Assembly: GCA_964530915.1 (NCBI GenBank)
Contig: CAZHCK010000001.1
Coordinates: 4,012 to 68,011 of the forward strand
Reading direction: 5' to 3'
DNA: 64,000 nt
Source of the DNA: an uncultured Cloacibacterium sp.
GTDB lineage: Bacteria; Bacteroidota; Bacteroidia; Flavobacteriales; Weeksellaceae
Made by a program: the position numbers and the translations under genes. The notes beneath the pieces are model-generated. The model made no database searches. It was not told where the DNA came from and saw nothing but the letters and a program-made list of their open reading frames with translations. Of the stretch, positions 1 through 64,000 are shown piece after piece; within the stretch, counting starts at the first letter, position 1; every line of letters begins with the position of its first letter.

Positions 1-1
1 T

Positions 2-742
2 GGCGATTACGGAAAAGGTGAATTTGGCAATAAAAAACACGAACATACTTTCCTAGATTTGGTGAAAGAACTCAATAAAGTAGATGGAATCGAAAGAATT
101 AGAATTTCTTCTATTGAACCGAATTTACTGAAAGACGAAACCATAGATTTGGTAGCAGAAAGCAAGAGTTTTGTGCCGCATTTCCATATTCCACTACAAA
201 GTGGAAGCGATGATTTGCTCAAAAAAATGAAGCGAAGATACCTTACCAAATTGTACAGCGACAGAGTTTCTAAAATTAGAGAAGTAATGCCCGATGCTGC
301 AATTGGCGTAGATGTAATTGTAGGATTTCCGGGAGAAACCGAAGAGAAATTTTTAGAAACCTACAACTTTATCAACGAACTGCCGATTACGTATTTACAC
401 GTTTTCACGTATTCTGAAAGAGAAAACACAGAAGCCGTAGAAATGGAAGGTGTAGTGCCGATTGCGGAACGTAAAAAACGTAACAAAATGCTCAGAATTC
501 TTTCGGAGAAAAAGAAAATGGCATTTTACCAAAGACAGCTGGGAAAAACCTTACCTGTACTTTGGGAACACGAAGAAAAAGACGGAAAAATGTTTGGCTT
601 CACCGAAAATTATGTGCGCGTACAGAAACCTTTTGACGCGAGTTCTATCAACCAAATAGAAATGGTAAAACTGGATAAAATTCAACCAGACGGAACCGTT
701 TCTATCTCTCCTATTTTTGAGGAGTTTCTAGCGAAGGTTTAG
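2..742 (+). CDS. mtaB: tRNA N6-threonylcarbamoyladenosine methylthiotransferase MtaB, C-terminal part (5' truncated by window edge)
   Basis: Frame is open from position 2 (GDYGKGEFGNKKHEHTFLDLV...). Radical-SAM MTTase motifs RIRISSIEPN, HFHIPLQSGSD, DVIVGFPGET, HVFTYSER. Confidence 0.9.
   Translation, partial: GDYGKGEFGNKKHEHTFLDLVKELNKVDGIERIRISSIEPNLLKDETIDLVAESKSFVPHFHIPLQSGSDDLLKKMKRRYLTKLYSDRVSKIREVMPDAAIGVDVIVGFPGETEEKFLETYNFINELPITYLHVFTYSERENTEAVEMEGVVPIAERKKRNKMLRILSEKKKMAFYQRQLGKTLPVLWEHEEKDGKMFGFTENYVRVQKPFDASSINQIEMVKLDKIQPDGTVSISPIFEEFLAKV
704..742 (+). repeat. Copy 1 of duplicated mtaB 3' end (ISPIFEEFLAKV*)
   Basis: atctctcctatttttgaggagtttctagcgaaggtttag; matches 1557-1595 codon for codon. 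Confidence 0.85.
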
Positions 743-820
743 GGAAAATTTTCAAAAAATCAAAAAAGGCATGATTTTTTCATTTTTTATTTTAAATTTG
801 TATCAAATAACCATCTCATT

Positions 821-970
821 ATGATAACCAAAGTTCAATCAAAAGGAGAAAAGCTCAACTGGAAACCTTTAAAAACGGTAACCCCAGTTAGAATTTCTGC
901 TAAAAATTTAAAGGGAAACAAAGTTGCTGTTTCTAGCAATTCTTCTAATAAAAGAGTTGTTATTTCATAA
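821..970 (+). CDS. Small basic hypothetical protein, 49 aa (MITKVQSKGEKLNWKPLKTVTPVRISAKNLKGNKVAVSSNSSNKRVVIS)
   Basis: Below the ORF-track cutoff. TAAATTTG (-7 element) at 793-800; ATG in typical context; stop 22 nt before the next ATG. Confidence 0.6.
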   Translation: MITKVQSKGEKLNWKPLKTVTPVRISAKNLKGNKVAVSSNSSNKRVVIS

Positions 971-992
971 ACATTTCTATCATTGTATAGCA

Positions 993-1550
993 ATGTTATA
1001 TCCGCTTAAGTTTATTCAAAAAGATATATGTAAAGATGGTTCAGACCATCTTTTTACGTACATATACAAATTTACACTCACAGAAACCCATCTGCATTAC
1101 ATTATAAGAGCAGAATACCATACCGAAAATGTTTTTGCTGTGAAATTCTATTCCAAAAAAGATAGAAAAAGTCTGTATAAGTACAATAAAATCATTAATA
1201 AAAACACTTATACTTCGGTAATTAATATTTTAGAAACTTGCACGTCTTTAATCCCTATTTTACTAGAAAAACATCCCAATTGTAGCTTTGCGCTATCTTC
1301 TGCAAGAAGTATTGATTTCAGCAATCCTAAAAAACTAACGGAACATCTAGAAGAAAACCAAAGATTTAGAATTTATTCTCGTTTTATACAAGACAGAATA
1401 GGAACTTCTACTTTTACTCATTTAGAATATCCTACCATCAGTTCTTATTTATTGATTAACAATGCCGAACAAGATATTGATAAAAAGGAAAAAAGAATTT
1501 TAGAAATGTTTGAAAGAACTTATCAAACTATTCCTGACATTATTGATTAA
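993..1550 (+). CDS. Hypothetical protein, 185 aa
   Basis: ORF track 924..1550 uses TTG overlapping the upstream ORF. The first ATG at 993 is the more plausible start. Confidence 0.75.
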   Translation: MLYPLKFIQKDICKDGSDHLFTYIYKFTLTETHLHYIIRAEYHTENVFAVKFYSKKDRKSLYKYNKIINKNTYTSVINILETCTSLIPILLEKHPNCSFALSSARSIDFSNPKKLTEHLEENQRFRIYSRFIQDRIGTSTFTHLEYPTISSYLLINNAEQDIDKKEKRILEMFERTYQTIPDIID

Positions 1551-1556
1551 TAATTT

Positions 1557-1595
1557 ATCTCTCCTACTTTCGAAGAGTTTTTGGCAAAAGTTTAG
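1557..1595 (+). repeat. Copy 2 of duplicated mtaB 3' end (ISPTFEEFLAKV*), orphan gene fragment
   Basis: atctctcctactttcgaagagtttttggcaaaagtttag; differs from copy 1 almost only at synonymous positions. Confidence 0.85.
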
Positions 1596-1650
1596 GGAAT
1601 TTTCATTTCCTCTTATCCTAAAGGATGTGAAAATTTTAAATATAAATTCT

Positions 1651-1682
1651 AAAATCGTTGCAGTAATGTGACGATTTTTTTG
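1651..1682 (+). terminator. Rho-independent terminator
   Basis: aaaatcgttgcagtaatgtgacgatttttt hairpin plus U tract. Confidence 0.7.
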
Positions 1683-1716
1683 TGGGTAATTGCAAATAAT
1701 AAAATTATCTGTACAC

Positions 1717-1922
1717 TTTGTCATTCCGTAGGAATCTAGATTCCAATTTTTGCGCAATTCTTTGTAGAGATTGACTCCGTCGAACCACTTCGTTAGGTTT
1801 CCTACGGAAATCGAAGATTCGACGAAGTCAATGACAAACTTTGTGGTAAATGATAAAGTAATGTTCTTAGTGCGATTCCCCTCTTTCAGAGGGGTGGCAT
1901 TCCGAGAATCGGAATGACGGGG
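1717..1922. repeat. Cluster of REP-like palindromes (gtcattccgtaggaatct type and cccctc..gagggg type)
   Basis: tttgtcattccgtaggaatct ... cctacggaa ... aatgacaaa (1717-1829), inner hairpin ttgact.cgtcgaa/ttcgacg.agtcaa, then cccctctttcagagggg and cattccgagaatcggaatg hairpins. Confidence 0.7.
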
Positions 1923-2055
1923 TGTTTAGAAATATTCTGATTATTTCTAAACATTTTATGTTTTTCCGTAATGTAGTGTGGGTTTTATTTTTTATTTTAG
2001 TGGAAAATTATTCCTAATAATATTATACTTTACAAAAAATTAATTATTTACCATT

Positions 2056-3354
2056 ATGGAAACAATTGAAATAAATAATTTTGGTCCAATTGAAAATTTA
2101 AAAATTCGAATAAAAGAAATAAATATTTTTATTGGAAAAACTTCATCTGGAAAAAGTACTGTTGCAAAGTTAATATGTATTTTTAATAGTGAAGAATTTA
2201 TAAGAAATAGTAATGTTAATGTTTTTAAAAAGCTTCTAAAAAATTATAATATTGATTTTGATATTAGTCAAAATACTTTTATTGAATATAGAAAAAACAA
2301 CTACTATTGGAAATTTGAAAAAAATCAATTAATTAACAATTACCCTTACAATGAGATTGTTTCTTTTATAAATCCTGTTTATGAAATTGTAAAAAACAGT
2401 AGTCAAAACAAAAAATTAAGCAAAGCAATGTTTAGTTTACTGCTATTAAATATTGTTGATTTTACATCCTTAAAAAAAATAAACGCGTTACAAAATAAGA
2501 AAACAGCAAAAATATTTGAAATTATCTCCGAAATTGTAGACATCAAAGATGAAATATCGAAAGGAATTTATAATAACTTAGACAAAATTGATGAGTTAAT
2601 TATTTCTTTCTATTCCGTAGTAAAAAATGAAATTGATTTATACACACCAATATATATACCAGCTGAAAGAATAATACTTTCGATGATTGCAGATTCAGTT
2701 TTTGGATTATTAAAAAATGACGTTTCACTTGCTCAATGCATTAAAGATTTTGGATCTCAATTTGAAGTTGCAAGATCAAAGAATAAAAATGTAAATATTG
2801 ACATTTTAAATGCAACCTATAATTATGAAAATAAAACAAATTTTATAACACTAAATGATGGAAAAAAACTCAAATTAGAACAAGCATCAAGTGGTTTTCA
2901 AAGCATAACTCCGTTATATTTAGTTCTAAACAATCTGGTTAGTAAAAATGATGGCGTAACAAAAAATATAGTTGTTGTAGAAGAACCAGAATTAAGCCTA
3001 TATCCAACAATCCAGAAAATGTTATTAGAATTTATTATTGAGAAAGTTAATAATACAAAAAGTAAACTAATAATTACTACACACAGTCCATATATATTAA
3101 CTTCTTTTGACAACTTAATTCAAGCAAATAATACATTTATTATAGATAAAACAAAAAAAGAAAACCTATCAGAAATCATTAATCAAAAGCTGTGGGTAAA
3201 TTTTGATGCTGTTACATCATATTATTTTGATAACAAAACAGCAAATGATACACTAGACTATGAATCTCGCAACATAGGTTCATCAAAAATTGATGATGTT
3301 TCAGAAAAAATTGCAGACGAATTTGAGCAGATTCTTGAATTAAAATATTCCTAA
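2056..3354 (+). CDS. ABC/AAA-type ATPase (AAA_15/AAA_21-like, OLD/AbiEii class)
   Basis: N-terminal INNFGPI, Walker A GKTSSGKST, signature ASSGFQ, Walker B VVEEPE, H-loop TTHSPY. Confidence 0.85.
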   Translation: METIEINNFGPIENLKIRIKEINIFIGKTSSGKSTVAKLICIFNSEEFIRNSNVNVFKKLLKNYNIDFDISQNTFIEYRKNNYYWKFEKNQLINNYPYNEIVSFINPVYEIVKNSSQNKKLSKAMFSLLLLNIVDFTSLKKINALQNKKTAKIFEIISEIVDIKDEISKGIYNNLDKIDELIISFYSVVKNEIDLYTPIYIPAERIILSMIADSVFGLLKNDVSLAQCIKDFGSQFEVARSKNKNVNIDILNATYNYENKTNFITLNDGKKLKLEQASSGFQSITPLYLVLNNLVSKNDGVTKNIVVVEEPELSLYPTIQKMLLEFIIEKVNNTKSKLIITTHSPYILTSFDNLIQANNTFIIDKTKKENLSEIINQKLWVNFDAVTSYYFDNKTANDTLDYESRNIGSSKIDDVSEKIADEFEQILELKYS

Positions 3355-3356
3355 TT

Positions 3357-3830
3357 ATGTGTTGTGAAATGTTGCGTAAAATAATCAAAGATATTAAGCC
3401 TTGCTGCCTTTCTAATTCTAATGTTGCAGAAGAAAATGGAAAAAAAATAACGTTTTCAAAATTCAAACATAACGAAATTTGTCGACTAAAATTAGATAAA
3501 TGTCACATAGATGAAACTAAAAAAAAGTGCGACTACTTATTTTACACTTGCAAAACCAAAGAAATACATTTAGTTGAGTTAAAAGGGACAGATGTTGAAT
3601 ATGGATGTTTACAAATAATAGAATCACATAAAAGAATAGCTATTGACATTAAAGAAAATTTTAATGAAAGCGCAAAAGATTATATTATTGATGATATAAA
3701 ATTTAAAGGTTATATTGTTTCTTCTTCTGTACCAAAATCAACTGAAATTAGATTCAGAAAATTACAAGAAAAAATTTATAGAGAAAAAAAAATTTTTATA
3801 AAAAAATATCATAATTATTGCTGTGTATAA
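3357..3830 (+). CDS. Hypothetical protein with PD-(D/E)xK nuclease-like motif
   Basis: KKCDYLF...IHLVELKG..D...CLQI pattern; starts 2 nt after the ATPase stop. Confidence 0.65.
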   Translation: MCCEMLRKIIKDIKPCCLSNSNVAEENGKKITFSKFKHNEICRLKLDKCHIDETKKKCDYLFYTCKTKEIHLVELKGTDVEYGCLQIIESHKRIAIDIKENFNESAKDYIIDDIKFKGYIVSSSVPKSTEIRFRKLQEKIYREKKIFIKKYHNYCCV

Positions 3831-3906
3831 TTCTTATTGTTTTGCATTTGTATATTTTTAATTTAACCTTCCCCAAAAATTCCCATCAAAGAGCTAAAAC
3901 CAGCTT

Positions 3907-4980
3907 ATGAAAATTTTGAAATTTCTACCTCTTTTAGTGTTACTCCCGTTTTTGAGTTGCAGCAGTAATGAAGATGAACCTACGCCAACTCCCGCAGAAA
4001 CGATGTATTTCCCTAATAATACAGACAACAATTGGGAAACCAAATCTATTGCCAGTCTCGGTTGGAATCAAAGCGCAGTGCAACCGCTTAAAGATTTTTT
4101 GGCAGAAAAACATTCTAAATCTTTTATGATTTTGGTAAACGGTAGAATTGTGATGGAAGAATATTTCAACGGGCATTCTGCTACCGCAACTTGGCCATGG
4201 AACAGCGCTGGAAAAACGTTGGTTTCTACTACCACAGGAATTGCACAACAAGAAGGTTTACTGAACATCAACAATAAAGTTTCTCAATATTTAGGAAACG
4301 GCTGGACTAGCGAACCTCTGGAAAAAGAAAACCTCATCACGCCAAGACATTTACTTACCATGACTTCGGGCTTAAATGACGAAAGCAATTGGGTAATCAA
4401 ATCTAACCTCACGTATTTGGCAGATGCAGGAACGAGATGGTCTTACAGCAATGTTTTTCAGAAATTAATAGATGTAGTTGCCGCTTCTAGCAACCAAACT
4501 TTTGAGAATTATTTTAATGCCAAACTGAAAAATAAAATCGGGATGGATGGTTTCTGGAATTTCGGGACTATTTTCACCATTTATCATAGCAATACCAGAA
4601 GTATGGCGAGATTTGGACTGCTTTTCCTGAACAAAGGAAAATGGAAAAATGAACAAATCATCAATGAAACTTATCTGAACGAAGCCATTTCTACTTCTCA
4701 AGATATCAATCCTTCTTACGGTTATCTTTGGTGGCTCAATGGAAAATCCAAATATATGGTTCCAGGTTCGCAAACGGTTTATCCCACTGCTTTAGTTCCT
4801 AATGCTCCTGCAGATATGTATGCAGCAATGGGCGCTGAAGATCAAAGAATTTACGTAATTCCTAGTAAAAATATGTTGGTCATCAGAATGGGTGATGCTT
4901 CGGATCCACAGAATCCTAATTTCGCATTGTCTGGTTTTGATGCAGCACTTTGGGATAAAATCAATGCGATGATAAAATAG
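3907..4980 (+). CDS. Serine hydrolase (beta-lactamase/AmpC family) lipoprotein
   Basis: Lipobox FLSC, SxxK motif WNSAGKT, LLTMTSG, YSN, YGYLWW. Confidence 0.85.
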   Translation: MKILKFLPLLVLLPFLSCSSNEDEPTPTPAETMYFPNNTDNNWETKSIASLGWNQSAVQPLKDFLAEKHSKSFMILVNGRIVMEEYFNGHSATATWPWNSAGKTLVSTTTGIAQQEGLLNINNKVSQYLGNGWTSEPLEKENLITPRHLLTMTSGLNDESNWVIKSNLTYLADAGTRWSYSNVFQKLIDVVAASSNQTFENYFNAKLKNKIGMDGFWNFGTIFTIYHSNTRSMARFGLLFLNKGKWKNEQIINETYLNEAISTSQDINPSYGYLWWLNGKSKYMVPGSQTVYPTALVPNAPADMYAAMGAEDQRIYVIPSKNMLVIRMGDASDPQNPNFALSGFDAALWDKINAMIK

Positions 4981-5010
4981 ATGCTAGATTCTAGATGTTA
5001 GATACTAGAT
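4974..5010 (+). repeat. 7-bp tandem array (agatNNt) starting at the stop codon
   Basis: tag atgctag attctag atgttag atactag; the inverted counterpart is at 5321-5348. Confidence 0.7.
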
Positions 5011-5018
5011 TTTTCTAA

Positions 5019-5181
5019 TTTAAAACGCAAAGATTTTTAACAAATTTTTCATGCTTTAAGTGAGCAAAGTTGACGAATAAATTCGTTTTTAAGCTTTCGC
5101 TTTTTCAATTCGCTTGCGAATTTTAGCTTTGCTTTCTTATTAAATATTAGTTTTTATTATTCAGAATCTTTGCGTTTTAAA
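5019..5181. repeat. MITE/REP-like multi-palindromic element, copy 1
   Basis: Perfect 17-bp terminal IR tttaaaacgcaaagatt / aatctttgcgttttaaa; internal nested palindromes; homologous to 37844-37995. Confidence 0.8.
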
Positions 5182-5320
5182 AACATTAAGCATTGACGAT
5201 TTTCGCAAAATTACTTCACTCAAAATATTATATAAAAAAATTCAAAATTTACTTTCTTTGAACAGAGGAAAATAAATTTTGAATTTTTGTTTTATGCGAA
5301 CTTTTGAGATTCTCACCTCT

Positions 5321-5348
5321 TATGTCTTGTATCTAGTATCTAGTATCT
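5321..5348 (-). repeat. 7-bp tandem array (agatact) overlapping the DUF1684 stop codon
   Basis: tatgtct tgtatct agtatct agtatct on the + strand. Confidence 0.7.
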
Positions 5349-5991
5349 AATGCTCAAACCAAATATCTTGGTATTTCACACCTGCTTCGATTGGTAATTG
5401 CAACCAGTTATTCTGAGGAACAATTGGGCAACTGTAATCGGTAGCGTTATAAGCACAAAAAGGATGATAAGCTTTATTGAAATCAATAATCAATTCATCA
5501 TTTTGAGGAATTCTTAAGTCCAAATATCTTCCGCCACCATACGTATCTTTACCGTTGGTTTCATCTTTGAAAGGCAAGAACAAATAATCCTGATATTCTG
5601 GGTCATCTAACAAAGCTAAACTTTGATAAACCGTCAAAACTTGTTCTACTCCATTCAGCGTGAAATAGGCTTTCCCGAATTCTCTGTATTTTTTGGTTCT
5701 TCCAGACGAAGTAGGAATTTCAAAAGGAACCGCGTTTTCAGTTTTTACCAATTTCGCTTTTACACGATAGGTTAAATCGATAGGAAAAAACGGATGAGAT
5801 TTGAATTTCTTGAAATTAGAACCACGCAAAGGCGTTTCTTCTTCTGTTTTGTATTCTCGATTGAGTTCTTTTTGGAACGTTTCGATTTCTAAAATTTCTG
5901 CTGGAAATTGTTTTTTGTCGGTTTTATTTTTAAGACCTTGACCAAAGGCAAAACTTGAAACTAGGAGTAAAAGTAGGTAAATCTTCTTCAT
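5347..5991 (-). CDS. DUF1684 family protein
   Basis: Signal peptide; LFLPFKDETNGKDTYGGGRYLD and IDFNKAYHPFCAYN motifs. Confidence 0.85.
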   Translation of the reverse strand: MKKIYLLLLLVSSFAFGQGLKNKTDKKQFPAEILEIETFQKELNREYKTEEETPLRGSNFKKFKSHPFFPIDLTYRVKAKLVKTENAVPFEIPTSSGRTKKYREFGKAYFTLNGVEQVLTVYQSLALLDDPEYQDYLFLPFKDETNGKDTYGGGRYLDLRIPQNDELIIDFNKAYHPFCAYNATDYSCPIVPQNNWLQLPIEAGVKYQDIWFEH

Positions 5992-6381
5992 TTAAATTAA
6001 TTTTATAGTATAAACATCGCTTTCATTTCTATCAATATCGGTAACCAGAAAACCTCCTTCCTGCGGAATCTCTTCTACAAAATCAAAGATTTTACAATCC
6101 TTAGGCAATCCAGAAAAAATTAGGGTAAACCAATATTCTTTCACAGGCGGAACTTCCGTCCAATAAGGAAACATCGAGATATTTTCCCAGAATAAAAGTT
6201 GGCTTCTGTGCCCCGTGAATTTATCCACCAAGAACGTGGTGCGCCAAATTCTTACGAGATTTCCAATCAAATAATTATTCTGAAAACCACAATGCACGAT
6301 AACTTGTTTCTCTTGCTCGAATTTCGTGTCGAGTTGTGAGAGCAATTCTGGAGCAATATTGGGTTTGATAATGGTAGCCAT
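5992..6381 (-). CDS. Conserved hypothetical protein
   Basis: Clean 129-aa ORF abutting the DUF1684 gene in an operon with sdaA. Confidence 0.7.
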   Translation of the reverse strand: MATIIKPNIAPELLSQLDTKFEQEKQVIVHCGFQNNYLIGNLVRIWRTTFLVDKFTGHRSQLLFWENISMFPYWTEVPPVKEYWFTLIFSGLPKDCKIFDFVEEIPQEGGFLVTDIDRNESDVYTIKLI

Positions 6382-6452
6382 TGATAAAAATTCAACGGCA
6401 CAAGTTAAGAATTTTTAGAAAATAAATGGAGGTTATCTTCCTCAAAATTTCA

Positions 6453-7874
6453 TTAACATTCTGCCACGTTCACGGCAACAGCTAAACCACCTTCAGAAGT
6501 TTCTTTGTACTTAGAATTCATGTCAAGAGCGGTTTCCCACATAGATTTAATCACATCATCCAGAGTAACTCTGGCTTTAGAAGGATCACTTTCTAGCGCG
6601 ATGTGACAAGCAGTAATCGCTTTCATCGCGCCCATAGAATTTCTCTCAATACACGGAATCTGAACCAACCCGCCAATTGGGTCGCAAGTCAAACCAAGGT
6701 GATGTTCCATCGCAATTTCTGCCGCCATCATTACTTGAGCTGGAGTTCCGCCCGAAATTTCTGTCAAACCAGCTGCCGCCATCGCCGAAGAAACACCGAT
6801 TTCTGCTTGGCAACCTCCCATCGCTGCAGAAATGGTTGCATTTTTCTTGAAAAGCGTACCGATTTCTCCCGCTACTAAAATAAATCTGATGATATCTTTT
6901 TCTGAGTTGAATTCTGTAAAAGTTTGAGAATACATGAGCACCGCAGGAATTACACCACTCGCTCCGTTAGTTGGCGCCGTGATAATTCTACCAAAACTGG
7001 CATTTTCTTCGTTTACTGCCAATGCAAAACAAGAAATCCAACGGGTAATTTGATTGAAATCTTTTGGAGAATTTTTTACCGCAGCAAACCATTCGTTTAT
7101 ATTTTTGTAAATAACGTCCTCGCCTAATAATTTTCGATTGAAATCTGCAGCTCTTCTCGTTACATTAAGTCCACCCGGTAAAACCCCTTCTTTATTAACA
7201 CCTTTGTAAATGCATTCTTTTATTTGTTGCCAAATGTAAAGCGCTTCACTTCTAGTTTCTTCTTTGGTTCTCCAAGCTTCTTCATTGATGTACACTAAAT
7301 CAGAAAGTCTTGCAACGCCTAATTTTTCACAATATTTGGAAATATCTTCGCCTTTATGACAAGGATAAGGTGTTCTAATACAGTGACTTTCTATAGAATT
7401 ATCTTCTTGCGTCGCTACAAAACCGCCACCTACAGAATAGTAGTCTTTTTCTAAAATTTCGCCGTTATTAAAAACCGCTTTGAAAATCATTCCATTTGGG
7501 TGAAAATCTAAAGATTTTTGCATATTGAGCACCAAATGTTTTCCATAAATAAAAGGAATTTCTTTTTCAGCACCTAAAATCAATTTTCCAGAATTTTTGA
7601 TTTCGGCAATTTTAGCATCTATTTTATCGGTATCTATTTTTTTAAAATTTTCGCCGCTTAAACCGAGCATTCCGGCAATATCTGTTCCGTGACCGATTCC
7701 TGTTTTGGCAAGCGAACCAAAAAACTCTACATACACTTCTGCCACCTCTGAAATCTGGTGATTTCTTCTGATTTCGCTCAGAAACATTTCCGCTGCATTC
7801 CAAGGTCCCATCGTATGAGACGAAGACGGCCCAATTCCTACTTTTATGATTTCAAAAACCGAAATACTCTCCAT
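6453..7874 (-). CDS. sdaA: L-serine ammonia-lyase (Fe-S dependent)
   Basis: [48 protein letters not shown]. Confidence 0.95.
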
Positions 7875-8032
7875 ATTGATTATTGATAAATGATTTTTAC
7901 AAAGATAAAATTATTAGGCAAACCATAAAAAATTATTCATCCTTAAAATTTTGAAAATACACCTCCAAATTTTGTAACAGATAAGACACTTATTCTCAAT
8001 TAATTTGCTCTTAAAAAAACAACTCATTTCCT

Positions 8033-9703
8033 ATGAATATCATTCCCGAAAATCTAAAAAAATACCAGAAATTCATTTCTTTGGTACTCAAATATAGAAA
8101 CAGCGATATTTTATCGGCTGCTTCAGACAAAGCGCTTGATGAATTGGCAGAAGACCAAGAACTTTCTGAAGAATCTAATCGCTATACTTCGCCAGAAGAA
8201 TTGGTAGAAGACCTTAAAAATATGGGGCCGACTTATGTAAAAATCGGGCAAACCCTTTCTACAAGACCAGATTTATTGCCAGAACCTTATTTATTGGCAT
8301 TGGCTTCTCTACAAGATGATGTAGAGGAAATTCCGTATTCTAAAATTCAAAAAATGGTGGAAGAGGAATTGGGAACGAAAATATCCAAAGCTTTTTTGAG
8401 TTTTGACACCCAACCTTTGGCTTCGGCAAGTATTGGGCAGGTTCACAAAGCAGTTTTGCGCTCTGGAAAAGAAGTAGCGGTGAAAATTCAAAGACCGGGA
8501 ATTCGTAAAAACTTCATCGAAGATTTAGACACTTTGAAAGAATTATCAGATCTTGCTGTAAAACATTCTAAAATTGCCAAAAAATACGGAATAGACGATG
8601 TTCTAGATGAGATGAGACACATCCTTATTCACGAGTTGGATTATAGTAGAGAAGCTCAAAATCTGATTGCTCTGGGCAAAAATCTAGAAAAATTTGAGCA
8701 TATTGTGATTCCTCAACCTGTTTTAGACTACTCTACTTCTAAAATTCTGACAATGGATTTTGTAGAAGGTCAAAAAATCACTTCCGTTCATGGAATTCAA
8801 AAAACGGAAACCGATTTTTCGGTGCTCATTGATGAATTGGTAGAAGCTTATCTTCAACAGATTATTTTTGATGGTTTTGCACATGCAGATCCGCATCCTG
8901 GAAATGTACACCTAACCAAAGACCGAAAAATTGCTTTGATGGATTTAGGAATGGTGGCGAAATTCAGTCCGAATTTGCAAGAACAAATCTTGAAATTGCT
9001 CATTGCCATTAGCAAATACAATGGCGAAGAAGTTTCTAAAATACTTCTAGAAATTAGTCAAGATGAAAAAAACGCAGATATTATCGGTTTCAAAAAAGAA
9101 ATCAACCGAATCGTTCTAGATTCTCAGAACAGAAATGCCGCAGAAATGCAAACGGGGAAAATGCTCATCAGAATGAATAAAATTGCCGCAGAAAAAGGAA
9201 TCAGAATTGCGGTAGAACTGAATATTCTTGGTAAAATTTTATTGAATTTAGACCAAATCGTAGCCGTTCTCGCTCCTCAATATGATTTGGCTGAAAGTAT
9301 GAAGCAGATTTTGGAGAAAATGATGGTCAAAAAAATGGCTCACGAAGCCCAACCAGAAAATTTCTTTGCTCAATTGATAGAAACCAAAAAATTAGCCGAA
9401 AATCTTCCGGAAAGACTCAATAAAATCACCGAAAACTTAGCTCAGAATCAGTTTGAGCTCAAAATAGATGCTTTAGACGAAGAACGATTTACCGATGCCT
9501 TCCAAAAAGTAGCCAATAGAATTTCTATTGCACTCATTATTGCTGCATTAATCATTGGCTCATCTCTATTGATGAGGGTTCCTAATTTTCAAATTTTTGG
9601 AATTTCGATAGCGATGTTTTTCTTCATCATTGCATCGGTTTTTGGATTATGGCTCGCTTATAAAATGGTCATGAAAGACGAAGATTTTAAAAGGAAAAAA
9701 TAA
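8033..9703 (+). CDS. ABC1/UbiB/AarF family atypical kinase
   Basis: MGPTYVKIGQ, ASASIGQVH, VAVKIQRPG, HADPHPGN, DLGM; C-terminal TM helices. Confidence 0.9.
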   Translation: MNIIPENLKKYQKFISLVLKYRNSDILSAASDKALDELAEDQELSEESNRYTSPEELVEDLKNMGPTYVKIGQTLSTRPDLLPEPYLLALASLQDDVEEIPYSKIQKMVEEELGTKISKAFLSFDTQPLASASIGQVHKAVLRSGKEVAVKIQRPGIRKNFIEDLDTLKELSDLAVKHSKIAKKYGIDDVLDEMRHILIHELDYSREAQNLIALGKNLEKFEHIVIPQPVLDYSTSKILTMDFVEGQKITSVHGIQKTETDFSVLIDELVEAYLQQIIFDGFAHADPHPGNVHLTKDRKIALMDLGMVAKFSPNLQEQILKLLIAISKYNGEEVSKILLEISQDEKNADIIGFKKEINRIVLDSQNRNAAEMQTGKMLIRMNKIAAEKGIRIAVELNILGKILLNLDQIVAVLAPQYDLAESMKQILEKMMVKKMAHEAQPENFFAQLIETKKLAENLPERLNKITENLAQNQFELKIDALDEERFTDAFQKVANRISIALIIAALIIGSSLLMRVPNFQIFGISIAMFFFIIASVFGLWLAYKMVMKDEDFKRKK

Positions 9704-9850
9704 TCACCAAAAAAACAAGTCGCAAAATAAAAAGTTTTCCGCTGTCATAAAAAATGACCGCGGTTTTTGTTTGTTATCAAATAATTAACAGGAATTTTAA
9801 GGATAAATCAAGAAATTTCAGTAAATTTGATAGAAGCTTAAATGTTTATT

Positions 9851-10630
9851 ATGAAAGTTTTTTATCAAATAGTACAATCTTTAAAAAACTTCATCGTAGA
9901 GATAGGCGAAATGAGCTATTTCAGCATAAGATTTTTAAAAGAATTTTATAAAAAACCTTATGAATTTCAAGAATTCCTGAAACAATGTTACAGCATTGGT
10001 AACCGCTCACTTTTTCTAGTTTCTGTTACGGGATTTATCATCGGTTTAGTATTCACGTTACAAACCCGTCCTACTTTAATGGAATTTGGGGCTGTTTCTT
10101 GGATGCCTTCTATGGTGAGTATTTCCATTATTAGAGAAATTGGGCCGATTATTACTGGGCTGATTTGTGCAGGGAAAATAGGCTCTGGAATAGGTGCAGA
10201 AATAGGTTCTATGCGTGTAACCGAACAAATAGACGCTATGGAAGTTTCGGGAACCAATCCTTTTAAATATTTGGTAGTAACTAGAATTCTTGCGACGACT
10301 GCTATGTTACCAATTTTGGTTTTTTACAGTGATTTCATCGCAATTTTCGGGTCTTATTTGGTAGAAAATTTAAAAGGTGATGTTTCTTTTTTACAATATT
10401 TCAATCAAGTTTTTGACAATATAGAATTTAGTGATTTGCTTCCTGCAACCATCAAGACTTTTTTCTTTGGTTTTGCCATAGGAATGGTAGGTTGTTTCAA
10501 AGGATACCAATGTAAATCAGGAACACGAGGTGTAGGAATTGCCGCCAATTCTGCGGTAGTTTACTCCTCTATGTTATTGTTTGTTATCGATTTTATCGCT
10601 GTATTGATTACCAATATTTTTATAGAATAA
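9851..10630 (+). CDS. mlaE: MlaE family ABC permease
   Basis: REIGPIITGLICAGKIGSGIGAEIGSMRVTEQIDAMEV. Confidence 0.9.
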   Translation: MKVFYQIVQSLKNFIVEIGEMSYFSIRFLKEFYKKPYEFQEFLKQCYSIGNRSLFLVSVTGFIIGLVFTLQTRPTLMEFGAVSWMPSMVSISIIREIGPIITGLICAGKIGSGIGAEIGSMRVTEQIDAMEVSGTNPFKYLVVTRILATTAMLPILVFYSDFIAIFGSYLVENLKGDVSFLQYFNQVFDNIEFSDLLPATIKTFFFGFAIGMVGCFKGYQCKSGTRGVGIAANSAVVYSSMLLFVIDFIAVLITNIFIE

Positions 10631-10631
10631 G

Positions 10632-11381
10632 ATGAATCCTAATGCTGCACATGAACCGATTATCAAAATTGAAAATCTCTATAAAAAATATGGAGACAAC
10701 GTAGTTTTGGACGGATTTAACCTTAATCTCTATCAAGGTGAAAATCTAGTGATTATGGGAAAATCTGGTTCTGGAAAATCGGTGATGATAAAATGTTTGA
10801 TTGGCTTAGAAATTCCTGACAGTGGCAGTATAGAAATTATGAGCCAAAAATTAGAGCATCTTTCTCTAAAAGATTTAGATGAAATAAGAGCCGACATTGG
10901 ATTTTTATTTCAAGGAAGTGCACTTTATGATTCTATGACGGTGAGAGAAAATCTAGAATTTCCGCTCAGAAGACATATTTCAAAGTTTGGAAATGTAAAA
11001 GATACTTTGCCTTTGGTAGAAGAAGCGCTGCAAAATGTAGGACTCAAAAATGTAATTGATTTAATGCCGAATGAACTTTCCGGTGGTATGAAAAGAAGAG
11101 TTGCTCTTGCCAGAACGCTTATTCTAAAACCGAAAATTATCATTTATGATGAACCCACCACTGGTTTAGATCCAATTACTTCAAAAGAAATTATCTTGCT
11201 CATGAAATCGGTGCAAGAAAAATATAAAACCTCATCTATCATCATTACCCATGATGTAGACTGTGCTAGAGTTATTGCTAATAGAATGATTTTACTGATT
11301 GACGGAAAAAATTATGCAGAAGGAACATTTGGCGAACTTTCCACTTCACAAGACCCAAAAGTAAAAGCATTTTTTAAATAA
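10632..11381 (+). CDS. mlaF: MlaF family ABC ATP-binding protein
   Basis: GKSGSGKS, FQGSALYDS, LSGGMKRRV, YDEPTTGLDP. Confidence 0.9.
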   Translation: MNPNAAHEPIIKIENLYKKYGDNVVLDGFNLNLYQGENLVIMGKSGSGKSVMIKCLIGLEIPDSGSIEIMSQKLEHLSLKDLDEIRADIGFLFQGSALYDSMTVRENLEFPLRRHISKFGNVKDTLPLVEEALQNVGLKNVIDLMPNELSGGMKRRVALARTLILKPKIIIYDEPTTGLDPITSKEIILLMKSVQEKYKTSSIIITHDVDCARVIANRMILLIDGKNYAEGTFGELSTSQDPKVKAFFK

Positions 11382-11394
11382 GTTTTTTAAAAAC

Positions 11395-12399
11395 ATGGAA
11401 AAATCAGTTGCTCAAAAATTAAGACTCGGAATATTTGTTATCCTCGGAACCATCATTTTTATTATGGCTGTTTATTTTATTGGAAACAGACAGCAATTTT
11501 TTGGTAAAACCGAAACCTTAAAAGCACATTTCGAAAATGTAAATGGCTTGCAAGAAGGAAATAATGTCCGTTTTTCTGGAATTAATGTGGGCTATGTTAA
11601 GAAAATAGAAATCATCAACGATACGCTCATTAATGTAGAAATGAATATTGATAAAAGCGCGATGCAATTCATCAAAAAGAATGCAGTGGCAAGTATTGCT
11701 TCTGATGGTTTGGTAGGAAATATGATTGTCAATATCACACCGAACTCAGAAAATGCTGCTCTTGCAAAATCTGGTGACATTCTAAAAGCCGAAGAAAGAC
11801 TTACTACTGAAGATTTGCTCAAAACCCTTAATAAAACCAATAACAATGCTGAACAAATTACGGCTAATATTCTAGAAGTTTCTGAAAAAATCAATAACGG
11901 AACAGGAACGCTAAGTATGTTACTGAATGACAAAACCTTAAGTCAAGATTTGAAATATGGAATCTCTGACCTTAAAAATAGCATTGCCAACATTAAGAAA
12001 ACCAGCTACGAAACAACTAAAACGATTAATGAAGTGAATAAAATTCTTGCAGGAATTAATGATAAAGAAAACATCGTTGCGGTGCTTAAAGATTCTGCTG
12101 TGGCCAATAAAATGCGAAGAGCACTTACTCATCTCGATGAATCTTCTCAAAATATCAATAAAACCGTAGTTAATCTAAACGAAACCATAAGCAATGCTAA
12201 AAACGGAAAAGGTGCCATCAATTACCTTTCTAACGATGTAAATTTGGTAAAAAACATAGATTCTACAATGAATAATCTGAACCAGGCTAGTGTTTTACTG
12301 AACCAAAATCTGGAAGCGCTGAAACATAATATTTTCTTCAGAGGTTATTTTAAAAAATTGGAAAAGGAGAAACAAAAAGCTCAGAAAAACCAAAAATAA
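11395..12399 (+). CDS. mlaD: MlaD/MCE family protein
   Basis: N-terminal TM, NVNGLQEGNNVRFSGINVGYV MCE signature, coiled-coil tail. Confidence 0.88.
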   Translation: MEKSVAQKLRLGIFVILGTIIFIMAVYFIGNRQQFFGKTETLKAHFENVNGLQEGNNVRFSGINVGYVKKIEIINDTLINVEMNIDKSAMQFIKKNAVASIASDGLVGNMIVNITPNSENAALAKSGDILKAEERLTTEDLLKTLNKTNNNAEQITANILEVSEKINNGTGTLSMLLNDKTLSQDLKYGISDLKNSIANIKKTSYETTKTINEVNKILAGINDKENIVAVLKDSAVANKMRRALTHLDESSQNINKTVVNLNETISNAKNGKGAINYLSNDVNLVKNIDSTMNNLNQASVLLNQNLEALKHNIFFRGYFKKLEKEKQKAQKNQK

Positions 12400-13047
12400 T
12401 TACTCACTGAAAACTTCTTCTAAAATTTTAGAAACTTCCTTGGCTTTAGTTACTGGGAAAAGATGTGTTCCGCCTTTTATCACATAATTAGGTTTAGAAT
12501 TTTTTACAGGAAAAACAATGTCTTTATCTGCTAAAATTTGGATAACGTTTTTATCCTCTTCATGTTTCCATTCTAAGATTTTATTGATACTCCATTTCAA
12601 ATATGTAGGATTTTGCACCTTGAAATATTGCCAAAGTTTAGGATTATTTGGGTCAAATAATTTTCTGAAAAAGGCATAAGATTTTATCGTTTTTTCGGAG
12701 AAATAGCTTTCGGGAAGTTTCGCAAAAATTCTAGAGCTTTTTGCCAAATGGAAGGTAATAGACATTTCTTTATCAGATTTTATACTTCCCAGAATGACTA
12801 CTTTTTCTGCGGGTTTCAGTTTATGAATTTCTTGCACCATAATTCCGCCAAAAGAATAACCCAATAGACAGAATTTTTCGCTTACATCTACTTTTTCGGC
12901 CATTCTATTGACATAGTTTTCGAAACTTTCATTGTAATTAGGAATTAACCAATCGATGTAGATGATTTCGGTAAATTTTTTAGGAAACTGAATGTATTCA
13001 AAAATACTTCCATCTGCTCCCAATCCACTGATGACATATAATTTCAT
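12400..13047 (-). CDS. Alpha/beta hydrolase
   Basis: SGLGAD and GYSFGG nucleophile elbow, GGTH. Confidence 0.8.
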   Translation of the reverse strand: MKLYVISGLGADGSIFEYIQFPKKFTEIIYIDWLIPNYNESFENYVNRMAEKVDVSEKFCLLGYSFGGIMVQEIHKLKPAEKVVILGSIKSDKEMSITFHLAKSSRIFAKLPESYFSEKTIKSYAFFRKLFDPNNPKLWQYFKVQNPTYLKWSINKILEWKHEEDKNVIQILADKDIVFPVKNSKPNYVIKGGTHLFPVTKAKEVSKILEEVFSE

Positions 13048-13148
13048 GCGATTATTAGCTTAGTAATTCTGTATAAATTTACAGATTAAAAACAAAAAAT
13101 CCTAAAGAAATTTTCTTTAGGATTCTCTAAAAACACAATTGAAAAAAA

Positions 13149-13712
13149 CTATTTCGCTGTTAGTTTAACAACCAAATCTATATCGTCTTTTACTACTACA
13201 TCTTGCATAGTAGATTTATAAGCTATGTCCCATTTTTGTCTGTCGATAGTAAATTTATCAGATTCTAAAGTTACCACGCCGTTTTTAACTGAAATTTTAG
13301 CAGGGAAAGAAACTGCATTAGTTTTTCCTTTAGCAGTAAGATTTCCTGTAACGATGCTTTTACCATTAGCTCCTTTTTTCACTGAAGTGATTTTGAAAGT
13401 AGCAGTAGGATATTTATCAACTTCGAAGAAATCGCCATTTTTAAGGTGACCGTTTAATTTTTGTTGATACTCACCTTGTAAATCAGTAGCGTTAATAGAA
13501 GTCATATCTAATACAAAAGTACCTCCAACTAGAGCGTTTTTCTTTAAAACTACAGTTCCGTTTTTCACGTTTACAGTTCCATCGTGAGAAGACGCTTCAG
13601 TTTTAGCGATTTTATAACCCCACCAGTGAACGTCAGAAGAAACTACTTTTTTAGCTTGTCCGAAAGCTAACCCTGATACCAATACTAATGATAATGCAAT
13701 TTTTTTAATCAT
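13149..13712 (-). CDS. YceI family protein
   Basis: Signal peptide; HDGTV, LNGHLKNGDFFEVDKYPTATF, GNLTAKG, IDRQKWDI. Confidence 0.88.
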   Translation of the reverse strand: MIKKIALSLVLVSGLAFGQAKKVVSSDVHWWGYKIAKTEASSHDGTVNVKNGTVVLKKNALVGGTFVLDMTSINATDLQGEYQQKLNGHLKNGDFFEVDKYPTATFKITSVKKGANGKSIVTGNLTAKGKTNAVSFPAKISVKNGVVTLESDKFTIDRQKWDIAYKSTMQDVVVKDDIDLVVKLTAK

Positions 13713-13817
13713 AATCTTTTTATTTTTTTAATGAGACAAACGTAGTCTTATTCCTGATACGAAGTCATTGATGTATGTTAAGAAATTTCAATTTCTATAT
13801 TTAATTTCTTCTATCAA

Positions 13818-13851
13818 TAAAAAACTTCGCTTGAATGGCTCAAGCGAAGTC
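13818..13851 (-). terminator. Rho-independent terminator with no annotated gene directly upstream
   Basis: aaaaaacttcgcttgaatggctcaagcgaagt: 11-bp stem, U tract on the minus strand. Confidence 0.65.
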
Positions 13852-14086
13852 TAACATAAAAACTTAAAAATTATGAAAATAGTTATAAAATTGAGACTTC
13901 AAAGAAAGCCGTATACATTTTATAAGTTATTATCTTTCATTTCATAAAGTTACAGTTTTTATCTGAAATATTCAAATAATAAACATCTGAGTTTTATCAC
14001 TAAAAAGCTCCCGAAAGTTAAAATAACATCTCGAGAGCTAAAAAATTAAATAATTGAGAAAACTGATTTATGTTGAAACTATAGTG

Positions 14087-14212
14087 TTATAGCGTAGATT
14101 TTACTTGCGGTTTAGATTTCTTGTTCAAGAATCTATTCATCAAATAATTAATAGCAATCGGAGCTACATAAGCTAAAATCGCAGTGAATATTTTTGATCT
14201 TACCTTTTTCAT
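14087..14212 (-). CDS. Small protein, 41 aa (MKKVRSKIFTAILAYVAPIAINYLMNRFLNKKSKPQVKSTL)
   Basis: A-rich start context, hydrophobic core with basic flanks, followed by a terminator-like hairpin at about 14003-14045. Confidence 0.55.
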   Translation of the reverse strand: MKKVRSKIFTAILAYVAPIAINYLMNRFLNKKSKPQVKSTL

Positions 14213-14371
14213 AATTTTGTTTTTATATTTTGTGATTGGTGCTTTTTGTTGATACAAAGATTCTACAAATCCATGAAAAATATTTTATAGAATTTCCATA
14301 AATATTTACAGAATTTCACAAAAAAACCGACTTTATAAAAAGTCGGTTTGTTATTTTATATGGTCTAAAGA

Positions 14372-16048
14372 TTAACTTAATCCAGTAATGACACCATCTT
14401 TGTCTATATTCATTCCTTCTGCTGCTGGAATACTTGGCAAACCAGGCATTCTCATCATATCTCCTAAAATTGGGATAATGAATCCTGCTCCTGCTGCAAA
14501 TTCAAATTCACGAACAGTCACTTTGAAACCAGTTGGTCTTCCGATTTTTTTCTCATCATCAGTTAAAGATTTTTGAGTTTTTGCCATACAAATCGGTAGC
14601 TTATCCAGTCCAAGTTCATAAATGGATTTTAATTGATTTTTAGCTTTCTGAGAAAATACAGCGCTGTCTGCTCCATAAACTTCTTTGGCAATTGTTTCGA
14701 TTTTGTGCTCCACAGAATCTTCTACACTATATAAAGGTTTAAAATTATTACCGCAGTTAAATGCACAACTAGCTACTTCTTCTGCAAGTGCTTTCATGCC
14801 TTCTCCACCCATCGTAAATTCATCTGCGAGAATGGCTTTCACTCCTAATTTTTCACATTCTGCTTTTACAAAATTGATTTCTTCTTCTGAATCTGTTGCA
14901 AAATGATTAATCGCTACAATTGGTTTTAATTGCCATTTAAATCCGTTTTCGATATGTTTTTTAAGGTTTTCAATTCCTTTTTCTACTGCTGCAAGATTCG
15001 GTTTTTCGTATTCGCCTTTTTTAGCACCACCGTGATATCTTAAAGCTCTAATGGTAGCCACCAAAACATAAGCATCTGGTTTTAAATTTCCATAATATCC
15101 TTTGATGTGCATGAATTTTTCTGCTCCCAAATCTGCTCCAAAACCTGCTTCTGTTACCACAAAATCTGCTAAAGAAAGTCCCATTTTAGTAGCGATAATC
15201 GTGTTGGTTCCTTGCGCAATATTCGCGAAAGGACCACCATGAAGAATCGCTGGATTTCCTTCTAAAGTCTGTACTAAATTCGGACGAATAGCGTCTTTTA
15301 ATAAAATCGCCATCGCTCCTTGAGCATTTAAATCTCTGGCGTAAATTGGTTTTTTATCAAAAGTATAGCCTACAAAAATATTTCCTAATCTGTTTTTTAA
15401 ATCCTCGAAATCTTTAGAAAGACAAAGAATCGCCATCACTTCTGATGCTGGTGTAATATTGAAACCTTCTTCACGCGTAATTCCATTATTAGAACCGCCC
15501 AAACCTACTACAATATGACGAAGACTTCTATCGTTCATATCCATTACACGTTTCCAAACGATGGTTCTAGGGTCTATATTTAGGCTTCTTTTTTTATCTT
15601 GAAGATTATTATCAATGAGTGCAGAAAGTAAATTATTGGCTTTTTCTACCGCCGAAAAATCTCCTGTAAAATGCAGATTAATATCTACCATCGGAATAAC
15701 TTGTGCGTAACCACCACCTGCTGCTCCACCTTTTATCCCGAAAACCGGACCTAAACTTGGCTCACGTAAAACTGCGATGGCTTTTTTACCGATTTTGTTC
15801 AATCCGTCACACAAACCTACAGAAACAGTGGTTTTTCCTTCACCAGCTGGAGTGGGATTTATCGCTGAAACCAAAATCAGTTTAGATTTTTTAATATTTT
15901 CTTCGTTGATGTATTTTAAAGGAATTTTCGCTTTGTATTTCCCGTAATACTCTAAATCTTCTCGGTCTATACCGATTTTGTCTGCAATTTCTCTAATATG
16001 TTTAATATCTGCCGATTGCGCTATTTCTAAGTCTGTAGGAAAGCTCAT
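14372..16048 (-). CDS. fhs: Formate--tetrahydrofolate ligase
   Basis: AINPTPAGEGKTT, GIKGGAAGGGY, LHFTGD, HGGPFANIA, VTEAGFGADLG, CMAKTQ, MRMPGLP. Confidence 0.97.
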   Translation of the reverse strand: MSFPTDLEIAQSADIKHIREIADKIGIDREDLEYYGKYKAKIPLKYINEENIKKSKLILVSAINPTPAGEGKTTVSVGLCDGLNKIGKKAIAVLREPSLGPVFGIKGGAAGGGYAQVIPMVDINLHFTGDFSAVEKANNLLSALIDNNLQDKKRSLNIDPRTIVWKRVMDMNDRSLRHIVVGLGGSNNGITREEGFNITPASEVMAILCLSKDFEDLKNRLGNIFVGYTFDKKPIYARDLNAQGAMAILLKDAIRPNLVQTLEGNPAILHGGPFANIAQGTNTIIATKMGLSLADFVVTEAGFGADLGAEKFMHIKGYYGNLKPDAYVLVATIRALRYHGGAKKGEYEKPNLAAVEKGIENLKKHIENGFKWQLKPIVAINHFATDSEEEINFVKAECEKLGVKAILADEFTMGGEGMKALAEEVASCAFNCGNNFKPLYSVEDSVEHKIETIAKEVYGADSAVFSQKAKNQLKSIYELGLDKLPICMAKTQKSLTDDEKKIGRPTGFKVTVREFEFAAGAGFIIPILGDMMRMPGLPSIPAAEGMNIDKDGVITGLS

Positions 16049-16329
16049 AATATTTTAATTTGTTTATTCTCAAAAATACAAGAATTTGACTAAACCATGA
16101 AAATTTTACGCTTGAGATTTATCAGCCACCAAAAAATGAGAATATTTTTTATGTTTTGAGAGATTTAACTAAATAATATCAGTACAATCTAAATAAAAAT
16201 GACAATCTATGAATACACTCCGAAAAACATTTTTAGATTTTTCTAAAAAATTTCTCAAAAAATCACACAAAAGTGTAATTGAATCGCAAAATAGATACCC
16301 CTATTTTTGAACATCTAAAAAGTAAAAAC

Positions 16330-16404
16330 ATGAGAACTATAAAACTACGATTTAAAAAATTTCTCCATAGACTTTTAGAATATTATAGCGTGAAGGAAAC
16401 GTGA
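16330..16404 (+). CDS. Candidate small protein, 24 aa (MRTIKLRFKKFLHRLLEYYSVKET)
   Basis: TATTTTTG -7 element at 16302-16309, A-rich leader, hairpin gctca-tttt-tgagc just after the stop. Confidence 0.4.
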   Translation: MRTIKLRFKKFLHRLLEYYSVKET

Positions 16405-16427
16405 GATAAAGCTCATTTTTGAGCGGT

Positions 16428-17423
16428 TTATTCTTCATAATTTTTATATGCAATTCTAAGTTTATGCATTATTCTCTTCCTTAACTTAGTAGGTTGAATA
16501 ATTTTAATAGATTCTCCAAAGCCTAATATCACTCTTTCTAATTCAAAATTAATTTGAACAGAGATTTTAAAAACCGTTCCATCTTCTAATTCTTCAATTA
16601 TTTCTTGAGTATGATGAAAAGGTTTTGTTTTTACATATGGAGCATTATTTTTATCAATCCAAAAAATCACATTCATGGGTCTATTCCTTTGAGAAACAGT
16701 AACACCAATTACTTCCTTAAAAAAATGGTCTCCATCAATATTTTTATCGATATACTCTGCATTAATTTTCTCAATACTAATAACTCTATCTAAAGCTAAA
16801 GTAAGATAAGTCATTTCCTCCCATGCAATTAAAAACCATCTGTTATTATATTCTTTCAAAAGTTGAGGATGAATGATATAGTAATTTGTTTCTCTAGCTT
16901 TAAAAGATTTATATTCGATTTTTAAAACATTTTTATTGAGGATAGCATCGTATAAAGTGTCTATAAATTCCAAGCCTTTTAATCTCTCATTTTTGTCTAA
17001 ATGAATAATGGCTTTTTGTTTTGAAGCATAAACAGAATCTTCTAATTTTTGAATTATGCCATTCATTTCCTTAAAAATAGAAAAATCTTTAAATTGTTTT
17101 AAAATTTGTACCGCATCATTCATTACTTTAATATCATTCTCATTTACTGGAATATTCTTAATGCTAAAATCAGGCTCAGAATACTTATAAAATTTTTTTT
17201 GAAAAACTTCAATAGGTGCATTATAACCCAGCTTTTCGCTGCGCATATTCTGAATATCTAACTGAACTGTTCTTTTACTCACTAAATCGTATTTCCCCTC
17301 GTATTCATACAAAGCATCAGAACAAGCGTCTATTAAATCTTCTAAAGTCCAGAGTTTAGTTCTATTTCTTAAGCAATTATCAATGGTTTTATAACGAATT
17401 AAAGCGTTTTTGTTTGAGGACAT
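16428..17423 (-). CDS. WYL-domain transcriptional regulator (HTH-WYL-WCX, PafC-like)
   Basis: MSSNKNALIRYKTIDNCL N-terminus, SKRTVQLDIQNMR HTH, HPQLLKEYNNRWFL, LALDRV, ILGFGESIKIIQP. The start is probably the internal ATG. Confidence 0.92.
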   Translation of the reverse strand: MSSNKNALIRYKTIDNCLRNRTKLWTLEDLIDACSDALYEYEGKYDLVSKRTVQLDIQNMRSEKLGYNAPIEVFQKKFYKYSEPDFSIKNIPVNENDIKVMNDAVQILKQFKDFSIFKEMNGIIQKLEDSVYASKQKAIIHLDKNERLKGLEFIDTLYDAILNKNVLKIEYKSFKARETNYYIIHPQLLKEYNNRWFLIAWEEMTYLTLALDRVISIEKINAEYIDKNIDGDHFFKEVIGVTVSQRNRPMNVIFWIDKNNAPYVKTKPFHHTQEIIEELEDGTVFKISVQINFELERVILGFGESIKIIQPTKLRKRIMHKLRIAYKNYEE

Positions 17424-17446
17424 CTTAAAAATTTTAATAAAATTAA

Positions 17447-18895
<1,449 letters not shown>

Positions 18896-18924
18896 AATTT
18901 TTTAAAAAAATTAAGATTAATATT

Positions 18925-19024
18925 GGCGCAGTAGCTCAGATGGTAGAGCAACGAATCACTTTTCGCTTTTGGCAAAAAAAGTTCCTAAATAAGTGTGTCA
19001 CAGGTTCGAGTCCTGTCTGCGTCT
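18925..19024 (+). ncRNA. tRNA-like (YrlA/Y-RNA-like) ncRNA with intact acceptor, D and T arms and a 49-nt replacement of the anticodon/variable region
   Basis: Acceptor GGCGCAG/CUGCGUC, U8A9, D arm GCUC-AGAUGGUA-GAGC, T arm ACAGG-UUCGAGU-CCUGU. No 5-bp stem with 7-nt anticodon loop. No encoded CCA. Confidence 0.8.
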
Positions 19025-19028
19025 TTTT

Positions 19029-19204
19029 AAACTGATAAAAAAGTTCCTATATTTGTAACTGTTAAATACTATACTTTTCATCAGTTTAAAAAATAAATAA
19101 AGGCAAAAGGAGTTCCTATTTGACTTTCCACATTTACTCCCCGCTTTTTTATAAATATAGGTAAAAGGAGTTCCTATACATTTTAAAATTTACTCCTCAC
19201 TTAT
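19029..19204 (+). ncRNA. Three tandem stem-loops sharing an (A/G)(A/G)AGU-UCCUA...ACU(U/C)(U/C) motif
   Basis: Hairpins 19029-19087, 19099-19148, 19157-19204; GTTCCTA at 19043, 19112, 19170 (and 18981 in the tRNA-like RNA); outer stems differ in sequence but still pair. Confidence 0.72.
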
Positions 19205-19220
19205 TTTAAATATTTAAACA

Positions 19221-20978
19221 ATGAAAACATTAAAATTATTTTATACAGTTCTCGCAAAAGAATCCGGTGAAAAACCTTTTATTTCTGATGATGGTTTTGT
19301 AATTGACTCAAATGCAATCTGGGCAAAAAAAGAAATCATAAAGTACTTTTCTAAAGAAAAATTAAGCGGAAAAGATCTAAACGCTACCTTTCATAAATCT
19401 TGGAAAACCATAAAATACAGCACTAGAAACCAATTGTTTGTTGAGCAAGTTTTGCATTATATTTCTACATATGGAAGTAATTTTCAAGATGAAATTTATA
19501 TTCCAAATGAAATTTTGAATATTCCTGATGCAAAGCTTTCTTTCAAAGTAATCAAAGGTATTTCTAAAGAAGAAATGATTGAAAAATGCTTGAATTTACT
19601 GAATTCAGGAATCGCACTACAAGAAGAAACAATAGATGATGTATTTTCAATTTTAATAGACGAACTTGATTATAAATTCACTGGAAACGAGAACATTAAG
19701 AATAAGGAAGCCATTGCAAAAATTGCAGATTTATTCCATATCTATCCTGAAAATCCAGTAGAATTTTTCAGATATATCATTTATAAAAGTGCGCAAACTA
19801 CTTTATTAATTAAAAATGATGAAGTGATTTCGGCAATAAAAGAAAGCAAATTCAATCCTTCTCAAGCATTTAAAGATTTTGGATTAGAAAAAATGGCTGA
19901 AATTTTCAACCGATTCAAACCACTTTTTTTGGCTTTCAAAAATAAATGTCCAAAAACCATTAATGCGATTTCAAAATTATCAAAAAAACATCATAAACCT
20001 TTGGTTTCTAATCCATTGAACGATGCTACCAATCAAATTCTTACCGAAAATGATTTGCATTGGTTAGAAAACGCAACTCCATTTGCTTTGTTCAAGGCTT
20101 TATCTGCTTGTTATAATAGAATGAACGGTCAAGATACATTTGCCTACAGAATTAGAAACGGAAAATCTTGGGTACAAAAAGATGTGGTGAAAAATGTAAA
20201 TAAAAAAAATTACGATTTTATTCTACAATTTCTAAAATCTAAATTCGATTTTACAAATCTGAAAATTTACATTCCAGAAGAGGTGAAATATGCATTGCCT
20301 ACTTCCGAAAAAATGTTTGTAGGAAATATCCCAACAGGAAGCAGATTTTATGGCAAAAAATTAGCAATTGGTATTTATTGGGAAGATTCTTGGGGAGCAC
20401 ATGATTTGGATTTATCGGGTCTAAATATTGGTGGGAAAATTGGCTGGAATTCATCCTACAAGCAAGATGAAGGAAACTTAATGTATTCTGGTGATATGAC
20501 TTCGGCTCCAAATGGTGCAGTAGAATATTTGTATGCAAATAAAGGTTTGAACTACCCGACTTTAATTTTAAATAGTATTTACAGTGGAGATTCAAACTGT
20601 GATTACAAAATTATTGTAGGTAAAGGCGAAAAAATTTCTAAAGAATATATGATGAATCCTAATGCAGTTTTTGCTGAAATAAAATGCAAATCCGTGCAAA
20701 GACAAACCGTTCTTGGAATGCTTTTGCCAAAAAACGACAAACAATGTTTTGTTTTGTTGAATTTCGGAGCAGGACAATCCCGAGTTTCTGGAACCAGCAA
20801 ACTTTCTACTTTGGCTACCACTGCTTTGTATCAACAGTGGAACAGACCTCTCACTTTTAATAAATTAGTAAGTGAATTGGGAGCTCATTTGGTTTACTAT
20901 AAAGATGGAGTAGATTATGATTTTTCTTTAGAAAATTTAGAAAAAGATAGTTTTATAAAGCTGTTCCAAAGAAACTAA
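19221..20978 (+). CDS. Large hypothetical protein: helical N-terminal region plus C-terminal TerD-like domain (possible Ro/TROVE-related protein)
   Basis: N-terminal NATFHKSW...EQVLHYISTYG; C-terminal IGIYW...HDLDLS and YSGDMTSAP..AVEY resemble TerD-family motifs. The TROVE relationship is inference. Confidence 0.7.
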   Translation: MKTLKLFYTVLAKESGEKPFISDDGFVIDSNAIWAKKEIIKYFSKEKLSGKDLNATFHKSWKTIKYSTRNQLFVEQVLHYISTYGSNFQDEIYIPNEILNIPDAKLSFKVIKGISKEEMIEKCLNLLNSGIALQEETIDDVFSILIDELDYKFTGNENIKNKEAIAKIADLFHIYPENPVEFFRYIIYKSAQTTLLIKNDEVISAIKESKFNPSQAFKDFGLEKMAEIFNRFKPLFLAFKNKCPKTINAISKLSKKHHKPLVSNPLNDATNQILTENDLHWLENATPFALFKALSACYNRMNGQDTFAYRIRNGKSWVQKDVVKNVNKKNYDFILQFLKSKFDFTNLKIYIPEEVKYALPTSEKMFVGNIPTGSRFYGKKLAIGIYWEDSWGAHDLDLSGLNIGGKIGWNSSYKQDEGNLMYSGDMTSAPNGAVEYLYANKGLNYPTLILNSIYSGDSNCDYKIIVGKGEKISKEYMMNPNAVFAEIKCKSVQRQTVLGMLLPKNDKQCFVLLNFGAGQSRVSGTSKLSTLATTALYQQWNRPLTFNKLVSELGAHLVYYKDGVDYDFSLENLEKDSFIKLFQRN

Positions 20979-21069
20979 TAAAAACACGAAAAACATCTAC
21001 AACAAAGGCAAACTCAGAGGTTTTGAATATGGGAAAATAACGCCATATTTGAAGAAATTGGGCAATAAA

Positions 21070-21095
21070 AAACTCCCGAATTAATTCGGGAGTTT
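21070..21095. terminator. Bidirectional terminator between the islet and pnp
   Basis: aaactcccgaattaattcgggagttt perfect palindrome between convergent genes. Confidence 0.8.
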
Positions 21096-21101
21096 CTATT
21101 T

Positions 21102-23288
21102 TTATGCTTGTTCTGTTGGTTGTTCTCCTTCTGGTTTTGGAGCGTCTCCTTCAGTTCTTGGCTTTTGTTCTGGTCTTGGTGGTCTTGGTAAAAGAACTTT
21201 TCTCGAAAGTCTCATTTTCTTACGATCATCATAACCCATAAATTTCACTTCTACTTCATCACCTTCTGCATACGGAACTTTATCTAATCTCTTCCATTCG
21301 ATTTCTGAGATGTGTAGTAAACCTTCGGTTCCTTTAGCAATCGCTACGAAAGCACCGAAATCCATTACTTTTACTACTTTACCTTTATAAACAGTACCTA
21401 CAACTGGTACGAAAGTAATTTCGTTAATTCTAGCAATTGCAGCATTGATTTTCTCGCGGTCAGTTCCAGAGATTTCAATTCTACCAATTTCGCCCATTTC
21501 TTCAATAGAGATTACAGTATCCGTATCTTTTTGAAGCTGTTGGATAATTTTACCACCAGGTCCAATTACAGCACCTATGAAATCTTTAGAAATTTCTAAA
21601 ATTTCCATTTTCGGAGCGTGAGGTTTCACATCTGCTCTTGGTTTATCGATGGTTTTAAGGATTTCTCCTAAAATATGTAATCTACCTTCTTTTGCTTGAT
21701 TTAGTGCAGTTTCCATGATATCCATTGTCAAACCTTGAATTTTAATATCCATTTGACAAGCGGTAATTCCATCTGCAGAACCTGTTACTTTGAAGTCCAT
21801 ATCACCCAAGTGATCTTCGTCTCCTAAAATATCAGAAAGTACGGTGAATTTACCAGATTTAGGGTCAGTAATTAATCCCATTGCAATACCAGAAACTGGT
21901 TTTGTAATTTGTACACCAGCATCCATCAATGCAAGAGTTCCTGCACAAACAGTAGCCATAGAAGAAGAACCGTTAGATTCTAAAATATCTGAAACTACTC
22001 TGATGGTATAAGGATTTTCGTGAGGAATCATTCCTGCTAAAGCTCTTTGAGCTAAGTTTCCGTGACCAACTTCTCTTCTTGAAGTTCCTCTTAGAGGTCT
22101 TGCTTCACCAGTTGAGAATGGTGGGAAATTATAGTGTAGGAAGAATTTTTCGTCATAATTGATGGCAACAGAATCTACCATGTTGGCATCTTTCACTGAA
22201 CCTAAAGTTACCGCTGTAAGAGACTGAGTTTCACCTCTGGTAAAGATTGCAGAACCGTGAGCTCCTGGTAAATAATCGATTTCTGACCAAATCGGACGAA
22301 TCGTTTTAGGATCTCTACCATCTAATCTGATTCCTTCGTTTAGAATCATTTGACGCATTGCTTCTTTTTCTACATCGTGGTAGTAAATTTTAGCAAATGG
22401 TTCTACGTCTGCTCTTTCTTCTTCTGAATATTGAGAAAGGAATTCTTCTAAAACGGCAGCAAATTTTTCGTGTCTTTCTTCTTTCGCAGAAGGAGTTTTT
22501 GCTACGTTGTAAACTTTATCATAACATTCTGCCCAAACTTTCTCACGAATTTCTTCGTTGTGCGTTTCGTGGCAGTATTCTCTTTTGGTTTGAGATGCAG
22601 GAATTCTCGCTGCTAATCTTTCTTGTGCTTCGATTTGAACTTTAATTTCTTCGTGAGCGTATTTAATCGCTTCTAGCATTTCTGCTTCCGAAATTTCTTT
22701 CATTTCACCTTCTACCATTACGATAGAATCTTTGGTAGCACCTACCATGATATCTAAATCTGCTTTTTTAAGATTTTCGATACTTGGGTTGATAGAAAGT
22801 TCACCATCAATTCTTACTACTCTTACTTCAGACATTGGTCCGTTAAAAGGAATATCTGTAATTGCAATTGCAGCTGAAGCGGCTAAACCAGCTAAAGCTT
22901 CTGGCATTACTTCTTTGTCGTAAGAAATTAGGGAAATCATTACTTGAACTTCTGCGTGGAAATCTTCTGGGAAAAGCGGACGAAGTACTCTGTCTACTAA
23001 TCTCATGGTAAGAACCTCATCATCAGAAGGTTTAGTTTCTCTTCTAAAGAAATTTCCTGGGATTTTACCACCCGCATAGAATTTTTCTCTGTAATCTACT
23101 GTAAGAGGTAAGAAATCTACCCCTGGATTTGCGTCTTTGTTGGCTACAACTGTTGCAAGGAGCATCGTTCCGCCACATTTTACTACTACAGAACCATTAG
23201 CTTGTTTCGCTAATCTTCCTGTTTCAATGGAGACTTCTCTCCCGTCTTTCAATTGAAATTTTTCAATAATTGCTTCTGGAGCATTCAT
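21102..23288 (-). CDS. pnp: Polyribonucleotide nucleotidyltransferase (PNPase)
   Basis: [48 protein letters not shown] (VIGPGGK) and S1 domains. Confidence 0.97.
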
Positions 23289-23385
23289 AAAATTTACTGT
23301 CTTGTGCAATCCGTATTGATTGCGTTATTATTTAAACTCTTTAAATTTTCGATGGCAAAGATACGGAATTTAAAAAAGTTATAAC

Positions 23386-23411
23386 AAAAAAGCAACTCAA
23401 AATTGAGTTGC
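23386..23411. repeat. 26-bp direct repeat (terminator hairpin), copy 1
   Basis: aaaaaagcaactcaaaattgagttgc, identical to 23964-23989. Confidence 0.9.
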
Positions 23412-23414
23412 GTA

Positions 23415-23702
23415 TTACATTTTCTCTTCTGGATTTCTACTGGTATGAAAAATGGAATAAATAATTATTTCCTCATCATGAATTTCAAATAGTATTACAA
23501 AAGGAAATTTTATGATGTACGCTTCTCTTATATTATTAAATCTACATGAAAAATGTTTTGGGTTTTGCTCTATTTTTTCAAAATATTTCTGAAGAACAAT
23601 GAGAAATTTCTTCCCTAAATCTTTAGATTTAGATTCATAATATTCATAAGCATCTTCCATTTCAAAAACTGCTTTATCCCTGAATATTAATTTATATTTC
23701 AT
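23415..23702 (-). CDS. RelE/ParE family type II toxin
   Basis: A..EMEDAYEYYE...LGKKF...IEQNPK.F...REAYIIKFPFVILF..I.IYSIFHTSRNP. Confidence 0.85.
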   Translation of the reverse strand: MKYKLIFRDKAVFEMEDAYEYYESKSKDLGKKFLIVLQKYFEKIEQNPKHFSCRFNNIREAYIIKFPFVILFEIHDEEIIIYSIFHTSRNPEEKM

Positions 23703-23706
23703 GAGA

Positions 23707-23934
23707 TTATTTGGTTTTCTCTTGGATTCGTTTTTTTACTTCGTCATAACTAAAGTATTTTCCTTCTCCGCTTAAATATTCCGCCCTTCTTTCTGCCACA
23801 ATATTGTATTGCTCTTGAGAAATATAGCCTTGTTCCTCGTTTTTGAAAGCTTCTCTCACCTTTTTTAAAACAGATTCACTTTCTGTCTGTAAAAGCAATT
23901 TCATGAGTTCTAATTTTTCTAAACGAATATCCAT
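23707..23934 (-). CDS. Antitoxin (addiction module component)
   Basis: 75 aa directly upstream of the toxin; C-terminal ISQEQ..VAERR.EY..GE....SYDEVKKRI pattern; own TATATTTG promoter just upstream. Confidence 0.8.
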   Translation of the reverse strand: MDIRLEKLELMKLLLQTESESVLKKVREAFKNEEQGYISQEQYNIVAERRAEYLSGEGKYFSYDEVKKRIQEKTK

Positions 23935-23963
23935 TTCTTATAATTTAATATTCAAATATAAAT

Positions 23964-23989
23964 AAAAAAGCAACTCAAAATTGAGTTGC
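23964..23989. repeat. 26-bp direct repeat (rpsO terminator hairpin), copy 2
   Basis: Identical to 23386-23411. Confidence 0.9.
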
Positions 23990-24013
23990 TTTAGATTTTT
24001 TTCTTGAATCTGA

Positions 24014-24283
24014 TTATTTTCTAATACCAAGTTCAGCAATGATAGCTCTGTATCTATTGATGTCTTTGTTTTTAAGATAATCTAACAATCTTTTTCTTTT
24101 ACCTACTAATTTAACTAGAGATTTCTCAGTAGCATAATCTTTGTGGTTTTTCTTTAAGTGACCAGACAAATGGTTAATTCTGAATGTGAATAAAGCGATT
24201 TGTCCTTCTGCAGAACCAGTGTTTGCAGCGTTTCCTCCGTGTTTAGCGAAGATTTCTGATTTTTTTTCTGATGTTAAGTACAT
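24014..24283 (-). CDS. rpsO: 30S ribosomal protein S15
   Basis: NTGSAEGQIALFT..INHL..HL..N.KD...SL.KLVGKRKRLLDYL. Confidence 0.97.
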   Translation of the reverse strand: MYLTSEKKSEIFAKHGGNAANTGSAEGQIALFTFRINHLSGHLKKNHKDYATEKSLVKLVGKRKRLLDYLKNKDINRYRAIIAELGIRK

Positions 24284-24456
24284 GCCAATATTATTTAATG
24301 ATTATTATGTAACGAAGTGCAAAAGTACAACTTTATTTTCAAACCGAAAAATTTATTCTCAGATTCTAGAGACATTCACTTAATAATGTTAACAAATCCT
24401 TAAATTTTATAAATAACTTACTGAAATTCTGCGTAAATTTGCATCATCTTTTTGAT

Positions 24457-25032
24457 ATGAAAAAAATTCTATTCTATGGTTTAGCGGCAAGCCTTATCAT
24501 CATAAGTTGCAAAAATTTAGGAAGCACCTTGGTGAAGCTTAACCATTCTATTAAGCTAAAACACGTAGATAGAATTGTCTATTTCGACCCAGAAGTTTAT
24601 CCTGATTTCGAAGGAATAAAAGAACCTACCCACAATGTGATTTACAGTGCTGTTTCTGATGAACTGAATAATTACGGCAATTACAAAATCATGCACATCA
24701 ATAATGCTAATATTAAATATGACAGCGTAGATGTGAATATGATTAAAGAATCTTGTCTAAATAACGGTGCAGAAATCGCCTTGGTTCCGAAGGTAAAATA
24801 TTTTAAAGTTGGCCTTGGAAAATATGTTTTTTCTAACCAAGTCATCGTGAGCATGAAAATGTATAATAATGACGGCGAACTGGTGATAGAAAACTCTTAC
24901 GATACTTATAAAGGAAGCGGCAGATTATTGGGCAGCGCAGAAAATTCTATAAAAATAGGCACCGCAAATGTCATCAAAAACATGATTACTGAATTAAAAA
25001 GCAGGAATATGACTACTCCTGCTTCTGAATAA
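24457..25032 (+). CDS. Hypothetical lipoprotein
   Basis: MKKILFYGLAASLIIISC lipobox; TAAATTTG promoter at 24434-24441. Confidence 0.75.
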   Translation: MKKILFYGLAASLIIISCKNLGSTLVKLNHSIKLKHVDRIVYFDPEVYPDFEGIKEPTHNVIYSAVSDELNNYGNYKIMHINNANIKYDSVDVNMIKESCLNNGAEIALVPKVKYFKVGLGKYVFSNQVIVSMKMYNNDGELVIENSYDTYKGSGRLLGSAENSIKIGTANVIKNMITELKSRNMTTPASE

Positions 25033-25050
25033 TTTTCTATTTATAGAATT

Positions 25051-25497
25051 TTATAAAATCTTTGCCAATTCAGCACATAACCATTCTAGCAATTCTCTAT
25101 CCTCATCTGTAAAAGGGTCTTTTTTGTGAGAATCTATATCTATTTGACCAATATTTACACCATCTTTAATAATAGGAACTACAATTTCGGCTTTGGTTTC
25201 TAGCGAACAAGCCAAATAATTATCTTGCTCCCAAACATCTGGCACTACAAAAGTCTCATTTGATACCGCAACTTGTCCACAAATTCCCTTTCCAAAAGGA
25301 ATCACAGTGTGATCTGTAGCTGCACCAACATAAGGCCCTAAAATCAATTCTTCTTTATCTCCATTTTTAAAATAAAAACCAGTCCAATTAAAATAATCAA
25401 ACTCCTGATCTAGAAGATGACAAATTTTCTCTAATTTCTCGGTGGTATTGTGACTTGGGCTTTCAATAATAGATGAAAGTCTTTTTTTAATTTCCAT
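25051..25497 (-). CDS. GAF domain protein (free methionine-R-sulfoxide reductase MsrC-like)
   Basis: NWTGFY, LGPYVG, GKGICG, VPDV, YLACS, EIVVP, GQIDIDS. Confidence 0.85.
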   Translation of the reverse strand: MEIKKRLSSIIESPSHNTTEKLEKICHLLDQEFDYFNWTGFYFKNGDKEELILGPYVGAATDHTVIPFGKGICGQVAVSNETFVVPDVWEQDNYLACSLETKAEIVVPIIKDGVNIGQIDIDSHKKDPFTDEDRELLEWLCAELAKIL

Positions 25498-25510
25498 AAT
25501 TTTTAAATTT

Positions 25511-26944
25511 TTAATATTCTTCGAATGTAATATCTTCTTTGTAACCGAACATTCCTCTTTCTTTAATCATTGCTGCTACACCATCTGGCAATTGTTCTTC
25601 CCAGCCTGATTCGCTATTCGAAATTTTCTGCAAAATTTCTCTAGAATAAATTTCAGAATGCTCTGGATTATAATCCTTGATATCTACAATTCTTCTGTTA
25701 TGTTTAAAATATTTATACAACTCTTTAAGATTGTCATTCACTTTCAAGTTTTCTGATGTGAGCAATTCGTGTGTTTTAGGATCTTTATAAGGATACAGAT
25801 ATACTCTCATATCTTTTTTAAAGAACTTACCGAATGCTTCTAAGATTCCACCAGAAAGATGTTTGTAATAATCTTCATCAAAAACCATCAGTAAATTATT
25901 TACGCCCATTGCAATTCCGGTATACCTTACATTATAAGAAGTGAAATAATCTACTAATCTATAATATTCTGAGAAATTAGAAATCATTACGGTATAACCC
26001 AATTTCGCCAAAACGTCTACTCTATCTAAGAAATCTCTTTCGTCTAAGTTCCCAGAAGCTTTGAGATTAGAAACGGTAATTTCGAAAAGAATAACGGTAT
26101 CTTCTGGTTTTCCTTCTGTTTCATTGAGAAACATTTTAAGACCGTTCTCGAACATGTCTACATTCACCAAAGTTACAGGTCTGAAACTTCCTCTTACCGC
26201 AAAAACATCTTTTTTGTATAATAAATCTGCTGGAAGCATGTTTTTCCCTTCAGAATTGAAGATTACCGCTTCCGTCATAGAATTTTTAATCAACTGAAGA
26301 CTCATCAATCGATTATCCACATAAGGAAAAGCAGGGCCTTGAAAATCAATCATGTCTATTTCAATTTTATCCACCGAAATATCATCATACAAACTTTTGA
26401 TTAATCTTCTAGGATTGTCATACAAATGAAATGCTCCATAAACCAAGTTTACGCCAAGATTTCCTAGCGTTTCTTGCTGAAGCGTAGCATCATTTTCTTT
26501 AAATTTTACATGCAATACAATTTCGCTGTACTCTTGACCAGGTTGCGCCTGAAACATAATTCCTACCCAACCGTGACCTAAAAAGGTTTTTTGGTAATTA
26601 ATAGTAGTAACTGTATTTGCAAAAGAGAAGAATTTACGATGTGCATTTTCTTCCTTATCTAAACGCTCTTGAATAAGACCTACTTCATGACGAAGCATTT
26701 TTTTCAGTCTGTTCTGAGTTACGTATCTATTTTTGTCTTCTTTACCATAAATAGCATCACTGTAATCCTTATCATAAGCAGACATTGCTTTTGCAATCGT
26801 TTGAGAAGCAGCTCCCGCTCTAAAGAAATGACGAACCGTCTCTTGTCCTGCACCAATTTCTGCAAAAGTACCATATATATTAGGATCTAAATTGATAGCT
26901 AAAGCCTTTTGCTTGGGAGTAAGATATTGCTTAATTACAGACAT
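25511..26944 (-). CDS. Conserved Bacteroidetes protein, nicotinate-nucleotide adenylyltransferase-like
   Basis: TFAEIGAGQE N-terminal region; GSFRPVT nucleotidyltransferase-like motif. Start at MSVIKQ. Confidence 0.65.
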   Translation of the reverse strand: MSVIKQYLTPKQKALAINLDPNIYGTFAEIGAGQETVRHFFRAGAASQTIAKAMSAYDKDYSDAIYGKEDKNRYVTQNRLKKMLRHEVGLIQERLDKEENAHRKFFSFANTVTTINYQKTFLGHGWVGIMFQAQPGQEYSEIVLHVKFKENDATLQQETLGNLGVNLVYGAFHLYDNPRRLIKSLYDDISVDKIEIDMIDFQGPAFPYVDNRLMSLQLIKNSMTEAVIFNSEGKNMLPADLLYKKDVFAVRGSFRPVTLVNVDMFENGLKMFLNETEGKPEDTVILFEITVSNLKASGNLDERDFLDRVDVLAKLGYTVMISNFSEYYRLVDYFTSYNVRYTGIAMGVNNLLMVFDEDYYKHLSGGILEAFGKFFKKDMRVYLYPYKDPKTHELLTSENLKVNDNLKELYKYFKHNRRIVDIKDYNPEHSEIYSREILQKISNSESGWEEQLPDGVAAMIKERGMFGYKEDITFEEY

Positions 26945-26991
26945 GAATAAAATTTTGCGTAAATTTACCAAAATCTCACAAAAACCCAAAA

Positions 26992-27756
26992 ATGAAGTTG
27001 AAATTTCTAGGAACTGGTACTTCACAAGGCATTCCCGTGATTGGATCTACTCATCCTGTTTGTTTATCTACGAATCCTAAAGACAAAAGACTAAGGTCAT
27101 CTGTCATGATTACGGATGATGAAAAAAAGATTCTTATTGATTGTGGTCCAGATTTTCGTCAACAAATGCTCACCAACCAAGAAAGCAATGTAGACGCCTT
27201 ATTAATTACGCATGAACATAATGACCATGTTATTGGTTTAGATGATTTACGCCCCATTATTTTCCAAAAAAGAAAAGATATTTCTATTTATTGCTTGCCA
27301 AGAGTAGGAAAAGAGATTCAAAATAGGTTTCCGTATGCTTTTACAGAAGATAAATATCCAGGCGCTCCGAGTTTTGAAATCACAGAAATAGGAAACGAAC
27401 CATTTATTATAGAAAACACAGAAATTATACCTATTCAAGTGATACATTATAAACTCCCGATTTTAGGTTATAAGTTCAAAAACCTCGCTTATATTACTGA
27501 TGCAAGTTTCATTTCCGAAGAAGAGCAAGAAAAATTAAAAAATTTAGACGTTCTTATTATTAACTGTTTAAGAAAAGATGAACCACATGTTGCACATTAT
27601 ATATTACCAGAAATTCTAGAATTGGTAGAAAAACTACAACCCAAAACTACATACCTTACTCATATTAGCAATAGATTTGGTTTCCATGATGAGATAGAAG
27701 CGATGACACCCGCGAATGTTCATCCTGCGTATGATGGACTAGAAATAGAGTTTTAA
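26992..27756 (+). CDS. MBL-fold metallo-hydrolase (PhnP-like)
   Basis: FLGTGTSQGIP, LIDCGPDFRQQ, THEHNDH, AYITD, LTHIS. Confidence 0.9.
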   Translation: MKLKFLGTGTSQGIPVIGSTHPVCLSTNPKDKRLRSSVMITDDEKKILIDCGPDFRQQMLTNQESNVDALLITHEHNDHVIGLDDLRPIIFQKRKDISIYCLPRVGKEIQNRFPYAFTEDKYPGAPSFEITEIGNEPFIIENTEIIPIQVIHYKLPILGYKFKNLAYITDASFISEEEQEKLKNLDVLIINCLRKDEPHVAHYILPEILELVEKLQPKTTYLTHISNRFGFHDEIEAMTPANVHPAYDGLEIEF

Positions 27757-27826
27757 GAAAATATTTTCTTAAAATTTTCTTTTTTTACATTAAAATTATT
27801 TTATATTTGCACCACCAATTTTTAAT

Positions 27827-27908
27827 GCCCAGTTGGCGGAATTGGTAGACGCGCTAGACTCAAACTCTAGTATCGAAAGATGTGCCGGTTCGATTCCGGC
27901 ACTGGGTA
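27827..27908 (+). tRNA. tRNA-Leu (CAA)
   Basis: Acceptor GCCCAGU/ACUGGGU, anticodon stem CUAGA/UCUAG with loop CUCAAAC, long variable arm, GGUUCGAUUCC T loop; TATATTTG promoter upstream; terminator 27910-27946. Confidence 0.95.
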
Positions 27909-28098
27909 CAAAAAGAGAACTCTTTAACAGAGTTCTCTTTTTTTTTGGTAATAATTCATTATTTATTGGCAATTTTCAAATAATCCTTAAAGGTCCTTTA
28001 GTTTCTTTATAAATTTAACATTCAACAATCCTTAATAGTATGACAACAATCAGTTTTACAGCTAATTTTATTATGAATTTCATAAGAATATTAGCCAA

Positions 28099-28112
28099 TT
28101 GACAAATATCAT
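28099..28112. promoter_or_regulatory. FNR/CRP-like box
   Basis: TTGAC-AAAT-ATCAT; related boxes at 28040-28053, 30143-30156, 13768-13781, 50526-50539, 52562-52575. Confidence 0.45.
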
Positions 28113-28214
28113 ATAAATATTTTAGAAAATTTTAGGAATTATTTAAAATTTAAACATACCTTTGTCATGTAAAAATTCAATAATTCATAAATAAAATTAT
28201 AAAAAATAAAAAAT

Positions 28215-28751
28215 ATGAAAAATTTAGCTAAAACAATTAATCGCGTTTTTATCTTACTTTCCCTTTTAACAGTAGCTGTATTTTATGCACAAAGCATTAC
28301 TGGAAAATCTTTTAAAGTTGCGGTAAACGGAACTTCTCCAATGCACGATTGGACAATGACTTCTACATCTGCAGTATTCACTGGTACTGTAAATGGTAAT
28401 GCTATTACTAATGTAAAATTTGTAATGGCTAGCAAAAACCTAAAAAGTGAAAAAGGTAAAATGATGGACAACAAAGCTTACAAAGCTTTAAAAGCAGACG
28501 CAAATCCTAACATTACTTTCACTGCTGCTTCTCTACCTGTAGGAAAAAGCAACGTAGCGGGTAAATTAACAATCGCAGGTGTTACTAGAAATGTTAACAT
28601 TACTGTAAACGTAGAGAAAAATGGTAATTCTTATAAAATTACTGGGTCTGAAAGCTTAAAAATGTCTGAATACGGTATGGAAACTCCAGGTTTCTTAGGT
28701 GTAACTACAGGTGACGCTGTTACAGTAAACGTAAATATCGTAGCGAACTAA
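28215..28751 (+). CDS. YceI family protein
   Basis: Signal peptide; GTSPMHDW, MDNKAYKALKA...PNITF, GKLTIAG, LKMSEYG. Confidence 0.8.
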   Translation: MKNLAKTINRVFILLSLLTVAVFYAQSITGKSFKVAVNGTSPMHDWTMTSTSAVFTGTVNGNAITNVKFVMASKNLKSEKGKMMDNKAYKALKADANPNITFTAASLPVGKSNVAGKLTIAGVTRNVNITVNVEKNGNSYKITGSESLKMSEYGMETPGFLGVTTGDAVTVNVNIVAN

Positions 28752-28785
28752 TAATAAATATGAATAACAATTAAATAAAAAAAGT

Positions 28786-30087
28786 ATGAAAACTTTATGG
28801 ATTAAAGCCGCTGTTCTTTCAACTGTATTAACAAGCACAGCTTTCTATGCGCAAGAATCTGATATGAGAGATTATCTTGCACCTGAAAAAACTACAAGAA
28901 ACGTATTCGAAGACCCTAAAGTAGAAGCTCCTGAATACAATGGAGTGAAAGTAAGCATTGGTGGTGATTTCGCATTACAATTCCAATCTCTAGACCACAG
29001 CACAAAAGGAACTACCGCTGCTCCTCTTGTAACTATGGGATCTGACTTTAACTTACCAACTGCTAACTTAGACATTAATGCTTATTTAGCTAAAGGTGTT
29101 AAAATGCACTTAAGAACTTATCTTTCTGCAAGACACCATAACGAAGCATGGGTAAAAGGTGGTTACATTCAAATTGATAACTTAGATTTCATTTCTCAAG
29201 GATTCTTAGGTGGTCTTATGAAAAATGCTAGAGTTAAAATCGGTATGGATGAATTAAACTATGGTGACTCTCACTTCAGAAGAACTGATAACGCTGAAGC
29301 GATTAACAACCCATTCGTAGAAAATAACATCATGGACTCTTTCACCACTCAAGCTTTCGGTGAAGTTTATTACTACACTAATGGATTCATGGGTATGGTT
29401 GGTGCATCTAACGGTAAATTAAACCAATCTGCTGTAAAAGGAACAAGTGATAACGCTCCTTCTATCTATGCAAAACTTGCTTATGACAAACAACTTAGCG
29501 AAGATTTAAGATTCAGACTTTCTGGTTCAGTAATCAAAACTAACGGTTTAAATACTAACGGTAAATTATTTGGTGATGACAGAGCTGGTTCTAGATACTA
29601 TTATGTATTATTAACTACAGCTGATGCTATGGGAACTTCTAACCCTTCAACTGGTAGATTTAACCCTGGTTTCCAAGAATTAACTGCTTTCCAAATTAAC
29701 CCATTCGTTAAATATCAAGGTTTAGAATTCTTCGGTACTTACGAACATGTTTCAGGTAACAAAATTGTAAACGCTACTACTAAGAGAGATTCTGATGGTT
29801 CTTACAACCAAATCGTAGCTGAATTACTTTACAGATTCGGTGGAAAAGAACAATTCTATGTAGGTACTAAATATAACACTGTAAGTGGTAAAGATTATGA
29901 CGGTGCTGCTGAAAGAAAAATCGATCGTTTCAACTTAGCTGGTGGTTGGTTCATGACTAAAAACATTATGGCTAAATTAGAATACGTAAACCAAACTTAC
30001 GATAAGAGTGCAGCTTGGGGTACAACTTCAGCACTTTACGGAGGTAAATTTAACGGTGTAGTTTTCGAAGCTACAATTGGATTCTAA
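28786..30087 (+). CDS. Outer-membrane beta-barrel (porin-like) protein
   Basis: Signal peptide, alternating amphipathic strands, terminal aromatic residue (FEATIGF), high-expression codon bias. Confidence 0.75.
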   Translation: MKTLWIKAAVLSTVLTSTAFYAQESDMRDYLAPEKTTRNVFEDPKVEAPEYNGVKVSIGGDFALQFQSLDHSTKGTTAAPLVTMGSDFNLPTANLDINAYLAKGVKMHLRTYLSARHHNEAWVKGGYIQIDNLDFISQGFLGGLMKNARVKIGMDELNYGDSHFRRTDNAEAINNPFVENNIMDSFTTQAFGEVYYYTNGFMGMVGASNGKLNQSAVKGTSDNAPSIYAKLAYDKQLSEDLRFRLSGSVIKTNGLNTNGKLFGDDRAGSRYYYVLLTTADAMGTSNPSTGRFNPGFQELTAFQINPFVKYQGLEFFGTYEHVSGNKIVNATTKRDSDGSYNQIVAELLYRFGGKEQFYVGTKYNTVSGKDYDGAAERKIDRFNLAGGWFMTKNIMAKLEYVNQTYDKSAAWGTTSALYGGKFNGVVFEATIGF

Positions 30088-30217
30088 TAATCTAAAATCG
30101 AAATATTGAAGAAAGAAAGGGGCATCTATTGCCCCTTTTTTAATGATAAAAATCAAAAATTTTCAACTGTATTTTTTCGTAATTTTATAGTATAAAAACA
30201 ACTTAAAAATTATAAAA

Positions 30218-30751
30218 ATGAAAACGCTATCTACAGTGCTTAAAACAGCGGTTTTGTTATTATCTCTCAACGTATCAGCACAAGAAAAAACTTCTTCCGT
30301 AAGCATTAATGGCACTACAAATGTCAATACTTTTAAATGTGTAAATAACAGTTTCCATCAGCTTGTTCCATTATCACTTAACCATTCTAGTGATAACAAA
30401 TTTGCAGAAACTTCCATCAATCTTATTGTAAAAGATTTCGATTGTAGAAACAGAATCATGACGAATGATTTTAGAGATATTATTCACGCAGAAAAATATC
30501 CTTTTCTAAACATCACTTTTTTATCTTTAGACAAAAAAGACCATAACACTTACAAAGCTTTTGTACAAGTAAAAATGATGAATAAAGTAAAAAAATATTC
30601 TTTAGACCTTGTTTTAAAGGATTCAGCTTTAGTAGGAAACAAAACCCTTCGTTTTAGCGAGTTTGATATTGTTCCACCTAAGAAATTTGGCGGAATGGTA
30701 AGTGTAAAAGATGACTTAAACTTAGCAGTAAGTCTTAAAGTAAAAGACTAA
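30218..30751 (+). CDS. YceI-like protein
   Basis: Signal peptide; INGTTNVNTFKC, FDCRNRIMTNDF, EKYP, FSEFDIVPP. Confidence 0.7.
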   Translation: MKTLSTVLKTAVLLLSLNVSAQEKTSSVSINGTTNVNTFKCVNNSFHQLVPLSLNHSSDNKFAETSINLIVKDFDCRNRIMTNDFRDIIHAEKYPFLNITFLSLDKKDHNTYKAFVQVKMMNKVKKYSLDLVLKDSALVGNKTLRFSEFDIVPPKKFGGMVSVKDDLNLAVSLKVKD

Positions 30752-30982
30752 ATATTAATTTTTCTTAACATAAGCGCATGAAAATGATTTATTTCTTAAT
30801 TTTAGAATACACAAATCACTTATCCCATGCACAAAAAACAAACACACTCCAAAAGATTTAAAGTAAGAATTAAATTTCCACCGAAAAGAATTCAGAAAAA
30901 TTATAAAAATTGATTTTTTGATTGAGACACACGCTCTTCAAAAAATCAATTTTCTTTTATAGACAATTCTAAAACAGTTGAT

Positions 30983-31663
30983 TTAATTCTGATAATGCTG
31001 AAATATTCCTTTATCAGAAGCCGTCCAAAATGCGGCTTTTTGCCCCGAAATTTTCAGAGCTTCATTCGTCCAAGTATTGCAGGTAAATAAGAAACTATAA
31101 CTACCTTTTGCTTCGTAAAAGGAATCATTTTTACCATAAACTGCTTTCGTTTGAATGTTGATGTAATTTCCTTCAGCATTTTTATCCATAGCATCATCAA
31201 TAAACTTTATCAATTTCTGATATTGCGCTGAAGTCATCTCTAATTTCTTACAATCTTCCCCTAGCTTCATTTCCTTATAAAAAGTAGTATGAATCGCACT
31301 ATTTCCTAACCAAAAAGCTGCTTTGAAAGCCGTAGAAAATTTTAAATCTGCCCAAGTTGGCGTATCCAGATAAAATCCTTTATCTCCCCAACCAATCGCG
31401 ATGTATCTCAAAGTAGAATCTTTGGCAACCGTATCTTCGTAAGGAAATTTCTGACTCCAGTCTATTTCTTTTGATTTTACAGGGAAAACCAAATCCGTAT
31501 GAACTCCATTGGTCAAAATATATGCTTCTACATTTTTGGGTTCACTGGTTTTTTCCGCAGGAATTTCTATAAAAGGTAATAAATATGCGCTCAACAAATA
31601 CAAAGCTACCAATCCAACAGTAGAAACAACGGTTTTCAATAAAATTTTAAAGAATTTCTTCAT
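30983..31663 (-). CDS. TIGR02117 family protein
   Basis: NGVHTDLV, IGWGDKGFYL.TPTW.DL, TCNTWTN. Confidence 0.85.
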   Translation of the reverse strand: MKKFFKILLKTVVSTVGLVALYLLSAYLLPFIEIPAEKTSEPKNVEAYILTNGVHTDLVFPVKSKEIDWSQKFPYEDTVAKDSTLRYIAIGWGDKGFYLDTPTWADLKFSTAFKAAFWLGNSAIHTTFYKEMKLGEDCKKLEMTSAQYQKLIKFIDDAMDKNAEGNYINIQTKAVYGKNDSFYEAKGSYSFLFTCNTWTNEALKISGQKAAFWTASDKGIFQHYQN

Positions 31664-31758
31664 GATATTTTTTTCTCGAAGATAAAGGTAAGCGAAAAAT
31701 TAAAATTGTAAATGCTCCGAAAAAGCTTTGTAAAAAATTATTTCTTATTTTACAAAAC

Positions 31759-32694
31759 TTACAAAGAATGATCATTCAAGAAGTTAATATTACGCATCAA
31801 TCCAGAAAACTTGGTTCTTTTGACCGCAGATTTTTTAAAAATTTCAGAAAAGAGTTCTTGAGTAAGTTCCTTCCATTCGTTTTTTCTAAAATTCAATTTT
31901 TGGAAATTAGGTGCAAATTTTTCCTGCAAAGTAGGTGCAGAAAATCGGTTCCACGGACAAACATCTTGACAAACATCACAACCAAAAATCCAATCATCCA
32001 TTTTTCCGTTAAAATAATCTGGAATTTCATTTTTCAACTCAATCGTAGCGTAAGAAATACACTTGCTTCCATCTACTATTCTATCCGAAACAATTGCTTG
32101 AGTAGGACAAGCATCTATACACGCTCTGCAACTCCCGCAATGATCTGTAACCGCCAAATCATACTCTAGCTCTAAATCACAAATAATTTCTGCTAAAAAA
32201 TAAAAAGAACCATGCTTTTTGGTAATCAAATTCGCATTTTTCCCAACCCAACCTAAACCAGATTTTCTAGCCCAAGCTTTTTCTAGAACAGGAGCAGAAT
32301 CTACAAAAACTCTGAAACCAAAGTCACCAATTTCTTCCTGCAGCTCAGTCACCATTCCTTTTAAAATATCTTTAATGACTTCATGGTAATCTTCTCCGTA
32401 GGCATATTTAGAAATTTTGAAATTATTGATTTCATCTATTTTTACTTTAGGAAAATAATTATAAGAAAGCGAAATGACAGATTTTGCACCATCTACCAAA
32501 AGTGTAGGATTCAACCTTTTGTCGAAATGATTTTCCATGTATTTCATTTCGCCGTGATAGCCTTTATTAAGCCATGCTTCAAGCCGTGGCGCTTCCTCTT
32601 CCAAAAATTCTGCTTTAGAAATTCCACAAGATTGAAACCCGAATTTTTCGGCTTTTTGCTTAATTATTTTGGTATGATTTATAGTCTGTAACAT
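31759..32694 (-). CDS. queG: Epoxyqueuosine reductase
   Basis: [56 protein letters not shown]. Confidence 0.95.
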
Positions 32695-32771
32695 AAATTA
32701 CAGTGCGAAGTTAAGTTTTTTTCTATTTTTGCCCTGTAAAAATGAATTAATAATAATTAAAAAAATAAAAA

Positions 32772-33065
32772 ATGACTTTTGAAGAAATTTTAAATTCAGG
32801 TGAATATCACTTAATCGACGTAAGACAACCCGCAGAATTACAGATGGATGGCGCAATAGAAGGCGCTGTAAATATACCTTTAGCAACTATTCCTTTAAGA
32901 CTAGACGAAATCAAGGAAATGAAAGGCCCAAAAATCATTTTCTGTAGAAGTGGAGGAAGAAGCGGACAAGCTTGCCAATTTCTAGCTCAAAATGGCTTAG
33001 AGAACATCTATAACGGTGGTGGTTTTATGCAATTACATGCTGCATTAGAGCATTATAAAAAATAA
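32772..33065 (+). CDS. Rhodanese-like domain protein
   Basis: LIDVR, NIPL, FCRSGGRS. Confidence 0.88.
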   Translation: MTFEEILNSGEYHLIDVRQPAELQMDGAIEGAVNIPLATIPLRLDEIKEMKGPKIIFCRSGGRSGQACQFLAQNGLENIYNGGGFMQLHAALEHYKK

Positions 33066-33094
33066 TAAATCAGAGTTTTCATATTTTTTTGTAC

Positions 33095-33169
33095 AACCAG
33101 CGCTCCCAAATTGGGAGCGCTGGTTTTGTTTTGACGAACGCTTTTAGGGTTTAAAACCCTGAAAGCGTT
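33095..33169. terminator. Two adjacent palindromes between convergent genes
   Basis: aaccagcgctcccaaattgggagcgctggtt and aacgcttttagggtttaaaaccctgaaagcgtt. Confidence 0.65.
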
Positions 33170-33190
33170 TTTTTATTTCTATCAAAATTT

Positions 33191-34123
33191 TTAAAATTTA
33201 GAAAAATCCGCATCCTCAAACTCTTTCAATAATTTTTGAAAAACTTGTTCTACCGTTAAAATCTCATCTATTAAAGCAGAAGATTGCCCAATTTCTAACT
33301 CACCTTCTTCTAAATCTCCTTCGAACATTCCACGTTTTGCTCTTCGTTTCCCGAGTTTTTCCTGCAAAGCTTCAATATCTTTTCCTTCTTTGTAAATTTC
33401 TTCTAATTCATAGAAAAATTTATTTTTCACCAAACGAACTGGCGCCAATTCTTTTAAAGTCAATTGCGTATCACCTTCCTGAGTTTCCACAATTTTTTGT
33501 TTCCAATTTTCATGAGCGCTTGCTTCTACGGTTGCGGCAAATCTGGAACCGATTTGAACAGCATCAGCTCCCAGAATCATCGCAGCTTTCATTTGACTTC
33601 CTACCGCAATTCCTCCTGCTGCAATGAGTGGAATTTCTATATTTCTTCGAACATTGGGAATCAGAGAAAGTGTGGTAGTTTCTTCTCTTCCATTATGTCC
33701 TCCTGCTTCAAATCCTTCTGCTACAACTGCGTCTACTCCTGCTTCTTGGCATTTTTTTGCAAATTTTACAGAAGATACTACATGCGCAACTTTTCTGCCT
33801 TCTTTTTTTAGAATTTCAGTATACGTTTTCGGATTTCCAGCCGATGTAAAAACGATAGGAACTTTTTCTTCTAGAATAATTTGAATAATCTCTTCAATAT
33901 TAGGATACAACATGGGAACATTTACCCCAAAAGGTTTGTCCGTAGCGAGTTTACATTTCTGAATATGCTCTCTCAAAACATCTGGATACATGCTTCCTGC
34001 GCCAATTAAACCCAATCCACCAGCATTAGAAACCGCAGCAGCGAGTTTATAACCAGAATGCCAAATCATTCCTCCTTGAATAATGGGATATTTAATATTA
34101 AAAAGTTGAGTAATTCTGTTCAT
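33191..34123 (-). CDS. Nitronate monooxygenase / FabK-like flavin oxidoreductase
   Basis: PIIQGGM, VSNAGGLG, EGFEAGGHNG, IAAGGI, GADAVQIGSRF. Confidence 0.88.
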   Translation of the reverse strand: MNRITQLFNIKYPIIQGGMIWHSGYKLAAAVSNAGGLGLIGAGSMYPDVLREHIQKCKLATDKPFGVNVPMLYPNIEEIIQIILEEKVPIVFTSAGNPKTYTEILKKEGRKVAHVVSSVKFAKKCQEAGVDAVVAEGFEAGGHNGREETTTLSLIPNVRRNIEIPLIAAGGIAVGSQMKAAMILGADAVQIGSRFAATVEASAHENWKQKIVETQEGDTQLTLKELAPVRLVKNKFFYELEEIYKEGKDIEALQEKLGKRRAKRGMFEGDLEEGELEIGQSSALIDEILTVEQVFQKLLKEFEDADFSKF

Positions 34124-34166
34124 GAATTTTTTTGTTTAAAGATAAGATTTTTTAAAATTAATTATG

Positions 34167-34360
34167 TTCTTTTCCTTGATGAAAAGAACCCAAAATCAAG
34201 ACTACACTTTCTTCGGCTAAAATTAAAAATAAAATCCTAAAATCCCTGAACTCTCTCGTCATACTGACGAGCTCAAACAGCAGTAATTTTTAACGGATTT
34301 TATTTTCAATTTCTATACGCCTTCGAAACTGAGGTCATTAAAAAAAATCTTCGATTTTTA
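34167..34360. repeat. About 195-bp structured intergenic repeat, copy 1
   Basis: Homologous to 57333-57528; hairpins ttcttttc/gaaaagaa and ctcgtca/tgacgag; long-range stems. Confidence 0.85.
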
Positions 34361-34436
34361 TTGTTAAAATCTAAATCCATTTAAAATAAAAAATCCCGAA
34401 AAATTTCGGGATTTTTATAGTTGAAAATTTCTAAAA

Positions 34437-35801
34437 TTATTTTACGATTGCCGCTTTGTTCCAATCGGTTTTAAACTGGCAATCTTTGTAACGATTGTCT
34501 AATGAGATAAAAGTATCTGCTAGATTTTCTTTTACCCATTTTTCTAAAACTTCATTTTTCTTTTTGTTTAGGGCAAAACTTTTAATTCTTTCGAAATCTG
34601 TAGCAATATCTAGAGAATGTTCAGGAATTATGTCATTCACTTTCATTAATACTACCGCTTTTTTCTGATTGAGTTCATCCATGAAAACTTCTGTTAAATC
34701 TCCTTTATTTACCCCTGCAATTTGATAAGCAACAGTTGCTGGAAGATTAATTTTTTCTTGTCTGTCTGAACCATCTTCCGCTGGAATTACCCCAGCATTA
34801 AACTTGGTATTTTTATCATCAGAATGTTTGTAAGCAGCATCTTTGAAAGTAGTTTTTCCTTCAAGGATATCTTTTCTAATTTGTTCCATTTCTGCTTTTG
34901 CAGTGGCAATTTCTTCAGCATTTGGCTCTGCTTTTAAAAGAATATGTCTTGCATCGTACAATTTACCTGATTTTTTCACCAATTGAATGATATGGAAACC
35001 AAATTCAGATTCTACAGGATCAGAAATTTCTCCTTCTTGAAGATTAAGCGCAGTAGCTTCGAAAATTTTCACCATTTTCCCTCTTCCGATGTTGGTATAC
35101 AAACCACCATTTGCAGCTGAACCTGGGTCATCAGAATAGATTCTCGCTTTATTTTCAAAAGTTTCTCCGTTTAAGATATCTTGTTTGATTTTTTTAAGTT
35201 TATCAATGATTTCTTGCTTGTGCGCATCTGTAAGTTTAGGAAACATTACAATTTTAGAAAGCACTACCTCATCTTTTACTTGTGGCAACTGGTATTTGAA
35301 GGCGTTGTAAAAATCGGTTACTTCATTAGGCGTGATATTTACTTTATCTGTGATTAGCGCATATTTAGCTTGACCATAATAGTTATCAACATCCATTTTC
35401 TCAATCACGTTTTTCATTTCGTAAGAAGAACGGAATTTATAAGCATCTAACATAGCTCTTTCTGAAGGGAACTGAGATAAAATCTGATTGTATTTATCAC
35501 CAGCTTGTGCTCTAATCGCAGCGGTTCTGTCTTGAATAAGAGTATCTTTTTTCGCTTTGTAAATTAAAAGTTTATTGCTCAAAATCTGCTCCATAAATTC
35601 GCATTTATTGGTTTGTGCAGCACCTTGTTGAATAGCGTAATTTTGTTGTTCTAAAATATCAGATTCTAATACGATTTCGTCTCCTACCACTGCAGAAATC
35701 CCATCTACTAAATCTCCTTTTTTCACTTGTGCATTTGCATTAAAAGAAATGAGCGTTACCAAAAAACTCAATGCAAATAAATATTTCATGTTTTTAATCA
35801 T
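34437..35801 (-). CDS. surA: SurA-like peptidyl-prolyl isomerase
   Basis: DGISAVVGDEIVL, YSDDPGS..NGG, PVESEFGFHII, parvulin domains. Confidence 0.85.
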   Translation of the reverse strand: MIKNMKYLFALSFLVTLISFNANAQVKKGDLVDGISAVVGDEIVLESDILEQQNYAIQQGAAQTNKCEFMEQILSNKLLIYKAKKDTLIQDRTAAIRAQAGDKYNQILSQFPSERAMLDAYKFRSSYEMKNVIEKMDVDNYYGQAKYALITDKVNITPNEVTDFYNAFKYQLPQVKDEVVLSKIVMFPKLTDAHKQEIIDKLKKIKQDILNGETFENKARIYSDDPGSAANGGLYTNIGRGKMVKIFEATALNLQEGEISDPVESEFGFHIIQLVKKSGKLYDARHILLKAEPNAEEIATAKAEMEQIRKDILEGKTTFKDAAYKHSDDKNTKFNAGVIPAEDGSDRQEKINLPATVAYQIAGVNKGDLTEVFMDELNQKKAVVLMKVNDIIPEHSLDIATDFERIKSFALNKKKNEVLEKWVKENLADTFISLDNRYKDCQFKTDWNKAAIVK

Positions 35802-35868
35802 TGTTAAATTTTTAACTGATTTGCAAAATTATGATTCTCTGCGAGATTTCCTATAATTTTTATTATAA

Positions 35869-37695
35869 TTATTTCTTAAAATTCTTCTCAAGTTCAGCAT
35901 TAAAACTTGGTTCTATTACAATTTTTGTTTTCTGACGTTGTTCTGCAATCGTTTTTGCTAAAATATCTTCTCTTACATCTGCTTTTAATTCTTCCATGGC
36001 TTCTTCTTTGGTCATCGGTGAACTCGGTAAAATTCCATCAATAGCGATGATGAGCAATCTCTCTCCCAGTTTCACTTTTTGAATCCCTTTTTCGAAAGGA
36101 ACTTTATTCACTTGGAAAACTTCTGCATTTTCAGACATTTCTCCTTTTTCGAAATGCACCATGAGTTGCTGCTTATCATTCAGTTTTCCGTAATATTTTT
36201 TATTAAGAGCGTCCCAATTTTTAGCATCTTTAATTTCTTTGGTGATGTCTTTTTCTATGCTTAAATCGGTTAAAATCGCCACTCTTGCATCGGCTCTTTT
36301 TTCCCAAATATATTTTTGTTGATTTTTTTGAAAATAATCATCCAATAATTCTGGCTTATTGGTGAGTTCCTTTTCAATCCACTCACTGAAAAGAAAATCT
36401 GCCAATAAGTTTTGTTGAGTTTTTAATAGTTGCTCTTTAATTTCTGGCTTTTTGACAAAATCTCTAGAATAAACGGCAAAAACATCATTTCCTCTCTTAG
36501 AATCAAGGAAAGCAGACCATTGTTCTTTTGTTAATTTATCAGCATTTTTAAAATTTTCTGACAACAGTGTTTTCAAATCACCAAAAGTGAAAGTATCTTT
36601 ATTGAATTGATACAGAACCGCTTTATCATTTTTAAAAGCTAAATAATCCTGATATGATTTCTTAATTTTTTTGAAATCTGGGAATTCTTTGTAATCTGTA
36701 GATTTAACCAAAGATTCTATCAATTTATTATACGCTACATCTGCAAAAGGCGAATCCATCATGTCTCTAATGAACATAGGATTGTATTTTTCTGAACTTT
36801 GATAAGGAACCACCGAATAAAGGTTGAACACAAAATATTTTTCGCCAATTAAAATAGGTTCGGTGTATTCTCCTTGCTTTTTATTTTTGAAAGCTTCATA
36901 AACTACGTCTGGCAAAACCGGAGAACCCATTACTACACCTGCATTTTTCTTTTCAGCTTCTGTAGAACCGTATAATTGTGCTACTTCCTCGAATTTTTTC
37001 CCTGATTTCAGCGTATCAAAAATTTGAGATTTCATTTTTTCTGATTCCTCATTTTTAGGATAAGAAATCATTCCAAAAATGATATAACCTAATGAAGGTC
37101 TTCTGTCTACCAACTTAGCAAAAGCAGCAACTGTAGCGCTATTTACCAATTGTGTAAACTGACCAGGCTGCAAAAGTTCTAGTTGCTTGTTCAGTTCTAC
37201 ATCTACATTGCCAGATTTTACAAAAAATGGTTCTGGTTTCTGTTTAGTATAATCTATAATCGCTTTTTCTAAGGTAATTTTACCCGATTTTACATCATTA
37301 TAAATTTGATTGTAATCATTTTTATCGTCAGCTGTTTTTTCTACATAGAAAACCTGAATTTTCTTTTCAATCAAGTTGGATGAAAAATACTGCTGAAGCG
37401 AAGACTGCATGATTTCTTTAGGATAAAAAGTCTCTTCTCTAAGTTGTTGCTCTTTTTCGGCCATTGTTTTCTTGAAATAACCTAAAGTGTCTGCTTTTTT
37501 TTCTAAAGCAAAATTCTGGAGCAACTTGAAATCTACATACGTTTTCACGGTATTTTCTATACCAGAATTTTCTAAACCATATTTATTTTCGGTTTTGAAT
37601 TTATCTACAGAAATACTGTCTTTTCCTATAATAAGATACTGTGATTGATAGCTTACAAAAGCTAAAAAGAGGACTAAACTTAAAGTTTTTTTCAT
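35869..37695 (-). CDS. Peptidyl-prolyl isomerase (PpiC-type), periplasmic
   Basis: Signal peptide at MKKTLSLV; KKFEEVAQLYGS parvulin motif; co-oriented with surA. Confidence 0.75.
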   Translation of the reverse strand: MKKTLSLVLFLAFVSYQSQYLIIGKDSISVDKFKTENKYGLENSGIENTVKTYVDFKLLQNFALEKKADTLGYFKKTMAEKEQQLREETFYPKEIMQSSLQQYFSSNLIEKKIQVFYVEKTADDKNDYNQIYNDVKSGKITLEKAIIDYTKQKPEPFFVKSGNVDVELNKQLELLQPGQFTQLVNSATVAAFAKLVDRRPSLGYIIFGMISYPKNEESEKMKSQIFDTLKSGKKFEEVAQLYGSTEAEKKNAGVVMGSPVLPDVVYEAFKNKKQGEYTEPILIGEKYFVFNLYSVVPYQSSEKYNPMFIRDMMDSPFADVAYNKLIESLVKSTDYKEFPDFKKIKKSYQDYLAFKNDKAVLYQFNKDTFTFGDLKTLLSENFKNADKLTKEQWSAFLDSKRGNDVFAVYSRDFVKKPEIKEQLLKTQQNLLADFLFSEWIEKELTNKPELLDDYFQKNQQKYIWEKRADARVAILTDLSIEKDITKEIKDAKNWDALNKKYYGKLNDKQQLMVHFEKGEMSENAEVFQVNKVPFEKGIQKVKLGERLLIIAIDGILPSSPMTKEEAMEELKADVREDILAKTIAEQRQKTKIVIEPSFNAELEKNFKK

Positions 37696-37843
37696 GTTTT
37701 CTTCAATTTTCATTTGCATTTGGAAATCATAACGTTCATCTTTCCAAAAATTTACAGCCTCAAAGCTAAAAAAAATCCCTTTCAAATAAAATTTAAAAGG
37801 GAGTTAATTATTTCTTAAAATTATTTTTGGAATCTAAATTTTA

Positions 37844-37995
37844 TAAAACGCAAATATTTTATTAATCCTATGGATAATTTTTAGGGAGCAAAGAATACGA
37901 ATAAATTCGTTTTAAGCGTTCGCTTTATCAATTCGCTAGCGAATCTAGCTTTGCTCTCTTGATATTTTATTTTAATTTTATAAACTTTGCGTTTA
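37844..37995. repeat. MITE/REP-like multi-palindromic element, copy 2
   Basis: aaacgcaaa / tttgcgttt ends; core gagcaaag..acgaataaattcgt..attcgctagcgaat..ctttgct shared with 5019-5181. Confidence 0.8.
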
Positions 37996-38039
37996 ATAAA
38001 AGTTGAAAATTCATGGTAATCTGCGTTTTCAAAACGTTT

Positions 38040-38960
38040 TTAAAGTTTCACTTCGAAAGTGGTGAGTTCTTTAAATTGTTTTATTCTGCCAATCATTTCG
38101 GCTTCTGAAACCTCTTCTAAACGCTGAGTTCCGAATTTTTCTACCGTAAAACTTGCCATTGCAGAACCTACAATTAATGCAGATTTCATTTCTTCGAAAG
38201 TAAATTCTTGTTTTTTAGTCAAATACGCTGCAAAACCACCTGCGAAAGTATCTCCAGCTCCAGTTGGATCAAAAACTTCTTCTAATGGCAATGCTGGAAT
38301 TGCGAAGATTTTACCATCATTAAATAACAATGCTCCGTGTTCTCCTTTTTTGATAATCACGAATTCTGGTCCCATATCGTGGATTTTTTGCGCTGCTTTT
38401 ACCAAAGAATATTCTCCAGAAAGTTGACGCGCTTCTTCATCATTAATGGTAATAACGTCTGTTTTAGCAATTACTTCCATCAATAAATCCCAAGTAAGAT
38501 CCATCCAAAAATTCATGGTATCTAAAATGACCAATTCTGGACGTTTTTCCATTCTATCTAACACCGCTAATTGCACAGCAGGATGCAGATTTCCTAAAAG
38601 TAAAACTTCAGCATCTTTTGCAGATTCTGGAATTTTTGGGTCGAAATTCTCTAGAACATTCAGTTCTGTAGCTAAAGTATCTCTAGAATTAAGGTCGTTA
38701 TGGTATTTACCACTCCAGAAAAATGTTTTTCCATCCTTAATCATTTCTACTCCATCGATATTGATTCCTTTAGAAGTCATCATATCTAAATAGTGCTGTG
38801 GAAAATCTCCACCAATCACCGAAACCAAACTCACGTCTGTTTTCATTACAGAAGCGGCTAAACCTATATAAGTAGCTGCTCCTCCTAAAATTTTATCAGT
38901 TTTACCAAAAGGCGTTTCTATGGCATCAAATGCTACAGTTCCTACTGCTAATAATTTCAT
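38040..38960 (-). CDS. PfkB family carbohydrate/nucleoside kinase
   Basis: GGAATY, INDEEA, KKGEHG, DPTGAGDTFAGG. Confidence 0.9.
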   Translation of the reverse strand: MKLLAVGTVAFDAIETPFGKTDKILGGAATYIGLAASVMKTDVSLVSVIGGDFPQHYLDMMTSKGINIDGVEMIKDGKTFFWSGKYHNDLNSRDTLATELNVLENFDPKIPESAKDAEVLLLGNLHPAVQLAVLDRMEKRPELVILDTMNFWMDLTWDLLMEVIAKTDVITINDEEARQLSGEYSLVKAAQKIHDMGPEFVIIKKGEHGALLFNDGKIFAIPALPLEEVFDPTGAGDTFAGGFAAYLTKKQEFTFEEMKSALIVGSAMASFTVEKFGTQRLEEVSEAEMIGRIKQFKELTTFEVKL

Positions 38961-39000
38961 ATGTAGATATTATTTATTGTTTTTTATATATTATTTTTTT

Positions 39001-39067
39001 CTCTCCTTCTCTCCCATTCTCCAACTCTAAAACTCTCCCATTCTCCAACTCTAACACTCTCCCACTC
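39001..39067. repeat. Pyrimidine-rich tandem array (24-bp unit) downstream of gldD
   Basis: ctctcccattctccaactctaa at 39009 and 39033, partial third at 39057. Confidence 0.75.
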
Positions 39068-39070
39068 AAA

Positions 39071-39625
39071 CTACTTCCACTGGAAAGTATCAATCATGTG
39101 CAGCAAGTCTTTTTTAATATAATCTACTGCTGGTGCGAGTGAATCTGGTTTTGGTCTTGTATTGAAATATAAATTCGCGGTTACAAAATGTCTGGTGCTA
39201 TCTGTGATGAAAATCTGAATATTAGAAGCACTTTCTCCCTTTAATTCATACACATTTCCATAAACTTTTTTATCTGGATAAGAAAAAGATTTGGTTTCGA
39301 TAGCTGAAGCTCTAATGGTATGTCCGTAAACCATTTTTTCTACCTCTTTTACATGCGCATCAAAATCATTTTTCACCAGAAAATACGTAATGAAAACATT
39401 CGCTTTCATTTTGGGATAACGCAAATTATACCAACATGCTTCTTTAGCATCTGCCATCGCAGCAAAATCTGAATATTCAAAAGTATAAGCACATGGATTA
39501 GTAAATGCTTGATAATGAGGCTGTGGATATTCTAGACGCAATTCACCTTTGGGTTTAGGCTTTGTTTCTTCGCTACACGCCAATGCAGAAAATGCTAACA
39601 AAATGACTGCTAATTTTTTAAACAT
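39071..39625 (-). CDS. gldD: Gliding motility lipoprotein GldD
   Basis: Lipobox ALAC, PKPKGELRLEYP, HTIRA.AI, G..AS..Q.FITDST.HF, PNPDSL-like RPKPDSL. Confidence 0.92.
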   Translation of the reverse strand: MFKKLAVILLAFSALACSEETKPKPKGELRLEYPQPHYQAFTNPCAYTFEYSDFAAMADAKEACWYNLRYPKMKANVFITYFLVKNDFDAHVKEVEKMVYGHTIRASAIETKSFSYPDKKVYGNVYELKGESASNIQIFITDSTRHFVTANLYFNTRPKPDSLAPAVDYIKKDLLHMIDTFQWK

Positions 39626-39682
39626 TTTGCAAAAGTAAGAATTTTTTGTGGAAGAATTTTCTCGAAAATCAAGTTTAAAGAT

Positions 39683-40720
39683 TTAATTTTCAAACGTTTT
39701 CTTCAAATAATTTTCTAAAGGTTTCGGAAAAGACTTCTGATGAAAATTTTCGTAATCTGTAATTTGCAATTGATGCTTCTGAGCATATTTTTCAAAACTC
39801 GTTTTATTCTGCAAAATCACTTTAGAAATACTGATTTCCAGATTTTTATGCGTAAGTTTATGATACACCGTTTTCTCCTCTACTATAAAATCTCCCAATT
39901 CCCGAGAAATACTTTCTGGGAAATCATATAATTTCTTCCAAATAAAGGAATCATCTCGTTGTTTGATGAGAAACTTCCCATCATATTCTATATAATAATA
40001 ATGTAATTTTAAATCTACAGCTTTTACTTTTTTAGATTTCACAGGGAATTCTAGCACTTTTCCCGTTTCATAAGCCAGACAATTTTCTTGAATCGGACAG
40101 ATTTCACACTGTGGATTTTTAGGTTTACAGATTTCTGAACCCAAATCCATAATCGCTTGGTTAAAGTTCCCTGGGTTTTCATCAGGCATTATGAGTAAGG
40201 CCAATTCATAGAAATAAGCATACGCTTTTGGTGAGGAAACATCAAAATCATCGGCAAAAACTCTACTCAACACTCGGTAAAAATTCCCATCAATAGCAGG
40301 AACTTTTTCATCAAAACAAATGCTGGAAACTGCTGCTGCAGTGTACTTCCCAACTCCTTTTAGTTTTAAAATTTCCTCAAAATCACTAGGAAACTCTCCT
40401 CCGAAATCTTCCATCACTTGTTGAGCTGCTTTGTGCAGATTAATCGCTCGTGAATAATAACCTAAACCTTTCCAATAGAGTAAAACTTCATCTATTTCTG
40501 CTTTGGCTAAAGACTTTACTGTAGGAAATCTTTCTACAAAATTCAGGTAATGATTCTTGCCTTGCTCTACTCTAGTCTGCTGTAAAACGATTTCGCAGAC
40601 CCAAATGTAATAAGGATTGTTGGTTTTTCGCCAAGGTAAATCTCTCGCATTCAAATCATACCATTTCAAGAGTTTTAAACCAATGTTTAGAAAATCAGTA
40701 TTTTTGTTCTTCTTTTTCAA
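39683..40720 (-). CDS. mutY: A/G-specific adenine glycosylase
   Basis: RDLPWR, EIVLQQT, WKGLGYYSRA, LKGVGKYTA, DGNFYRVLSR, CKPKNPQCEICP. The start is probably TTG at 40720. Confidence 0.93.
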   Translation of the reverse strand: MKKKNKNTDFLNIGLKLLKWYDLNARDLPWRKTNNPYYIWVCEIVLQQTRVEQGKNHYLNFVERFPTVKSLAKAEIDEVLLYWKGLGYYSRAINLHKAAQQVMEDFGGEFPSDFEEILKLKGVGKYTAAAVSSICFDEKVPAIDGNFYRVLSRVFADDFDVSSPKAYAYFYELALLIMPDENPGNFNQAIMDLGSEICKPKNPQCEICPIQENCLAYETGKVLEFPVKSKKVKAVDLKLHYYYIEYDGKFLIKQRDDSFIWKKLYDFPESISRELGDFIVEEKTVYHKLTHKNLEISISKVILQNKTSFEKYAQKHQLQITDYENFHQKSFPKPLENYLKKTFEN

Positions 40721-40767
40721 AAAATATTTTTTATATTTGCACACCAAAAATAAAAACAAAAAAGGAA

Positions 40768-41058
40768 ATGACAAAGGCAGAATTGGTAAACACCATCTCA
40801 AGCAAATTAGGAATAGAAAAAAATGATACACAAAAAGTTATCGAAGCTTTTATGCAAGAAATCAGAACTTCTATGTATAATGGAGATAACGTATATTTAA
40901 GAGGTTTCGGTTCTTTTGTAATCAAAACCAGAGCGGCAAAGACAGGTAGAAATATTTCTAAAAATACAGCTATCAACATTCCTGCTCACAACATCCCAGC
41001 TTTTAAACCTTCTAAAACTTTCGTAGAAAAAGTTAAAACTAAGGTTGCTGTAAAATAA
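40768..41058 (+). CDS. hup: DNA-binding protein HU
   Basis: MTKAELV, LRGFGSF, GRNI, PAFKPS. Confidence 0.93.
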   Translation: MTKAELVNTISSKLGIEKNDTQKVIEAFMQEIRTSMYNGDNVYLRGFGSFVIKTRAAKTGRNISKNTAINIPAHNIPAFKPSKTFVEKVKTKVAVK

Positions 41059-41113
41059 TTTATAATTTAGGTTCAAAAAAAATTCAAATATTAACTTTTA
41101 AAAATTTCTAACT

Positions 41114-41203
41114 ATGCCAAGCGGAAAGAAAAGAAAAAGACACAAGGTGGCTACCCACAAAAGAAAGAAAAGAAGAAGAGCAAACAGACATAAGAAAAAA
41201 TAA
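41114..41203 (+). CDS. Small basic ribosomal protein bS22-like (AURKAIP1/COX24 family), 29 aa
   Basis: MPSGKKRKRHKVATHKRKKRRRANRHKKK; too short for the ORF track; lies between hup and RNase E/G. Confidence 0.85.
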   Translation: MPSGKKRKRHKVATHKRKKRRRANRHKKK

Positions 41204-41310
41204 TCTTTTCTGTTTAGATACAATATAATATAGTTGGTGTTTTTATCTTTATAATGAGCACTAACTATATTTTTGTTTTAATTAAAAACTTTAAAAAGAA
41301 ATTTTAGAAA

Positions 41311-42867
41311 ATGAAGAAAGAATTAATAATCTCTTATGAAGATGATGCTTCTAAAATTGCCCTTATTGAAGACGGTAGATTATTCGAGCTCCACGAGATA
41401 CAGCAGAATACAGATTTTGTAGTAGGTGATATCTTTGTGGGAAAAATTAAAAAATTAGCTCCTAATCTCAATGCTGCTTTCGTAAATATAGGTTACGAGA
41501 AAGATGCTTTTTTGCATTATCAGGATCTCGGTCCGCAGTATCTTACCTATCGCAAGTTTTTACAGGATACGGTATCCAAAAGACAACAAACTTCTTCGCT
41601 TAAAAACTTCCAAATTCAGCCAGAAATAGACAAGCACGGCACTGTAGACAAAGTGATGGCTGCTCAAGACGAAGTTTTATTGCAAATTACCAAGGAACCT
41701 ATTTCTACAAAAGGTCCCAGAATTTCTACCCAGATTTCATTAACGGGTAGATTTCTAGTACTCATCCCTTTTGATAATAAGGTTTCTATCTCTAAAAAAG
41801 TTAAAAGCGCCGAAGAAAAAGCAAGGCTCAAAACGCTTATCGAAAGCATAAAGCCTGAAGGTTTCGGTGTAATCATCAGAACAGTAGCAGAAGGAAAAAA
41901 AGTAGCAGAACTCCATAATGACATGAACCAATTGGTTGATAAATGGAACGTTTGCTTCAAAAATATCCAAAAAAATAAAACGCCTGCCAAAGTTCTTAGT
42001 GAAGAAGACAAAGCTTCGGCTATTTTGAGAGACAATTTCAATCAAGATTTCGTTTCTATCATTTGTGACGATGAACAAATGGTAAACGATATGAAAAATT
42101 ACCTTGAAGTTATTGCTCCAGAACGAAAAAACATTGTACAATTTTATGATTCTCACATTCCACTTCTGGAATATTACAATGTAGAAAAACAGCTGAAACA
42201 ATCTTTCGGGAAACACGTAAACATCCCAAGTTCTAAAGGTGCTTACCTCGTGATAGAACACACAGAAGCACTGCACGTAATAGACGTGAACTCGGGGAAC
42301 AACATTTCTTCTGGCACCGCCAACAAAGAACACGCCCTAAACGTGAACAAAATGGCAGCTACAGAAATTGCAAGACAACTCAGACTGCGAGATATGGGAG
42401 GAATTATTGTGGTAGATTTTATAGACATGCCAAATCCTGACCACAGAAAAGACCTGTACGAACACTTGCGCGAAGAAATGAAACGCGACAAAGCAAAGCA
42501 CAAAATCCTACCGCCGAGTAAATTTGGTTTGATACAAATCACCAGACAACGTGTAAGACCAGAAAAACAAATAGACACCAAAGAAGAAAACCCGAACAAA
42601 GACGGCGAAATCTTGGCTCCTATTTTTGTGGTAGAACGCATGGAAGAAACCATCAAAGATTTCTTTACCAAAAACAAGGGCAAATTATACCTACACACGC
42701 ATCCGTTTGTAGAAGCATATCTTACAAAAGGATTGATGAGCCAACAAATGAAATGGTTTATCAAGTACAAAAAATGGGTAACCATTATCCCAAGAGATTC
42801 TTTTAAATATCTGGAGTACAGACTCTATGATGCAGACAAAAAAGAACTCATCAGCTACTCGAATTAA
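41311..42867 (+). CDS. rng: Ribonuclease E/G family protein
   Basis: S1 domain (LAPNLNAAFVNIG..KDAFL), LQITKEPISTKGPR, IDVNSG, RQLRLRDMGGIIVVDFIDM. Confidence 0.93.
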   Translation: MKKELIISYEDDASKIALIEDGRLFELHEIQQNTDFVVGDIFVGKIKKLAPNLNAAFVNIGYEKDAFLHYQDLGPQYLTYRKFLQDTVSKRQQTSSLKNFQIQPEIDKHGTVDKVMAAQDEVLLQITKEPISTKGPRISTQISLTGRFLVLIPFDNKVSISKKVKSAEEKARLKTLIESIKPEGFGVIIRTVAEGKKVAELHNDMNQLVDKWNVCFKNIQKNKTPAKVLSEEDKASAILRDNFNQDFVSIICDDEQMVNDMKNYLEVIAPERKNIVQFYDSHIPLLEYYNVEKQLKQSFGKHVNIPSSKGAYLVIEHTEALHVIDVNSGNNISSGTANKEHALNVNKMAATEIARQLRLRDMGGIIVVDFIDMPNPDHRKDLYEHLREEMKRDKAKHKILPPSKFGLIQITRQRVRPEKQIDTKEENPNKDGEILAPIFVVERMEETIKDFFTKNKGKLYLHTHPFVEAYLTKGLMSQQMKWFIKYKKWVTIIPRDSFKYLEYRLYDADKKELISYSN

Positions 42868-42936
42868 TGAGTAATATGAAATTTTCGGTTCTCTCCTTTA
42901 GGAGAGTTAGAGAGGAAGAAAATTTCTAAAAAATTA

Positions 42937-42968
42937 TAAAATCGTTGCAGTAATGCAGCGATTTTTTT
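42937..42968 (+). terminator. Rho-independent terminator
   Basis: aaaatcgttgcagtaatgcagcgattttttt; near-identical to 1651-1682. Confidence 0.7.
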
Positions 42969-43048
42969 TGTGATTTTTTACAGATTACGGAAAACCTTAG
43001 TTTTGTTTAGGAATTTTTGTTAATTTAGATAAAAATTAATAATAAATA

Positions 43049-44179
43049 ATGAAAAAACTCAATGTTAAAACCAATTTATTAGACCATTCTCAAGCTAAAG
43101 TAAAATTATTAAGTGAATATTTAAAAAGGTACTTAAGTATCATAAGTAATGATGGATATACTGAACAAATAAATATTTATGATTTATTTTGCGGACAAGG
43201 TTTATATGAAAATGAAGGGCATGGTAGCCCATTAGTTATATTAAAGAGTGTAAAAGATAATTACTTTACAATTATTAATCAAAAATCAAATAAAAAACCT
43301 AAGATAAATTGTATATTTAATGATATTGATATCACTAAAACAAAAATTTTAATAAATGCTATTGATGAAAAAAAATTGTACTACAAAAACATTGGAAACT
43401 TAACAATATCTAATAATGATTATCAAGAAGAAATAAAAAAACTAAAAATAGAATTTAATAAATTCAAAAACGAAAAAGCTTTTGTCTTTATTGACCCTTA
43501 CGGATATAAAGAATTGAAAGCAAATGACATAAAAGAGTTAATTGGTAATCATAAAAAAAGTGAGATATTATTATGGCTTCCAATACAATTTATGTATAGA
43601 TTTTCTGATAAGGAAACTCCTGAAGTTTTAAAAAATTTGATTCTCGATTTAAACATTAATGAAGAAGTTAAAAAATCTGAAAATGTATGGGATTTTATAT
43701 ATTCACTAAAAAAGGGATTTCAAAATCATCTTGGTGAAAATTATTTTGTGGATAGTTTCACTTTAAAGAAGGAGGAAAATACAGTATTTTGTCTATATTT
43801 TTTTACTTCTCATATAAAAGGATATGAAAAAATGCTTGAATCTAAATGGGAAATAGATACCGAAGAAGGAAGAGGCTGGGAATACAGTGGTAATGCACCT
43901 TCATTATTTTTTGAACAAAAAACCAATAAGCTTGAGGATTTGATTAAAACCTATATAAAATCTGGCAAAAGATATAATTTTGATCTATATCTATTTACTT
44001 TAAGAGAAGGGTTTCTAATAAAACATACAAACGAAATCTTAACATCATTACAAAACCAAGGAGTTTTGGATGTGATTTTGACAGAATCAGAAACTCCTGC
44101 AAGAAAAAAATCATTTTATATAAAATATATGAAACCTGATGACGATAATAAAAATAAGGTTTATTTTGTATTAAAATAA
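43049..44179 (+). CDS. tcmP: Three-Cys-motif partner protein TcmP-like (SAM methyltransferase-like fold)
   Basis: HSQAKVKLL.EYL, YDLFCGQG, GSPL, FVFIDPYG; adjacent to DUF5131. Confidence 0.8.
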   Translation: MKKLNVKTNLLDHSQAKVKLLSEYLKRYLSIISNDGYTEQINIYDLFCGQGLYENEGHGSPLVILKSVKDNYFTIINQKSNKKPKINCIFNDIDITKTKILINAIDEKKLYYKNIGNLTISNNDYQEEIKKLKIEFNKFKNEKAFVFIDPYGYKELKANDIKELIGNHKKSEILLWLPIQFMYRFSDKETPEVLKNLILDLNINEEVKKSENVWDFIYSLKKGFQNHLGENYFVDSFTLKKEENTVFCLYFFTSHIKGYEKMLESKWEIDTEEGRGWEYSGNAPSLFFEQKTNKLEDLIKTYIKSGKRYNFDLYLFTLREGFLIKHTNEILTSLQNQGVLDVILTESETPARKKSFYIKYMKPDDDNKNKVYFVLK

Positions 44180-44187
44180 AATAAATT

Positions 44188-44913
44188 ATGGCACAATCAA
44201 ATATAGAATGGACTGAAATGACATGGAATCCAACCACTGGCTGTGATAAAATTTCTTCTGGATGTAAATTCTGCTATGCAGAAATTATGTCAAAACGTCT
44301 ACAAGCTATGGGTGTAGAAAAATACAAGGATAACTTTGAAATAAGAACCCATGAAGAAGCATTGAAAATTCCTTTTACATGGAAAAATTCAAAAGTGGTA
44401 TTTGTCAATTCAATGAGTGATTTATTTCATGAAAAAGTACCTATTGAATTCATCAAAAAAGTTTTCAAGGTAATGAATAATAACCCACAACATGTTTTCC
44501 AAGTTTTAACTAAAAGAGCAGAAAGATTATATGAATTAAATAAAGAACTAAAATGGACACATAACATTTGGATGGGAGTTTCTGTTGAAAATGATAAAGT
44601 AAGAAATCGCATTGATTATTTAAGAAAAACAAACGCAAAAGTTAAGTTTCTTTCTATTGAACCATTAATAGGACCCCTTATTAACATAAACTTAACGAAT
44701 ATTGACTGGGTTATTGTTGGGGGAGAAAGCGGAAACAAACCAAGACCAATGAATGCAGATTGGGTAATTGATATTCAAGAACAATGTGAACAAAATGAAG
44801 TCGCTTTTTTCTTCAAGCAATGGGGCGGAAAAAATAAGAAAGCAAATGGTAGGATTTTAAATGGAAGGACTTATGATGAGATGCCGGAAATAGAACTTCA
44901 ACATAGTGTTTAA
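44188..44913 (+). CDS. DUF5131 (phage Gp37/Gp68-like) three-Cys protein
   Basis: [68 protein letters not shown]. Confidence 0.9.
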
Positions 44914-44950
44914 ATACAAAACTCTCAATTTCTTCAATTTATAACCTGAT

Positions 44951-44973
44951 CTCGCGGATTTATAATCCGTGAG
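44951..44973. repeat. REP-like palindrome; partial second copy at 45372-45387
   Basis: ctcgcggatttataatccgtgag; gatttataatccgtga is repeated over the stop codon of the next ORF. Confidence 0.7.
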
Positions 44974-45056
44974 TTTCACTTAACCAACACAAATAAGCAT
45001 TTTTAAAGCATGCTTAAACAAAAAAACAGGTCAAAAATAACTTTTTTGAAAAAAAA

Positions 45057-45380
45057 ATGAATACTATAAATCACTATTCAATATCTGAAGCCATAAAAGA
45101 GTTAAATAAAGTTGGCAATATAAATCTTGTCAAAAAACTGGAAAGAATATTGAAATATAACGAAATAAAAAAACCTGAGTTACATAACAAAAAAGACGAC
45201 AAAACAACTAGCCATTATAAAGTAAATCTAACCTATGATGACTTAGAAACAATCAAAGATTTGTTTCTTGATTTAGAAGTTGCTAGTTTAACAATTGATG
45301 GAGAAGCTGGTGCCTATACAGAAAAATACGTTACTCTTTTGAATAATTGGTCTACCATATCTGATAATTCAGATTTATAA
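45057..45380 (+). CDS. Hypothetical protein, 107 aa
   Basis: ATG in A-rich context; stop inside the REP-like repeat. Confidence 0.65.
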   Translation: MNTINHYSISEAIKELNKVGNINLVKKLERILKYNEIKKPELHNKKDDKTTSHYKVNLTYDDLETIKDLFLDLEVASLTIDGEAGAYTEKYVTLLNNWSTISDNSDL

Positions 45381-45672
45381 TCCGTGACTCCATTCAATAA
45401 AAAAAACCAAAACCTCTGCCTTCGCAGAGGTTTTTCTATGAAAGAACATCTACTTCACTTCGGGTAAAAGAGCAGTCATGCTTCGTGTTTGCTCGTGGTT
45501 TGTTCGTGTTTCCTTCGAATCAAGCTCGAAAAAGTACCATAAATTACGAACAAAGCACGAACAAACGTAAAAGGAAACTCAACTCAGACCCTAACTTGAG
45601 ACATAAAAAATCTTATCAACATTTAACAATCCTTTAAAACATGCTCTGCTAAAAATTCCCTATTTTTGAGAG

Positions 45673-46302
45673 ATGCAAAATTCTTTAGAAATACTATTAC
45701 AGCAGTTACAAGATGCAGAGTTGGGTGGTTTTGATGCGCAAAAAATCTATGCGCCACCTTATCGTTCTTTGCTCACGCAAGAAGAAATTTTGGCCAAAAA
45801 TCCTAAATACGCCGCCGTCAATATTTTACTCTATCCCAAAAACGGAGAATGGCACTTTCCGCTCATTCACAGAACGCACAATGAAAACGACAGACATTCT
45901 GGGCAGATTTCGCTTCCTGGTGGTAAAAAAGATGACACCGATGCAGATTTTGCAGAAACCGCCATCAGAGAAACTTGGGAAGAAATTGGCGTTACCATGT
46001 CTCAAATCAAAATCGTGAGAGAACTCTCCCCTATTTATATTCCGCCAAGTAATTTTTTTGTGTATGCTTTTCTGTCTTACACCGAAAATTGTCCAGATTT
46101 TAATCATCAACAAACCGAAGTTCAAGAAATTTTAGAAGTTCCGCTTTCCGTGATTCGAGACTTACCAAAACCTCCTCTAACCATGGAATTGCCACGAACC
46201 AACGGATATAAAGTACCTTATTTTGATTTCCAAAACCACAAAATTTGGGGCGCCACTTCTATGATTTTGAGTGAATTGAACGAGTTGCTAAAAAATGTTT
46301 AA
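45673..46302 (+). CDS. Nudix hydrolase (CoA pyrophosphatase family)
   Basis: AAVNILL, HSGQISLPGG, TAIRETWEEIG, IWGAT. Confidence 0.9.
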   Translation: MQNSLEILLQQLQDAELGGFDAQKIYAPPYRSLLTQEEILAKNPKYAAVNILLYPKNGEWHFPLIHRTHNENDRHSGQISLPGGKKDDTDADFAETAIRETWEEIGVTMSQIKIVRELSPIYIPPSNFFVYAFLSYTENCPDFNHQQTEVQEILEVPLSVIRDLPKPPLTMELPRTNGYKVPYFDFQNHKIWGATSMILSELNELLKNV

Positions 46303-46395
46303 ATTTGCAAAGTCCGCAGTCTATTTTATCAATACTAGACAATAGCGTTTTTATCATTTGTGTTTAATAAAATTTGGCTTCAAGCTGCTTGAAAA

Positions 46396-47199
46396 ATGGC
46401 GAAGAAAAGCATTTTTACAGATTCTTTCGGGAATATTTACTTTTTAAAGAGATTTATCATCTTCATCTTGGGAATGATTTCCTACAGAAGATTTAATGGG
46501 TTCAACAAACTGAAAATTACAGGAACCGAGCATTTGGTAAACCTCCCGAAAACCAATGTGTTATTCGTATCCAATCACCAAACGTATTTTGCTGATGTAG
46601 CAGCAATGTACCACGTTTTCTGTGCTGTGAATAATGGATATATGAACACCATCAAAAATCCTGTTTATCTGCTCAATCCAAAAGTAGATTTCTACTACGT
46701 AGCTGCAGAAGAAACCATGAATAAAGGGATTTTGGCAAGAATTTTTAAATTGGCGGGTGCAGTTACGGTAAAAAGAACTTGGCGCGCCGAAGGAAAAAAT
46801 GTGAACAGAATGGTAGATTTAAGAGAAGTAGAAAATATTCTGAAAGCGCTAGATAATGGTTGGGTGATTTCTTTTCCGCAAGGAACTACTTCTGCTTTTG
46901 CACAAGGCAGAAAAGGAACAGCTAAACTCGTTCAGCAACAACGTTCTATCGTTATTCCTATCAAAATCAATGGATTCCGTAGAGCTTTTGACAAAAAAGG
47001 ATTGAGAGTAAAAGTGACAGGTGTAGAACCAACGATGCAATTTAAGGCTCCATTAGACATAGATTACGACAACGAAAAAGCGGAAGATATTCTTAACAAA
47101 ATTATGCACGCCATCGAGCAAACACCTGAGCATAATGTGCTTCACGATTACGACAAAGAATATCAGGAGCGCAAAAAACAAGAGAAAAAAGACGAGTAA
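46396..47199 (+). CDS. Lysophospholipid acyltransferase family protein
   Basis: SNHQTYFAD, FPQGT. Confidence 0.88.
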   Translation: MAKKSIFTDSFGNIYFLKRFIIFILGMISYRRFNGFNKLKITGTEHLVNLPKTNVLFVSNHQTYFADVAAMYHVFCAVNNGYMNTIKNPVYLLNPKVDFYYVAAEETMNKGILARIFKLAGAVTVKRTWRAEGKNVNRMVDLREVENILKALDNGWVISFPQGTTSAFAQGRKGTAKLVQQQRSIVIPIKINGFRRAFDKKGLRVKVTGVEPTMQFKAPLDIDYDNEKAEDILNKIMHAIEQTPEHNVLHDYDKEYQERKKQEKKDE

Positions 47200-47261
47200 A
47201 CTTAATTTCTGAAATTTTACTTGGCTCTTTTTACTTGGCTCTTTTTAATTTTAATTAAAAC

Positions 47262-48602
47262 ATGAACATTCATTTCATTGCAATTGGCGGTGCTGCGATG
47301 CACAATCTTGCCATAGCTCTCAAAAATAAAGGTTACCAAATCACAGGTTCAGATGATGCTATTTTTGAACCTTCTCTTTCTCAATTGCAAAAAAACGGAC
47401 TTCTTCCTGAAAGTTTAGGTTGGTTTCCTGAGAAAATTTCTGAAAATCTAGATGCAGTCATTTTAGGAATGCACGCCAAAAAAGATAATCCAGAACTCTT
47501 GAAAGCTCAAGAACTAGGCATTAAAATCTATTCTTATCCAGAATTTCTGTACGAAAAGAGCAAAGAAAAAACCAGAGTGGTTATTGCAGGTTCTCATGGA
47601 AAAACCACCATTACTTCGATGGTTCTTCATGCTTTACAATACCATTATTTTGACACAGATTTTATGGTGGGAGCGCCATTAGATGGTTTTGATTGCATGG
47701 TGAAAATTTCTTCGGAAAATGATTTCATTATCTTGGAAGGAGATGAATATCTTTCTTCGCCGATAGATTCTAGTCCGAAATTCTTGCATTATCATCCGAA
47801 TATTGCTTTGATTTCTGGGATTTCTTGGGATCACATCAATGTTTTCAAAACAGAGGAAGAATATGTAGACGCTTTTAGAAATTTCATTAAAAACATTACT
47901 TCTGGTGGAATTTTAGTGTACAATGAAGAAGATGAAACCGTAGTAAAACTGGTAGACGAAGCGGAGAATTATTTCAGAAAAATGCCTTACAAAACGCCCA
48001 ACTACGAAACCAAAAACGGCAAAACTTCAGTAGAGACAGAAATGGGGCAAATTCCGCTTAAAATTTTCGGAAAGCACAATTTACTGAATTTAGAAGGAGC
48101 AAGGCTTATTTGTAATCAATTGGGCATTCTAGACGAAGATTTTTATGAAGCTATGATGAGTTTCTCTGGCGCATCGAAACGTTTAGAAAAGGTAAAAAGA
48201 AATGACGAAATCATTTTGTACAGAGATTTTGCACACGCTCCGAGCAAAGTAAAAGCATCCGTAGAAGCTTTTGCAGAACAATTTCCCGCGATGAATAAAG
48301 TAGGTTTTCTAGAACTCCACACCTACTCTTCTCTGAATCCAGCGTTTTTGCCAAAATATAAAAATACTTTAGCCCAACTCGATGAAGCGGTGGTTTTCTA
48401 TGATTTGGAAGCTTTGAAAATTAAAAACATGACTCCCATTTCTCCTGAATTGATTAAAGAATCTTTCGGGAAAGAAAATTTACAGGTTTTTACCAATGTG
48501 GATGATTTGAAAAATTTTTGGCAAAATCTGGAAAAATCAAATTCTGCTTTTCTGATGATGAGTAGCGGAAATCTTGGCGGAATTTCTTTGACCGAAAACT
48601 AA
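47262..48602 (+). CDS. mpl: UDP-N-acetylmuramate:peptide ligase (Mpl/MurC family)
   Basis: IAIGGAAMHNLA, AGSHGKTTIT, EGDEY, DHINVF, DFAHAP, MSSGN. Confidence 0.85.
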   Translation: MNIHFIAIGGAAMHNLAIALKNKGYQITGSDDAIFEPSLSQLQKNGLLPESLGWFPEKISENLDAVILGMHAKKDNPELLKAQELGIKIYSYPEFLYEKSKEKTRVVIAGSHGKTTITSMVLHALQYHYFDTDFMVGAPLDGFDCMVKISSENDFIILEGDEYLSSPIDSSPKFLHYHPNIALISGISWDHINVFKTEEEYVDAFRNFIKNITSGGILVYNEEDETVVKLVDEAENYFRKMPYKTPNYETKNGKTSVETEMGQIPLKIFGKHNLLNLEGARLICNQLGILDEDFYEAMMSFSGASKRLEKVKRNDEIILYRDFAHAPSKVKASVEAFAEQFPAMNKVGFLELHTYSSLNPAFLPKYKNTLAQLDEAVVFYDLEALKIKNMTPISPELIKESFGKENLQVFTNVDDLKNFWQNLEKSNSAFLMMSSGNLGGISLTEN

Positions 48603-48689
48603 TATTTTTCTCAAAAAATTAAGATTTTTTTTCGCTAACTATTTCATATTCAAAATATTTTATTAATTTTAAAAACACACTAAAACCAC

Positions 48690-49124
48690 ATGAATATGAG
48701 AACTATAAAACACATTCTTGATAGAAAATCAAGAGAACTCGCCATCATCGAACCTGAAAAAACCGTTTTCGAAGCTTTAAAATTAATGGCAGACAAAAAC
48801 ATAGGCTCTGTTATTGTAATGGAAGGAACACGATATCTCGGCATTCTTTCGGAGAGAAATTACGCAAGACAAGTTGTGCTTCTCAACAAAAGTTCTAAGG
48901 AACTTGCGGTAAGAGAAATTATGAGAACAGACCTCCCAAAACTTTCTAAAAATGACCCTATCGAAAAATGTATGGAAATCATGACTCAACTCAATGTGAG
49001 ATATTTGCCAGTGGTAGAAAATGAAACACTCATCGGTCTAATTTCTGTAAAAGACCTTCTAGACGAAGTTTTATTGCACCAAAAAGACGTCATCGAAAAT
49101 CTTACCCACTATATCAACACTTAA
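48690..49124 (+). CDS. CBS domain protein
   Basis: TVFEALKLMA.KNIGSV.V, GILSERNYAR, RYLPVV, GLISVKDL. Confidence 0.9.
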   Translation: MNMRTIKHILDRKSRELAIIEPEKTVFEALKLMADKNIGSVIVMEGTRYLGILSERNYARQVVLLNKSSKELAVREIMRTDLPKLSKNDPIEKCMEIMTQLNVRYLPVVENETLIGLISVKDLLDEVLLHQKDVIENLTHYINT

Positions 49125-49235
49125 ATTTTTCGCCTGAACTAATACCATTTCTCCTCCCGAAATCCATCGGGAGTTTTTTATGGAGTGAGATTTCTAAATT
49201 TTATTATATTTGGGAAAATCAGAACATCAGTAGAA

Positions 49236-50423
49236 ATGAGATACACCACATTAGGAAAAATTCCGCAAAAAAGGCATACCATTTTTAAATCCGAGGAAGG
49301 GAATTTCTATTACGAACAGCTTTTTGGGACTGAAGGTTTTCACGGAATCTCTTCGTTACTGTATCATATTCACAGACCTACACAGATTAAATCTATTGGG
49401 ACACCAAAAGATGTTACTCCAAAAATTGCAGTAGACCGAAACATCACGCCCAGAATGTTTAAAGGTGTACAAGTAACTCCCGAAAATGATTATTTAGAAA
49501 GTAGAAAAGTTTTGTTGTTAAACAACGATTTAAAAATGGGCTTAGCAAAGCCAAAAAAATCTACTGATTATTTTTACAAAAATGCAGAGTGTGATGAACT
49601 GCTTTTCGTACACGAAGGAAAAGGCACACTGAAAACCTTTGTAGGTAATTTAGACTTCGAAAAAGGAGATTACCTCATCATACCAAGAGGAACGATTTAT
49701 CAAGTAGAGTTAGAAACTACAGAAAATGTTTTTTTCTTTTTAGAAGCACATTCACCGATTTATACGCCAAAAAGATACAGAAATGAGTTCGGGCAATTGC
49801 TGGAACATTCGCCTTTTTGCGAACGAGATATTATCGCTCCCACTTTTGTAGAACCCAAAGACGAAAAAGGAGAATTTCTCATTAAAGTAAAAAAAGAAAA
49901 CTTGATTTGGGATTTTATTTACGCTACGCATCCTTTTGATGTGGTAGGTTGGGACGGTTATTTCTACCCTTATAAATTTAATATCAAAAATTTTGAACCA
50001 ATTACTGGAAGAGTGCATTTACCACCACCGATTCATCAGAATTTTGAAGCGCATAATTTTGTGATTTGTTCTTTTGTGGCGAGAATGTACGATTATCATC
50101 CTCAAGCCATTCCTGCACCATATAATCATTCTAATATAGATTCAGACGAGGTTCTTTTTTACACTGAAGGAGATTTTATGAGCAGAAATCACATTGACTT
50201 AATGGACTTTACCCTTCATCCTGGCGGAATTGTTCACGGACCTCATCCTGGTGCGATGGAAAGAAGCATTGGCAAAAAATTCACCGAAGAATACGCGGTA
50301 ATGGTAGATCCTTTCAGGCCACTTAAAATCACAGAAGAAGCGATGAAAGTGGAAGATAAATCCTACGCTACCAGTTGGTTAGATACCGAAGAAAATTATT
50401 TACACGACAGAAGTCAAGAGTAA
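49236..50423 (+). CDS. hmgA: Homogentisate 1,2-dioxygenase
   Basis: NAECDELLF, GDY.IIPRG, HPFDVVGWDG, VHLPPPIHQ, PYNHSNIDSDE, HPGG..HGPHPG. Confidence 0.92.
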   Translation: MRYTTLGKIPQKRHTIFKSEEGNFYYEQLFGTEGFHGISSLLYHIHRPTQIKSIGTPKDVTPKIAVDRNITPRMFKGVQVTPENDYLESRKVLLLNNDLKMGLAKPKKSTDYFYKNAECDELLFVHEGKGTLKTFVGNLDFEKGDYLIIPRGTIYQVELETTENVFFFLEAHSPIYTPKRYRNEFGQLLEHSPFCERDIIAPTFVEPKDEKGEFLIKVKKENLIWDFIYATHPFDVVGWDGYFYPYKFNIKNFEPITGRVHLPPPIHQNFEAHNFVICSFVARMYDYHPQAIPAPYNHSNIDSDEVLFYTEGDFMSRNHIDLMDFTLHPGGIVHGPHPGAMERSIGKKFTEEYAVMVDPFRPLKITEEAMKVEDKSYATSWLDTEENYLHDRSQE

Positions 50424-50618
50424 AAACCCGAATAAATATTTAAAAATTTTATGGGTTAAAAATTCCTATTTTTATGCACTTTAGCACAAAAACAGGTAAA
50501 TATTATCAAAAAATCAGAAGTTTATTTGATAAATCTCATCTTTTACATTCTTCATAAAAATGTAACTTTGGGAAACAGAGAAAATTGAAAAGTTTAGAAA
50601 CATAAAAACGATTATATT

Positions 50619-51902
50619 ATGTATAATTACGTCACGGCAGAAGAAGCCTTATCACTTGTCCAGAGCAACCAAAGAATATTTTTTCACGGGAGTGCTTGTA
50701 CTCCTAATTATTTGATTTCGGAATTAGCAAAGCAAGCCCACAGATTAAGAGATGTAGAGGTGGTTTCCATCACCGTTCAAGGTGAAGTAGAAATCGCAAA
50801 ACCAGAATATAGAGACAGTTTTTACATCAACTCTCTTTTTGTTTCGGCACCGGTAAGAGAAGCGGTAAACAGTGACAGAGGAGATTTTGTTCCCGTTTTT
50901 TTGAGTGAAATTCCTATTTTATTTAAAAACAATATTCTTCCATTAGATGTAGCTATTATTCAGGTTTCACCACCAGATCAGCATGGTTATTGTTCCCTAG
51001 GAACTTCTGTAGATGTAGCGAGAAGTGCCGTAGATTCTGCAAAATATGTGATTGCACAGGTAAATCCTAAAATGCCAAGAACGCTAGGAGATTCTATGCT
51101 TCATGTAAAAAGAATTGATAAAATGGTGTGGCATGAAACCGATTTATTAACGGTAGATTATGCTGCGAAAGTTTCTGATGATGAAAGAACCATCGGAAAA
51201 TACATTGCCGAAATGGTAGAAGATAAATCTACGCTTCAAATGGGAATTGGTACGATTCCAGATGCGGTTCTAAGTTCACTACACAATCACAAGGATTTAG
51301 GTGTACATACCGAGATGATTAGTGACGGAATCATAGATTTAGTTGCGAATGACGTAGTAAATAATAAATACAAAGGAACACACCTCAATAAAACCATTAC
51401 TGCGTTTTGTTTTGGGACAAAAAAATTATACGATTTCATAGACAATAATCCTTCTTTTCAGTTTATGGATGTTACCCATGTAAACAATCCATCCATCATT
51501 AGAAGAAATAAAAAATTAGTAGCCATCAATTCTGCTATAGAAGTTGATTTAACTGGTCAAGTTTGTGCAGATTCTATCGGAACGTATCAATATTCAGGAA
51601 TTGGCGGACAAATGGATTTTATTCGTGGAGCAGCACTTTCTGAAGGTGGAAAACCTATTATTGCCCTTACTTCTAGAACCAAAAAAGGAGTTCCTAGAAT
51701 TGTACCTTACTTAAAAGAAGGAGCTGGTGTAGTAACGACCAGAGGTCATATTCACTATGTGGTAACAGAATATGGAGTTGCTTATCTCTATGGAAAAAAC
51801 ATGAGACAGCGCGCAAAACTTCTCATAGACATTGCCCATCCTGATGACAGAGAAATGCTAGACAAATTCTGCTTCGAACGATTTAAATCACACGCATTGT
51901 AA
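50619..51902 (+). CDS. Acetyl-CoA hydrolase/transferase family (4-hydroxybutyrate CoA-transferase-like)
   Basis: TLQMGIG, HTEM, DLTGQVCADS, SGIGGQMDF.RGA.LS.GG, VTEYG. Confidence 0.9.
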   Translation: MYNYVTAEEALSLVQSNQRIFFHGSACTPNYLISELAKQAHRLRDVEVVSITVQGEVEIAKPEYRDSFYINSLFVSAPVREAVNSDRGDFVPVFLSEIPILFKNNILPLDVAIIQVSPPDQHGYCSLGTSVDVARSAVDSAKYVIAQVNPKMPRTLGDSMLHVKRIDKMVWHETDLLTVDYAAKVSDDERTIGKYIAEMVEDKSTLQMGIGTIPDAVLSSLHNHKDLGVHTEMISDGIIDLVANDVVNNKYKGTHLNKTITAFCFGTKKLYDFIDNNPSFQFMDVTHVNNPSIIRRNKKLVAINSAIEVDLTGQVCADSIGTYQYSGIGGQMDFIRGAALSEGGKPIIALTSRTKKGVPRIVPYLKEGAGVVTTRGHIHYVVTEYGVAYLYGKNMRQRAKLLIDIAHPDDREMLDKFCFERFKSHAL

Positions 51903-51980
51903 ACTTTTAGAACCTATCTTTTTGATAGGTTTTTTTATGAGTCATAAAAATTTTATAAATTTAAATACTCAAAAAACACC

Positions 51981-52565
51981 ATGAAAAACGCCATTGATTC
52001 TTTACTAAAATTTATTAATTCTTCGGTTACACTCACTTTGGAAGAAGAAAGTTTAATCTCTAAATATTTTGAAATTAAAGAATATCAAAAAAATGAAATT
52101 ATTTTAAATGCTGGAGAAATCTGCAATTATCTTTATTTTATTGACAAAGGATTGCTCAGAACTTTTCATGTAAATGCCAATGGAAGCGAATTTACTCGAC
52201 TGATTGTTTCCGAAAATAAATTCTGTACTATTCTGCTCAGTTTTCAAGAAAGAATTGCTTCACCAGCAACAATTCAAGCATTAGAAAACACTATCGTTTT
52301 TGCTATTTCTAAAGAAAATTTTGAAAAAATAACTTCTATTTCTGCCAATGCACAATCTTTATATGTAAAAATTTTAGAAGAATTTCAGAATTTTCAAATC
52401 AAAAGAATAGAATTCCTTACCTCTTTTACACCAAAAGAAAAAACTGAAATCTTTTTAAAAGAAAATTCAGAATTAGAAACTAGATTAACAGACAAGGTAA
52501 TTGCTTCTTATTTGCAGATTACTCCAGAAACATATTGCAGATGTAAGAAAAATTTGGAATCTTGA
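51981..52565 (+). CDS. Crp/Fnr family cyclic-nucleotide-binding regulator
   Basis: KNEIIL.AGEICNYLYFI.KGLLR, IQALE, IASYLQITPETYCR. Confidence 0.85.
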   Translation: MKNAIDSLLKFINSSVTLTLEEESLISKYFEIKEYQKNEIILNAGEICNYLYFIDKGLLRTFHVNANGSEFTRLIVSENKFCTILLSFQERIASPATIQALENTIVFAISKENFEKITSISANAQSLYVKILEEFQNFQIKRIEFLTSFTPKEKTEIFLKENSELETRLTDKVIASYLQITPETYCRCKKNLES

Positions 52566-52621
52566 TTTGAATCATTTTTTCTGAGTTTATAACAGCATAA
52601 CTTTGATGAAAATTTAATGCT

Positions 52622-53026
52622 ATGAAAAACTTATTTCTTTTAATTTTTTTGGTTTGTTCCATAAAATTTTATTCTCAACAAAAAGAAAATGAAAAGATAG
52701 TTTCTGATATTTATTTTAACAAGTACAAAAAGCAAAAAAGGAATGCAACCATACTTTCTGTAACGGGAGGTGTTTTACTTTTTACAGGTTTCATCATTTC
52801 AAAACAAGAATCAGAAGCTGCAAATCTGGTATTTTCTAAAAACGAAGTTACTGGTTACTCCATTGCTTCTTTAGGTATTATTTCTATTATTGGCTCCATT
52901 CCTCTATATATTTCTGCCGAAAAAAATTATAAAAAATCAGTTTCTATTTCACCTAGTGTTCAAACTTATCATTTCTACAACACAAAAAACACAAGTTTAG
53001 GATTAAACATTACCTACAGCTTCTAA
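52622..53026 (+). CDS. Hypothetical secreted/membrane protein
   Basis: Signal peptide, two hydrophobic segments, terminal GLNITYSF; TAACTTTG promoter upstream. Confidence 0.7.
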   Translation: MKNLFLLIFLVCSIKFYSQQKENEKIVSDIYFNKYKKQKRNATILSVTGGVLLFTGFIISKQESEAANLVFSKNEVTGYSIASLGIISIIGSIPLYISAEKNYKKSVSISPSVQTYHFYNTKNTSLGLNITYSF

Positions 53027-53114
53027 TTTATTATCGAATGTTGACAATTTTTTTGTGCGCATCACACAATATTTGTAATTTGGCACATAACAAACTCCAA
53101 ATAAAAAGAGAAAA

Positions 53115-54245
53115 ATGAGCACACTTACTTTTGCCGAAAAAATAGCGCAGGCAGAGAATTTTCTTCCTATAAATGGAACAGATTATATAGAATTTTATGT
53201 AGGAAACGCTAAACAAGCAGCCCATTATTACAAAACTGCTTTCGGTTTTCAGAGCGTAGCTTATGCAGGACCAGAAACTGGCGTAAGAGACAGAGCCTCT
53301 TATGTAGTTCAGCAAGGGAAAATAAGATTGGTTCTTACCTCTGGTTTATCTTCAGATTCACCAATTTGTGAGCACCAAAGAAAACATGGTGATGGTGTGA
53401 AAATTCTTGCACTTTGGGTTAATGATGCGTATAAAGCGTTTGAAGAAACCACAAATCGTGGTGCAAAACCTTACACGGAGCCAAAAACGCTAAAAGATGA
53501 ATTCGGTGAGGTAAAAATGTCTGGAATTTATACCTACGGCGAAACCGTTCACATGTTCATCGAAAGAAAAAATTACGACGGGCCGTTCATGCCAGGATAC
53601 GAAAAATGGGAATCAGATTATAATCCTTCAGACTGTGGATTGCTTTATGTAGACCATTGCGTGGGAAATGTAGGTTGGGACAGAATGATTCCTGTAGTAA
53701 AATGGTATGAAGAAGTAATGGGATTTGTGAATATTTTAAGTTTTGACGATAAGCAAATTAACACCGAATATTCTGCACTCATGTCAAAAGTAATGAGCAA
53801 CGGAAACGGATTTGCTAAATTCCCTATTAATGAACCAGCAGAAGGAAAGAAAAAATCTCAGGTAGAAGAATATCTAGATTTCTACGAAGGAGAAGGGGTT
53901 CAGCACATTGCAGTAGCGACCAAAGACATTATAAAAACAGTAACAGAATTGAAATCGAGAGGAGTAGAATTTCTTTCGGCACCACCAGAAGCCTACTACG
54001 AAATGGTTCCTGAAAGAGTAGGAACAATAGACGAAGACATTAAAAAACTTCAAGACTTAGGAATTCTAATCGACTGTGACGAAGAAGGTTATCTTTTACA
54101 AATTTTCACAAAACCTGTAGAAGACCGCCCTACTCTTTTCTACGAAATTATAGAAAGACATGGTGCGCAAAGCTTCGGAGCTGGTAATTTCAAAGCATTA
54201 TTTGAAGCCTTAGAAAGAGAACAAGCCAGAAGAGGCAATCTATAA
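53115..54245 (+). CDS. hppD: 4-hydroxyphenylpyruvate dioxygenase
   Basis: VGNAKQAAH, HGDGV, DHCVGN, FPINEP, GEGVQHIA, LLQIFT, FGAGNFKALF. Confidence 0.96.
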   Translation: MSTLTFAEKIAQAENFLPINGTDYIEFYVGNAKQAAHYYKTAFGFQSVAYAGPETGVRDRASYVVQQGKIRLVLTSGLSSDSPICEHQRKHGDGVKILALWVNDAYKAFEETTNRGAKPYTEPKTLKDEFGEVKMSGIYTYGETVHMFIERKNYDGPFMPGYEKWESDYNPSDCGLLYVDHCVGNVGWDRMIPVVKWYEEVMGFVNILSFDDKQINTEYSALMSKVMSNGNGFAKFPINEPAEGKKKSQVEEYLDFYEGEGVQHIAVATKDIIKTVTELKSRGVEFLSAPPEAYYEMVPERVGTIDEDIKKLQDLGILIDCDEEGYLLQIFTKPVEDRPTLFYEIIERHGAQSFGAGNFKALFEALEREQARRGNL

Positions 54246-54248
54246 ATT

Positions 54249-54719
54249 ATGAAAAAAATAATTTTATTTTTCACCATCTTTTCATTCGCTTTTTCATTCG
54301 CTCAAAAAACGAATACTAGAGATTACGAAGACATTAATGCTCGACTTGACCGCCTTTTACGTGAAAGAGAGGTAGAAAAAAGAGTATTGAATGTAAATTT
54401 AGAAGGAAAAACCTTTGCCCTGATTCAGAATAAAGGAACTTTGGTATACAAATACGTTGTAAGTTTTTTAGCAGATAAAAACATCAACATTGTAGAGCTC
54501 ATCAACGATACTTCTGCTCAGAGCAAAACAACCAAACTGTATTCTGGTGATTTCATTAGAAATAACAATTACATTTCTGTAAGAGCAGACGTTTTAGAAG
54601 GTCAAAAAATTGGCATTCCGCTTACGTACAACTTCATGATTCAAGAAAGAGACGGTATCCTTTTCTTAATCAACATGAATAATAATGAAAAGTGGATTGA
54701 CACAACACTGGTAAAATAA
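54249..54719 (+). CDS. Hypothetical secreted protein
   Basis: Signal peptide MKKIILFF...SFAQ. Confidence 0.7.
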   Translation: MKKIILFFTIFSFAFSFAQKTNTRDYEDINARLDRLLREREVEKRVLNVNLEGKTFALIQNKGTLVYKYVVSFLADKNINIVELINDTSAQSKTTKLYSGDFIRNNNYISVRADVLEGQKIGIPLTYNFMIQERDGILFLINMNNNEKWIDTTLVK

Positions 54720-54791
54720 AAAATAATGAAATATTGCCCGAAATTCTTTTGTTTTCGGGCTTTTTTATATCTTTAAAACAAATTTTAAGAC

Positions 54792-56039
54792 ATGAAATCT
54801 TTTATAAATTATCCTCAAAATTCAGATTTTTCTATTCATAATATTCCTTTTGGTGTAGCGGTTTTTAACCGAGAATACATCGCTTGTTGTACCAGAATTG
54901 GCGATTTGGTGATAGACCTCGCTACTTTATACGATTACGGATTTTTTGACGAAATAGAAGGGCTAAATGAAAACGTTTTCGAAGCATATACACTCAATGA
55001 ATTTATAGAACTCGGAAAACCAGTAACCAATGCTGTTCGTTTAAAAATTCAAGAACTTTTATTAGAAGGTTCATCGCTTTCTCATGACGAAAAAACCATA
55101 GAAGAATGTTTCTATGATTTAGATAAAGTAGAAATGATGATGCCGCTTCACGTACAGAATTACACTGATTTTTACAGCAGCATAGAACACGCTACCAATG
55201 TAGGAAAAATGTTTCGTGATCCTGCAAATGCATTGCTCCCGAACTGGAAACATTTACCAGTAGGTTATCACGGTCGCGCTTCGTCAATCGTGGTTTCGGG
55301 AATTAATTTTCATAGACCAAAAGGTCAAATGAAACCTGCAGATGCAGAAAAACCAATTTTCGGAACTTCAAAACAATTGGATTTTGAACTAGAAATGGCT
55401 TTTGTATTGAATAAAAATACAGAAATTGGCGAAAGCATCTCTACTCAAGAAGCTGAAGACGCGATTTTCGGAATGGTCATTTTCAATGATTGGAGTGCTA
55501 GAGACATTCAGAGTTGGGAATATGTTCCTCTTGGCCCGTTTTTAGGAAAAAATTTCTGTTCGTCTATTTCACCTTGGGTGGTGACTTTAGAAGCTTTAGA
55601 ACCTTTTAGAACTGCATCACCAAAACAAGAACCTGAAGTGTTAGATTATCTGAAATTTGAAGGAGATAAAAATTTCGACATTCGCCTAGAAGTGTATTTA
55701 CAACCAGAAAACGGCGAAGAAAACCTGATTTGCCAAAGCAATTACAAATACATGTACTGGAATATGGCGCAACAATTGGCACATCACACCATCAATGGTT
55801 GTAATGTGGAAGTTGGCGATTTATATGCTTCTGGAACTATTTCTGGAAGTGAACCGAATAGTTTTGGTTCGATGCTAGAGCTCACTTGGCGCGGACAAAA
55901 TCCGCTGAAACTTTCAAACGGAACCGAAAGAAAATTTATAGAAGACCACGATACTATAATTATGAGAGGTTTCTCTGAAAAAAACGGAATAAGAGTAGGT
56001 TTCGGAGAAGTGAGAGGAAAAGTTTTACCAGCAAAGTAA
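54792..56039 (+). CDS. fahA: Fumarylacetoacetase
   Basis: FSIHNIPFG, YTDFYSS..HA.NVG, PVGYHGRASS, LDFELE, NDWSARDIQ.WEY.PLGPF, SGTISG. Confidence 0.95.
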   Translation: MKSFINYPQNSDFSIHNIPFGVAVFNREYIACCTRIGDLVIDLATLYDYGFFDEIEGLNENVFEAYTLNEFIELGKPVTNAVRLKIQELLLEGSSLSHDEKTIEECFYDLDKVEMMMPLHVQNYTDFYSSIEHATNVGKMFRDPANALLPNWKHLPVGYHGRASSIVVSGINFHRPKGQMKPADAEKPIFGTSKQLDFELEMAFVLNKNTEIGESISTQEAEDAIFGMVIFNDWSARDIQSWEYVPLGPFLGKNFCSSISPWVVTLEALEPFRTASPKQEPEVLDYLKFEGDKNFDIRLEVYLQPENGEENLICQSNYKYMYWNMAQQLAHHTINGCNVEVGDLYASGTISGSEPNSFGSMLELTWRGQNPLKLSNGTERKFIEDHDTIIMRGFSEKNGIRVGFGEVRGKVLPAK

Positions 56040-56077
56040 GTTATGAAAGTGATATAGTTATAAAAGTTAAAAAGTAT
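56038..56077 (+). repeat. 9-bp tandem array, 5' arm flanking the four-helix-bundle gene
   Basis: aagttatga aagtgatat agttataaa agttaaaaa; complementary to 56460-56500. Confidence 0.75.
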
Positions 56078-56094
56078 AGATTTTAGAATAATAT

Positions 56095-56457
56095 ATGTCG
56101 AAAATAAATTCACATAAAGACTTAAAAGTTTGGCAAGAATCCATGGATTTTGTGTTAGAAATCTATAAACTTTTAGAACAATTTCCAGATGAAGAAAAAT
56201 TTATACTTACTAATCAAATAAAAAGAGCGGCCATTTCTATTCCTTCAAATATTGCAGAAGGAGCTGGTAGAGAATCAAATCAAGAATTCTTTAGATTTCT
56301 TAGTATTTCTCAAGGCTCACTTTCAGAGCTCGAAACTCAATTAGAAATTGCTGAAAAATTAAAATATATCACTTTAAATGATGAAATAAAAAAACAAATA
56401 ATTTTCATTAGAATAATGCTGACTAATCTTAAAAAATCATTAATCAATAAAAAGTAA
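56095..56457 (+). CDS. Four helix bundle protein (23S rRNA intervening sequence protein family)
   Basis: SHKDLKVWQES, FPDEEKF.LTNQI.RAA.SIPSNIAEG.GR, F.RFL.I..GSLSELETQL. Confidence 0.92.
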   Translation: MSKINSHKDLKVWQESMDFVLEIYKLLEQFPDEEKFILTNQIKRAAISIPSNIAEGAGRESNQEFFRFLSISQGSLSELETQLEIAEKLKYITLNDEIKKQIIFIRIMLTNLKKSLINKK

Positions 56458-56459
56458 AA

Positions 56460-56500
56460 ACTTTCATAACTTTTATAACATTTATAACTTTCATCGCTTT
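56460..56500 (-). repeat. 9-bp tandem array, 3' arm flanking the four-helix-bundle gene
   Basis: actttcata acttttata acatttata actttcatc. Confidence 0.75.
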
Positions 56501-56508
56501 AATATAAA

Positions 56509-57330
56509 ATGAAAACAATCAATCCATCAGAACTGTCGCCTATGCAAGTGCAAATGATTTTGCAAACGGCTGTTTCTCCGCGACCTATTGCATTGGCTTC
56601 TACTATAGACAAAAACGGAAATGTGAATCTTTCGCCGTTTAGTTTTTTTAATTTATTCAGTTCTAATCCACCGATTTTAATTTTCTCTCCAGCGAGAAGA
56701 GTTCGAGATAATTCTACAAAAGACACGCTTCATAATGTGCTAGAAGTTCCAGAAGTGGTGATTGGAAATGTGAATTTTGATATGGTTCAGCAAGTTTCTC
56801 TTTCATCTACAGAATATGAAACGGGTGTAGATGAATTTATTAAATCTGGATTAACTAAAAAACCAGCAGAATTGGTAAAACCGCCACTCATTGCAGAATC
56901 ACCTGTGAATTTTGAATGTAAAGTCATCGAAGTAAAACCTCTCGGAAACGAAGGTGGTGCTGGAAATTTAGTCATCTGTGAAGTTTTAAAAATTCATATT
57001 AGAGAAGAGTTTTTAAATGACGAAGGAAAATTAGATCAGAAAAAACTTGATTTGGTTTCTAGATTGGGCGGAAACTGGTACGGAAGAACAAGTGCAGAAA
57101 CACTATTCGAAGTTCCAAAACCATTGGTAACCAAAGGAATTGGATTTGATCAATTGCCTTCAGAAATAAGACATTCTAGCGTTTTTACAGGAAATGATTT
57201 AGGAATGTTGGCGAATATAGAACAACTACCTCAAGGAAATTTCACAGCAGATGAAAAGGTACATTTAGAAGCTCAAAAACTTCTTTTAGAGAGTAAAATA
57301 GAGGAAGCTTGGAAGATTTTGAATATTTAA
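56509..57330 (+). CDS. Flavin reductase-like (DIM6/NTAB) family protein
   Basis: VSPRPIA, NLSPFSFFN, KDTLHNV, IAESPVNFECK, RLGG.WY. Confidence 0.88.
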   Translation: MKTINPSELSPMQVQMILQTAVSPRPIALASTIDKNGNVNLSPFSFFNLFSSNPPILIFSPARRVRDNSTKDTLHNVLEVPEVVIGNVNFDMVQQVSLSSTEYETGVDEFIKSGLTKKPAELVKPPLIAESPVNFECKVIEVKPLGNEGGAGNLVICEVLKIHIREEFLNDEGKLDQKKLDLVSRLGGNWYGRTSAETLFEVPKPLVTKGIGFDQLPSEIRHSSVFTGNDLGMLANIEQLPQGNFTADEKVHLEAQKLLLESKIEEAWKILNI

Positions 57331-57332
57331 TA

Positions 57333-57528
57333 TTCTTTTCCTTGATGAAAAGAATCAAAAATCAAGACTTCACTTTCTTCGGCTAAAAAAGAATTTAAAA
57401 TTCTAAAATCCCTGAAACTCTCTCGTCATTCTGACGAGTTCAAACAACAGGAATTTTTAAACGAATTTTGAATTCTTTTTTTTAACGCCTCCGAAACTGA
57501 GGTCATTTAAAAAAATCTTCGATTTTTA
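57333..57528. repeat. About 195-bp structured intergenic repeat, copy 2
   Basis: Homologous to 34167-34360, same orientation. Confidence 0.85.
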
Positions 57529-57589
57529 AAATAAAGTATTTCCTTTGTCATTCTGTAAGAATCTAACCCTTGGAAGTTTAAGACTCTAT

Positions 57590-58423
57590 TTACTTTTTCA
57601 AAAATTTGATACAATCATTCACCACAGCATTCAGCAAAGTGGACAATTTAAAATCTAACCACGGTTCTTTGGCTCCAAAAGTATGATTGCCTTTCTCAAC
57701 CAGAATTAATTCTGAATTTTCTGCCCAAGAATGTAAATTTTCGGCAGCAGAAAACGGAACTGCTTCATCTTCTGAGCCGTGAATAATTAAGAAATTTCCT
57801 TTAAAATTTTTAACAGCGTTTTCTACAGAAAATCTATCTTCGTTTGCAAAATAATCTTCTAAAAACTGAATATCATGAGGCATTTGTTGCTTAGTTCGGC
57901 TGTTGTAATTGTAATAAACACCTTGATTTTTCCATTCTTCTAATTTTTCGCCAACAGGAAATCTATTCAATGTGTCTACACTTGCTAATGTGATGAGGTT
58001 TTTGATTTTAGAATTTTCAGAAGCAGCAATGATAGAAATTCCGCCTCCTCTAGAATGTCCGATTAAGGTAACATTTTCTGCATCTACTCGATTATCTTTA
58101 CTAAAATATTCTATTACATAACCTAAATCGCTCAATTCCTTAGAATAATTATTCTGTGCGAAACTTTCTAAATCTGCAAAATCACTTGGATTCTCAAGAG
58201 AAGTTCCGTTGTGCGAGAAATTAAATTTCACGAAATAAAATCCGTTTTTAGCAAACTTTTCCGCCATCAGATTCCAAGCGCCCCAATCTTTATAACCTTT
58301 GTAACCGTGAGCAAAAATCATGAGTGGTAATCTCCCTTCTTTTTCTGGAACAAAAGCATCAACCAAAAAAGATTTGGTTGCAGGATTTTCTAAAACGATA
58401 TTTTTTTCTACAGTAAATTTCAT
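57590..58423 (-). CDS. Alpha/beta hydrolase
   Basis: HGYKGYKDWG, GHSRGG, IHGSEDEAV, GNHTF. Confidence 0.88.
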   Translation of the reverse strand: MKFTVEKNIVLENPATKSFLVDAFVPEKEGRLPLMIFAHGYKGYKDWGAWNLMAEKFAKNGFYFVKFNFSHNGTSLENPSDFADLESFAQNNYSKELSDLGYVIEYFSKDNRVDAENVTLIGHSRGGGISIIAASENSKIKNLITLASVDTLNRFPVGEKLEEWKNQGVYYNYNSRTKQQMPHDIQFLEDYFANEDRFSVENAVKNFKGNFLIIHGSEDEAVPFSAAENLHSWAENSELILVEKGNHTFGAKEPWLDFKLSTLLNAVVNDCIKFLKK

Positions 58424-58479
58424 TGGATAAAATTAATAAAAAACCACCGAAAATTCGGTGGTTAGATGATTTCTATTGA

Positions 58480-60504
58480 TTACCAGATTTTAATTCTGTC
58501 TTCTGGTTTTTTGTAATGTTTGTCGCCTTCTTTTACGCCAAATGCTTTATACCAAGCTTCTGTGTTTACTAGCGGACCAAATGCTCTGTACATTCCTGGT
58601 GAATGCGAATCTGTTTTCACTTGGTTGATGTAGAATTTCTCAGTTCCTTTAGTTCTCCAAACAGTTGCCCAACTTAAGAAAAATCTTTGATTTTGGTCAA
58701 ATCCGCTAATTTTACCTGGGTTTCCTTTGTCTTTAAGGTACATTTGAAGTGCATCAAAAGCGATATTTACACCACCTAAATCTGCAATATTTTCGCCCAT
58801 GGTAAATTTACCGTTTACGAAACTTCCTTTTACTGGTTCGTAAGCAGAATATTGAGCATCTAACTTCGCTGTAGCTATTTCAAATTTCTTTCTGTCTTCG
58901 TCTGTCCACCAATTGTTAAGGTTTCCATCTCCGTCAAATCTAGAACCACCATCGTCAAATCCGTGAGAAATTTCGTGACCGATTACCGCTCCAATTCCTC
59001 CGAAATTTACCGCAGGATCTGCTTTGAAATCAAAGAAAGGTGCTTGTAAAATTCCAGCAGGGAAAACGATTTCGTTATTAGAAGCACTATAATATGCGTT
59101 AACCGTTTGAGGCGTCATTCCCCATTTTGTTTTATCTACTTTTTTACCAATTTTTTCTACATTTTTTTGATAATTCCAAGTCGTGATGTTTTGTCTGTTT
59201 TGGAAATATGAATCTGGACTTACCGTTAATTTAGAATAATCTTCCCACTTATCTGGATAAGCAATTTTCACTTTGAATTTTGATAATTTATCAAGTGCTT
59301 TCACTTTGGTCTCATCACTCATCCAATCTAGGTTTGAGATATGCTCATGGTAAGCTTTTTTAAGATAATCTACCATGGTTACCATTTCTTCTTTTGCTTC
59401 TGCTGGGAAATATTTTTCTACATATAACTTACCGAAAGCTTCACCCAAAATACCATTTACTACTTCTAAACCACGCTTGTTCATGGCACGTTGTTCTTTT
59501 TGACCTTGAAGGAATTTTCCGTAAAAATCAAAACGCATATCGTCTAATTTTTTGTCTAAAACGCCAGCGTTTCCAGAAAGCATGTGGTATTTCATGTAAT
59601 CTTTTAACAATGGAAGATTCGCTTCGTTTACGAAAGCATCAAAGTTTTTAAAATATCCTAGCTCACCAAGAATTACTCTATCGGTTTTTACGCCAACTTG
59701 ATTTAAATATCCTGCTAAATCTACATTTTTAACCAAACCAGAAAGTTCTGAAACAGTTTTAGGATTGTAACGCTTATTGGCATCTCTTCCTTCTTCATTG
59801 GTTAATAAAGTTTTTGCTAATCTCTTTTCTAAATCTACAATTTTTGTGGCAGTCTCATTTGCATTTTGATAACCCAAAACTGTCAACATGCTCGAAACAT
59901 ATTTGGTGTATTCTGCAAGGGTTTTGGTGTTGGCTTCGTTTTCTTTTTGATAGTAATCTTTTCCTAAACCTAGAGCTGGACCGCCAAGATAAATCGCATT
60001 GTCATTAGACGCTTTAAGGTCTGCGCCTACTCTCCACATGTAGAAAATATTATCACCATTTGGAGTAGCTTCTACCAAATATTTTTGTAAATCTGCTACC
60101 GTTTTAATAGCATCAATTTTTGCTAAATCTGCTTTTATTGGGTTAATTCCGTCTGCATTTCTCTTGTCCCAATTCATGAAAGAAGAGTACAAATCTTGAA
60201 TTTTTTTGCCTTCTGTTCCTTCTGCATATTTTTCAGTCAAAATATTATTCAAGATGGCTAAAGAGTTTTCGTCTGTTTTCTCACGAAGTTCATTAAAACT
60301 TCCCCAACTTGCTTTGTCCGAAGGAATTTCTACCGTTTTTACCCAGTTTCCGTTTACATAAGTGAAGAAATCATCTTGCGGACGAACTGAAGTATCCATA
60401 AATTGAAGAGCAATTCCGTTTTCTGGTAATTGTTTTTGTGATGCACATGAACTTACTGTAAGCACAGCAGCTGCAGCCATCACTAGAAAAGGTACCTTTT
60501 TCAT
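58480..60504 (-). CDS. M13 family (neprilysin/PepO) metallopeptidase, lipoprotein
   Basis: Lipobox VSSC, PQDDF, VNAYY, HEISH, ENIAD, DSHSP. Confidence 0.95.
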   Translation of the reverse strand: MKKVPFLVMAAAAVLTVSSCASQKQLPENGIALQFMDTSVRPQDDFFTYVNGNWVKTVEIPSDKASWGSFNELREKTDENSLAILNNILTEKYAEGTEGKKIQDLYSSFMNWDKRNADGINPIKADLAKIDAIKTVADLQKYLVEATPNGDNIFYMWRVGADLKASNDNAIYLGGPALGLGKDYYQKENEANTKTLAEYTKYVSSMLTVLGYQNANETATKIVDLEKRLAKTLLTNEEGRDANKRYNPKTVSELSGLVKNVDLAGYLNQVGVKTDRVILGELGYFKNFDAFVNEANLPLLKDYMKYHMLSGNAGVLDKKLDDMRFDFYGKFLQGQKEQRAMNKRGLEVVNGILGEAFGKLYVEKYFPAEAKEEMVTMVDYLKKAYHEHISNLDWMSDETKVKALDKLSKFKVKIAYPDKWEDYSKLTVSPDSYFQNRQNITTWNYQKNVEKIGKKVDKTKWGMTPQTVNAYYSASNNEIVFPAGILQAPFFDFKADPAVNFGGIGAVIGHEISHGFDDGGSRFDGDGNLNNWWTDEDRKKFEIATAKLDAQYSAYEPVKGSFVNGKFTMGENIADLGGVNIAFDALQMYLKDKGNPGKISGFDQNQRFFLSWATVWRTKGTEKFYINQVKTDSHSPGMYRAFGPLVNTEAWYKAFGVKEGDKHYKKPEDRIKIW

Positions 60505-60523
60505 ATGAAGTTATTTATTATTT

Positions 60524-60589
60524 TTTAAAGGTCATATGTAATCGCTGAACATTCGTTGATGTTTGTATTTTTCATCATGGCGATTTCAT
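60524..60589 (-). promoter_or_regulatory. Conserved 5'-leader element, copy 1 (candidate cis-regulatory RNA)
   Basis: Homologous to 63621-63688; ends about 20 nt upstream of the ATG; AAUCGC/GCGAUU stem. Confidence 0.55.
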
Positions 60590-60749
60590 ATATAGTTCAT
60601 TATTAATTGTTCAAATTTAATAAAATCATCAGTTTTATTATGATTAGTTGATAAAAATTTGAATTTGTTTCAATAGACTTCATAAATAATAAAAAACCAC
60701 AGAAAATTCTGTGGTTTTAAGGTTTTTATGTTGAGAAAAATTTGGTTTC

Positions 60750-62837
60750 TTACCAGATTTTGATTCTTTCTTCTGGTTTTTTATAATGCTGGTCACCTTC
60801 TTTGACTTCGAAAGCGTTGTAGAATGCTTCTACATTTACCAACGGACCAAAAGCTCTGTATAAACCTGGTGAATGCGGATCTGTTTTCACCTGATTAATC
60901 ATGTATTTTTCTGTAGATTTAGTTCTCCAAATGGTTCCCCAACTTAAGAAAAATCTTTGATCTTGGTTGTAACCACTGATTAATCCTGGATTTCCTTTGT
61001 CTTTAAGGTACATTTGTAGTGCGTCATAAGCAATAGCAACTCCACCTAAATCTGCAATATTTTCGCCATTGGTAAATAAACCATTTACGAAAGTTCCTTT
61101 TACTGGTTCATATTTGCTGTATTGTTCTGCTAATTTTTTTGTCGCTTCTTCGAAGTTCTTTTTATCAGCATCAGTCCACCAATTTTTAAGGTTTCCGTCT
61201 CCATCGAACATTGCTCCTGAATCATCAAATCCGTGAGAAATTTCGTGGCCAATTACCGCTCCGATTCCTCCAAAATTCACTGCAGGATCAGCTTTGAAAT
61301 CAAAGAAAGGCGCTTGTAAAATAGCAGCTGGAAAAACGATTTCGTTATTTACTGGGTTGTAGTAAGCATTTACCGTTTGAGGAGTCATTCCCCATTCTTT
61401 TTTGTCGACTTTCTTACCTACTTTATCTAATTCTTTTTGATAAGCCCAATCTGCTACGTTTTTAAGATTTCCGTATAAAGATCCTCCTTCGTTTTTAGAA
61501 AGCACTTGTAATTTAGAATAGTCTTTCCACTCATCTGGATAACCTACTTTTACCGTGAATTTTGATAATTTATCTAAAGCTTTCGTTTTGGTTTCATCAC
61601 TCATCCAAGAAAGATTAGAAATATGCTGAACGTAAGATTTTTTAAGATAATCAATTAAAGTTACCATTTCTGCTTTTGCTTCGGCAGTAAAATATTTATC
61701 TACATATAATTTCCCGAAAGCTTCTCCAAGAACACCATTAATGGTAGAAAGTGCACGTTTGTTCATCGCGCGTTGTTCTTTTTGTCCACTCAAAGTTCTT
61801 CCGTAGAAATCAAACTGTAAATCGTCTAATTTTTGGTCTAAAACAGAAGCGCTTCCGTTCAATAATTTCACTTTTAAGAAATCTTTGATGAAAGGTAAAT
61901 TTTTAGCATTCAAAAATTTATCTAAATTTTTATAATACTCCAATTCACCGATGATTACTCTGTCTGTATTTACACCAGCGTTTTTAAGATAAGATGGTAA
62001 ATCTACATTTTTCACTAAAGATTTTAACTCTGACAATGTCTTCGGATTGTATTGAAGATTAGAATCTCTAATTTTTTCATTAGGAATTAAAGTTTGAGCG
62101 GCAGTTTTTTCAAAGTCAACTACTTTTTGAGCTGCAACTTCAGGATTCTTATACCCTAAAACCGTGTATAATTTGGTTAAATAATCTTTGTATTGACCGA
62201 TGGTTTTAGTGTTTTCTTCATTATCTTTTTGATAATAATCTCTTCCTAAACCAAGGTTTACATCTCCCATGTAAACTGCATTATCCGTAGAATTTTTAAG
62301 GTCTGCGTAAACTCCCCATCCATAAAATGGATTATCTCCAGTTTTGGTAGCTTCTACTAAATATTTTTGTAAATCTGCCATGGTTTTAATGGCGTCAATT
62401 TTCGCTAAATCACCTTTAATAGGAGCAATTCCGTCTGCATTACGCTTATCCATATCCATGTAAGTAGCATAAATATCTTGAATTTTTTGACCTTCAGTTC
62501 CTTTAGCGTAAGTTTCTTTCAATAAATTGTCTAAAATTTTAAGAGAATTAAGGTCAGTTTTTTCTCTTAATTCATTGAAACTTCCCCAACTTGCTTTATC
62601 CGCAGGAATCTGAGCAGTCTTCATCCAAGTTCCGTTTACGTAGTTGTAAAAATCGTCTTGCGGACGAACAGATTTGTCCATCAGTTCAATGGCAATTCCG
62701 TTTTCTGGAAGTTCTGCTGGTTTTAATTCTTCGATTGGAGCAGATGTAGGTTCTGTAGTTGCTTGTTTCTGAGTGCCACAAGAATCTAAAATGAGCATTC
62801 CTGAAAAAGCCAACACAGCGATTGATATTTTTTTCAT
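60750..62837 (-). CDS. M13 family metallopeptidase, lipoprotein (tandem paralog)
   Basis: Lipobox LDSC, PQDDF, VNAYY, HEISH, ENIAD, DPHSP. Confidence 0.95.
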   Translation of the reverse strand: MKKISIAVLAFSGMLILDSCGTQKQATTEPTSAPIEELKPAELPENGIAIELMDKSVRPQDDFYNYVNGTWMKTAQIPADKASWGSFNELREKTDLNSLKILDNLLKETYAKGTEGQKIQDIYATYMDMDKRNADGIAPIKGDLAKIDAIKTMADLQKYLVEATKTGDNPFYGWGVYADLKNSTDNAVYMGDVNLGLGRDYYQKDNEENTKTIGQYKDYLTKLYTVLGYKNPEVAAQKVVDFEKTAAQTLIPNEKIRDSNLQYNPKTLSELKSLVKNVDLPSYLKNAGVNTDRVIIGELEYYKNLDKFLNAKNLPFIKDFLKVKLLNGSASVLDQKLDDLQFDFYGRTLSGQKEQRAMNKRALSTINGVLGEAFGKLYVDKYFTAEAKAEMVTLIDYLKKSYVQHISNLSWMSDETKTKALDKLSKFTVKVGYPDEWKDYSKLQVLSKNEGGSLYGNLKNVADWAYQKELDKVGKKVDKKEWGMTPQTVNAYYNPVNNEIVFPAAILQAPFFDFKADPAVNFGGIGAVIGHEISHGFDDSGAMFDGDGNLKNWWTDADKKNFEEATKKLAEQYSKYEPVKGTFVNGLFTNGENIADLGGVAIAYDALQMYLKDKGNPGLISGYNQDQRFFLSWGTIWRTKSTEKYMINQVKTDPHSPGLYRAFGPLVNVEAFYNAFEVKEGDQHYKKPEERIKIW

Positions 62838-62938
62838 TTCTGTATGATTAATTAATGATGAATAAGTACAAATTTATAAGAAATTGTTACGTTTTAAAAT
62901 CAAAAAAGCCAAAGTTTAAAACTCTGGCTTCGATTTAT

Positions 62939-63601
62939 TTATTTGAAAGTTATCTTTCCGCCTAAAACATTTTTGGTATTTCTGTCTTTTGGAGAACCAT
63001 ATACGTCTATATTACCGCCTGCTCTAGTTGTGGCATTAAGGATTTTAGAGGCATTTACTTCTGCAAATCCACCTGCATTTGCAGTGATGGTAACGGTTTC
63101 AGAATCTAAATCTCTACCGTAAAATTGTGCGCCAGAATTCACCAAAATATCTTGAATTTCAGCGGTTCCAGACACATTAATCATACCACCAGAATTGGCT
63201 TTAGAGTTTAATAAATTCACATCTACTTGTAAATTCAGCGTAGAACCTTCGTTTGAAGTAATGCTGAGCATTTTGCTATCTATAGTTCCATCAGAAGTAA
63301 TTTTAGAACCTTGACTGGCTTGAATTTCGTTGATATCTTCATAGAAAACAGTCACCTCAGCTTTGTCGCCTTGCATAAGCTTAGTAGGAATCATTCTGAT
63401 TTTGAGTTCCCCATTTTTATTGACAATTTCTACATCTGGATCATCTCCTTTTACCTGAATTTTATTTTCACTGGATTTTACAAGGGTTACATTAATTCTG
63501 TCATAAACCTTTACTGCGCTGAAATCTCCAAAATTTTTGGAAGTTTGTGAATAAGCTACCTGAACCAAAAGAACTAGGAAACTAAAAATTATTTTTTTCA
63601 T
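62939..63601 (-). CDS. DUF2807 (head GIN domain) protein
   Basis: Signal peptide at MKKIIFS; repeated A.SG/A.AGG beta-helix pattern, AT.RAGGNIDVYGSP. Confidence 0.85.
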   Translation of the reverse strand: MKKIIFSFLVLLVQVAYSQTSKNFGDFSAVKVYDRINVTLVKSSENKIQVKGDDPDVEIVNKNGELKIRMIPTKLMQGDKAEVTVFYEDINEIQASQGSKITSDGTIDSKMLSITSNEGSTLNLQVDVNLLNSKANSGGMINVSGTAEIQDILVNSGAQFYGRDLDSETVTITANAGGFAEVNASKILNATTRAGGNIDVYGSPKDRNTKNVLGGKITFK

Positions 63602-63620
63602 AAGTAGATATTTATTGTTT

Positions 63621-63688
63621 TTTAAAGGTCTTATGCAATCGCTGAACATTCATTGACGTTTGAGTTATTTCAATCATAGCGATTTCAT
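63621..63688 (-). promoter_or_regulatory. Conserved 5'-leader element, copy 2
   Basis: Homologous to 60524-60589, same distance to the start codon. Confidence 0.55.
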
Positions 63689-63751
63689 TCTACATTATTT
63701 TAAAGATATAACAACTGTTTGTCCCATTTTATTACATGAGAAAGGCGAATT

Positions 63752-64000
63752 TTAATGATTTTCTTGAATTAAAATCTGAATTAAATCCTGCAAAACTTTT
63801 TGCGAAACAAAATTCATAAAATCTTTGCGCTCTAAATGAGGAAGATACAATCTGAAAGTCTTTTCATAATCTTTTACTCTAATCGAATAAAAAACAGTCC
63901 CAATTTCTGAATTAAATTCATCTGAATTAGGTCCTGCAACTCCAGTGGTAGAAAGTGCAACATCCGTTTTAAATAATTTCTGGCAACCCAAACTCATCGC
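63752..64000 (-). CDS. cinA: CinA/PncC family protein, C-terminal part (truncated by window edge)
   Basis: AMSLGCQKLFKTDVALSTTGVAGP...IGTVF. Confidence 0.85.
   Translation of the reverse strand, partial: AMSLGCQKLFKTDVALSTTGVAGPNSDEFNSEIGTVFYSIRVKDYEKTFRLYLPHLERKDFMNFVSQKVLQDLIQILIQENH

What the first reader, a model, noticed from the sequence alone, without database searches (positions are those of the whole stretch)
18925..19024. Unannotated tRNA mimic whose anticodon arm is replaced by a motif-bearing stem
Seen: 7-bp acceptor (GGCGCAG/CUGCGUC), canonical D arm with GG, canonical T arm (UUCGAGU), but 49 nt between them. The best anticodon-like hairpin has only 4 bp and a 6-nt loop. The insert can pair ACUUUU (18958-63) with AAAAGU (18977-82), followed by UCCUA. 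This is the same stem and motif as in the three downstream hairpins but circularly permuted (closed by a loop on the opposite side). Established: bacterial YrlA RNAs keep D, T and acceptor arms and carry the Ro-binding stem in place of the anticodon arm. Inference: a YrlA-like RNA with a divergent protein-binding motif.
Basis: partly seen in the sequence, partly recalled or inferred. Interest (0 to 1): 0.9.

Follow-up and report, generated by a model that had tools for sequence, protein, structure and literature searches.

The report
tRNA mimic of a new RNA-protein system
The 100-base sequence is a real, conserved tRNA look-alike whose anticodon loop is replaced by a small RNA module that also occurs in neighbouring hairpin RNAs, always beside one uncharacterised 585-residue protein, in flavobacteria and many phages, which points to an undescribed RNA-protein particle tied to tRNA repair.

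Summary
Window 18925-19024 (+) has a 7-bp acceptor stem, a D arm and a T arm. It scores 43.9 bits with the Rfam tRNA model, but about 40 nt replace the anticodon stem-loop. The insert folds as ACUUUU/AAAAGU plus a closed GCU/GGC stem, followed by UCCUA. The same module forms the base of three hairpins at 19029-19203, with reversed connectivity.

The RNA is conserved. A covariance model finds it in 64 of 80 related genomic loci, and 13 of 28 pairs show compensatory changes.

The module (outer stem, A-N-A bulge, NNNNGU/ACNNNN, bulged C, UCCUA) occurs 376 times on the gene strand against 11 on the other strand in 145 loci. Of these, 352 lie within 700 nt upstream of homologues of the 585-aa ORF at 19221-20978, down to 30% protein identity. 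The loci include cultured cyanophages, where the gene sits inside tRNA gene arrays.

The protein has no Pfam family. Its confident AlphaFold model has no PDB match, so it is not Ro60, and its C-terminal domain looks TerD-like. In Flavobacteriia, RtcB and a WYL regulator flank the unit.

Best reading: a Ro60/Y-RNA-like particle built from unrelated parts, with this RNA as its tRNA mimic. It is not a YrlA family member. Protein binding and function are inferred, not shown.

The parts
16428..17459 (-). WYL/WCX-domain transcription regulator, divergent from rtcB
   Evidence: Pfam WYL 1.2e-10 and WCX 6.1e-12; PADLOC WYL 2.1e-24. The same position is conserved in most Chryseobacterium loci.
17483..18895 (+). 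RtcB-family RNA ligase. The called gene is 458 aa and the ORF is 470 aa.
   Evidence: Pfam RtcB 3.3e-34; phrog_1075 'tRNA splicing ligase' 1.2e-91 over the full length. The APHGAGR motif is readable at 18598-18618. Upstream of the RNAs in 68 of 80 cellular loci and downstream of the 585-aa gene in 3 more.
18925..19024 (+). tRNA-like RNA (the finding): acceptor, D and T arms, with the anticodon region replaced by the module
   Evidence: Rfam tRNA 43.9 bits with a 40-nt insert. Own covariance model R1 scores 105.5 bits, against 45.5 bits or less for ordinary tRNAs. Covariation shown.
18958..18987 (+). Module inside the tRNA-like RNA, permuted form: ACUUUU (18958-63), bulged C (18964), GCU (18965-67), loop UUU, GGC (18971-73), AAA bulge (18974-76), AAAAGU (18977-82), UCCUA (18983-87)
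   Evidence: Sequence. Homologous columns 40-71 of alignment A3 are invariant or covarying.
19029..19087 (+). Hairpin RNA H1: outer stem AAACUGAU/AUCAGUUU, AA bulge, inner stem AAAAGU/ACUUUU, bulged C19079, loop starting UCCUAU
   Evidence: Fold -15.7 kcal/mol, z = -5.45; inverted repeat I2; fits the module.
19100..19147 (+). Hairpin RNA H2: AAGGC, AAA bulge, AGGAGU, UCCUAU ... ACUCCC, bulged C, GCUUU
   Evidence: The orthologous type occurs in nearly all Chryseobacterium loci.
19158..19203 (+). Hairpin RNA H3: UAGGU, AAA bulge, AGGAGU, UCCUAU ... ACUCCU, bulged C, ACUUA. It ends 18 nt before the start codon.
   Evidence: This is the most conserved paralogue across Flavobacteriia.
19221..20978 (+). 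585-aa protein of an uncharacterised family (called X585 here), the presumed partner of the RNAs: helical N-terminal half and a TerD-like beta-sandwich
   Evidence: No Pfam, NCBIfam, PADLOC or PHROGs hit. 1360 representative clusters at 50% identity. AlphaFold pLDDT 91.3. No PDB match. Full-length and TerD-like matches in BFVD. Linked to the RNA array in 140 of 145 loci.

Best explanation
The sequence encodes a stable non-coding RNA that mimics a tRNA. It keeps the acceptor, D and T arms, but the anticodon loop is replaced by a conserved module: a closed outer stem, a 3-nt A-rich bulge opposite a bulged C, a 6-bp stem ending G-U/A-C, then unpaired UCCUA. The same module, with its ends on the other side, forms the base of the three hairpin RNAs that follow.

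I propose that the module is the binding site of the 585-aa protein encoded immediately downstream. The locus would then make a small family of RNA-protein particles, the way Ro60 binds several Y RNAs. In the tRNA-like member, the protein sits where the anticodon would be. The tRNA body stays free to dock on tRNA-handling factors: the adjacent RtcB ligase, RNase P, RNase Z and the CCA-adding enzyme. It could equally occupy anticodon nucleases without offering a cleavable or decodable loop. The particle would thus act as an adaptor or decoy in the repair or protection of damaged tRNAs, under control of the WYL regulator.

Shown here by computation:
- the structure and its covariation;
- the permuted relation between the two RNA forms;
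- the near-universal linkage of the RNA array to this protein family in bacteria and phages;
- the linkage to RtcB and WYL in Flavobacteriia and to tRNA gene arrays in phages.

Inferred, not shown:
- expression and processing into separate RNAs;
- protein binding to the module;
- the adaptor or decoy role.
For: Structure.
- The RNAalifold consensus over 45 distinct homologues gives the acceptor, D and T arms plus the module hairpin.
- With the anticodon-like base stem added, 28 pairs are 99% paired. 13 pairs show compensatory change against 5.6 in shuffles (0 of 500 reach it), and sliding the partners drops pairing to 32-51%.
- Model R1 separates tRNA-likes (74.9 bits or more; 66 hits in 64 of 80 loci plus the window) from ordinary tRNAs (45.5 bits or less).
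- R1 also finds 14 tRNA-likes in viral contigs, beside protein homologues of only 31-32% identity.

Module.
- 130 distinct hairpins show compensatory change in 8 of 11 pairs, with 256 double-change cells against 81 in shuffles.
- The strict scan gives 376 forward against 11 reverse hits in 1.21 Mb. Shuffles give 24-40 on both strands together. 352 hits lie within 700 nt upstream of the gene.
- The unpaired A-N-A, C and UCCUA are nearly invariant, while 43 different inner-stem words occur in viral loci.

Linkage.
- All 80 cellular loci and 60 of 65 viral loci carry the module. Four of the five misses are contigs cut at the gene start.
- Cultured cyanophages S-CRM01 and S-CBWM1 carry the gene inside their tRNA arrays.
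- S-CRM01 has six modules. One carries a complete permuted tRNA body.

Protein.
- The confident model is not Ro60.
- Many invariant basic residues (R184, R231, K233, K240, R312, K364) fit nucleic-acid binding.

Context.
- The order WYL, RtcB, RNAs, protein is conserved in Chryseobacterium. The order WYL, RNAs, protein, RtcB occurs in Flavobacteriaceae.
Against: - No expression, end-mapping or binding data exist, so linkage is the only evidence that the protein binds the module.
- The hairpins always sit just upstream of the gene. They could be a leader of its mRNA rather than separate RNAs.
- RtcB and WYL are absent from the viral loci, so a role in ligation cannot be general.
- 16 of 80 cellular loci lack the tRNA-like member, so it is an accessory of the system.
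- The window's own anticodon-like stem is degenerate (2 of 4 pairs).
- The 3' partners used for the hairpin covariation count were picked by complementarity, which inflates the percentage paired.
- The TerD-like assignment rests on Foldseek matches to predicted viral structures (E about 1e-5) and on motifs recalled from memory. Pfam TerD does not hit.
Confidence: 0.6

Rival explanations
1. It is a true, decoding tRNA gene interrupted by an intron in the anticodon loop. The 585-aa protein recognises and cuts the module, and RtcB joins the halves. This would be a bacterial and phage counterpart of archaeal and eukaryotic tRNA splicing.
For: The insert sits exactly in the anticodon loop, and a 4-5 bp anticodon stem is kept in most homologues. 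RtcB, the splicing ligase of archaea and animals, is adjacent in Flavobacteriia. The unit lies in or next to tRNA arrays. In L076 and L078 a second small hairpin has a loop CUCAUAA that looks like a CAU anticodon loop.
Against: - No conserved anticodon-loop residues flank the insert. The 5' linker is just A/U-rich and ends in the U-A-C that belongs to the module.
- The same module occurs in hundreds of hairpins with no tRNA body.
- It also occurs in permuted mimics whose acceptor stem is closed by a tetraloop, and these cannot be charged.
- Bulges of 3 nt and 1 nt lying opposite each other are not a bulge-helix-bulge motif.
- The viral loci lack RtcB.
- Acceptor-stem identity pairs are not conserved.
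Confidence: 0.1
2. The hairpins, and perhaps the tRNA-like element, are not independent RNAs. They are a structured leader of the 585-aa gene's mRNA, through which the protein or another factor controls its own synthesis.
For: The array is always on the gene strand and directly upstream. The last hairpin ends 15-60 nt before the start codon. No convincing separate promoters or terminators were found.
Against: - Two to seven divergent copies with variable loops, some carrying tRNA-like domains, are more than autoregulation needs.
- Some modules lie downstream of the gene, in L101, L109, L112 and S-CRM01.
- The tRNA-like member has all the determinants for excision by RNase P and RNase Z.
- This reading is compatible with the main one and does not exclude it.
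Confidence: 0.12
3. It is a type III toxin-antitoxin-like arrangement. The RNA array upstream of the gene would be processed into units that bind and neutralise the protein, which would be a toxin.
For: Several RNA units sharing one motif lie upstream of, and co-oriented with, a protein gene. The system occurs in phages and on chromosomes.
Against: - The units are not tandem repeats: Tandem Repeats Finder finds none, and only a 17-nt core is shared.
- The protein has no ToxN-like or other defence-family hit.
- The system sits among housekeeping genes here, and inside tRNA arrays in lytic cyanophages.
Confidence: 0.04
4. The repeated GTTCCTA elements are DNA operators for the neighbouring WYL regulator, and the apparent RNA structure is incidental.
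For: Four direct repeats lie in a regulatory-looking intergenic region next to a transcription factor gene.
Against: - Compensatory changes occur in both stems.
- The strand bias is 376 to 11.
- One copy lies inside a tRNA-like gene.
- Arrays are present in 60 viral loci that have no WYL gene.
Confidence: 0.02
5. It is a decaying tRNA pseudogene with a chance insertion.
For: The window's anticodon-like stem is degenerate, and ARAGORN and Rfam treat the sequence as an odd tRNA.
Against: It is conserved in 64 of 80 related genomes and in distant phage contigs, with compensatory changes. The insert is the most conserved part.
Confidence: 0.01

Closest known systems
YrlA / Y RNAs with Ro60 (Rsr) in rsr-yrlBA-rtcBA operons (Chen et al. 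2014, PMC4201824; Wang et al. 2018, bioRxiv 10.1101/312249)
   Same: - Several small RNAs share one protein-binding helix and have variable 'effector' loops.
- One of them carries a tRNA-like domain with T arm, D arm and acceptor stem joined to the protein-binding helix at the anticodon position.
- They are encoded next to RtcB.
- They are also present in phages.
- Related loci here even contain the YrlA topology: ends in the binding stem and the acceptor closed by a GAAA or UUCG loop.
   Different: - The partner protein is unrelated to Ro60: no TROVE or vWA domain and no structural match.
- The binding module differs in sequence and shape.
- The Rfam YrlA model does not match.
- In the window the RNA ends lie in the acceptor stem, as in a real tRNA.
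- The regulator is a WYL protein rather than RtcR.
b7a-tRNA, the Band-7-associated tRNA-like RNA predicted by Burroughs and Aravind 2016. I know it only from its description in bioRxiv 10.1101/312249.
   Same: A predicted, unvalidated tRNA-like RNA encoded beside RtcB in some bacteria and proposed to be a cofactor of RNA repair.
   Different: - No Band-7/SPFH gene is linked: only 1 of 145 loci has one, 2 kb away.
- b7a-tRNA is said to strongly resemble an authentic tRNA, whereas this RNA has a 40-60-nt module in the anticodon loop.
- The original paper (PMC5062991) is not held, so I could not rule out overlap with their set.
tmRNA, including two-piece and permuted tmRNA
   Same: A tRNA-like domain combined with a large non-tRNA insertion and a dedicated protein partner. 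Circularly permuted gene forms exist. A permuted tmRNA lies right after the protein homologue in L094.
   Different: This RNA has no mRNA-like reading frame, no pseudoknots and no SmpB. tmRNA lacks a D stem and is charged with alanine, and nothing of that kind is conserved here.
Type III toxin-antitoxin RNA arrays (ToxI/ToxN)
   Same: An array of structured RNA units lies upstream of the gene for the protein presumed to bind them.
   Different: The units here are diverged paralogues, not tandem repeats. The protein is unrelated and about three times larger. A tRNA-like member is present.
Intron-containing tRNAs joined by RtcB in archaea and eukaryotes
   Same: An insertion in the anticodon loop, and RtcB next door.
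   Different: There is no bulge-helix-bulge motif and no recoverable anticodon loop. The same insert occurs outside any tRNA.

Membership tests
Canonical tRNA (Rfam RF00005) | 7-bp acceptor stem, D arm and T arm with a GUUCGAnUC-type loop | tested here: met
   43.9 bits against a gathering score of 29. The arms are confirmed with covariation in homologues.
Canonical tRNA (Rfam RF00005) | 5-bp anticodon stem closing a 7-nt loop with U33 and an anticodon | tested here: not met
   40 nt replace 13 model positions. ARAGORN calls are forced. Homologues carry 45-60 nt in the loop.
Canonical tRNA (Rfam RF00005) | CCA addition, aminoacylation and use in decoding | not testable with these tools
   No CCA is encoded after U19024. 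Acceptor identity pairs vary between homologues.
YrlA / bacterial Y RNA (Rfam RF02553) | Match to the family covariance model at its gathering score | tested here: not met
   15.8 bits against 69, at 18978-19065. No hit in 17 related loci at gathering score, nor at E up to 10 in L060.
YrlA / bacterial Y RNA (Rfam RF02553) | Encoded beside, and bound by, a Ro60 (TROVE-domain) protein | tested here: not met
   The neighbours are WYL, RtcB and the 585-aa protein. No TROVE hit in 45 family members. The model with pLDDT 91 has no PDB match with E at or below 0.001. Binding itself cannot be tested here.
YrlA / bacterial Y RNA (Rfam RF02553) | tRNA-like domain (T, D, acceptor) joined to a protein-binding helix at the place of the anticodon arm | tested here: met
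   The architecture is met. That the helix binds protein is inferred.
YrlA / bacterial Y RNA (Rfam RF02553) | RNA ends in the binding stem, acceptor stem closed by a loop | tested here: not met
   The window has an open acceptor stem. The closed form exists in relatives L016, L052, L060, L071, L076-78, L100 and S-CRM01.
b7a-tRNA (Burroughs and Aravind 2016) | Adjacent to a Band-7/SPFH-domain protein | tested here: not met
   None in the window operon. One of 145 loci has a Band_7 gene, 2 kb away.
b7a-tRNA (Burroughs and Aravind 2016) | Sequence and structure as defined by its authors | not testable with these tools
   The paper is not held. Only a secondary description was read.
Intron-containing tRNA | Bulge-helix-bulge motif or group I intron, whose excision restores a 7-nt anticodon loop | tested here: not met
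   By inspection, the bulges of 3 nt and 1 nt face each other. The insert of 40-60 nt is too short for a group I intron. The flanks are not conserved as loop residues.
Type III toxin-antitoxin RNA array | Head-to-tail near-identical repeats upstream of a ToxN-like endoribonuclease | tested here: not met
   No tandem repeat. Only a 17-nt core is shared. No PADLOC or Pfam hit for the protein.
Proposed new family: RNAs carrying the 'GUUCCUA module' linked to the 585-aa protein | Outer stem, 3-nt A-N-A bulge, NNNNGU/ACNNNN stem, bulged C, unpaired UCCUA; encoded on the gene strand within about 700 nt of a homologue of the protein | tested here: met
   The window has four copies (one permuted, three hairpins) at 18958-19203, upstream of 19221-20978.

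The most novel reading that the evidence does not exclude
The tRNA mimic is one component of a previously undescribed class of ribonucleoprotein that is widespread in Bacteroidota and in tailed phages, including cultured cyanophages. A roughly 600-residue protein with a novel helical domain and a TerD-like domain would bind its own family of modular small RNAs through a conserved helix-bulge-UCCUA element. Some of these RNAs are tRNA mimics that exist in two circularly permuted topologies. The particle would work with tRNA gene arrays and RtcB in conflicts over tRNA integrity. That would make it a convergent counterpart of Ro60/Y RNA.
Probability: 0.5. Interest if true: 0.9.

Novelty: new variant of a known kind. 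Interest (0 to 1): 0.85.

Why it matters
Ro60 with its Y RNAs is so far the only established case of a protein that uses a set of modular small RNAs, one of them a tRNA mimic, beside the RtcB ligase, and its function in bacteria is still unclear. A second system built from unrelated parts but with the same logic would show that this design is a recurrent solution rather than a peculiarity of Ro60.

It would also give a new experimental handle. The system is present in cultured cyanophages (S-CRM01, S-CBWM1) and in easily grown Chryseobacterium.

It would assign a role to a protein family of more than a thousand 50%-identity clusters that now has no annotation.

It would explain unannotated gaps, and probably at least one spurious ORF, inside phage tRNA arrays.

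The natural occurrence of both circular permutations of one tRNA-like fold is of interest for RNA evolution and design.

Tried and rejected
- AlphaFold on the single sequence was useless (pLDDT 36). The run with 45 diverse homologues worked.
- A sequence search of the PDB with the protein and with its profile gave nothing.
- Foldseek against the PDB gave nothing at E of 0.001 or below. Ro60, SPFH and solved TerD structures were therefore not matched as whole chains.
- Pfam, NCBIfam, PADLOC and PHROGs gave nothing for the protein.
- A second homologue search from a distant member added no names or taxa.
- The Rfam YrlA model was checked three times without a hit.
- The sigma-70 promoter and terminator scan is uninformative for Bacteroidota and showed no excess.
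- The Burroughs and Aravind 2016 paper could not be read.
- Literature searches for TerD with RtcB, for the motif, for S-CRM01 tRNA-like elements and for phage tRNA-array non-coding RNAs found no prior description. The library lacks most subscription journals.
- The excess of AGTTCCTA elsewhere in the window (13 against 1.8 expected) was examined and set aside. Those nine sites lack the module and lie in coding-like contexts.
- The convergent pnp gene next to the locus is not conserved in the other loci.
Full report
**1. The observation**

Window 18925-19024 (+) reads as the first-stage reader described.
- The acceptor stem is GGCGCAG/CUGCGUC, 7 bp with one G.U.
- The D arm is GCUC-AGAUGGUA-GAGC.
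- The T arm is ACAGG-UUCGAGU-CCUGU.
- Fifty nucleotides lie between the D and T stems.

The Rfam tRNA model matches end to end at 43.9 bits (gathering score 29, E = 4.7e-6 for the window). The match requires a 40-nt insertion where 13 positions of the anticodon stem-loop belong.

ARAGORN produces only forced solutions. One is a mis-registered 'tRNA-Lys' with a mismatched acceptor stem and a 3-bp D stem. With introns allowed it calls a 'tRNA-Ala' with a 6-nt intron and a 30-nt variable arm.

Within the insert, ACUUUU (18958-63) pairs with AAAAGU (18977-82). Between them GCU (18965-67) pairs with GGC (18971-73) around a 3-nt loop, and UCCUA (18983-87) follows.

Three hairpins lie downstream: 19029-19087, 19100-19147 and 19158-19203. 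Each has an outer stem, an A-rich bulge, a 6-bp inner stem ending in GU/AC, a bulged C on the 3' side, and a loop that starts UCCUAU.

AAARRAGTTCCTA occurs five times in the window against 0.01 expected. Four of these are here, and the fifth is in a coding context.

**2. Surroundings**

- Upstream on the same strand lies an RtcB-family RNA ligase (17483-18895). It scores Pfam 3.3e-34 and phrog_1075 1.2e-91, and the HGAGR motif is present.
- Divergent from it is a WYL/WCX regulator (16428-17459).
- Eighteen nucleotides after the last hairpin a 585-aa ORF starts (19221-20978). It has no hit in Pfam, NCBIfam, PADLOC or PHROGs.
- Flanking genes are housekeeping: fhs, pnp, and rpsO with its S15 leader.
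- The window matches contig VSSQ01000023.1 of assembly GCA_008761695.1. Its proteins are about 70-75% identical to those of Chryseobacterium.

**3. The protein family**

An exhaustive HMMER search finds 1360 representative clusters at 50% identity, nearly all about 580-640 residues and matched end to end. Forty-five diverse members share invariant N161, E163, R184, N248, R312, K364, W387, D395, D397, S423-G424-D425 and E435, and none has a Pfam domain.

With this alignment AlphaFold2 gives a confident model (pLDDT 91.3, pTM 0.90). It has a helical N-terminal half, a beta-sandwich at about 345-520 and a short helical tail.

Foldseek finds no PDB structure at E of 0.001 or below. So the protein is not a Ro60/TROVE ring, not a vWA domain and not an SPFH protein.

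Against predicted viral structures the model matches full-length phage proteins:
- Siphoviridae 'putative tellurium resistant like protein', E = 5.5e-21;
- Campylobacter virus IBB35;
- Lactobacillus phage LpeD.

At domain level it matches TerD-like proteins at E of about 1e-5. The DLDLS and SGDxT motifs resemble TerD calcium-binding motifs, but that comparison comes from my memory and Pfam TerD does not hit.

**4. The RNAs are conserved with the protein**

Eighty genomic loci were fetched. Most are Chryseobacterium, and some are Kordia, Aquimarina, Algibacter and Winogradskyella. All have 2-5 GTTCCTA copies within 420 nt upstream of the gene.

Sixty-five IMG/VR contigs encode homologues at 69% down to 30% identity, and nearly all show the same arrays.

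I ran a strict scan requiring GTTCC, a 6/6 inner stem starting AC on the 3' side, a 4/4 outer stem, and bulges of 2-4 nt and 0-2 nt.
- It finds 376 modules on the gene strand and 11 on the other, in 1.21 Mb.
- Block-shuffled sequence gives 24-40 on both strands together.
- 352 hits lie within 700 nt upstream of the gene start.
- All 80 cellular loci and 60 of 65 viral loci have at least one.
- Four of the five exceptions are contigs that begin at the gene.

The consensus is:
- an outer stem ending RRY;
- a 3-nt bulge A-(A/U/C)-A;
- inner stem NNNNGU paired to ACNNNN;
- a single bulged C;
- a loop starting UCCUA and ending with U.

The four variable inner pairs take 43 different words in viral loci.

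On 130 distinct trimmed hairpins, 8 of 11 pairs show compensatory change and there are 256 double-change cells against 81 in shuffles. One caveat applies: the 3' partners were chosen by complementarity, which inflates the percentage paired but not the diversity of pair types.

**5. The tRNA-like member**

Forty-five distinct homologues align well. RNAalifold recovers the acceptor, D and T arms and the module hairpin.

I added the 4-bp base stem that corresponds to the anticodon stem (alignment columns 28-31 with 93-96). With it, 28 pairs are 99% paired. Thirteen pairs carry compensatory changes against 5.6 in shuffles (0 of 500 reach that), and slid controls fall to 32-51% pairing.

A covariance model built from this alignment scores the window RNA at 105.5 bits.
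- It finds 66 such RNAs at 74.9 bits or more, in 64 of 80 cellular loci plus the window.
- Ordinary tRNAs score 45.5 bits or less.
- In viral contigs it finds 14 more at 59 bits or above, beside proteins only 31-32% identical to the window's.

In these distant examples the 5-bp anticodon stem is intact. Only the loop is replaced, by an A/U-rich linker, the module hairpin and a second small hairpin (UCC...GGA). In the window that second hairpin is absent and the base stem has decayed to two pairs.

So the precise description is 'anticodon loop replaced', not 'anticodon arm replaced'.

**6. Circular permutation is real**

In several Flavobacteriaceae loci, in viral L100 and in cyanophage S-CRM01, some hairpin-type modules carry the tRNA-like parts in their loop. 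The order is T arm, then an acceptor-like stem closed by GAAA, GCAA or UUCG, then a D loop or a full D arm.

S-CRM01 (L146 3617-3735) has the complete set: module 5' strand, T arm, a 9-bp acceptor stem closed by UUCG, D arm, module 3' strand.

The chain order is the same as in the window RNA: module 5' strand, UCCU, T arm, acceptor 3' strand, acceptor 5' strand, D arm, module 3' strand. Only the position of the ends differs. The closed-acceptor form has the topology of YrlA as described by Chen et al. 2014. The window RNA is its permuted form with tRNA-like ends.

**7. Context across loci**

- Chryseobacterium keeps the order WYL(-), RtcB, RNAs, protein.
- Aquimarina, Algibacter and Winogradskyella have WYL(-), RNAs, protein, RtcB.
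- L052 and L076 place the unit at the end of arrays of 14-18 or more tRNA genes, after a PF04308 RNase H-like gene.
- Viral loci lack RtcB and WYL. Twenty of 65 have ordinary tRNA genes within 3 kb, up to 18 of them.
- In the cultured cyanophages S-CRM01 (g174) and S-CBWM1 (gp22) the gene sits in the middle of the phage tRNA array.
- Band-7 is linked in only one locus.

The invariant core of the system is therefore the protein plus its RNA array. RtcB with WYL, and tRNA arrays, are alternative partners, and both point to tRNA metabolism.

**8. Mechanism**

The best-supported reading is a ribonucleoprotein in which the 585-aa protein binds the module. The arguments are:
- co-inheritance across deep divergence;
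- invariance of the unpaired residues while the stems covary;
- many conserved basic residues in the protein.

The set of RNAs then parallels the Y RNAs of Ro60. In the tRNA-like member the protein would occupy the anticodon position. The L-shaped body would remain available to RtcB, RNase P, RNase Z, the CCA-adding enzyme and modification enzymes. It could also engage anticodon nucleases, to which it offers no cleavable loop. I commit to an adaptor or decoy role in tRNA repair or protection, at overall confidence 0.6. The existence of a conserved structured RNA is near certain, protein binding is likely, and the cellular role is open.

Rivals:
- A spliced functional tRNA (0.1). There are no anticodon-loop remnants, the module also occurs outside tRNAs, closed-acceptor forms exist, and phages lack RtcB.
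- A purely cis-acting leader (0.12). This is compatible with the main reading.
- A type III toxin-antitoxin-like array (0.04). There is no tandem repeat and no toxin family hit.
- WYL operators (0.02). RNA covariation, strand bias and arrays without WYL argue against it.
- A pseudogene (0.01).

**9. Comparison with what is known**

The system works like YrlA/Ro60, but it is not a member of that family. The Rfam model fails, there is no TROVE protein, and the binding element is different.

It is not demonstrably the Band-7-associated tRNA-like RNA of Burroughs and Aravind, because Band-7 is not linked. I could not read that paper and know it only from a secondary description.

No Rfam 15 family covers the hairpins. 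No paper in the searchable library connects TerD-like proteins, RtcB and such RNAs.

I rate the finding as a new variant of a known kind: a tRNA-mimic RNA particle of RNA-repair loci. There is a fair chance (about 0.5) that it represents an undescribed RNP class of its own.

Noticed in passing
L052 5834-7880: A 2-kb stretch without long ORFs lies between the protein homologue and a Band-7 gene. It is full of T-arm-like hairpins (GGTTCGATTCC variants) and a D-arm-like piece. Rfam gives only a partial tRNA hit at 7430-7484, and R1 a weak hit at 6937-7143. It may be a large structured RNA or a graveyard of tRNA fragments.
   Followed up: partly
L146 (Synechococcus phage S-CRM01) 3788-3934, minus strand: The annotated hypothetical gene g173 lies antisense over three of the module hairpins, so it is probably a spurious ORF. 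The phage has five modules upstream of g174 and one downstream (5822-5885).
   Followed up: partly
L094 4777-5029: A permuted tmRNA (Rfam RF04321, 80.3 bits) is encoded directly after the protein homologue in a viral contig, among tRNA genes.
   Followed up: no
L052 850-2860 and L076 1003-2694: Arrays of 14-18 or more tRNA genes lie in Flavobacteriaceae chromosomal contigs. Each array is followed by a PF04308 RNase H-like gene, the tRNA-like RNA(s), the hairpins and the protein gene. L076 has two tRNA-like RNAs in tandem.
   Followed up: partly
window 21102-23309 (-): The PNPase gene is convergent with the 585-aa gene. This is suggestive because Ro60/Y RNA works with PNPase in Deinococcus. The adjacency is not seen in any of the 80 related loci, so it is probably coincidence.
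   Followed up: partly
window, 13 sites (e.g. 1399, 4794, 25173, 51689): The octamer AGTTCCTA occurs 13 times against 1.8 expected. The nine copies outside the locus lack the module context and look coding, so this is probably a codon-pair bias.
   Followed up: partly
alignment A3, columns 3/123: 24 of 45 tRNA-like RNAs have G3.U70, the alanine identity pair. The others, including the window (C3-G70, G2.U71), do not.
   Followed up: no
L076 3540-3556 and L078 845-861: The second small hairpin of these tRNA-like RNAs has a 7-nt loop CUCAUAA that looks like a CAU anticodon loop. It may be a vestige of the ancestral tRNA.
   Followed up: no
L001 3640-3680 and the same place in other Chryseobacterium loci: A conserved hairpin (AACCGAAyCTTGCAGGTGTAAAAGCCTGTAAGGTT) lies between rtcB and the tRNA-like RNA. 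It is absent from the window.
   Followed up: no
window 24281-24327 (-): The S15-Flavobacteria leader match (51.6 bits) lacks the 17 model positions of its only internal hairpin.
   Followed up: no

What the first reader, a model, noticed from the sequence alone, without database searches (positions are those of the whole stretch)
19029..19204. Array of three hairpins with a conserved GU-UCCUA / UUAC motif resembling the Y-RNA Ro-binding stem
Seen: hairpins 2 and 3 share an outer 6-bp stem, an AAAA/2-nt internal loop, a GGAGU/ACUCC stem and a loop starting UCCUA and ending UUU. Their outer stems differ in sequence (AAAGGC/GCUUUU vs AUAGGU/ACUUAU) yet pair. Hairpin 1 uses AAAAGU/ACUUUU plus UCCUA. 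Units are 58-69 nt apart with A/U linkers and variable loops. Established: the Ro60 site of Y RNAs is GGUCCGA paired with UUGACU. Inference: GUUCCUA/UUUACU is a variant of that site. The units are either processed small RNAs or multiple autoregulatory binding sites in the leader of the downstream gene. Variable loops acting as guides is a more remote option.
Basis: partly seen in the sequence, partly recalled or inferred. Interest (0 to 1): 0.85.

Follow-up and report, generated by a model that had tools for sequence, protein, structure and literature searches.

The report
Protein-partnered hairpin RNA family beside RtcB
The three hairpins are real and, with a fourth copy built into the tRNA look-alike just upstream, belong to an uncatalogued family of small structured RNAs that travels with one uncharacterised ~600-residue protein in bacterial RtcB RNA-repair operons and phage tRNA clusters, much as Y RNAs travel with Ro60, although this protein shows no detectable relation to Ro60.

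Summary
Observation confirmed and extended. Window 19027-19204 holds three hairpins with one module. It has a 6-bp outer stem, a 4-nt/2-nt internal loop (ANAN/YC), and a 5-bp inner stem ending G-C, U-A. The apical loop starts UCCUAU. A fourth, circularly permuted copy replaces the anticodon loop of a tRNA-like RNA at 18925-19024.

The module lies upstream of the 585-aa gene's homolog in 80/80 Bacteroidota loci. It is also near homologs of 28-49% identity in phages and metagenomes. Pairing is kept by compensatory changes (94-96% of cells paired; 0/500 shuffles). All 89 covariance-model hits in independent loci lie on the gene's strand.

In relatives the apical loop carries a permuted tRNA (T arm, capped acceptor hairpin, D arm). 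That is the architecture of bacterial Y RNA YrlA, and Rfam YrlA scores 35.9 bits on one such unit (threshold 69).

The partner protein is not detectably Ro60. It has no TROVE match by Pfam, Foldseek against PDB, or hhalign (0.34%). Its C-terminal domain is TerD-like. The conserved motif GUUCCU differs from the bacterial Rsr site.

Best reading: trans-acting partner RNAs of the 585-aa protein in a WYL-regulated RtcB cassette. The last hairpin probably doubles as a translational operator. No expression or binding data exist.

The parts
16428..17423 (-). WYL-WCX transcription regulator gene, divergent from the operon. The maximal ORF runs to a TTG at 17459. The likely start is the ATG at 17423.
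   Evidence: Pfam WYL 1.2e-10 and WCX 6.1e-12. PADLOC WYL 2.1e-24. Homolog present in the same position in 70/80 loci.
17460..17479 (.). Operator-like palindrome CTACGCAAAtagaaTGCGCA between the regulator gene and rtcB. It is the presumed WYL-regulator binding site and promoter region.
   Evidence: Sequence. Flagged as an inverted repeat. Near-identical palindromes (CTACGCAAAATnATTGCGYAC) precede the RNA array in L016, L076 and L039. Function is inferred.
17519..18895 (+). rtcB, an RNA 3'-phosphate/2',3'-cyclic-phosphate ligase of a divergent phage-like subfamily. The ORF opens at a GTG at 17483. The likely start is the in-frame ATG at 17519.
   Evidence: Pfam RtcB 3.3e-34. phrog_1075 'tRNA splicing ligase' 1.2e-91 over the full length. 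Homolog adjacent in 76/80 loci.
18925..19024 (+). tRNA-like RNA with a 7-bp acceptor stem, D arm and T arm. The anticodon loop is replaced by the module in circularly permuted form.
   Evidence: Rfam tRNA 43.9 bits with a 40-nt insert. ARAGORN forces a 'tRNA-Lys(ttt)' call. The same element was found in at least 64 of the 81 Bacteroidota loci (80 genome loci plus the window). RNAalifold on 21 elements independently predicts the acceptor, D and T stems, the ACUUU/AAAGU stem and a 3-bp cap.
18958..18988 (+). Permuted module inside the tRNA-like RNA: ACUUU-UC-GCU(UUU)GGC-AAAA-AAAGU-UCCUAA. The order is inner-stem 3' strand, 2-nt loop side, capped outer stem, 4-nt loop side, inner-stem 5' strand, then the UCCU junction.
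   Evidence: In L088 it changes to AGUCU...AGACU-UCCUUU, a compensatory change.
19027..19089 (+). Hairpin unit H1. Outer stem UUAAACUGAU/AUCAGUUUAA, 3-nt/2-nt internal loop, inner stem AAAGU/ACUUU, loop UCCUAU...U.
   Evidence: Fold -14.1 kcal/mol, z -4.6. Covariance-model local hit 18.2 bits, E 0.043. Parsed.
19099..19148 (+). Hairpin unit H2. AAAGGC/GCUUUU, AAAA/CC, GGAGU/ACUCC, loop UCCUAU...U.
   Evidence: Covariance model 49.1 bits.
19157..19204 (+). Hairpin unit H3. AUAGGU/ACUUAU, AAAA/UC, GGAGU/ACUCC, loop UCCUAU...U. It is the most conserved unit and ends 16 nt before the start codon, so it is a candidate translational operator.
   Evidence: Covariance model 48.9 bits. The last unit ends 9-19 nt before the ATG in 79/81 loci.
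19221..20978 (+). Gene for the 585-aa protein, the presumed RNA partner. It has a helical N-terminal region with no recognisable relatives and a TerD-like beta-sandwich C-terminal domain.
   Evidence: No hit in Pfam, NCBIfam, PADLOC or PHROGs, nor to PDB sequences. The family has 1360 clusters at 50% identity. AlphaFold2 pLDDT 91.2. No PDB fold match at E<=0.001. In BFVD there are full-length phage matches (E 1e-20) and TerD-like proteins (E 1.9e-5).
21070..21095 (+). Terminator-like hairpin ending the operon, shared with the convergent pnp gene.
   Evidence: Consensus scan: 11-bp stem followed by a T run. This is a pattern match only.

Best explanation
The tRNA-like RNA and hairpins H1-H3 are four members of one family of small structured RNAs. 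They share a protein-binding helical module:
- an outer stem;
- an asymmetric ANAN/YC internal loop;
- a 5-bp inner stem closing with invariant G-C and U-A pairs;
- an unpaired UCCU.

The proposed binding partner is the 585-aa protein encoded immediately downstream. The variable part above the module is a plain loop in H1-H3 and a complete tRNA body in the upstream element. In relatives it can be a permuted mini-tRNA, which would give each ribonucleoprotein a different 'top'.

The set is transcribed with rtcB from a WYL-regulated promoter. It is probably cut apart at the short A/U linkers, and by RNase P at the tRNA-like element. It acts in trans as scaffold or decoy RNAs in the response to RNA (tRNA) damage, by analogy with Ro60-Y RNA particles. 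H3 abuts the start codon and probably also lets free protein repress its own translation.

Shown: the RNA structure, its strand, its conservation, and its genomic coupling to the protein family. Inferred: binding, processing, trans action and autoregulation.
For: Structure.
- 233 parsed units from the 81 Bacteroidota loci (80 genome loci plus the window) share the 4/2 internal loop (227/233) and the UCCUAU start.
- On the collapsed alignment, 94.3% of cells pair, 8/11 pairs show compensatory changes, 0/500 shuffles reach the covariation score, and slid controls give 38-61%.
- An independent set of 86 distinct viral or metagenomic units, found by the model, gives 95.6% paired and 9/11 pairs with double changes. 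The G-C and U-A pairs next to UCCU are invariant in 86/86.

Strand.
- G.U wobble occurs at outer-stem pair 4 in 58 sequences.
- 89/89 model hits are on the gene's strand.
- The scanner finds 134 plus-strand against 14 minus-strand hits in viral loci.

Coupling to the protein.
- The module is upstream of the homolog in 80/80 genome loci, a roughly 330-fold enrichment.
- It is also near the homolog in Synechococcus phages S-CRM01 (35% identity) and S-CBWM1 (29%), in phage Phass-1 (28%), and in every one of seven metagenomic homologs sampled at 33-38% identity.
- In IMG/VR it lies within 600 nt in 17/24 loci at >=50% identity (six of the 24 lack upstream sequence) and in 22/23 loci at 32-49%.

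Trans-acting rather than leader-only.
- Units lie right after the stop codon in L085 and 1.5 kb downstream in L084.
- In S-CBWM1 one unit lies between tRNA genes.
- In Phass-1 six units sit 1.25 kb downstream, after a promoter-like sequence and just upstream of a tmRNA-like sequence.

Y-RNA-like architecture.
- Loops in Flavobacteriaceae and in S-CRM01 hold a T arm, a capped acceptor hairpin and a D arm in YrlA order.
- Rfam YrlA aligns full-length to S-CRM01 unit 2 at 35.9 bits.

RNA-repair context.
- WYL, RtcB and the 585-aa gene co-occur in 67/80 loci, with gene order varying but the RNAs always next to the 585-aa gene.
- An Rnl-type RNA ligase lies two genes upstream in L084.
- tRNA arrays surround the gene in phages.

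Operator idea.
- The last unit ends 9-19 nt before the ATG in 79/81 loci.
Against: - There are no expression, processing or binding data of any kind.
- The link between protein and RNA is genomic co-occurrence only. RtcB, or another factor, could be the binder in Bacteroidota.
- L098 and L099 (63-64% identity) and a roughly 27%-identity gut-phage subgroup show no units within 5 kb.
- H2 and H3 are thermodynamically unremarkable (z -1.5 and -1.9).
- The unit parser required a perfect inner stem, and alignment A7 was fitted to the model, so the pairing percentages lean towards the structure.
- The protein has no recognisable RNA-binding domain.
- The simple loops of H1-H3 carry no conserved feature that would explain a scaffold or decoy role.
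Confidence: 0.6

Rival explanations
1. Purely cis-acting leader. The hairpins are multiple operator sites in the 5' untranslated region, through which the 585-aa protein (or RtcB) controls translation or stability of its own mRNA. They have no trans function.
For: - The array lies directly upstream of the gene in nearly all loci.
- The last unit ends 9-19 nt before the ATG in 79/81 loci, and 12-18 nt before it in S-CRM01, S-CBWM1 and L090.
- Linkers are short and regular.
Against: - Units lie downstream of the gene in L085, L084, L123, L135 and Phass-1, or between tRNA genes.
- Many units carry elaborate tRNA-like bodies, which an operator does not need.
- One copy is embedded in a tRNA-like RNA that RNase P would be expected to excise.
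- Copy number varies from 2 to 6.
Confidence: 0.15
2. RNA antitoxin or decoy array, analogous to type III toxin-antitoxin systems (ToxIN). The 585-aa protein would be an RNA-damaging effector. The tandem RNAs upstream would bind and neutralise it, and RtcB would repair collateral damage.
For: - There is a tandem RNA array immediately upstream of the protein gene.
- It is linked to RNA ligases that reseal endonuclease products.
- The cassette sits at different chromosomal sites in different genomes: pnp and fhs neighbours are seen in 0/80 loci.
- The system is frequent in phages.
Against: - The units are diverged and covarying, not the near-identical repeats typical of ToxI (knowledge of ToxIN).
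- No nuclease fold or motif was detected in the protein.
- The tRNA-mimic tops are unexplained by this model.
- No PADLOC match.
Confidence: 0.1
3. Processing substrates. The module marks sites where the RNAs are cut and rejoined by RtcB, for example to circularise or mature permuted tRNA-like RNAs. This would resemble permuted tRNA genes that mature through a circular intermediate.
For: - Both permuted and non-permuted versions of the same tRNA-plus-module topology exist.
- RtcB is adjacent.
- The YrlA literature raises this possibility for permuted tRNA mimics (bioRxiv 10.1101/312249).
Against: - The window-like RtcB was not found in any of the 78 viral loci that carry the protein.
- No splicing-type endonuclease is evident.
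- The internal loops do not form a bulge-helix-bulge motif.
- The simple hairpins H1-H3 have no tRNA part to mature.
Confidence: 0.07
4. One reading: genuine Y RNAs whose stem is a variant Ro60/Rsr binding site, bound by a Ro60 ortholog.
For: - GUUCCUA matches metazoan GGUCCGA at 5 of 7 positions.
- Some relatives have YrlA-like architecture.
- The context is an RtcB operon.
Against: - No TROVE protein lies in the cassette in any of the 80 loci examined.
- The coupled protein has no detectable relation to Ro60.
- The bacterial Rsr motif GNCGAAN0-1G is absent.
- Rfam YrlA scores 15.8 bits in the window and gives no hit in L071, against a threshold of 69 bits.
- Adjacency to pnp is not conserved.
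Confidence: 0.03
5. DNA-level elements (repeated regulator binding sites or iterons), or simple transcription terminators or attenuators.
For: - Direct repeats lie in an intergenic region next to a regulator gene.
- U-rich tracts follow H2 and H3.
Against: - Pairing is maintained by compensatory changes and by strand-specific G.U pairs.
- The strand bias is complete.
- A separate palindrome fits the regulator's operator.
- The stems are AU-rich, and most were not picked up by the terminator scan.
Confidence: 0.03

Closest known systems
Bacterial Y RNAs (YrlA/YrlB, Rfam RF02553) with Ro60/Rsr, as in the Salmonella rsr-yrlBA-rtcBA operon
   Same: - Several small RNAs are encoded next to the gene of a large protein, in an operon with RtcB.
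- A basal stem carries a short conserved motif on its 5' strand.
- The apical 'effector' module in some members is a circularly permuted tRNA, in the order T arm, loop-capped acceptor stem, D arm.
- More than one RNA per locus is made from one precursor (PMC4201824; bioRxiv 10.1101/312249).
- Rfam YrlA aligns end-to-end with S-CRM01 unit 2 at 35.9 bits.
   Different: - The partner protein has no TROVE or vWA domains and no detectable similarity to Ro60. It ends in a TerD-like domain instead.
- The conserved motif is GU-UCCU with an ANAN/YC internal loop, not GNCGAAN0-1G.
- Most units, including H1-H3 of the window, have no tRNA-like part.
- One member is a non-permuted tRNA body with an open acceptor stem.
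- All scores are below the Rfam threshold.
- The regulator is a WYL protein, not RtcR.
tRNA (Rfam RF00005) and tRNA-like RNAs
   Same: The element at 18925-19024 has a 7-bp acceptor stem, a D arm with GG, and a canonical T arm GGUUCGAGUCC. It passes the Rfam tRNA threshold at 43.9 bits.
   Different: It has no anticodon loop. A 40-nt extension carrying the module takes its place. The ARAGORN call of tRNA-Lys(ttt) is an artefact of forcing a fit. It cannot decode.
Type III toxin-antitoxin systems (ToxIN-like)
   Same: A tandem array of structured RNA units lies immediately upstream of a protein gene, and the protein is expected to bind them.
   Different: - The units here are diverged and covarying rather than near-identical repeats.
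- The protein is about 600 aa with no nuclease signature.
- Units also occur downstream of the gene or apart from it.
- Some units have tRNA-mimic tops.
Circularly permuted tRNA genes (red alga Cyanidioschyzon merolae), cited in the YrlA literature
   Same: The 3' half of the tRNA precedes the 5' half, the acceptor stem is closed by a loop, and the ends pair in an extended anticodon-side stem.
   Different: There is no evidence here of excision or ligation to a functional tRNA. No anticodon loop is encoded. No splicing endonuclease is present.

Membership tests
Y RNA / YrlA (Rfam RF02553, RF00019) | Scores at or above the Rfam gathering threshold (69 bits for YrlA) | tested here: not met
   Window 18978-19065 scores 15.8 bits, E 1.5. 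No hit in L071. No hit at gathering threshold in eight loci. The best relative, S-CRM01 unit 2, scores 35.9 bits.
Y RNA / YrlA (Rfam RF02553, RF00019) | Encoded next to, and bound by, a Ro60/Rsr (TROVE-domain) protein | tested here: not met
   Adjacent proteins are RtcB, a WYL regulator and a 585-aa protein without TROVE. Foldseek against PDB gives no match at E<=0.001. hhalign of the family against a 25-sequence TROVE alignment gives 0.34% probability. Binding itself is not testable with these tools.
Y RNA / YrlA (Rfam RF02553, RF00019) | Conserved Ro-binding motif in the 5' strand of the basal stem (GNCGAAN0-1G in bacteria, GGUCCGA in animals) | tested here: not met
   The motif here is RRAGU-UCCUAU. 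It matches the animal motif at 5/7 positions and does not match the bacterial motif.
Y RNA / YrlA (Rfam RF02553, RF00019) | Apical domain mimicking tRNA in permuted order (T arm, capped acceptor stem, D arm) | tested here: inconclusive
   Met in relatives: Flavobacteriaceae units and S-CRM01 units 2 and 5. Not met in H1-H3 of the window. The window's tRNA-like element is not permuted.
Y RNA / YrlA (Rfam RF02553, RF00019) | Genomic linkage to an RtcB RNA-repair operon (seen in Salmonella and others, but not universal) | tested here: met
   RtcB is adjacent in 76/80 Bacteroidota loci. The window-like RtcB was not found in any of the 78 viral loci.
tRNA (RF00005) | Cloverleaf with acceptor, D, anticodon and T arms, and a 7-nt anticodon loop | tested here: not met
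   Acceptor, D and T arms are present at 43.9 bits. The anticodon loop is replaced by a 40-nt insert. The consensus fold shows the module stem there instead.
Ro60 / TROVE protein family (for the 585-aa protein) | TROVE (HEAT-repeat ring) plus vWA domains | tested here: not met
   No match to Pfam PF05731 or PF25045 in 50 family members at E<=1, whereas true Ro orthologs carry both. hhalign 0.34%. No PDB fold hit.
TerD domain (for the C-terminal part of the 585-aa protein) | TerD-type beta-sandwich fold | tested here: inconclusive
   Foldseek against BFVD matches TerD-like phage proteins over about 190 columns (E 1.9e-5, probability 1.00), and the top full-length hit is named 'tellurium resistant like'. 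Pfam TerD does not match, and no PDB TerD structure appeared among the listed hits. The DLDLS...SGD...E motifs resemble TerD calcium sites; that comparison is from memory and was not tested.
Type III toxin-antitoxin (ToxIN-like) | Near-identical tandem RNA repeats upstream of a small endoribonuclease toxin gene | tested here: not met
   The units differ in stem sequences, with compensatory changes. The protein is 585 aa with no nuclease or defence-system match. Toxicity was not testable.

The most novel reading that the evidence does not exclude
This would be a second Y-RNA-type ribonucleoprotein system with no detectable relation to Ro60. A ~600-aa protein, with an unrecognised N-terminal fold and a TerD-like domain, binds a GU-UCCU stem module shared by a diversified set of RNAs. 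These RNAs are plain hairpins, permuted mini-tRNAs and full tRNA bodies without an anticodon. The system is widespread in phage tRNA-gene islands and in WYL-regulated RtcB cassettes of Bacteroidota. There the tRNA mimics would act as decoys or scaffolds that protect or repair the tRNA pool during RNA-targeted conflict.
Probability: 0.45. Interest if true: 0.9.

Novelty: new variant of a known kind. Interest (0 to 1): 0.8.

Why it matters
- Y RNAs and Ro60 are the only well-known case of a protein that carries a family of small RNAs, each with a common binding stem and a variable top that can mimic tRNA. What such particles do in bacteria is still unclear.
- Here the same RNA design recurs with an apparently unrelated protein of unknown function. 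The family has 1360 clusters at 50% identity and no entry in Pfam, NCBIfam, PHROGs or PADLOC.
- It appears in two settings that both point to tRNA damage and repair: RtcB operons under a WYL regulator, and the tRNA gene clusters of large phages.
- This gives a testable function to a large 'hypothetical protein' family.
- It adds an RNA family that Rfam 15 does not detect.
- It flags a class of 'tRNA' annotations that cannot decode.
- It offers an independent system for asking why tRNA mimicry is coupled to RNA repair.
- One caveat applies. A 2016 comparative-genomics survey of RNA repair systems (Burroughs and Aravind, PMC5062991) could not be read here, so earlier mention of this cassette cannot be excluded.

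Tried and rejected
- **Rfam:** no family other than tRNA reaches threshold in the window or in eight related loci. The permissive scan of 18850-19260 gave only noise plus YrlA at 15.8 bits.
- **Ro60 hypothesis for the protein:** rejected by Pfam, PDB sequence search, Foldseek against PDB and hhalign against a TROVE alignment seeded from mycobacteriophage ET08 gp220.
- **First structure prediction:** the shallow alignment gave pLDDT 54.6, which was unusable. It was redone with 50 diverse sequences and reached pLDDT 91.2.
- **PNPase link:** pnp is convergent in the window but adjacent in 0/80 related loci, so the adjacency looks coincidental.
- **Internal promoter TATATTTG:** the TAnnTTTG pattern at that position occurs in 10/233 units, and in different units of the array, so it is not conserved. 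The sigma-70-type scan found no excess (10 found against 15.8 expected), but that scan does not model Bacteroidota promoters.
- **Anticodon-loop mimicry by UUCCUAU** (U33, CCU, A37): rejected, because the base after UCCU varies (A, U, G or C) in distant units.
- **T-loop reading of GUUCCUA:** rejected, because G and U are paired with AC in all units.
- **SD-like AAGGAG in H2 and H3:** not conserved in other units.
- **Other AGTTCCTA copies in the window:** all nine lie inside coding regions without the module.
- **Viral-contig scan with the 50-sequence alignment:** failed for lack of a conserved stretch. A 12-sequence alignment worked.
- **Literature:** nine searches found no description of this RNA-protein pair. 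PMC5062991 is not held.
Full report
**1. What is in the window**

Between the end of an RtcB gene (ORF 17483-18895) and a 585-aa ORF (19221-20978) lie 325 nt of non-coding sequence.
- H1 is at 19027-19089, H2 at 19099-19148 and H3 at 19157-19204.
- Each has an outer stem, an A-rich internal loop opposite two pyrimidines, an inner stem ending ...AGU/ACU..., and a loop that begins UCCUAU and ends in U.
- The repeat finder shows four copies of GGCAAAAAAAGTTCCTA-like sequence, not three, spaced 62, 69 and 58 nt apart.
- The first copy lies inside an element at 18925-19024 that Rfam scores as tRNA at 43.9 bits. That element has 40 nt where the anticodon loop should be.
- ARAGORN forces this element into 'tRNA-Lys(ttt)'.
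- Folding energies alone are modest for H2 and H3, with z-scores of -1.5 and -1.9. The case therefore rests on comparison with other loci.

**2. The locus**
- Upstream and divergent is a WYL-WCX regulator (PADLOC WYL).
- A palindrome, CTACGCAAAtagaaTGCGCA at 17460-17479, sits between it and rtcB.
- Near-identical palindromes precede the RNA array in Kordia and Aquimarina loci.
- RtcB here is closest to a phage family, phrog_1075, at 1e-91.
- A terminator-like hairpin follows the 585-aa gene.
- The convergent pnp gene and the S15 leader beyond it are housekeeping neighbours. Neither pnp nor fhs is adjacent in any of 80 related loci.

**3. Conservation**
- The 585-aa protein has 1894 word-indexed homologs, and 1360 representative clusters at 50% identity.
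- I fetched 80 genome loci, mostly Chryseobacterium, plus Kordia, Aquimarina, Algibacter and Winogradskyella, at 65-71% protein identity.
- All 80 have 2-5 copies of GTTCCTA in the 420 nt upstream of the gene.
- Parsing gave 233 hairpin units. Of these, 227 have exactly a 4-nt/2-nt internal loop, and most loops start UCCUAUA and end in U.
- Inner stems are GGAGU/ACUCC, AAAGU/ACUUU, AGAGU/ACUCU, GGUGU/ACACC, AACGU/ACGUU and AGCGU/ACGCU.
- Outer stems include UAAGGC/GCCUUU, AUAGGU/ACUUAU, ACUGAC/GUUAGU, AAAGAC/GUCUUU and UGAAAC/GUUUCA.
- On a collapsed 40-column alignment, 94.3% of cells pair and 8 of 11 pairs show changes on both sides. No shuffle out of 500 reaches the covariation score, and sliding the partner drops pairing to 38-61%.
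- G.U at outer-stem pair 4 in 58 sequences points to RNA from the + strand.
- One caveat: the parser demanded a perfect inner stem, so that helix's 100% pairing is partly by construction. The alternation of G-C with A-U, and the fixed geometry, are not.
- A strict scanner finds 245 modules in 49.8 kb of upstream zones against 26 in 1.74 Mb elsewhere.

**4. The tRNA-like element carries the same module, circularly permuted**
- In at least 64 of the 81 Bacteroidota loci (80 genome loci plus the window), the stretch after the D arm reads ...AUU-ACUUU-YC-GC(loop)GGC-ANAN-AAAGU-UCCUNU....
- In order, this is the inner-stem 3' strand, the 2-nt loop side, a capped outer stem, the 4-nt loop side, the inner-stem 5' strand, and then UCCU leading back into the tRNA body.
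- RNAalifold was given 21 such elements without guidance. It predicts the acceptor, D and T stems, this ACUUU/AAAGU stem and the 3-bp cap.
- A phage-like contig, L088, has two such elements with AGUCU/AGACU-UCCUUU. This is a compensatory change that even flips the otherwise invariant G-C pair.

**5. The top of the module is variable and is often a tRNA mimic**
- In Flavobacteriaceae loci, some units read AGAGU-UCCUAU-AU-[ACUGG UUCGAUU CCAGU]-[ACUC GAAA GAGU]-AUGUGGUUUGUUUU-ACUCU. This is a T arm, a GNRA-capped hairpin and a GG-containing D-like stretch.
- In cyanophage S-CRM01, one unit holds a complete permuted tRNA: a T arm, a 9-bp acceptor stem capped by UUCG, and a D arm UAGCUCAGUUGGUAGAGC.
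- This is the order described for YrlA, namely AC stem, T, acceptor stem-loop, D, AC stem (bioRxiv 10.1101/312249; PMC4201824).
- The Rfam YrlA model aligns to that S-CRM01 unit end-to-end at 35.9 bits. E is 2.9e-6 in that small search, and the threshold is 69 bits.

**6. The RNA travels with the protein over large distances**
- tblastn against phage genomes finds homologs in Synechococcus phages S-CRM01 (35% identity) and S-CBWM1 (29%), and in gut phage Phass-1 (28%).
- S-CRM01 has five units directly upstream of g174 and one just downstream, and the gene sits in the middle of the phage's tRNA array.
- S-CBWM1 has one unit 12 nt before the gene and one between tRNA genes.
- Phass-1 has six tandem units 1.25 kb downstream of the gene. 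They lie after a promoter-like sequence and directly upstream of a tmRNA-like sequence.
- All seven metagenomic homologs sampled (33-38% identity) have units:
  - L083 has three upstream.
  - L084 has two, 1.5 kb downstream, with an Rnl-type RNA ligase two genes upstream.
  - L085 has four right after the stop codon.
  - L086 has three with the variant GU-CCCUUA.
  - L087 has four.
  - L088 has two tRNA-like carriers.
  - L090 has two, inside a tRNA array.
- In 78 IMG/VR loci, units lie within 600 nt of the gene in 17/24 loci at >=50% identity (six of the 24 lack upstream sequence) and in 22/23 loci at 32-49%. They do so in only 7/31 loci below 32%.
- The roughly 27%-identity gut-phage subgroup has none by this definition. 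Neither do L098 or L099.
- 24 of the 47 loci at >=32% identity have three or more tRNA genes within 5 kb. None has the window-like RtcB or the WYL gene.
- A covariance model trained only on Bacteroidota units finds 89 hits at E<=0.1 in 448 kb of these independent loci, all on the gene's strand.
- Their alignment shows 95.6% pairing and 9/11 pairs with double changes. G-C and U-A next to UCCU are invariant in 86/86. This alignment is fitted to the model, so it leans towards the structure.

**7. The protein**
- No Pfam, NCBIfam, PADLOC or PHROGs family matches it or 50 diverse relatives.
- A profile search of PDB sequences finds nothing.
- With a 50-sequence alignment, AlphaFold2 gives pLDDT 91.2. 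The N-terminal ~340 residues are mainly helical and the C-terminal part is a beta-sandwich.
- Foldseek finds no PDB structure at E<=0.001.
- In BFVD it matches full-length phage proteins at E 1e-20 to 2e-13. It also matches TerD-like proteins over the C-terminal ~190 residues at E about 1e-5.
- To test Ro60 directly, I took the Ro-like protein of mycobacteriophage ET08 and collected TROVE+vWA orthologs. I then ran hhalign against the family profile. The probability was 0.34%.
- The partner is therefore not a recognisable Ro60.

**8. Interpretation**
- Shown: this is a structured RNA module on the coding strand. It is deeply conserved and covarying, and it is tied to one protein family. Its apical part ranges from a plain loop to a full tRNA mimic.
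- Shown: in Bacteroidota it lies in a WYL-RtcB cassette, and in phages it lies in tRNA islands.
- Inferred: the protein binds the module, and the RNAs are released from the operon transcript. Linkers are mostly 7-11 nt, and the tRNA-like element should attract RNase P.
- Inferred: the RNAs act in trans as scaffolds or decoys in the response to tRNA/RNA damage, as proposed for YrlA (PMC7790460).
- Inferred: the last unit ends 9-19 nt from the start codon in 79/81 loci and is the most conserved in sequence. It plausibly serves as a feedback operator.
- A purely cis-regulatory role is contradicted by loci where the units lie downstream of the gene or are separately promoted.
- A ToxIN-like antitoxin role, and a role as RtcB processing substrates, remain possible but have less support.

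**9. Relation to the known**
- The system works like Ro60-Y RNA but fails the membership tests for it. There is no TROVE protein, no Rsr motif, and scores are below the Rfam threshold.
- The 5/7 match of GUUCCUA to GGUCCGA may be chance.
- UCCU is unpaired here, and only the G-C and U-A pairs correspond to the Y RNA helix.
- I found no description of this pair in the held literature.
- The most relevant survey (PMC5062991) could not be read, so the novelty claim carries that caveat.

Noticed in passing
window 18933-19024: ARAGORN annotates the tRNA-like element as tRNA-Lys(ttt). The anticodon loop is in fact replaced by a 40-nt module-bearing extension, so genome annotations probably list these elements as tRNA or pseudo-tRNA.
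   Followed up: yes
window 21102-24327 (- strand): There is a pnp gene (PNPase; RNase_PH x2, KH and S1 domains) and, further on, an S15-Flavobacteria leader at 24281-24327 (51.6 bits). This is the housekeeping rpsO-pnp unit. The adjacency of pnp to the cassette is tempting because PNPase partners with Ro/Y RNA, but it is seen in 0/80 related loci.
   Followed up: yes
window 17460-17479; L016, L076, L039 upstream regions: A conserved palindrome, CTACGCAAA-N5-TGCGCA (or TTGCGTA), lies next to the WYL regulator gene. It is a likely operator. In Flavobacteriaceae loci it sits about 45-90 nt before the first RNA unit.
   Followed up: partly
L071 798-2539; L090 8918-9706: R2K-clade ATP-grasp genes (PF14243, PF18299) recur near the system, both in a Winogradskyella chromosome locus and in a phage-like contig.
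   Followed up: no
L092 (phage Phass-1) about 8470-8990: The six-unit RNA array is followed directly by a tmRNA-like sequence (GGGCCCGUCAGGUUUCGACGGGG ... GGUUCGAUUCCCGCCGGGUCCACCA). The record does not annotate it in that stretch.
   Followed up: no
L052 1350-3360; L039 9363-10503; L071 109-336: Large tRNA gene arrays, with up to about 17 tRNA-model matches in L052, lie beside the cassette in Flavobacteriaceae chromosomes. This mirrors the phage context and hints that the cassette sits in mobile tRNA islands there. L052 also has a Flavo-1 RNA at 9512-9587.
   Followed up: partly
L142-L170 (IMG/VR, human-gut jumbo-phage contigs): A subgroup at about 27% identity lacks the first ~54 residues of the protein and shows no module within 5 kb. 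It may use a different RNA, a variant motif, or none.
   Followed up: partly
L088 6691-7191; ET08 locus L091 1565-1939: Peptidyl-tRNA hydrolase genes lie near the system in a phage contig, and near the tRNA array of the Ro-encoding mycobacteriophage ET08. This is another shared feature of phage tRNA islands.
   Followed up: no
window 1399, 4794, 18102, 25173, 27008, 33856, 38937, 50998, 51689: Nine further AGTTCCTA octamers lie inside coding regions. The total in the window is 13 against 1.8 expected. None has the module around it. The excess may reflect codon or dipeptide usage.
   Followed up: partly

Follow-up and report, generated by a model that had tools for sequence, protein, structure and literature searches.

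Introduction

The Ro60-Y RNA-PNPase complex is a known assembly, and an SPFH/Band-7 module accompanied by a cognate tRNA-like RNA was reportedly described by Burroughs and Aravind in 2016 in RNA-repair systems. The Y RNAs and YrlA are modular, a conserved bulged helix being combined with a tRNA-like part (PMC4201824, PMC7790460). The motif bound by Ro60 is GNCGAAN0-1G in bacteria and GGUCCGA in vertebrates (PMC4201824), and the Ro60/Y RNA pair is also known from phages (PMC7824862).

Here, we analysed a stretch of 64,000 nucleotides from an uncultured Cloacibacterium sp. (the window), in which the gene of an RtcB-family RNA ligase, a tRNA-like RNA and three hairpins precede the gene of a 585-residue protein. 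An earlier sequence-only reading had proposed that this protein, helical in its N-terminal part, TerD-like in its C-terminal part and related to TROVE, is the partner of the adjacent small RNAs in the place of Ro60. The idea of a partnership is supported, at the level of sequence, by the joint travel of hairpin module and gene across Bacteroidota, cyanobacteria and many phages. Considering neighbourhood, covariation and predicted fold, we give about an even chance to the conclusion that the 585-residue protein is dedicated, as a partner, to the conserved and structured RNA module that adjoins its gene.

Results

Organization of the locus

A transcriptional regulator with WYL and WCX domains (16428..17459, minus strand; Pfam WYL 1.2e-10, WCX 6.1e-12) is encoded divergently from rtcB and probably starts at the ATG at 17423. 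A candidate operator/promoter was read from the sequence at 17461..17497 (plus strand), where TACGCA-N7-TGCGCA is followed by a Bacteroidetes-type -7 box, TACTTTG. TGCGCA-N7-TGCGCA together with TACTTTTG is also present upstream of the hairpins in loci devoid of rtcB (L035, L041, L044, L048 and L050). The RtcB-family RNA ligase itself lies at 17483..18895 (plus strand; Pfam RtcB 3.3e-34), the ATG at 17519 being its probable start.

The RNA elements are all located 3' of RtcB. The tRNA-like RNA (18925..19024, plus strand), with acceptor, D and T arms, reached 43.9 bits with the Rfam tRNA model, with a 40-nt insert, and was also called by ARAGORN. At 18958-18987 (plus strand), it contains a permuted hairpin module, ACUUUU-C-GCU-UUU-GGC-AAA-AAAAGU-UCCUA. 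Three further copies of the module follow on the plus strand and were scored with R1, a covariance model built from Bacteroidota copies: copy 1 (19031..19085; 33.8 bits, E 2e-7), the most divergent of the three, copy 2 (19099..19148; 55.1 bits, E 4e-14), which is a row of alignment A2 and reads GGC-AAA-AGGAGU-UCCUAU ... ACUCCC-C-GCU, and copy 3 (19157..19204; 65 bits, E 4e-17), the most conserved, which ends 16 nt before the start codon. This position of copy 3 relative to the ATG recurs at almost every Bacteroidota locus and at many viral ones. R1 is specific: within the 64-kb window, E values below 0.01 were obtained only at the three hairpins.

The ORF of 585 amino acids with its ATG start was confirmed in the window sequence at 19221..20978 (plus strand), directly after the RNA elements as had been noted before. 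A terminator-like hairpin (21070..21095, plus strand), consisting of an 11-bp stem and a T run in the terminator scan, lies between this gene and the convergent pnp. The adjacency of the PNPase gene was considered as a meaningful feature by reference to the Ro60-Y RNA-PNPase complex and was rejected: among 50 loci, it occurs only in Cloacibacterium, and it is therefore probably a coincidence.

Transcription was followed in RNA-seq data in the form of assembled contigs, which reveal transcription and operon continuity, not the ends or abundance of small RNAs. Metatranscriptome contigs cover the target gene. In a Chryseobacterium-like isolate, a single contig spans rtcB, the RNAs and the target gene, and in L023 RNA-seq contigs begin just downstream of the equivalent operator/promoter site. 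These data show that, in Bacteroidota, rtcB, the RNAs and the gene are on one transcript under a shared candidate promoter and operator.

The 585-residue protein and its family

The four motifs quoted in the sequence-only reading were all found in the protein: NATFHKSW (residues 54-61), EQVLHYISTYG (75-85), HDLDLS (394-399) and YSGDMTSAP (422-430). In an alignment of 57 relatives (32-60% identity), G384, W387, D395, D397, S423, G424, D425, A433 and E435 are invariant, while N54, F57, H79 and Y80 are at least 90% conserved; because of this conservation, the quoted motifs are not due to chance. At least 1894 homologues were counted among the scored candidates, and the family is composed of about 1360 clusters at 50% identity, nearly all of them full length. 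On the strength of these homologues, of the mostly full-length clusters and of transcription, the gene is judged to be real. Sequence and profile searches gave no match for the protein in Pfam, NCBIfam, PADLOC, PHROGs or the PDB. The literature on TerD with RtcB, on S-CRM01 hairpins and on tRNA arrays with TerD, a coverage outside which the work of Burroughs and Aravind (2016) falls, contained nothing on the family. The Jug-phage TerD paper deals with ordinary TerD proteins.

The AlphaFold2 model of the whole protein is confident (pLDDT 92.5, pTM 0.91) and is made of two domains. In the family, the N-terminal domain is basic (median pI 9.2) and the C-terminal domain acidic (4.85).

The N-terminal domain and the comparison with Ro60

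The N-terminal domain (residues 1-345; 19221..20255, plus strand) is a candidate RNA-binding surface. Its 345 residues are mostly helical in the AlphaFold2 model, in agreement with the long helical region announced from the sequence, and N161, E163, R184, N248 and R312 are invariant, H79 and H258 being near-invariant. Relatedness to TROVE, which the sequence-only reading had itself made to depend on the fold of this domain, was not borne out by Pfam, hhalign or Foldseek. The Pfam TROVE model (PF05731) matched neither the window protein nor any of the 57 members at E up to 1. When the N-domain alignment was compared by hhalign with human, Xenopus and Deinococcus Ro60, a thin profile of three sequences, a P value of 0.064 was obtained over 64 columns, with a probability of 0.9%. 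In Foldseek searches of the PDB, a set in which Ro60 chains are present, the full model had nothing below E = 0.01. The best E value of the N-domain model was 0.27, its matches were generic alpha-solenoids with a TM of at most 0.24, and Ro60 (1yvp, 2nvo, 9nen) was absent from its top 50 PDB matches. Neither a structural or sequence relative of the domain nor a recognisable RNA-binding fold was found in the PDB and Pfam. At the C-terminus, there is no vWA domain with a MIDAS site; an 11-strand beta-sandwich resembling TerD is present instead. Homology of the 585-residue protein to TROVE is not supported by these comparisons.

The C-terminal domain is TerD-like

The TerD-like beta-sandwich extends over about residues 372-525 (20334..20795, plus strand) and carries the DLDLS and SGD...E motifs. 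C-terminal helices and a tail (residues 526-585; 20796..20978, plus strand) follow in the AlphaFold secondary structure, with the alignment consensus DIDLSxxxLxKD, and this segment includes a second D-x-D-[FL]-S motif (DYDFS).

In a single planned hhalign comparison, the C-terminal alignment and a 7-sequence TerD profile matched over 129-131 columns, which correspond to TerD positions 21-176, at P = 0.0015-0.0028. The control with the N-domain gave P = 0.44. The thinness of the TerD profile keeps the reported probability at only 11-17%. The motifs GLGWD, DLDaS and tGDNrTGeGdGDDE of TerD are aligned in register with GVYWEN, DLDLS and YSGDxTxAPnGAxEY of the family. Of the acidic motifs that bind calcium in TerD, the family has an invariant DLD and an invariant SGD and retains one Glu (E435), with APnGAxE in the place of the GDGDDE cluster. 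Among viral models, Foldseek highlighted the TerD-like protein of Rhizobium phage RHph_Y65 (E 1.9e-5, TM 0.45) and two further proteins of similar size (TM 0.47-0.55). Pfam TerD (PF02342) matched none of the 57 family members at E up to 1, and the solved TerD chains 2kxt, 3ibz, 2qz7 and 2qng were absent from the top 50 of the full-model Foldseek search of the PDB. The hhalign P value, the signature motifs in register and the Foldseek matches to phage TerD-like proteins support the earlier assignment and the identification of the C-terminal beta-sandwich as a divergent TerD-like domain.

The hairpins share a bulged helix

Three parts make up the module: a lower stem of 3-5 bp, an AAA bulge on the 5' side that faces one C on the 3' side, and an upper stem of 6 bp, the last two pairs of which (G-C and U-A) are invariant and after which comes UCCU(AU). 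The conserved motif is then AGUUCCU(AU) with the AAA/C bulge, and the apical loop is free to vary. In 88 distinct module copies, 98.1% of the cells are paired against 85.0% in shuffles, none of the 500 shuffles reaching the observed value, and pairing drops to 43-60% when the partners are slid. Changes on both sides were observed at 6 of the 11 pairs and correspond to 155 compensatory cells. This excess of pairing and these compensatory changes indicate that the module folds as an RNA helix. The helix accepts G-U pairs (58 GU and 29 GC at one pair), and the copies within a locus are diverged paralogues, the stem sequences of which differ with compensatory changes.

With these RNAs, Rfam returned only tRNA and no match to a Y RNA model, and the Ro60-binding motifs GNCGAAN0-1G and GGUCCGA are not the conserved motif of the module. 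Three other resemblances were considered and rejected. UUCCUAU was taken neither for a mimic of an anticodon loop (anticodon CCU) nor for one of a T-loop: the heptamer is not closed into a 7-nt loop, the bases after GUUCCU vary in phages, and the would-be A58 and C61 equivalents are adjacent and not two bases apart. A K-turn was discarded since no tandem G-A pairs follow the 3-nt bulge.

The module and the gene occur together in bacteria and phages

The gene is almost always found with 1-5 hairpin copies on the same strand, usually just upstream. In 49 of the 50 Bacteroidota species, including loci without rtcB, AGTTCCTA is repeated 2-4 times in the ~300 nt that precede the gene. Related loci were searched with a 12-sequence alignment of the family, and R1 modules were found beside homologues only 28-40% identical. 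In cyanophage S-CRM01, four R1 modules are located upstream of g174 (6513-6968) and one directly downstream (8825-8878). The gp22 gene of cyanophage S-CBWM1 is also accompanied by the R1 module, one lying 2.4 kb upstream among tRNA genes, and the Phass-1 homologue has R1 modules 1.3-1.7 kb downstream. Others accompany homologues on metagenomic phage-like contigs and on one cyanobacterial chromosome. Small "hypothetical" ORFs overlap these RNA genes in S-CRM01 and Phass-1. At one locus (L139), an IS605 OrfB gene sits between modules.

In IMG/VR, the module was detected at 71 of 80 viral loci, and all of its 151 matches are on the strand of the gene. Within 700 nt of the gene, a zone that represents 6.6% of the search space, 144 of these matches are found; 129 of the 151 lie within this distance upstream, and 15 lie downstream. 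No other protein family is common to more than 15 of 85 viral loci.

The end of the last module copy is 12-30 nt ahead of the start codon, with a U-rich run after it. This arrangement favours the view that the hairpins are only a cis-acting leader (attenuator or translational operator) sensing another factor or the protein itself, with neither a particle in trans nor a scaffold. The 129 upstream viral matches, the situation of nearly all Bacteroidota copies on the strand of the gene in the 700 nt that precede it and the RNA-seq contigs that continue from the hairpins into the gene also favour this explanation and, as most modules fall in a possible 5' leader, cis-regulation alone explains much of the linkage. 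A leader of this kind does not account, however, for the modules found downstream (in S-CRM01 at 8825-8878, in the 15 viral matches and, at 1.3-1.7 kb, in Phass-1), for the S-CBWM1 module 2.4 kb upstream amid tRNA genes or for the module embedded, circularly permuted, in the tRNA-like RNA, and it has no need of the T-arm-like hairpins present in some loops. A purely cis-acting role is regarded as unlikely.

Association with tRNAs and RNA-repair genes

For a protein that is the partner of the module, the neighbourhood points to tRNA repair, a link that is frequent and not universal since the vicinity of many viral loci is free of both tRNAs and repair genes. The circularly permuted module takes the place of the anticodon arm in the tRNA-like RNA of the window and was also found in about 26 related loci, and an equivalent element of 107-114 nt scored 41.9-50.4 bits with the Rfam tRNA model in 11 of the 12 loci tested. 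T-arm-like loops are present in some module copies of Bacteroidota, S-CRM01 and other viral contigs. The target gene sits inside phage tRNA arrays, at least 6 tRNAs lying within 5 kb at 16 of the 80 viral loci, and chromosomal arrays of 17-19 tRNAs immediately precede it in L038 and L039. L038 also has, just downstream of the homologue, a Band_7 gene and a weak tRNA-like match. Among the 50 Bacteroidota loci, RtcB is encoded upstream of the target gene in 41, RlaP is present in 34 and WYL in 39; RtcB was found at none of the viral loci. The co-occurrence of gene and hairpins in RtcB operons and in phage tRNA clusters suggests that it is probably the protein component of an RNA-protein particle not described before.

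The same surroundings could suit an enzyme, endoribonuclease or RNA-modifying, that cuts or marks the module at the GUUCCU junction and thereby matures small RNAs or tRNA-array transcripts, or makes ends for joining by RtcB. The gene lies inside tRNA arrays whose transcripts need processing, the module exists in both normal and circularly permuted topology, and the N-domain offers invariant N161, E163, R184, N248 and R312 next to near-invariant H79 and H258. Nevertheless, none of Pfam, NCBIfam, PHROGs, PADLOC and the PDB revealed a likeness to a nuclease, a ligase or a modification enzyme, the viral loci all lack RtcB, and the RNA data, which are at contig level only, display neither joints nor defined ends. 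The probability that we attach to this explanation is as low as for the leader; conserved E163, H79 and H258 are compatible with an enzymatic role, for which room should be left.

Discussion

If the protein and the module form a particle, the basic N-domain would clamp the bulged helix, possibly with a metal held by the TerD-like domain, and the variable loop would be the cargo, a tRNA-like body in one RNA and a T-arm-like hairpin in others. With such a tRNA-like cargo, the particle may present tRNA mimics to tRNA-handling enzymes or tether those, the candidate partners being RtcB and RlaP in bacteria and the products of the tRNA arrays in phages. Its role could lie in the response to tRNA damage; in phages, it could protect the tRNA pools from host nucleases. 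Through the copy whose end lies 12-30 nt ahead of the start codon, the protein would probably also autoregulate its translation. In a broader proposal, which we put forward with somewhat less than even confidence, the family and the GUUCCU bulged-helix RNAs constitute a previously unrecognised and widespread RNP, both halves of which are unrelated to described RNPs; found in phage tRNA arrays and in Bacteroidota RtcB/RlaP operons, it would guard, repair or deliver tRNAs in tRNA-targeting conflicts and would be a third independent scaffold-plus-tRNA-mimic system beside Ro60/Y RNA.

A structured RNA array directly upstream of the gene for an RNA-binding protein is also the arrangement of ToxIN, and the locus could be seen as a type III toxin-antitoxin-like or abortive-infection pair, in which the upstream RNA repeats neutralise a harmful protein as ToxI does ToxN. 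The 2-5 structured repeats directly upstream on the same strand, each with a U run after it, and the occurrence of the pair in bacteria and phages fit with this. The copies, however, are diverged paralogues with their own compensatory changes and not near-identical tandem repeats; the protein is three times the size of the known type III toxins and matches no toxin known in PADLOC, Pfam or the PDB; and the pair is located in tRNA arrays of lytic phages and in a housekeeping-style repair operon, a context of tRNAs and repair and not of abortive infection. This makes a toxin-antitoxin function improbable. That the repeats act as DNA, serving a DNA-binding or transposition protein as binding sites or as single-strand hairpins in the manner of REP elements and RAYT transposases, is hardly credible: arrays of imperfect palindromes flank the gene and an IS605 OrfB gene separates modules in L139, but 151 of 151 viral matches are on the coding strand of the gene, the helix tolerates G-U pairs, the module belongs to a tRNA-like RNA above the Rfam tRNA threshold, the region is transcribed and no signature of an HUH-type or other DNA enzyme is present in the protein.

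If the protein binds the RNAs, the pair would be a new and common ribonucleoprotein, devoid of annotation in Pfam, Rfam, PHROGs and defence databases, and its TerD-like domain would have the first RNA-linked role for such a domain. It would bear on what accompanies the large phage tRNA gene arrays and on how bacteria without Ro60-type systems organise RtcB-dependent RNA repair. The annotations of the "hypothetical" ORFs that overlap the RNA genes in S-CRM01 and Phass-1 would be corrected. Direct tests of the system are feasible, since binding and structural work requires no more than a single protein and one hairpin of ~50 nt whose invariant nucleotides are defined.

Compared with the TerD family (PF02342; TerD/TerE/TerZ), the C-domain is an acidic beta-sandwich of similar size whose motifs match G-x-x-W, DLD-x-S and [ST]GD...G..E in register. 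It differs by the shrinking of the acidic cluster of the second calcium site (GDGDDE) to one conserved Glu, by its fusion to a helical domain of 345 residues and by its location outside any ter operon. With the SPFH/Band-7 system as reportedly described, the locus shares a scaffold-type protein that has its own tRNA-like non-coding RNA in repair neighbourhoods built around a ligase; the two systems use different protein families, and the hairpin module goes specifically with the target family. From ToxIN, it is distinguished by diverged rather than identical units and by an unrelated, much larger protein.

The closest parallel is Ro60 (Rsr, TROVE + vWA) with YrlA in the Salmonella rsr-yrlBA-rtcBA operon, where, as here, the protein gene lies beside small RNAs in an RtcB operon under a dedicated regulator, RtcR in Salmonella and a WYL protein at the target locus. 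In both cases, the RNAs are modular, with a bulged helix and a tRNA-like part encoded beside the protein gene, the protein has a helical domain and, after it, a domain that belongs to a metal-binding family, and the pair is also found in phages. In contrast to Ro60, the N-domain has no TROVE similarity in sequence or structure and a TerD-like C-domain stands where Ro60 has vWA. The RNAs are marked by GUUCCU and the AAA/C bulge and not by GNCGAAN0-1G or GGUCCGA, and the tRNA-like RNA, unlike Y RNA, retains an acceptor stem of its own, with the module at the position of the anticodon arm. By analogy, the pair described here probably resembles Ro60/Y RNA in function and not in ancestry.

The target gene, its surroundings and its product

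The window matches locus L032 at ~100% identity and comes from Cloacibacterium normanense. The target ORF (19221-20978, + strand) encodes 585 amino acids, and all the motifs quoted in the sequence-only reading were found in its translation. It is preceded by the genes of a WYL/WCX regulator (16428-17459, − strand) and of RtcB (17483-18895, + strand). The gap of 325 nt between the RtcB and target genes contains a tRNA-like element (18925-19024) and three bulged hairpins (19031-19204; hereafter the module), in agreement with the claimed place of the ORF directly after RNA elements; on the 3' side, a terminator lies ahead of the convergent pnp. The target protein is real, widespread and two-domain. 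Its relatives are counted in thousands, every one unnamed, with at least 1894 matches among the scored candidates and 1360 clusters at 50% identity (878 below 1e-30), nearly all full length. No family of Pfam, NCBIfam, PADLOC or PHROG and no PDB sequence was matched. Among 50 Bacteroidota loci carrying homologues, RtcB was a neighbour in 41, a WYL regulator in 39, and one or two RlaP nucleotidyltransferases were encoded downstream in 34.

PNPase (21102-23309, − strand) and ribosomal protein S15 (24014-24283, − strand) are encoded next to the target gene. In Deinococcus, PNPase is the enzyme tethered to Ro60 by Y RNA. The adjacency is probably a coincidence because, among the 50 loci, only Cloacibacterium shows it. 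Between pnp and rpsO, a ParE-family toxin gene (Pfam, 4.7e-08; within 23415-23934, − strand) is preceded by a 75-aa ORF matching no family, and the two are arranged like a type II toxin-antitoxin pair. In the Marivirga locus L041, two DUF5677 proteins (3592-4638; 6791-7477) flank the homologue and a DUF559 endonuclease-like gene (8367-8786) lies downstream, between both RlaP genes.

The AlphaFold2 model of the target protein, computed from a 57-sequence alignment (pLDDT 92.5, pTM 0.91), contains fourteen helices, accompanied by a few short strands, in residues 1 to ~345, an 11-strand β-sandwich in residues ~372-520 and short helices in residues 527-585. In Foldseek searches of the PDB, the full model matched nothing at E < 0.01, and the N-domain modelled alone (pLDDT 88.7) gave at best E = 0.27 with TM ≤ 0.24, in a list of generic solenoids (e.g. 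CRM1, 14-3-3, farnesyltransferase).

The C-terminal block of the family was aligned by hhalign with a TerD profile made from TerZ, TerD, TerE and the C-terminal half of TerA of an E. coli plasmid and three PDB TerD-family sequences. The match (P = 0.0015-0.0028) covered almost all of the TerD domain (~130 columns) and placed TerD GLGWD, DLDaS and tGDNrTGeGdGDDE in register with family GVYWEN, DLDLS and YSGDxTxAPnGAxEY, respectively, whereas the N-domain, taken as control, gave P = 0.44. Foldseek against viral models retrieved a full-length phage relative, a Siphoviridae "putative tellurium resistant like protein" (E 1e-21), further full-length structural relatives in Campylobacter virus IBB35 and Lactobacillus phage LpeD, and, at the level of the domain, TerD-like proteins of phages (E 1.9e-5, TM 0.45-0.55). 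The Pfam TerD model scored in 0 of 57 family members, solved TerD chains were absent from the PDB top 50 of the full model, and the acidic calcium-binding motif of TerD is kept only in part by the family. The alignment and the models indicate that the C-terminal domain is a distant TerD relative, as first suggested from its motifs. The TROVE-related N-terminal region proposed at the same time was not recovered: Pfam TROVE is absent from the target protein and the 57 family members, hhalign of the N-domain against human, Xenopus and Deinococcus Ro60 gave P = 0.064 over 64 columns, and the Ro60 structures present in the searched PDB were matched neither by the full model nor by the N-domain. By sequence and predicted fold, the target protein would therefore not be TROVE by any test run.

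The module and its pairing with the gene

The sequence AGTTCCTA was found four times between rtcB and the target gene in the window, and two to four times just 5' of the gene in 49 of the 50 Bacteroidota species, including eight loci without rtcB. The module is a real structured RNA. It comprises a lower stem (GGC/GCC, GGU/ACU or GAC/GUC), a bulge in which a 5' AAA faces a single 3' C, an upper stem of 6 bp with compensated variants (GGGAGU/ACUCCC, GAAAGU/ACUUUC, AGGAGU/ACUCCU, AAGCGU/ACGCUU and others), an invariant UCCUAU after the upper stem, and a loop of 13 to ~80 nt. In 88 distinct copies, 98.1% of the cells pair versus 85.0% in shuffles (0/500 reach the observed value) and 43-60% with slid partners; 155 cells are compensatory and both sides changed in 6 of 11 pairs. 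Rfam holds no family for this hairpin.

A covariance model trained on Bacteroidota copies only (R1) found just the three hairpins in the 64-kb window at E < 0.01. It also detected modules beside distant homologues: in Synechococcus phage S-CRM01 (g174, 35% identity), four upstream (6513-6968) and one directly downstream; in Synechococcus phage S-CBWM1 (gp22, 29%), one directly upstream and one within a tRNA array; directly upstream in two phage-like metagenomic contigs (33-34%); in Phage Phass-1 (28%), five located 1.3-1.7 kb downstream; and in the cyanobacterial chromosome CP003946.1 (40%), four directly upstream. Across 80 IMG/VR viral loci, R1 gave 151 matches at E < 0.01, all on the strand of the gene; 144 lay within 700 nt of it, a zone representing 6.6% of the space searched. 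At least one match was present in 71 of the 80 loci, and five of the nine others are on contigs without upstream sequence. The pairing of protein and module in genomes is thus near-obligate across very distant lineages, and these counts (49/50 Bacteroidota, 71/80 viral) uphold the earlier view of the protein as partner of the adjacent small RNAs. After clustering of all ORFs of the viral loci, every other protein family occurred in at most 15 of the 85; the conserved partner of the target protein is therefore the RNA.

Two short annotated "hypothetical protein" genes overlap modules, S-CRM01 g173c (L052, 6788-6934, minus strand) and Phass-1 WIC39680.1 (L056, 8995-9294), and are probably not genes. 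Phass-1 is a gut phage with a recoded stop codon (genetic code 15), and its homologue adjoins a tRNA-Ser gene and the NAD-salvage genes for nicotinamidase, PRPP synthetase and nicotinamide phosphoribosyltransferase. An IS605 OrfB/TnpB-like gene (L139, 3289-4482; L140, 541-1734) separates two modules 5' of a homologue, in the midst of seven clustered tRNA genes.

Links to tRNA

The tRNA-like element at 18925-19024 keeps the acceptor, D and T arms, and a circularly permuted module (ACUUUU-C-GCU-loop-GGC-AAA-AAAAGU-UCCUA) is present instead of its anticodon arm. The permuted form was found in the window and about 26 related loci, and the element passed the Rfam tRNA threshold in 11 of 12 tested loci. 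A T-arm-like hairpin, GGUUCGAnUCC, is frequent in long-loop modules of Bacteroidota, S-CRM01 and other viral contigs. The module is thus repeatedly fused with tRNA-like parts, and the gene is repeatedly placed with RNA-repair genes and tRNA arrays: it lies within a tRNA array in both cyanophages, at least six tRNAs occur within 5 kb in 16 of 80 viral loci, and arrays of 17-19 tRNAs directly precede the homologue in two Flavobacteriia chromosomes.

Packed arrays of 6-19 tRNA genes were seen beside the homologue in L038 (Pontimicrobium sp. chromosome, 2347-4132), L039 (Flavobacteriaceae MAG, 2140-3858), L040 (7439-8105) and L045 (9222-9803), and these chromosomal arrays resemble those of phages. 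L038 also has a weak tRNA-like match (33 bits, 6962-7028) between the homologue and a Band_7/SPFH gene (7571-8668). Burroughs and Aravind reportedly described in 2016 a tRNA-like RNA associated with Band-7, and we assume that the match may be such an RNA.

Promoter and expression

In the window, a half-site pair, TACGCA-N7-TGCGCA, followed by the Bacteroidetes -7 box TACTTTG, precedes rtcB (17461-17497). At loci without rtcB, the half-sites (TACGCA/TGCGCA-N7-TGCGCA) and -7 box stand ahead of the hairpins instead, e.g. ~100-150 nt 5' of the first hairpin in L035, L041, L044, L048 and L050. The pair is probably the operator of the WYL regulator, and is also present at loci without a WYL gene within 5 kb. 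In isolate RNA-seq, rtcB, the RNAs and the gene were on one assembled contig, which in two runs started just past this promoter (a contig-level result in which small-RNA ends are not visible), and wastewater metatranscriptomes covered the locus, again at contig level. In Bacteroidota, the RNAs and the gene are thus co-transcribed with rtcB. Some contigs of two metatranscriptome runs (X10 and X11) depart from the window at 18883-18897, right after rtcB, and run into a different hairpin, AAACTCCACTC...GAGTGGAGTTT, suggesting that the cassette of RNAs and protein is either missing or replaced in related strains.

Interpretation and known systems

We infer that the target protein binds the module, for which the basic N-domain and the acidic TerD-like domain (median pI across the family 9.2 and 4.85, respectively) may be cited. 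The particle would present or tether tRNA mimics and so serve the repair or maintenance of tRNAs, and the module copy adjoining the start codon could allow autoregulation. It is unlikely that the co-transcribed hairpins are a purely cis-acting leader, and the idea that the protein is an enzyme acting on the module is equally doubtful. A type III toxin-antitoxin-like pair is improbable, and repeats acting at the DNA level are very improbable.

No description of the target family or of the module RNA was found in libraries or literature within reach, and the pair was therefore rated with the systems of RNA-repair contexts that combine a scaffold protein and a cognate tRNA-like RNA; the likelihood of an entirely new ribonucleoprotein is substantial. 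Salmonella encodes Ro60 together with YrlA in its rsr-yrlBA-rtcBA operon (PMC4201824, PMC7790460). Although the target protein is not TROVE by the tests run and the module motif is unlike the Ro60-binding motif, the role proposed for protein and module would, by analogy, be in outline that of Ro60 and YrlA in this operon.
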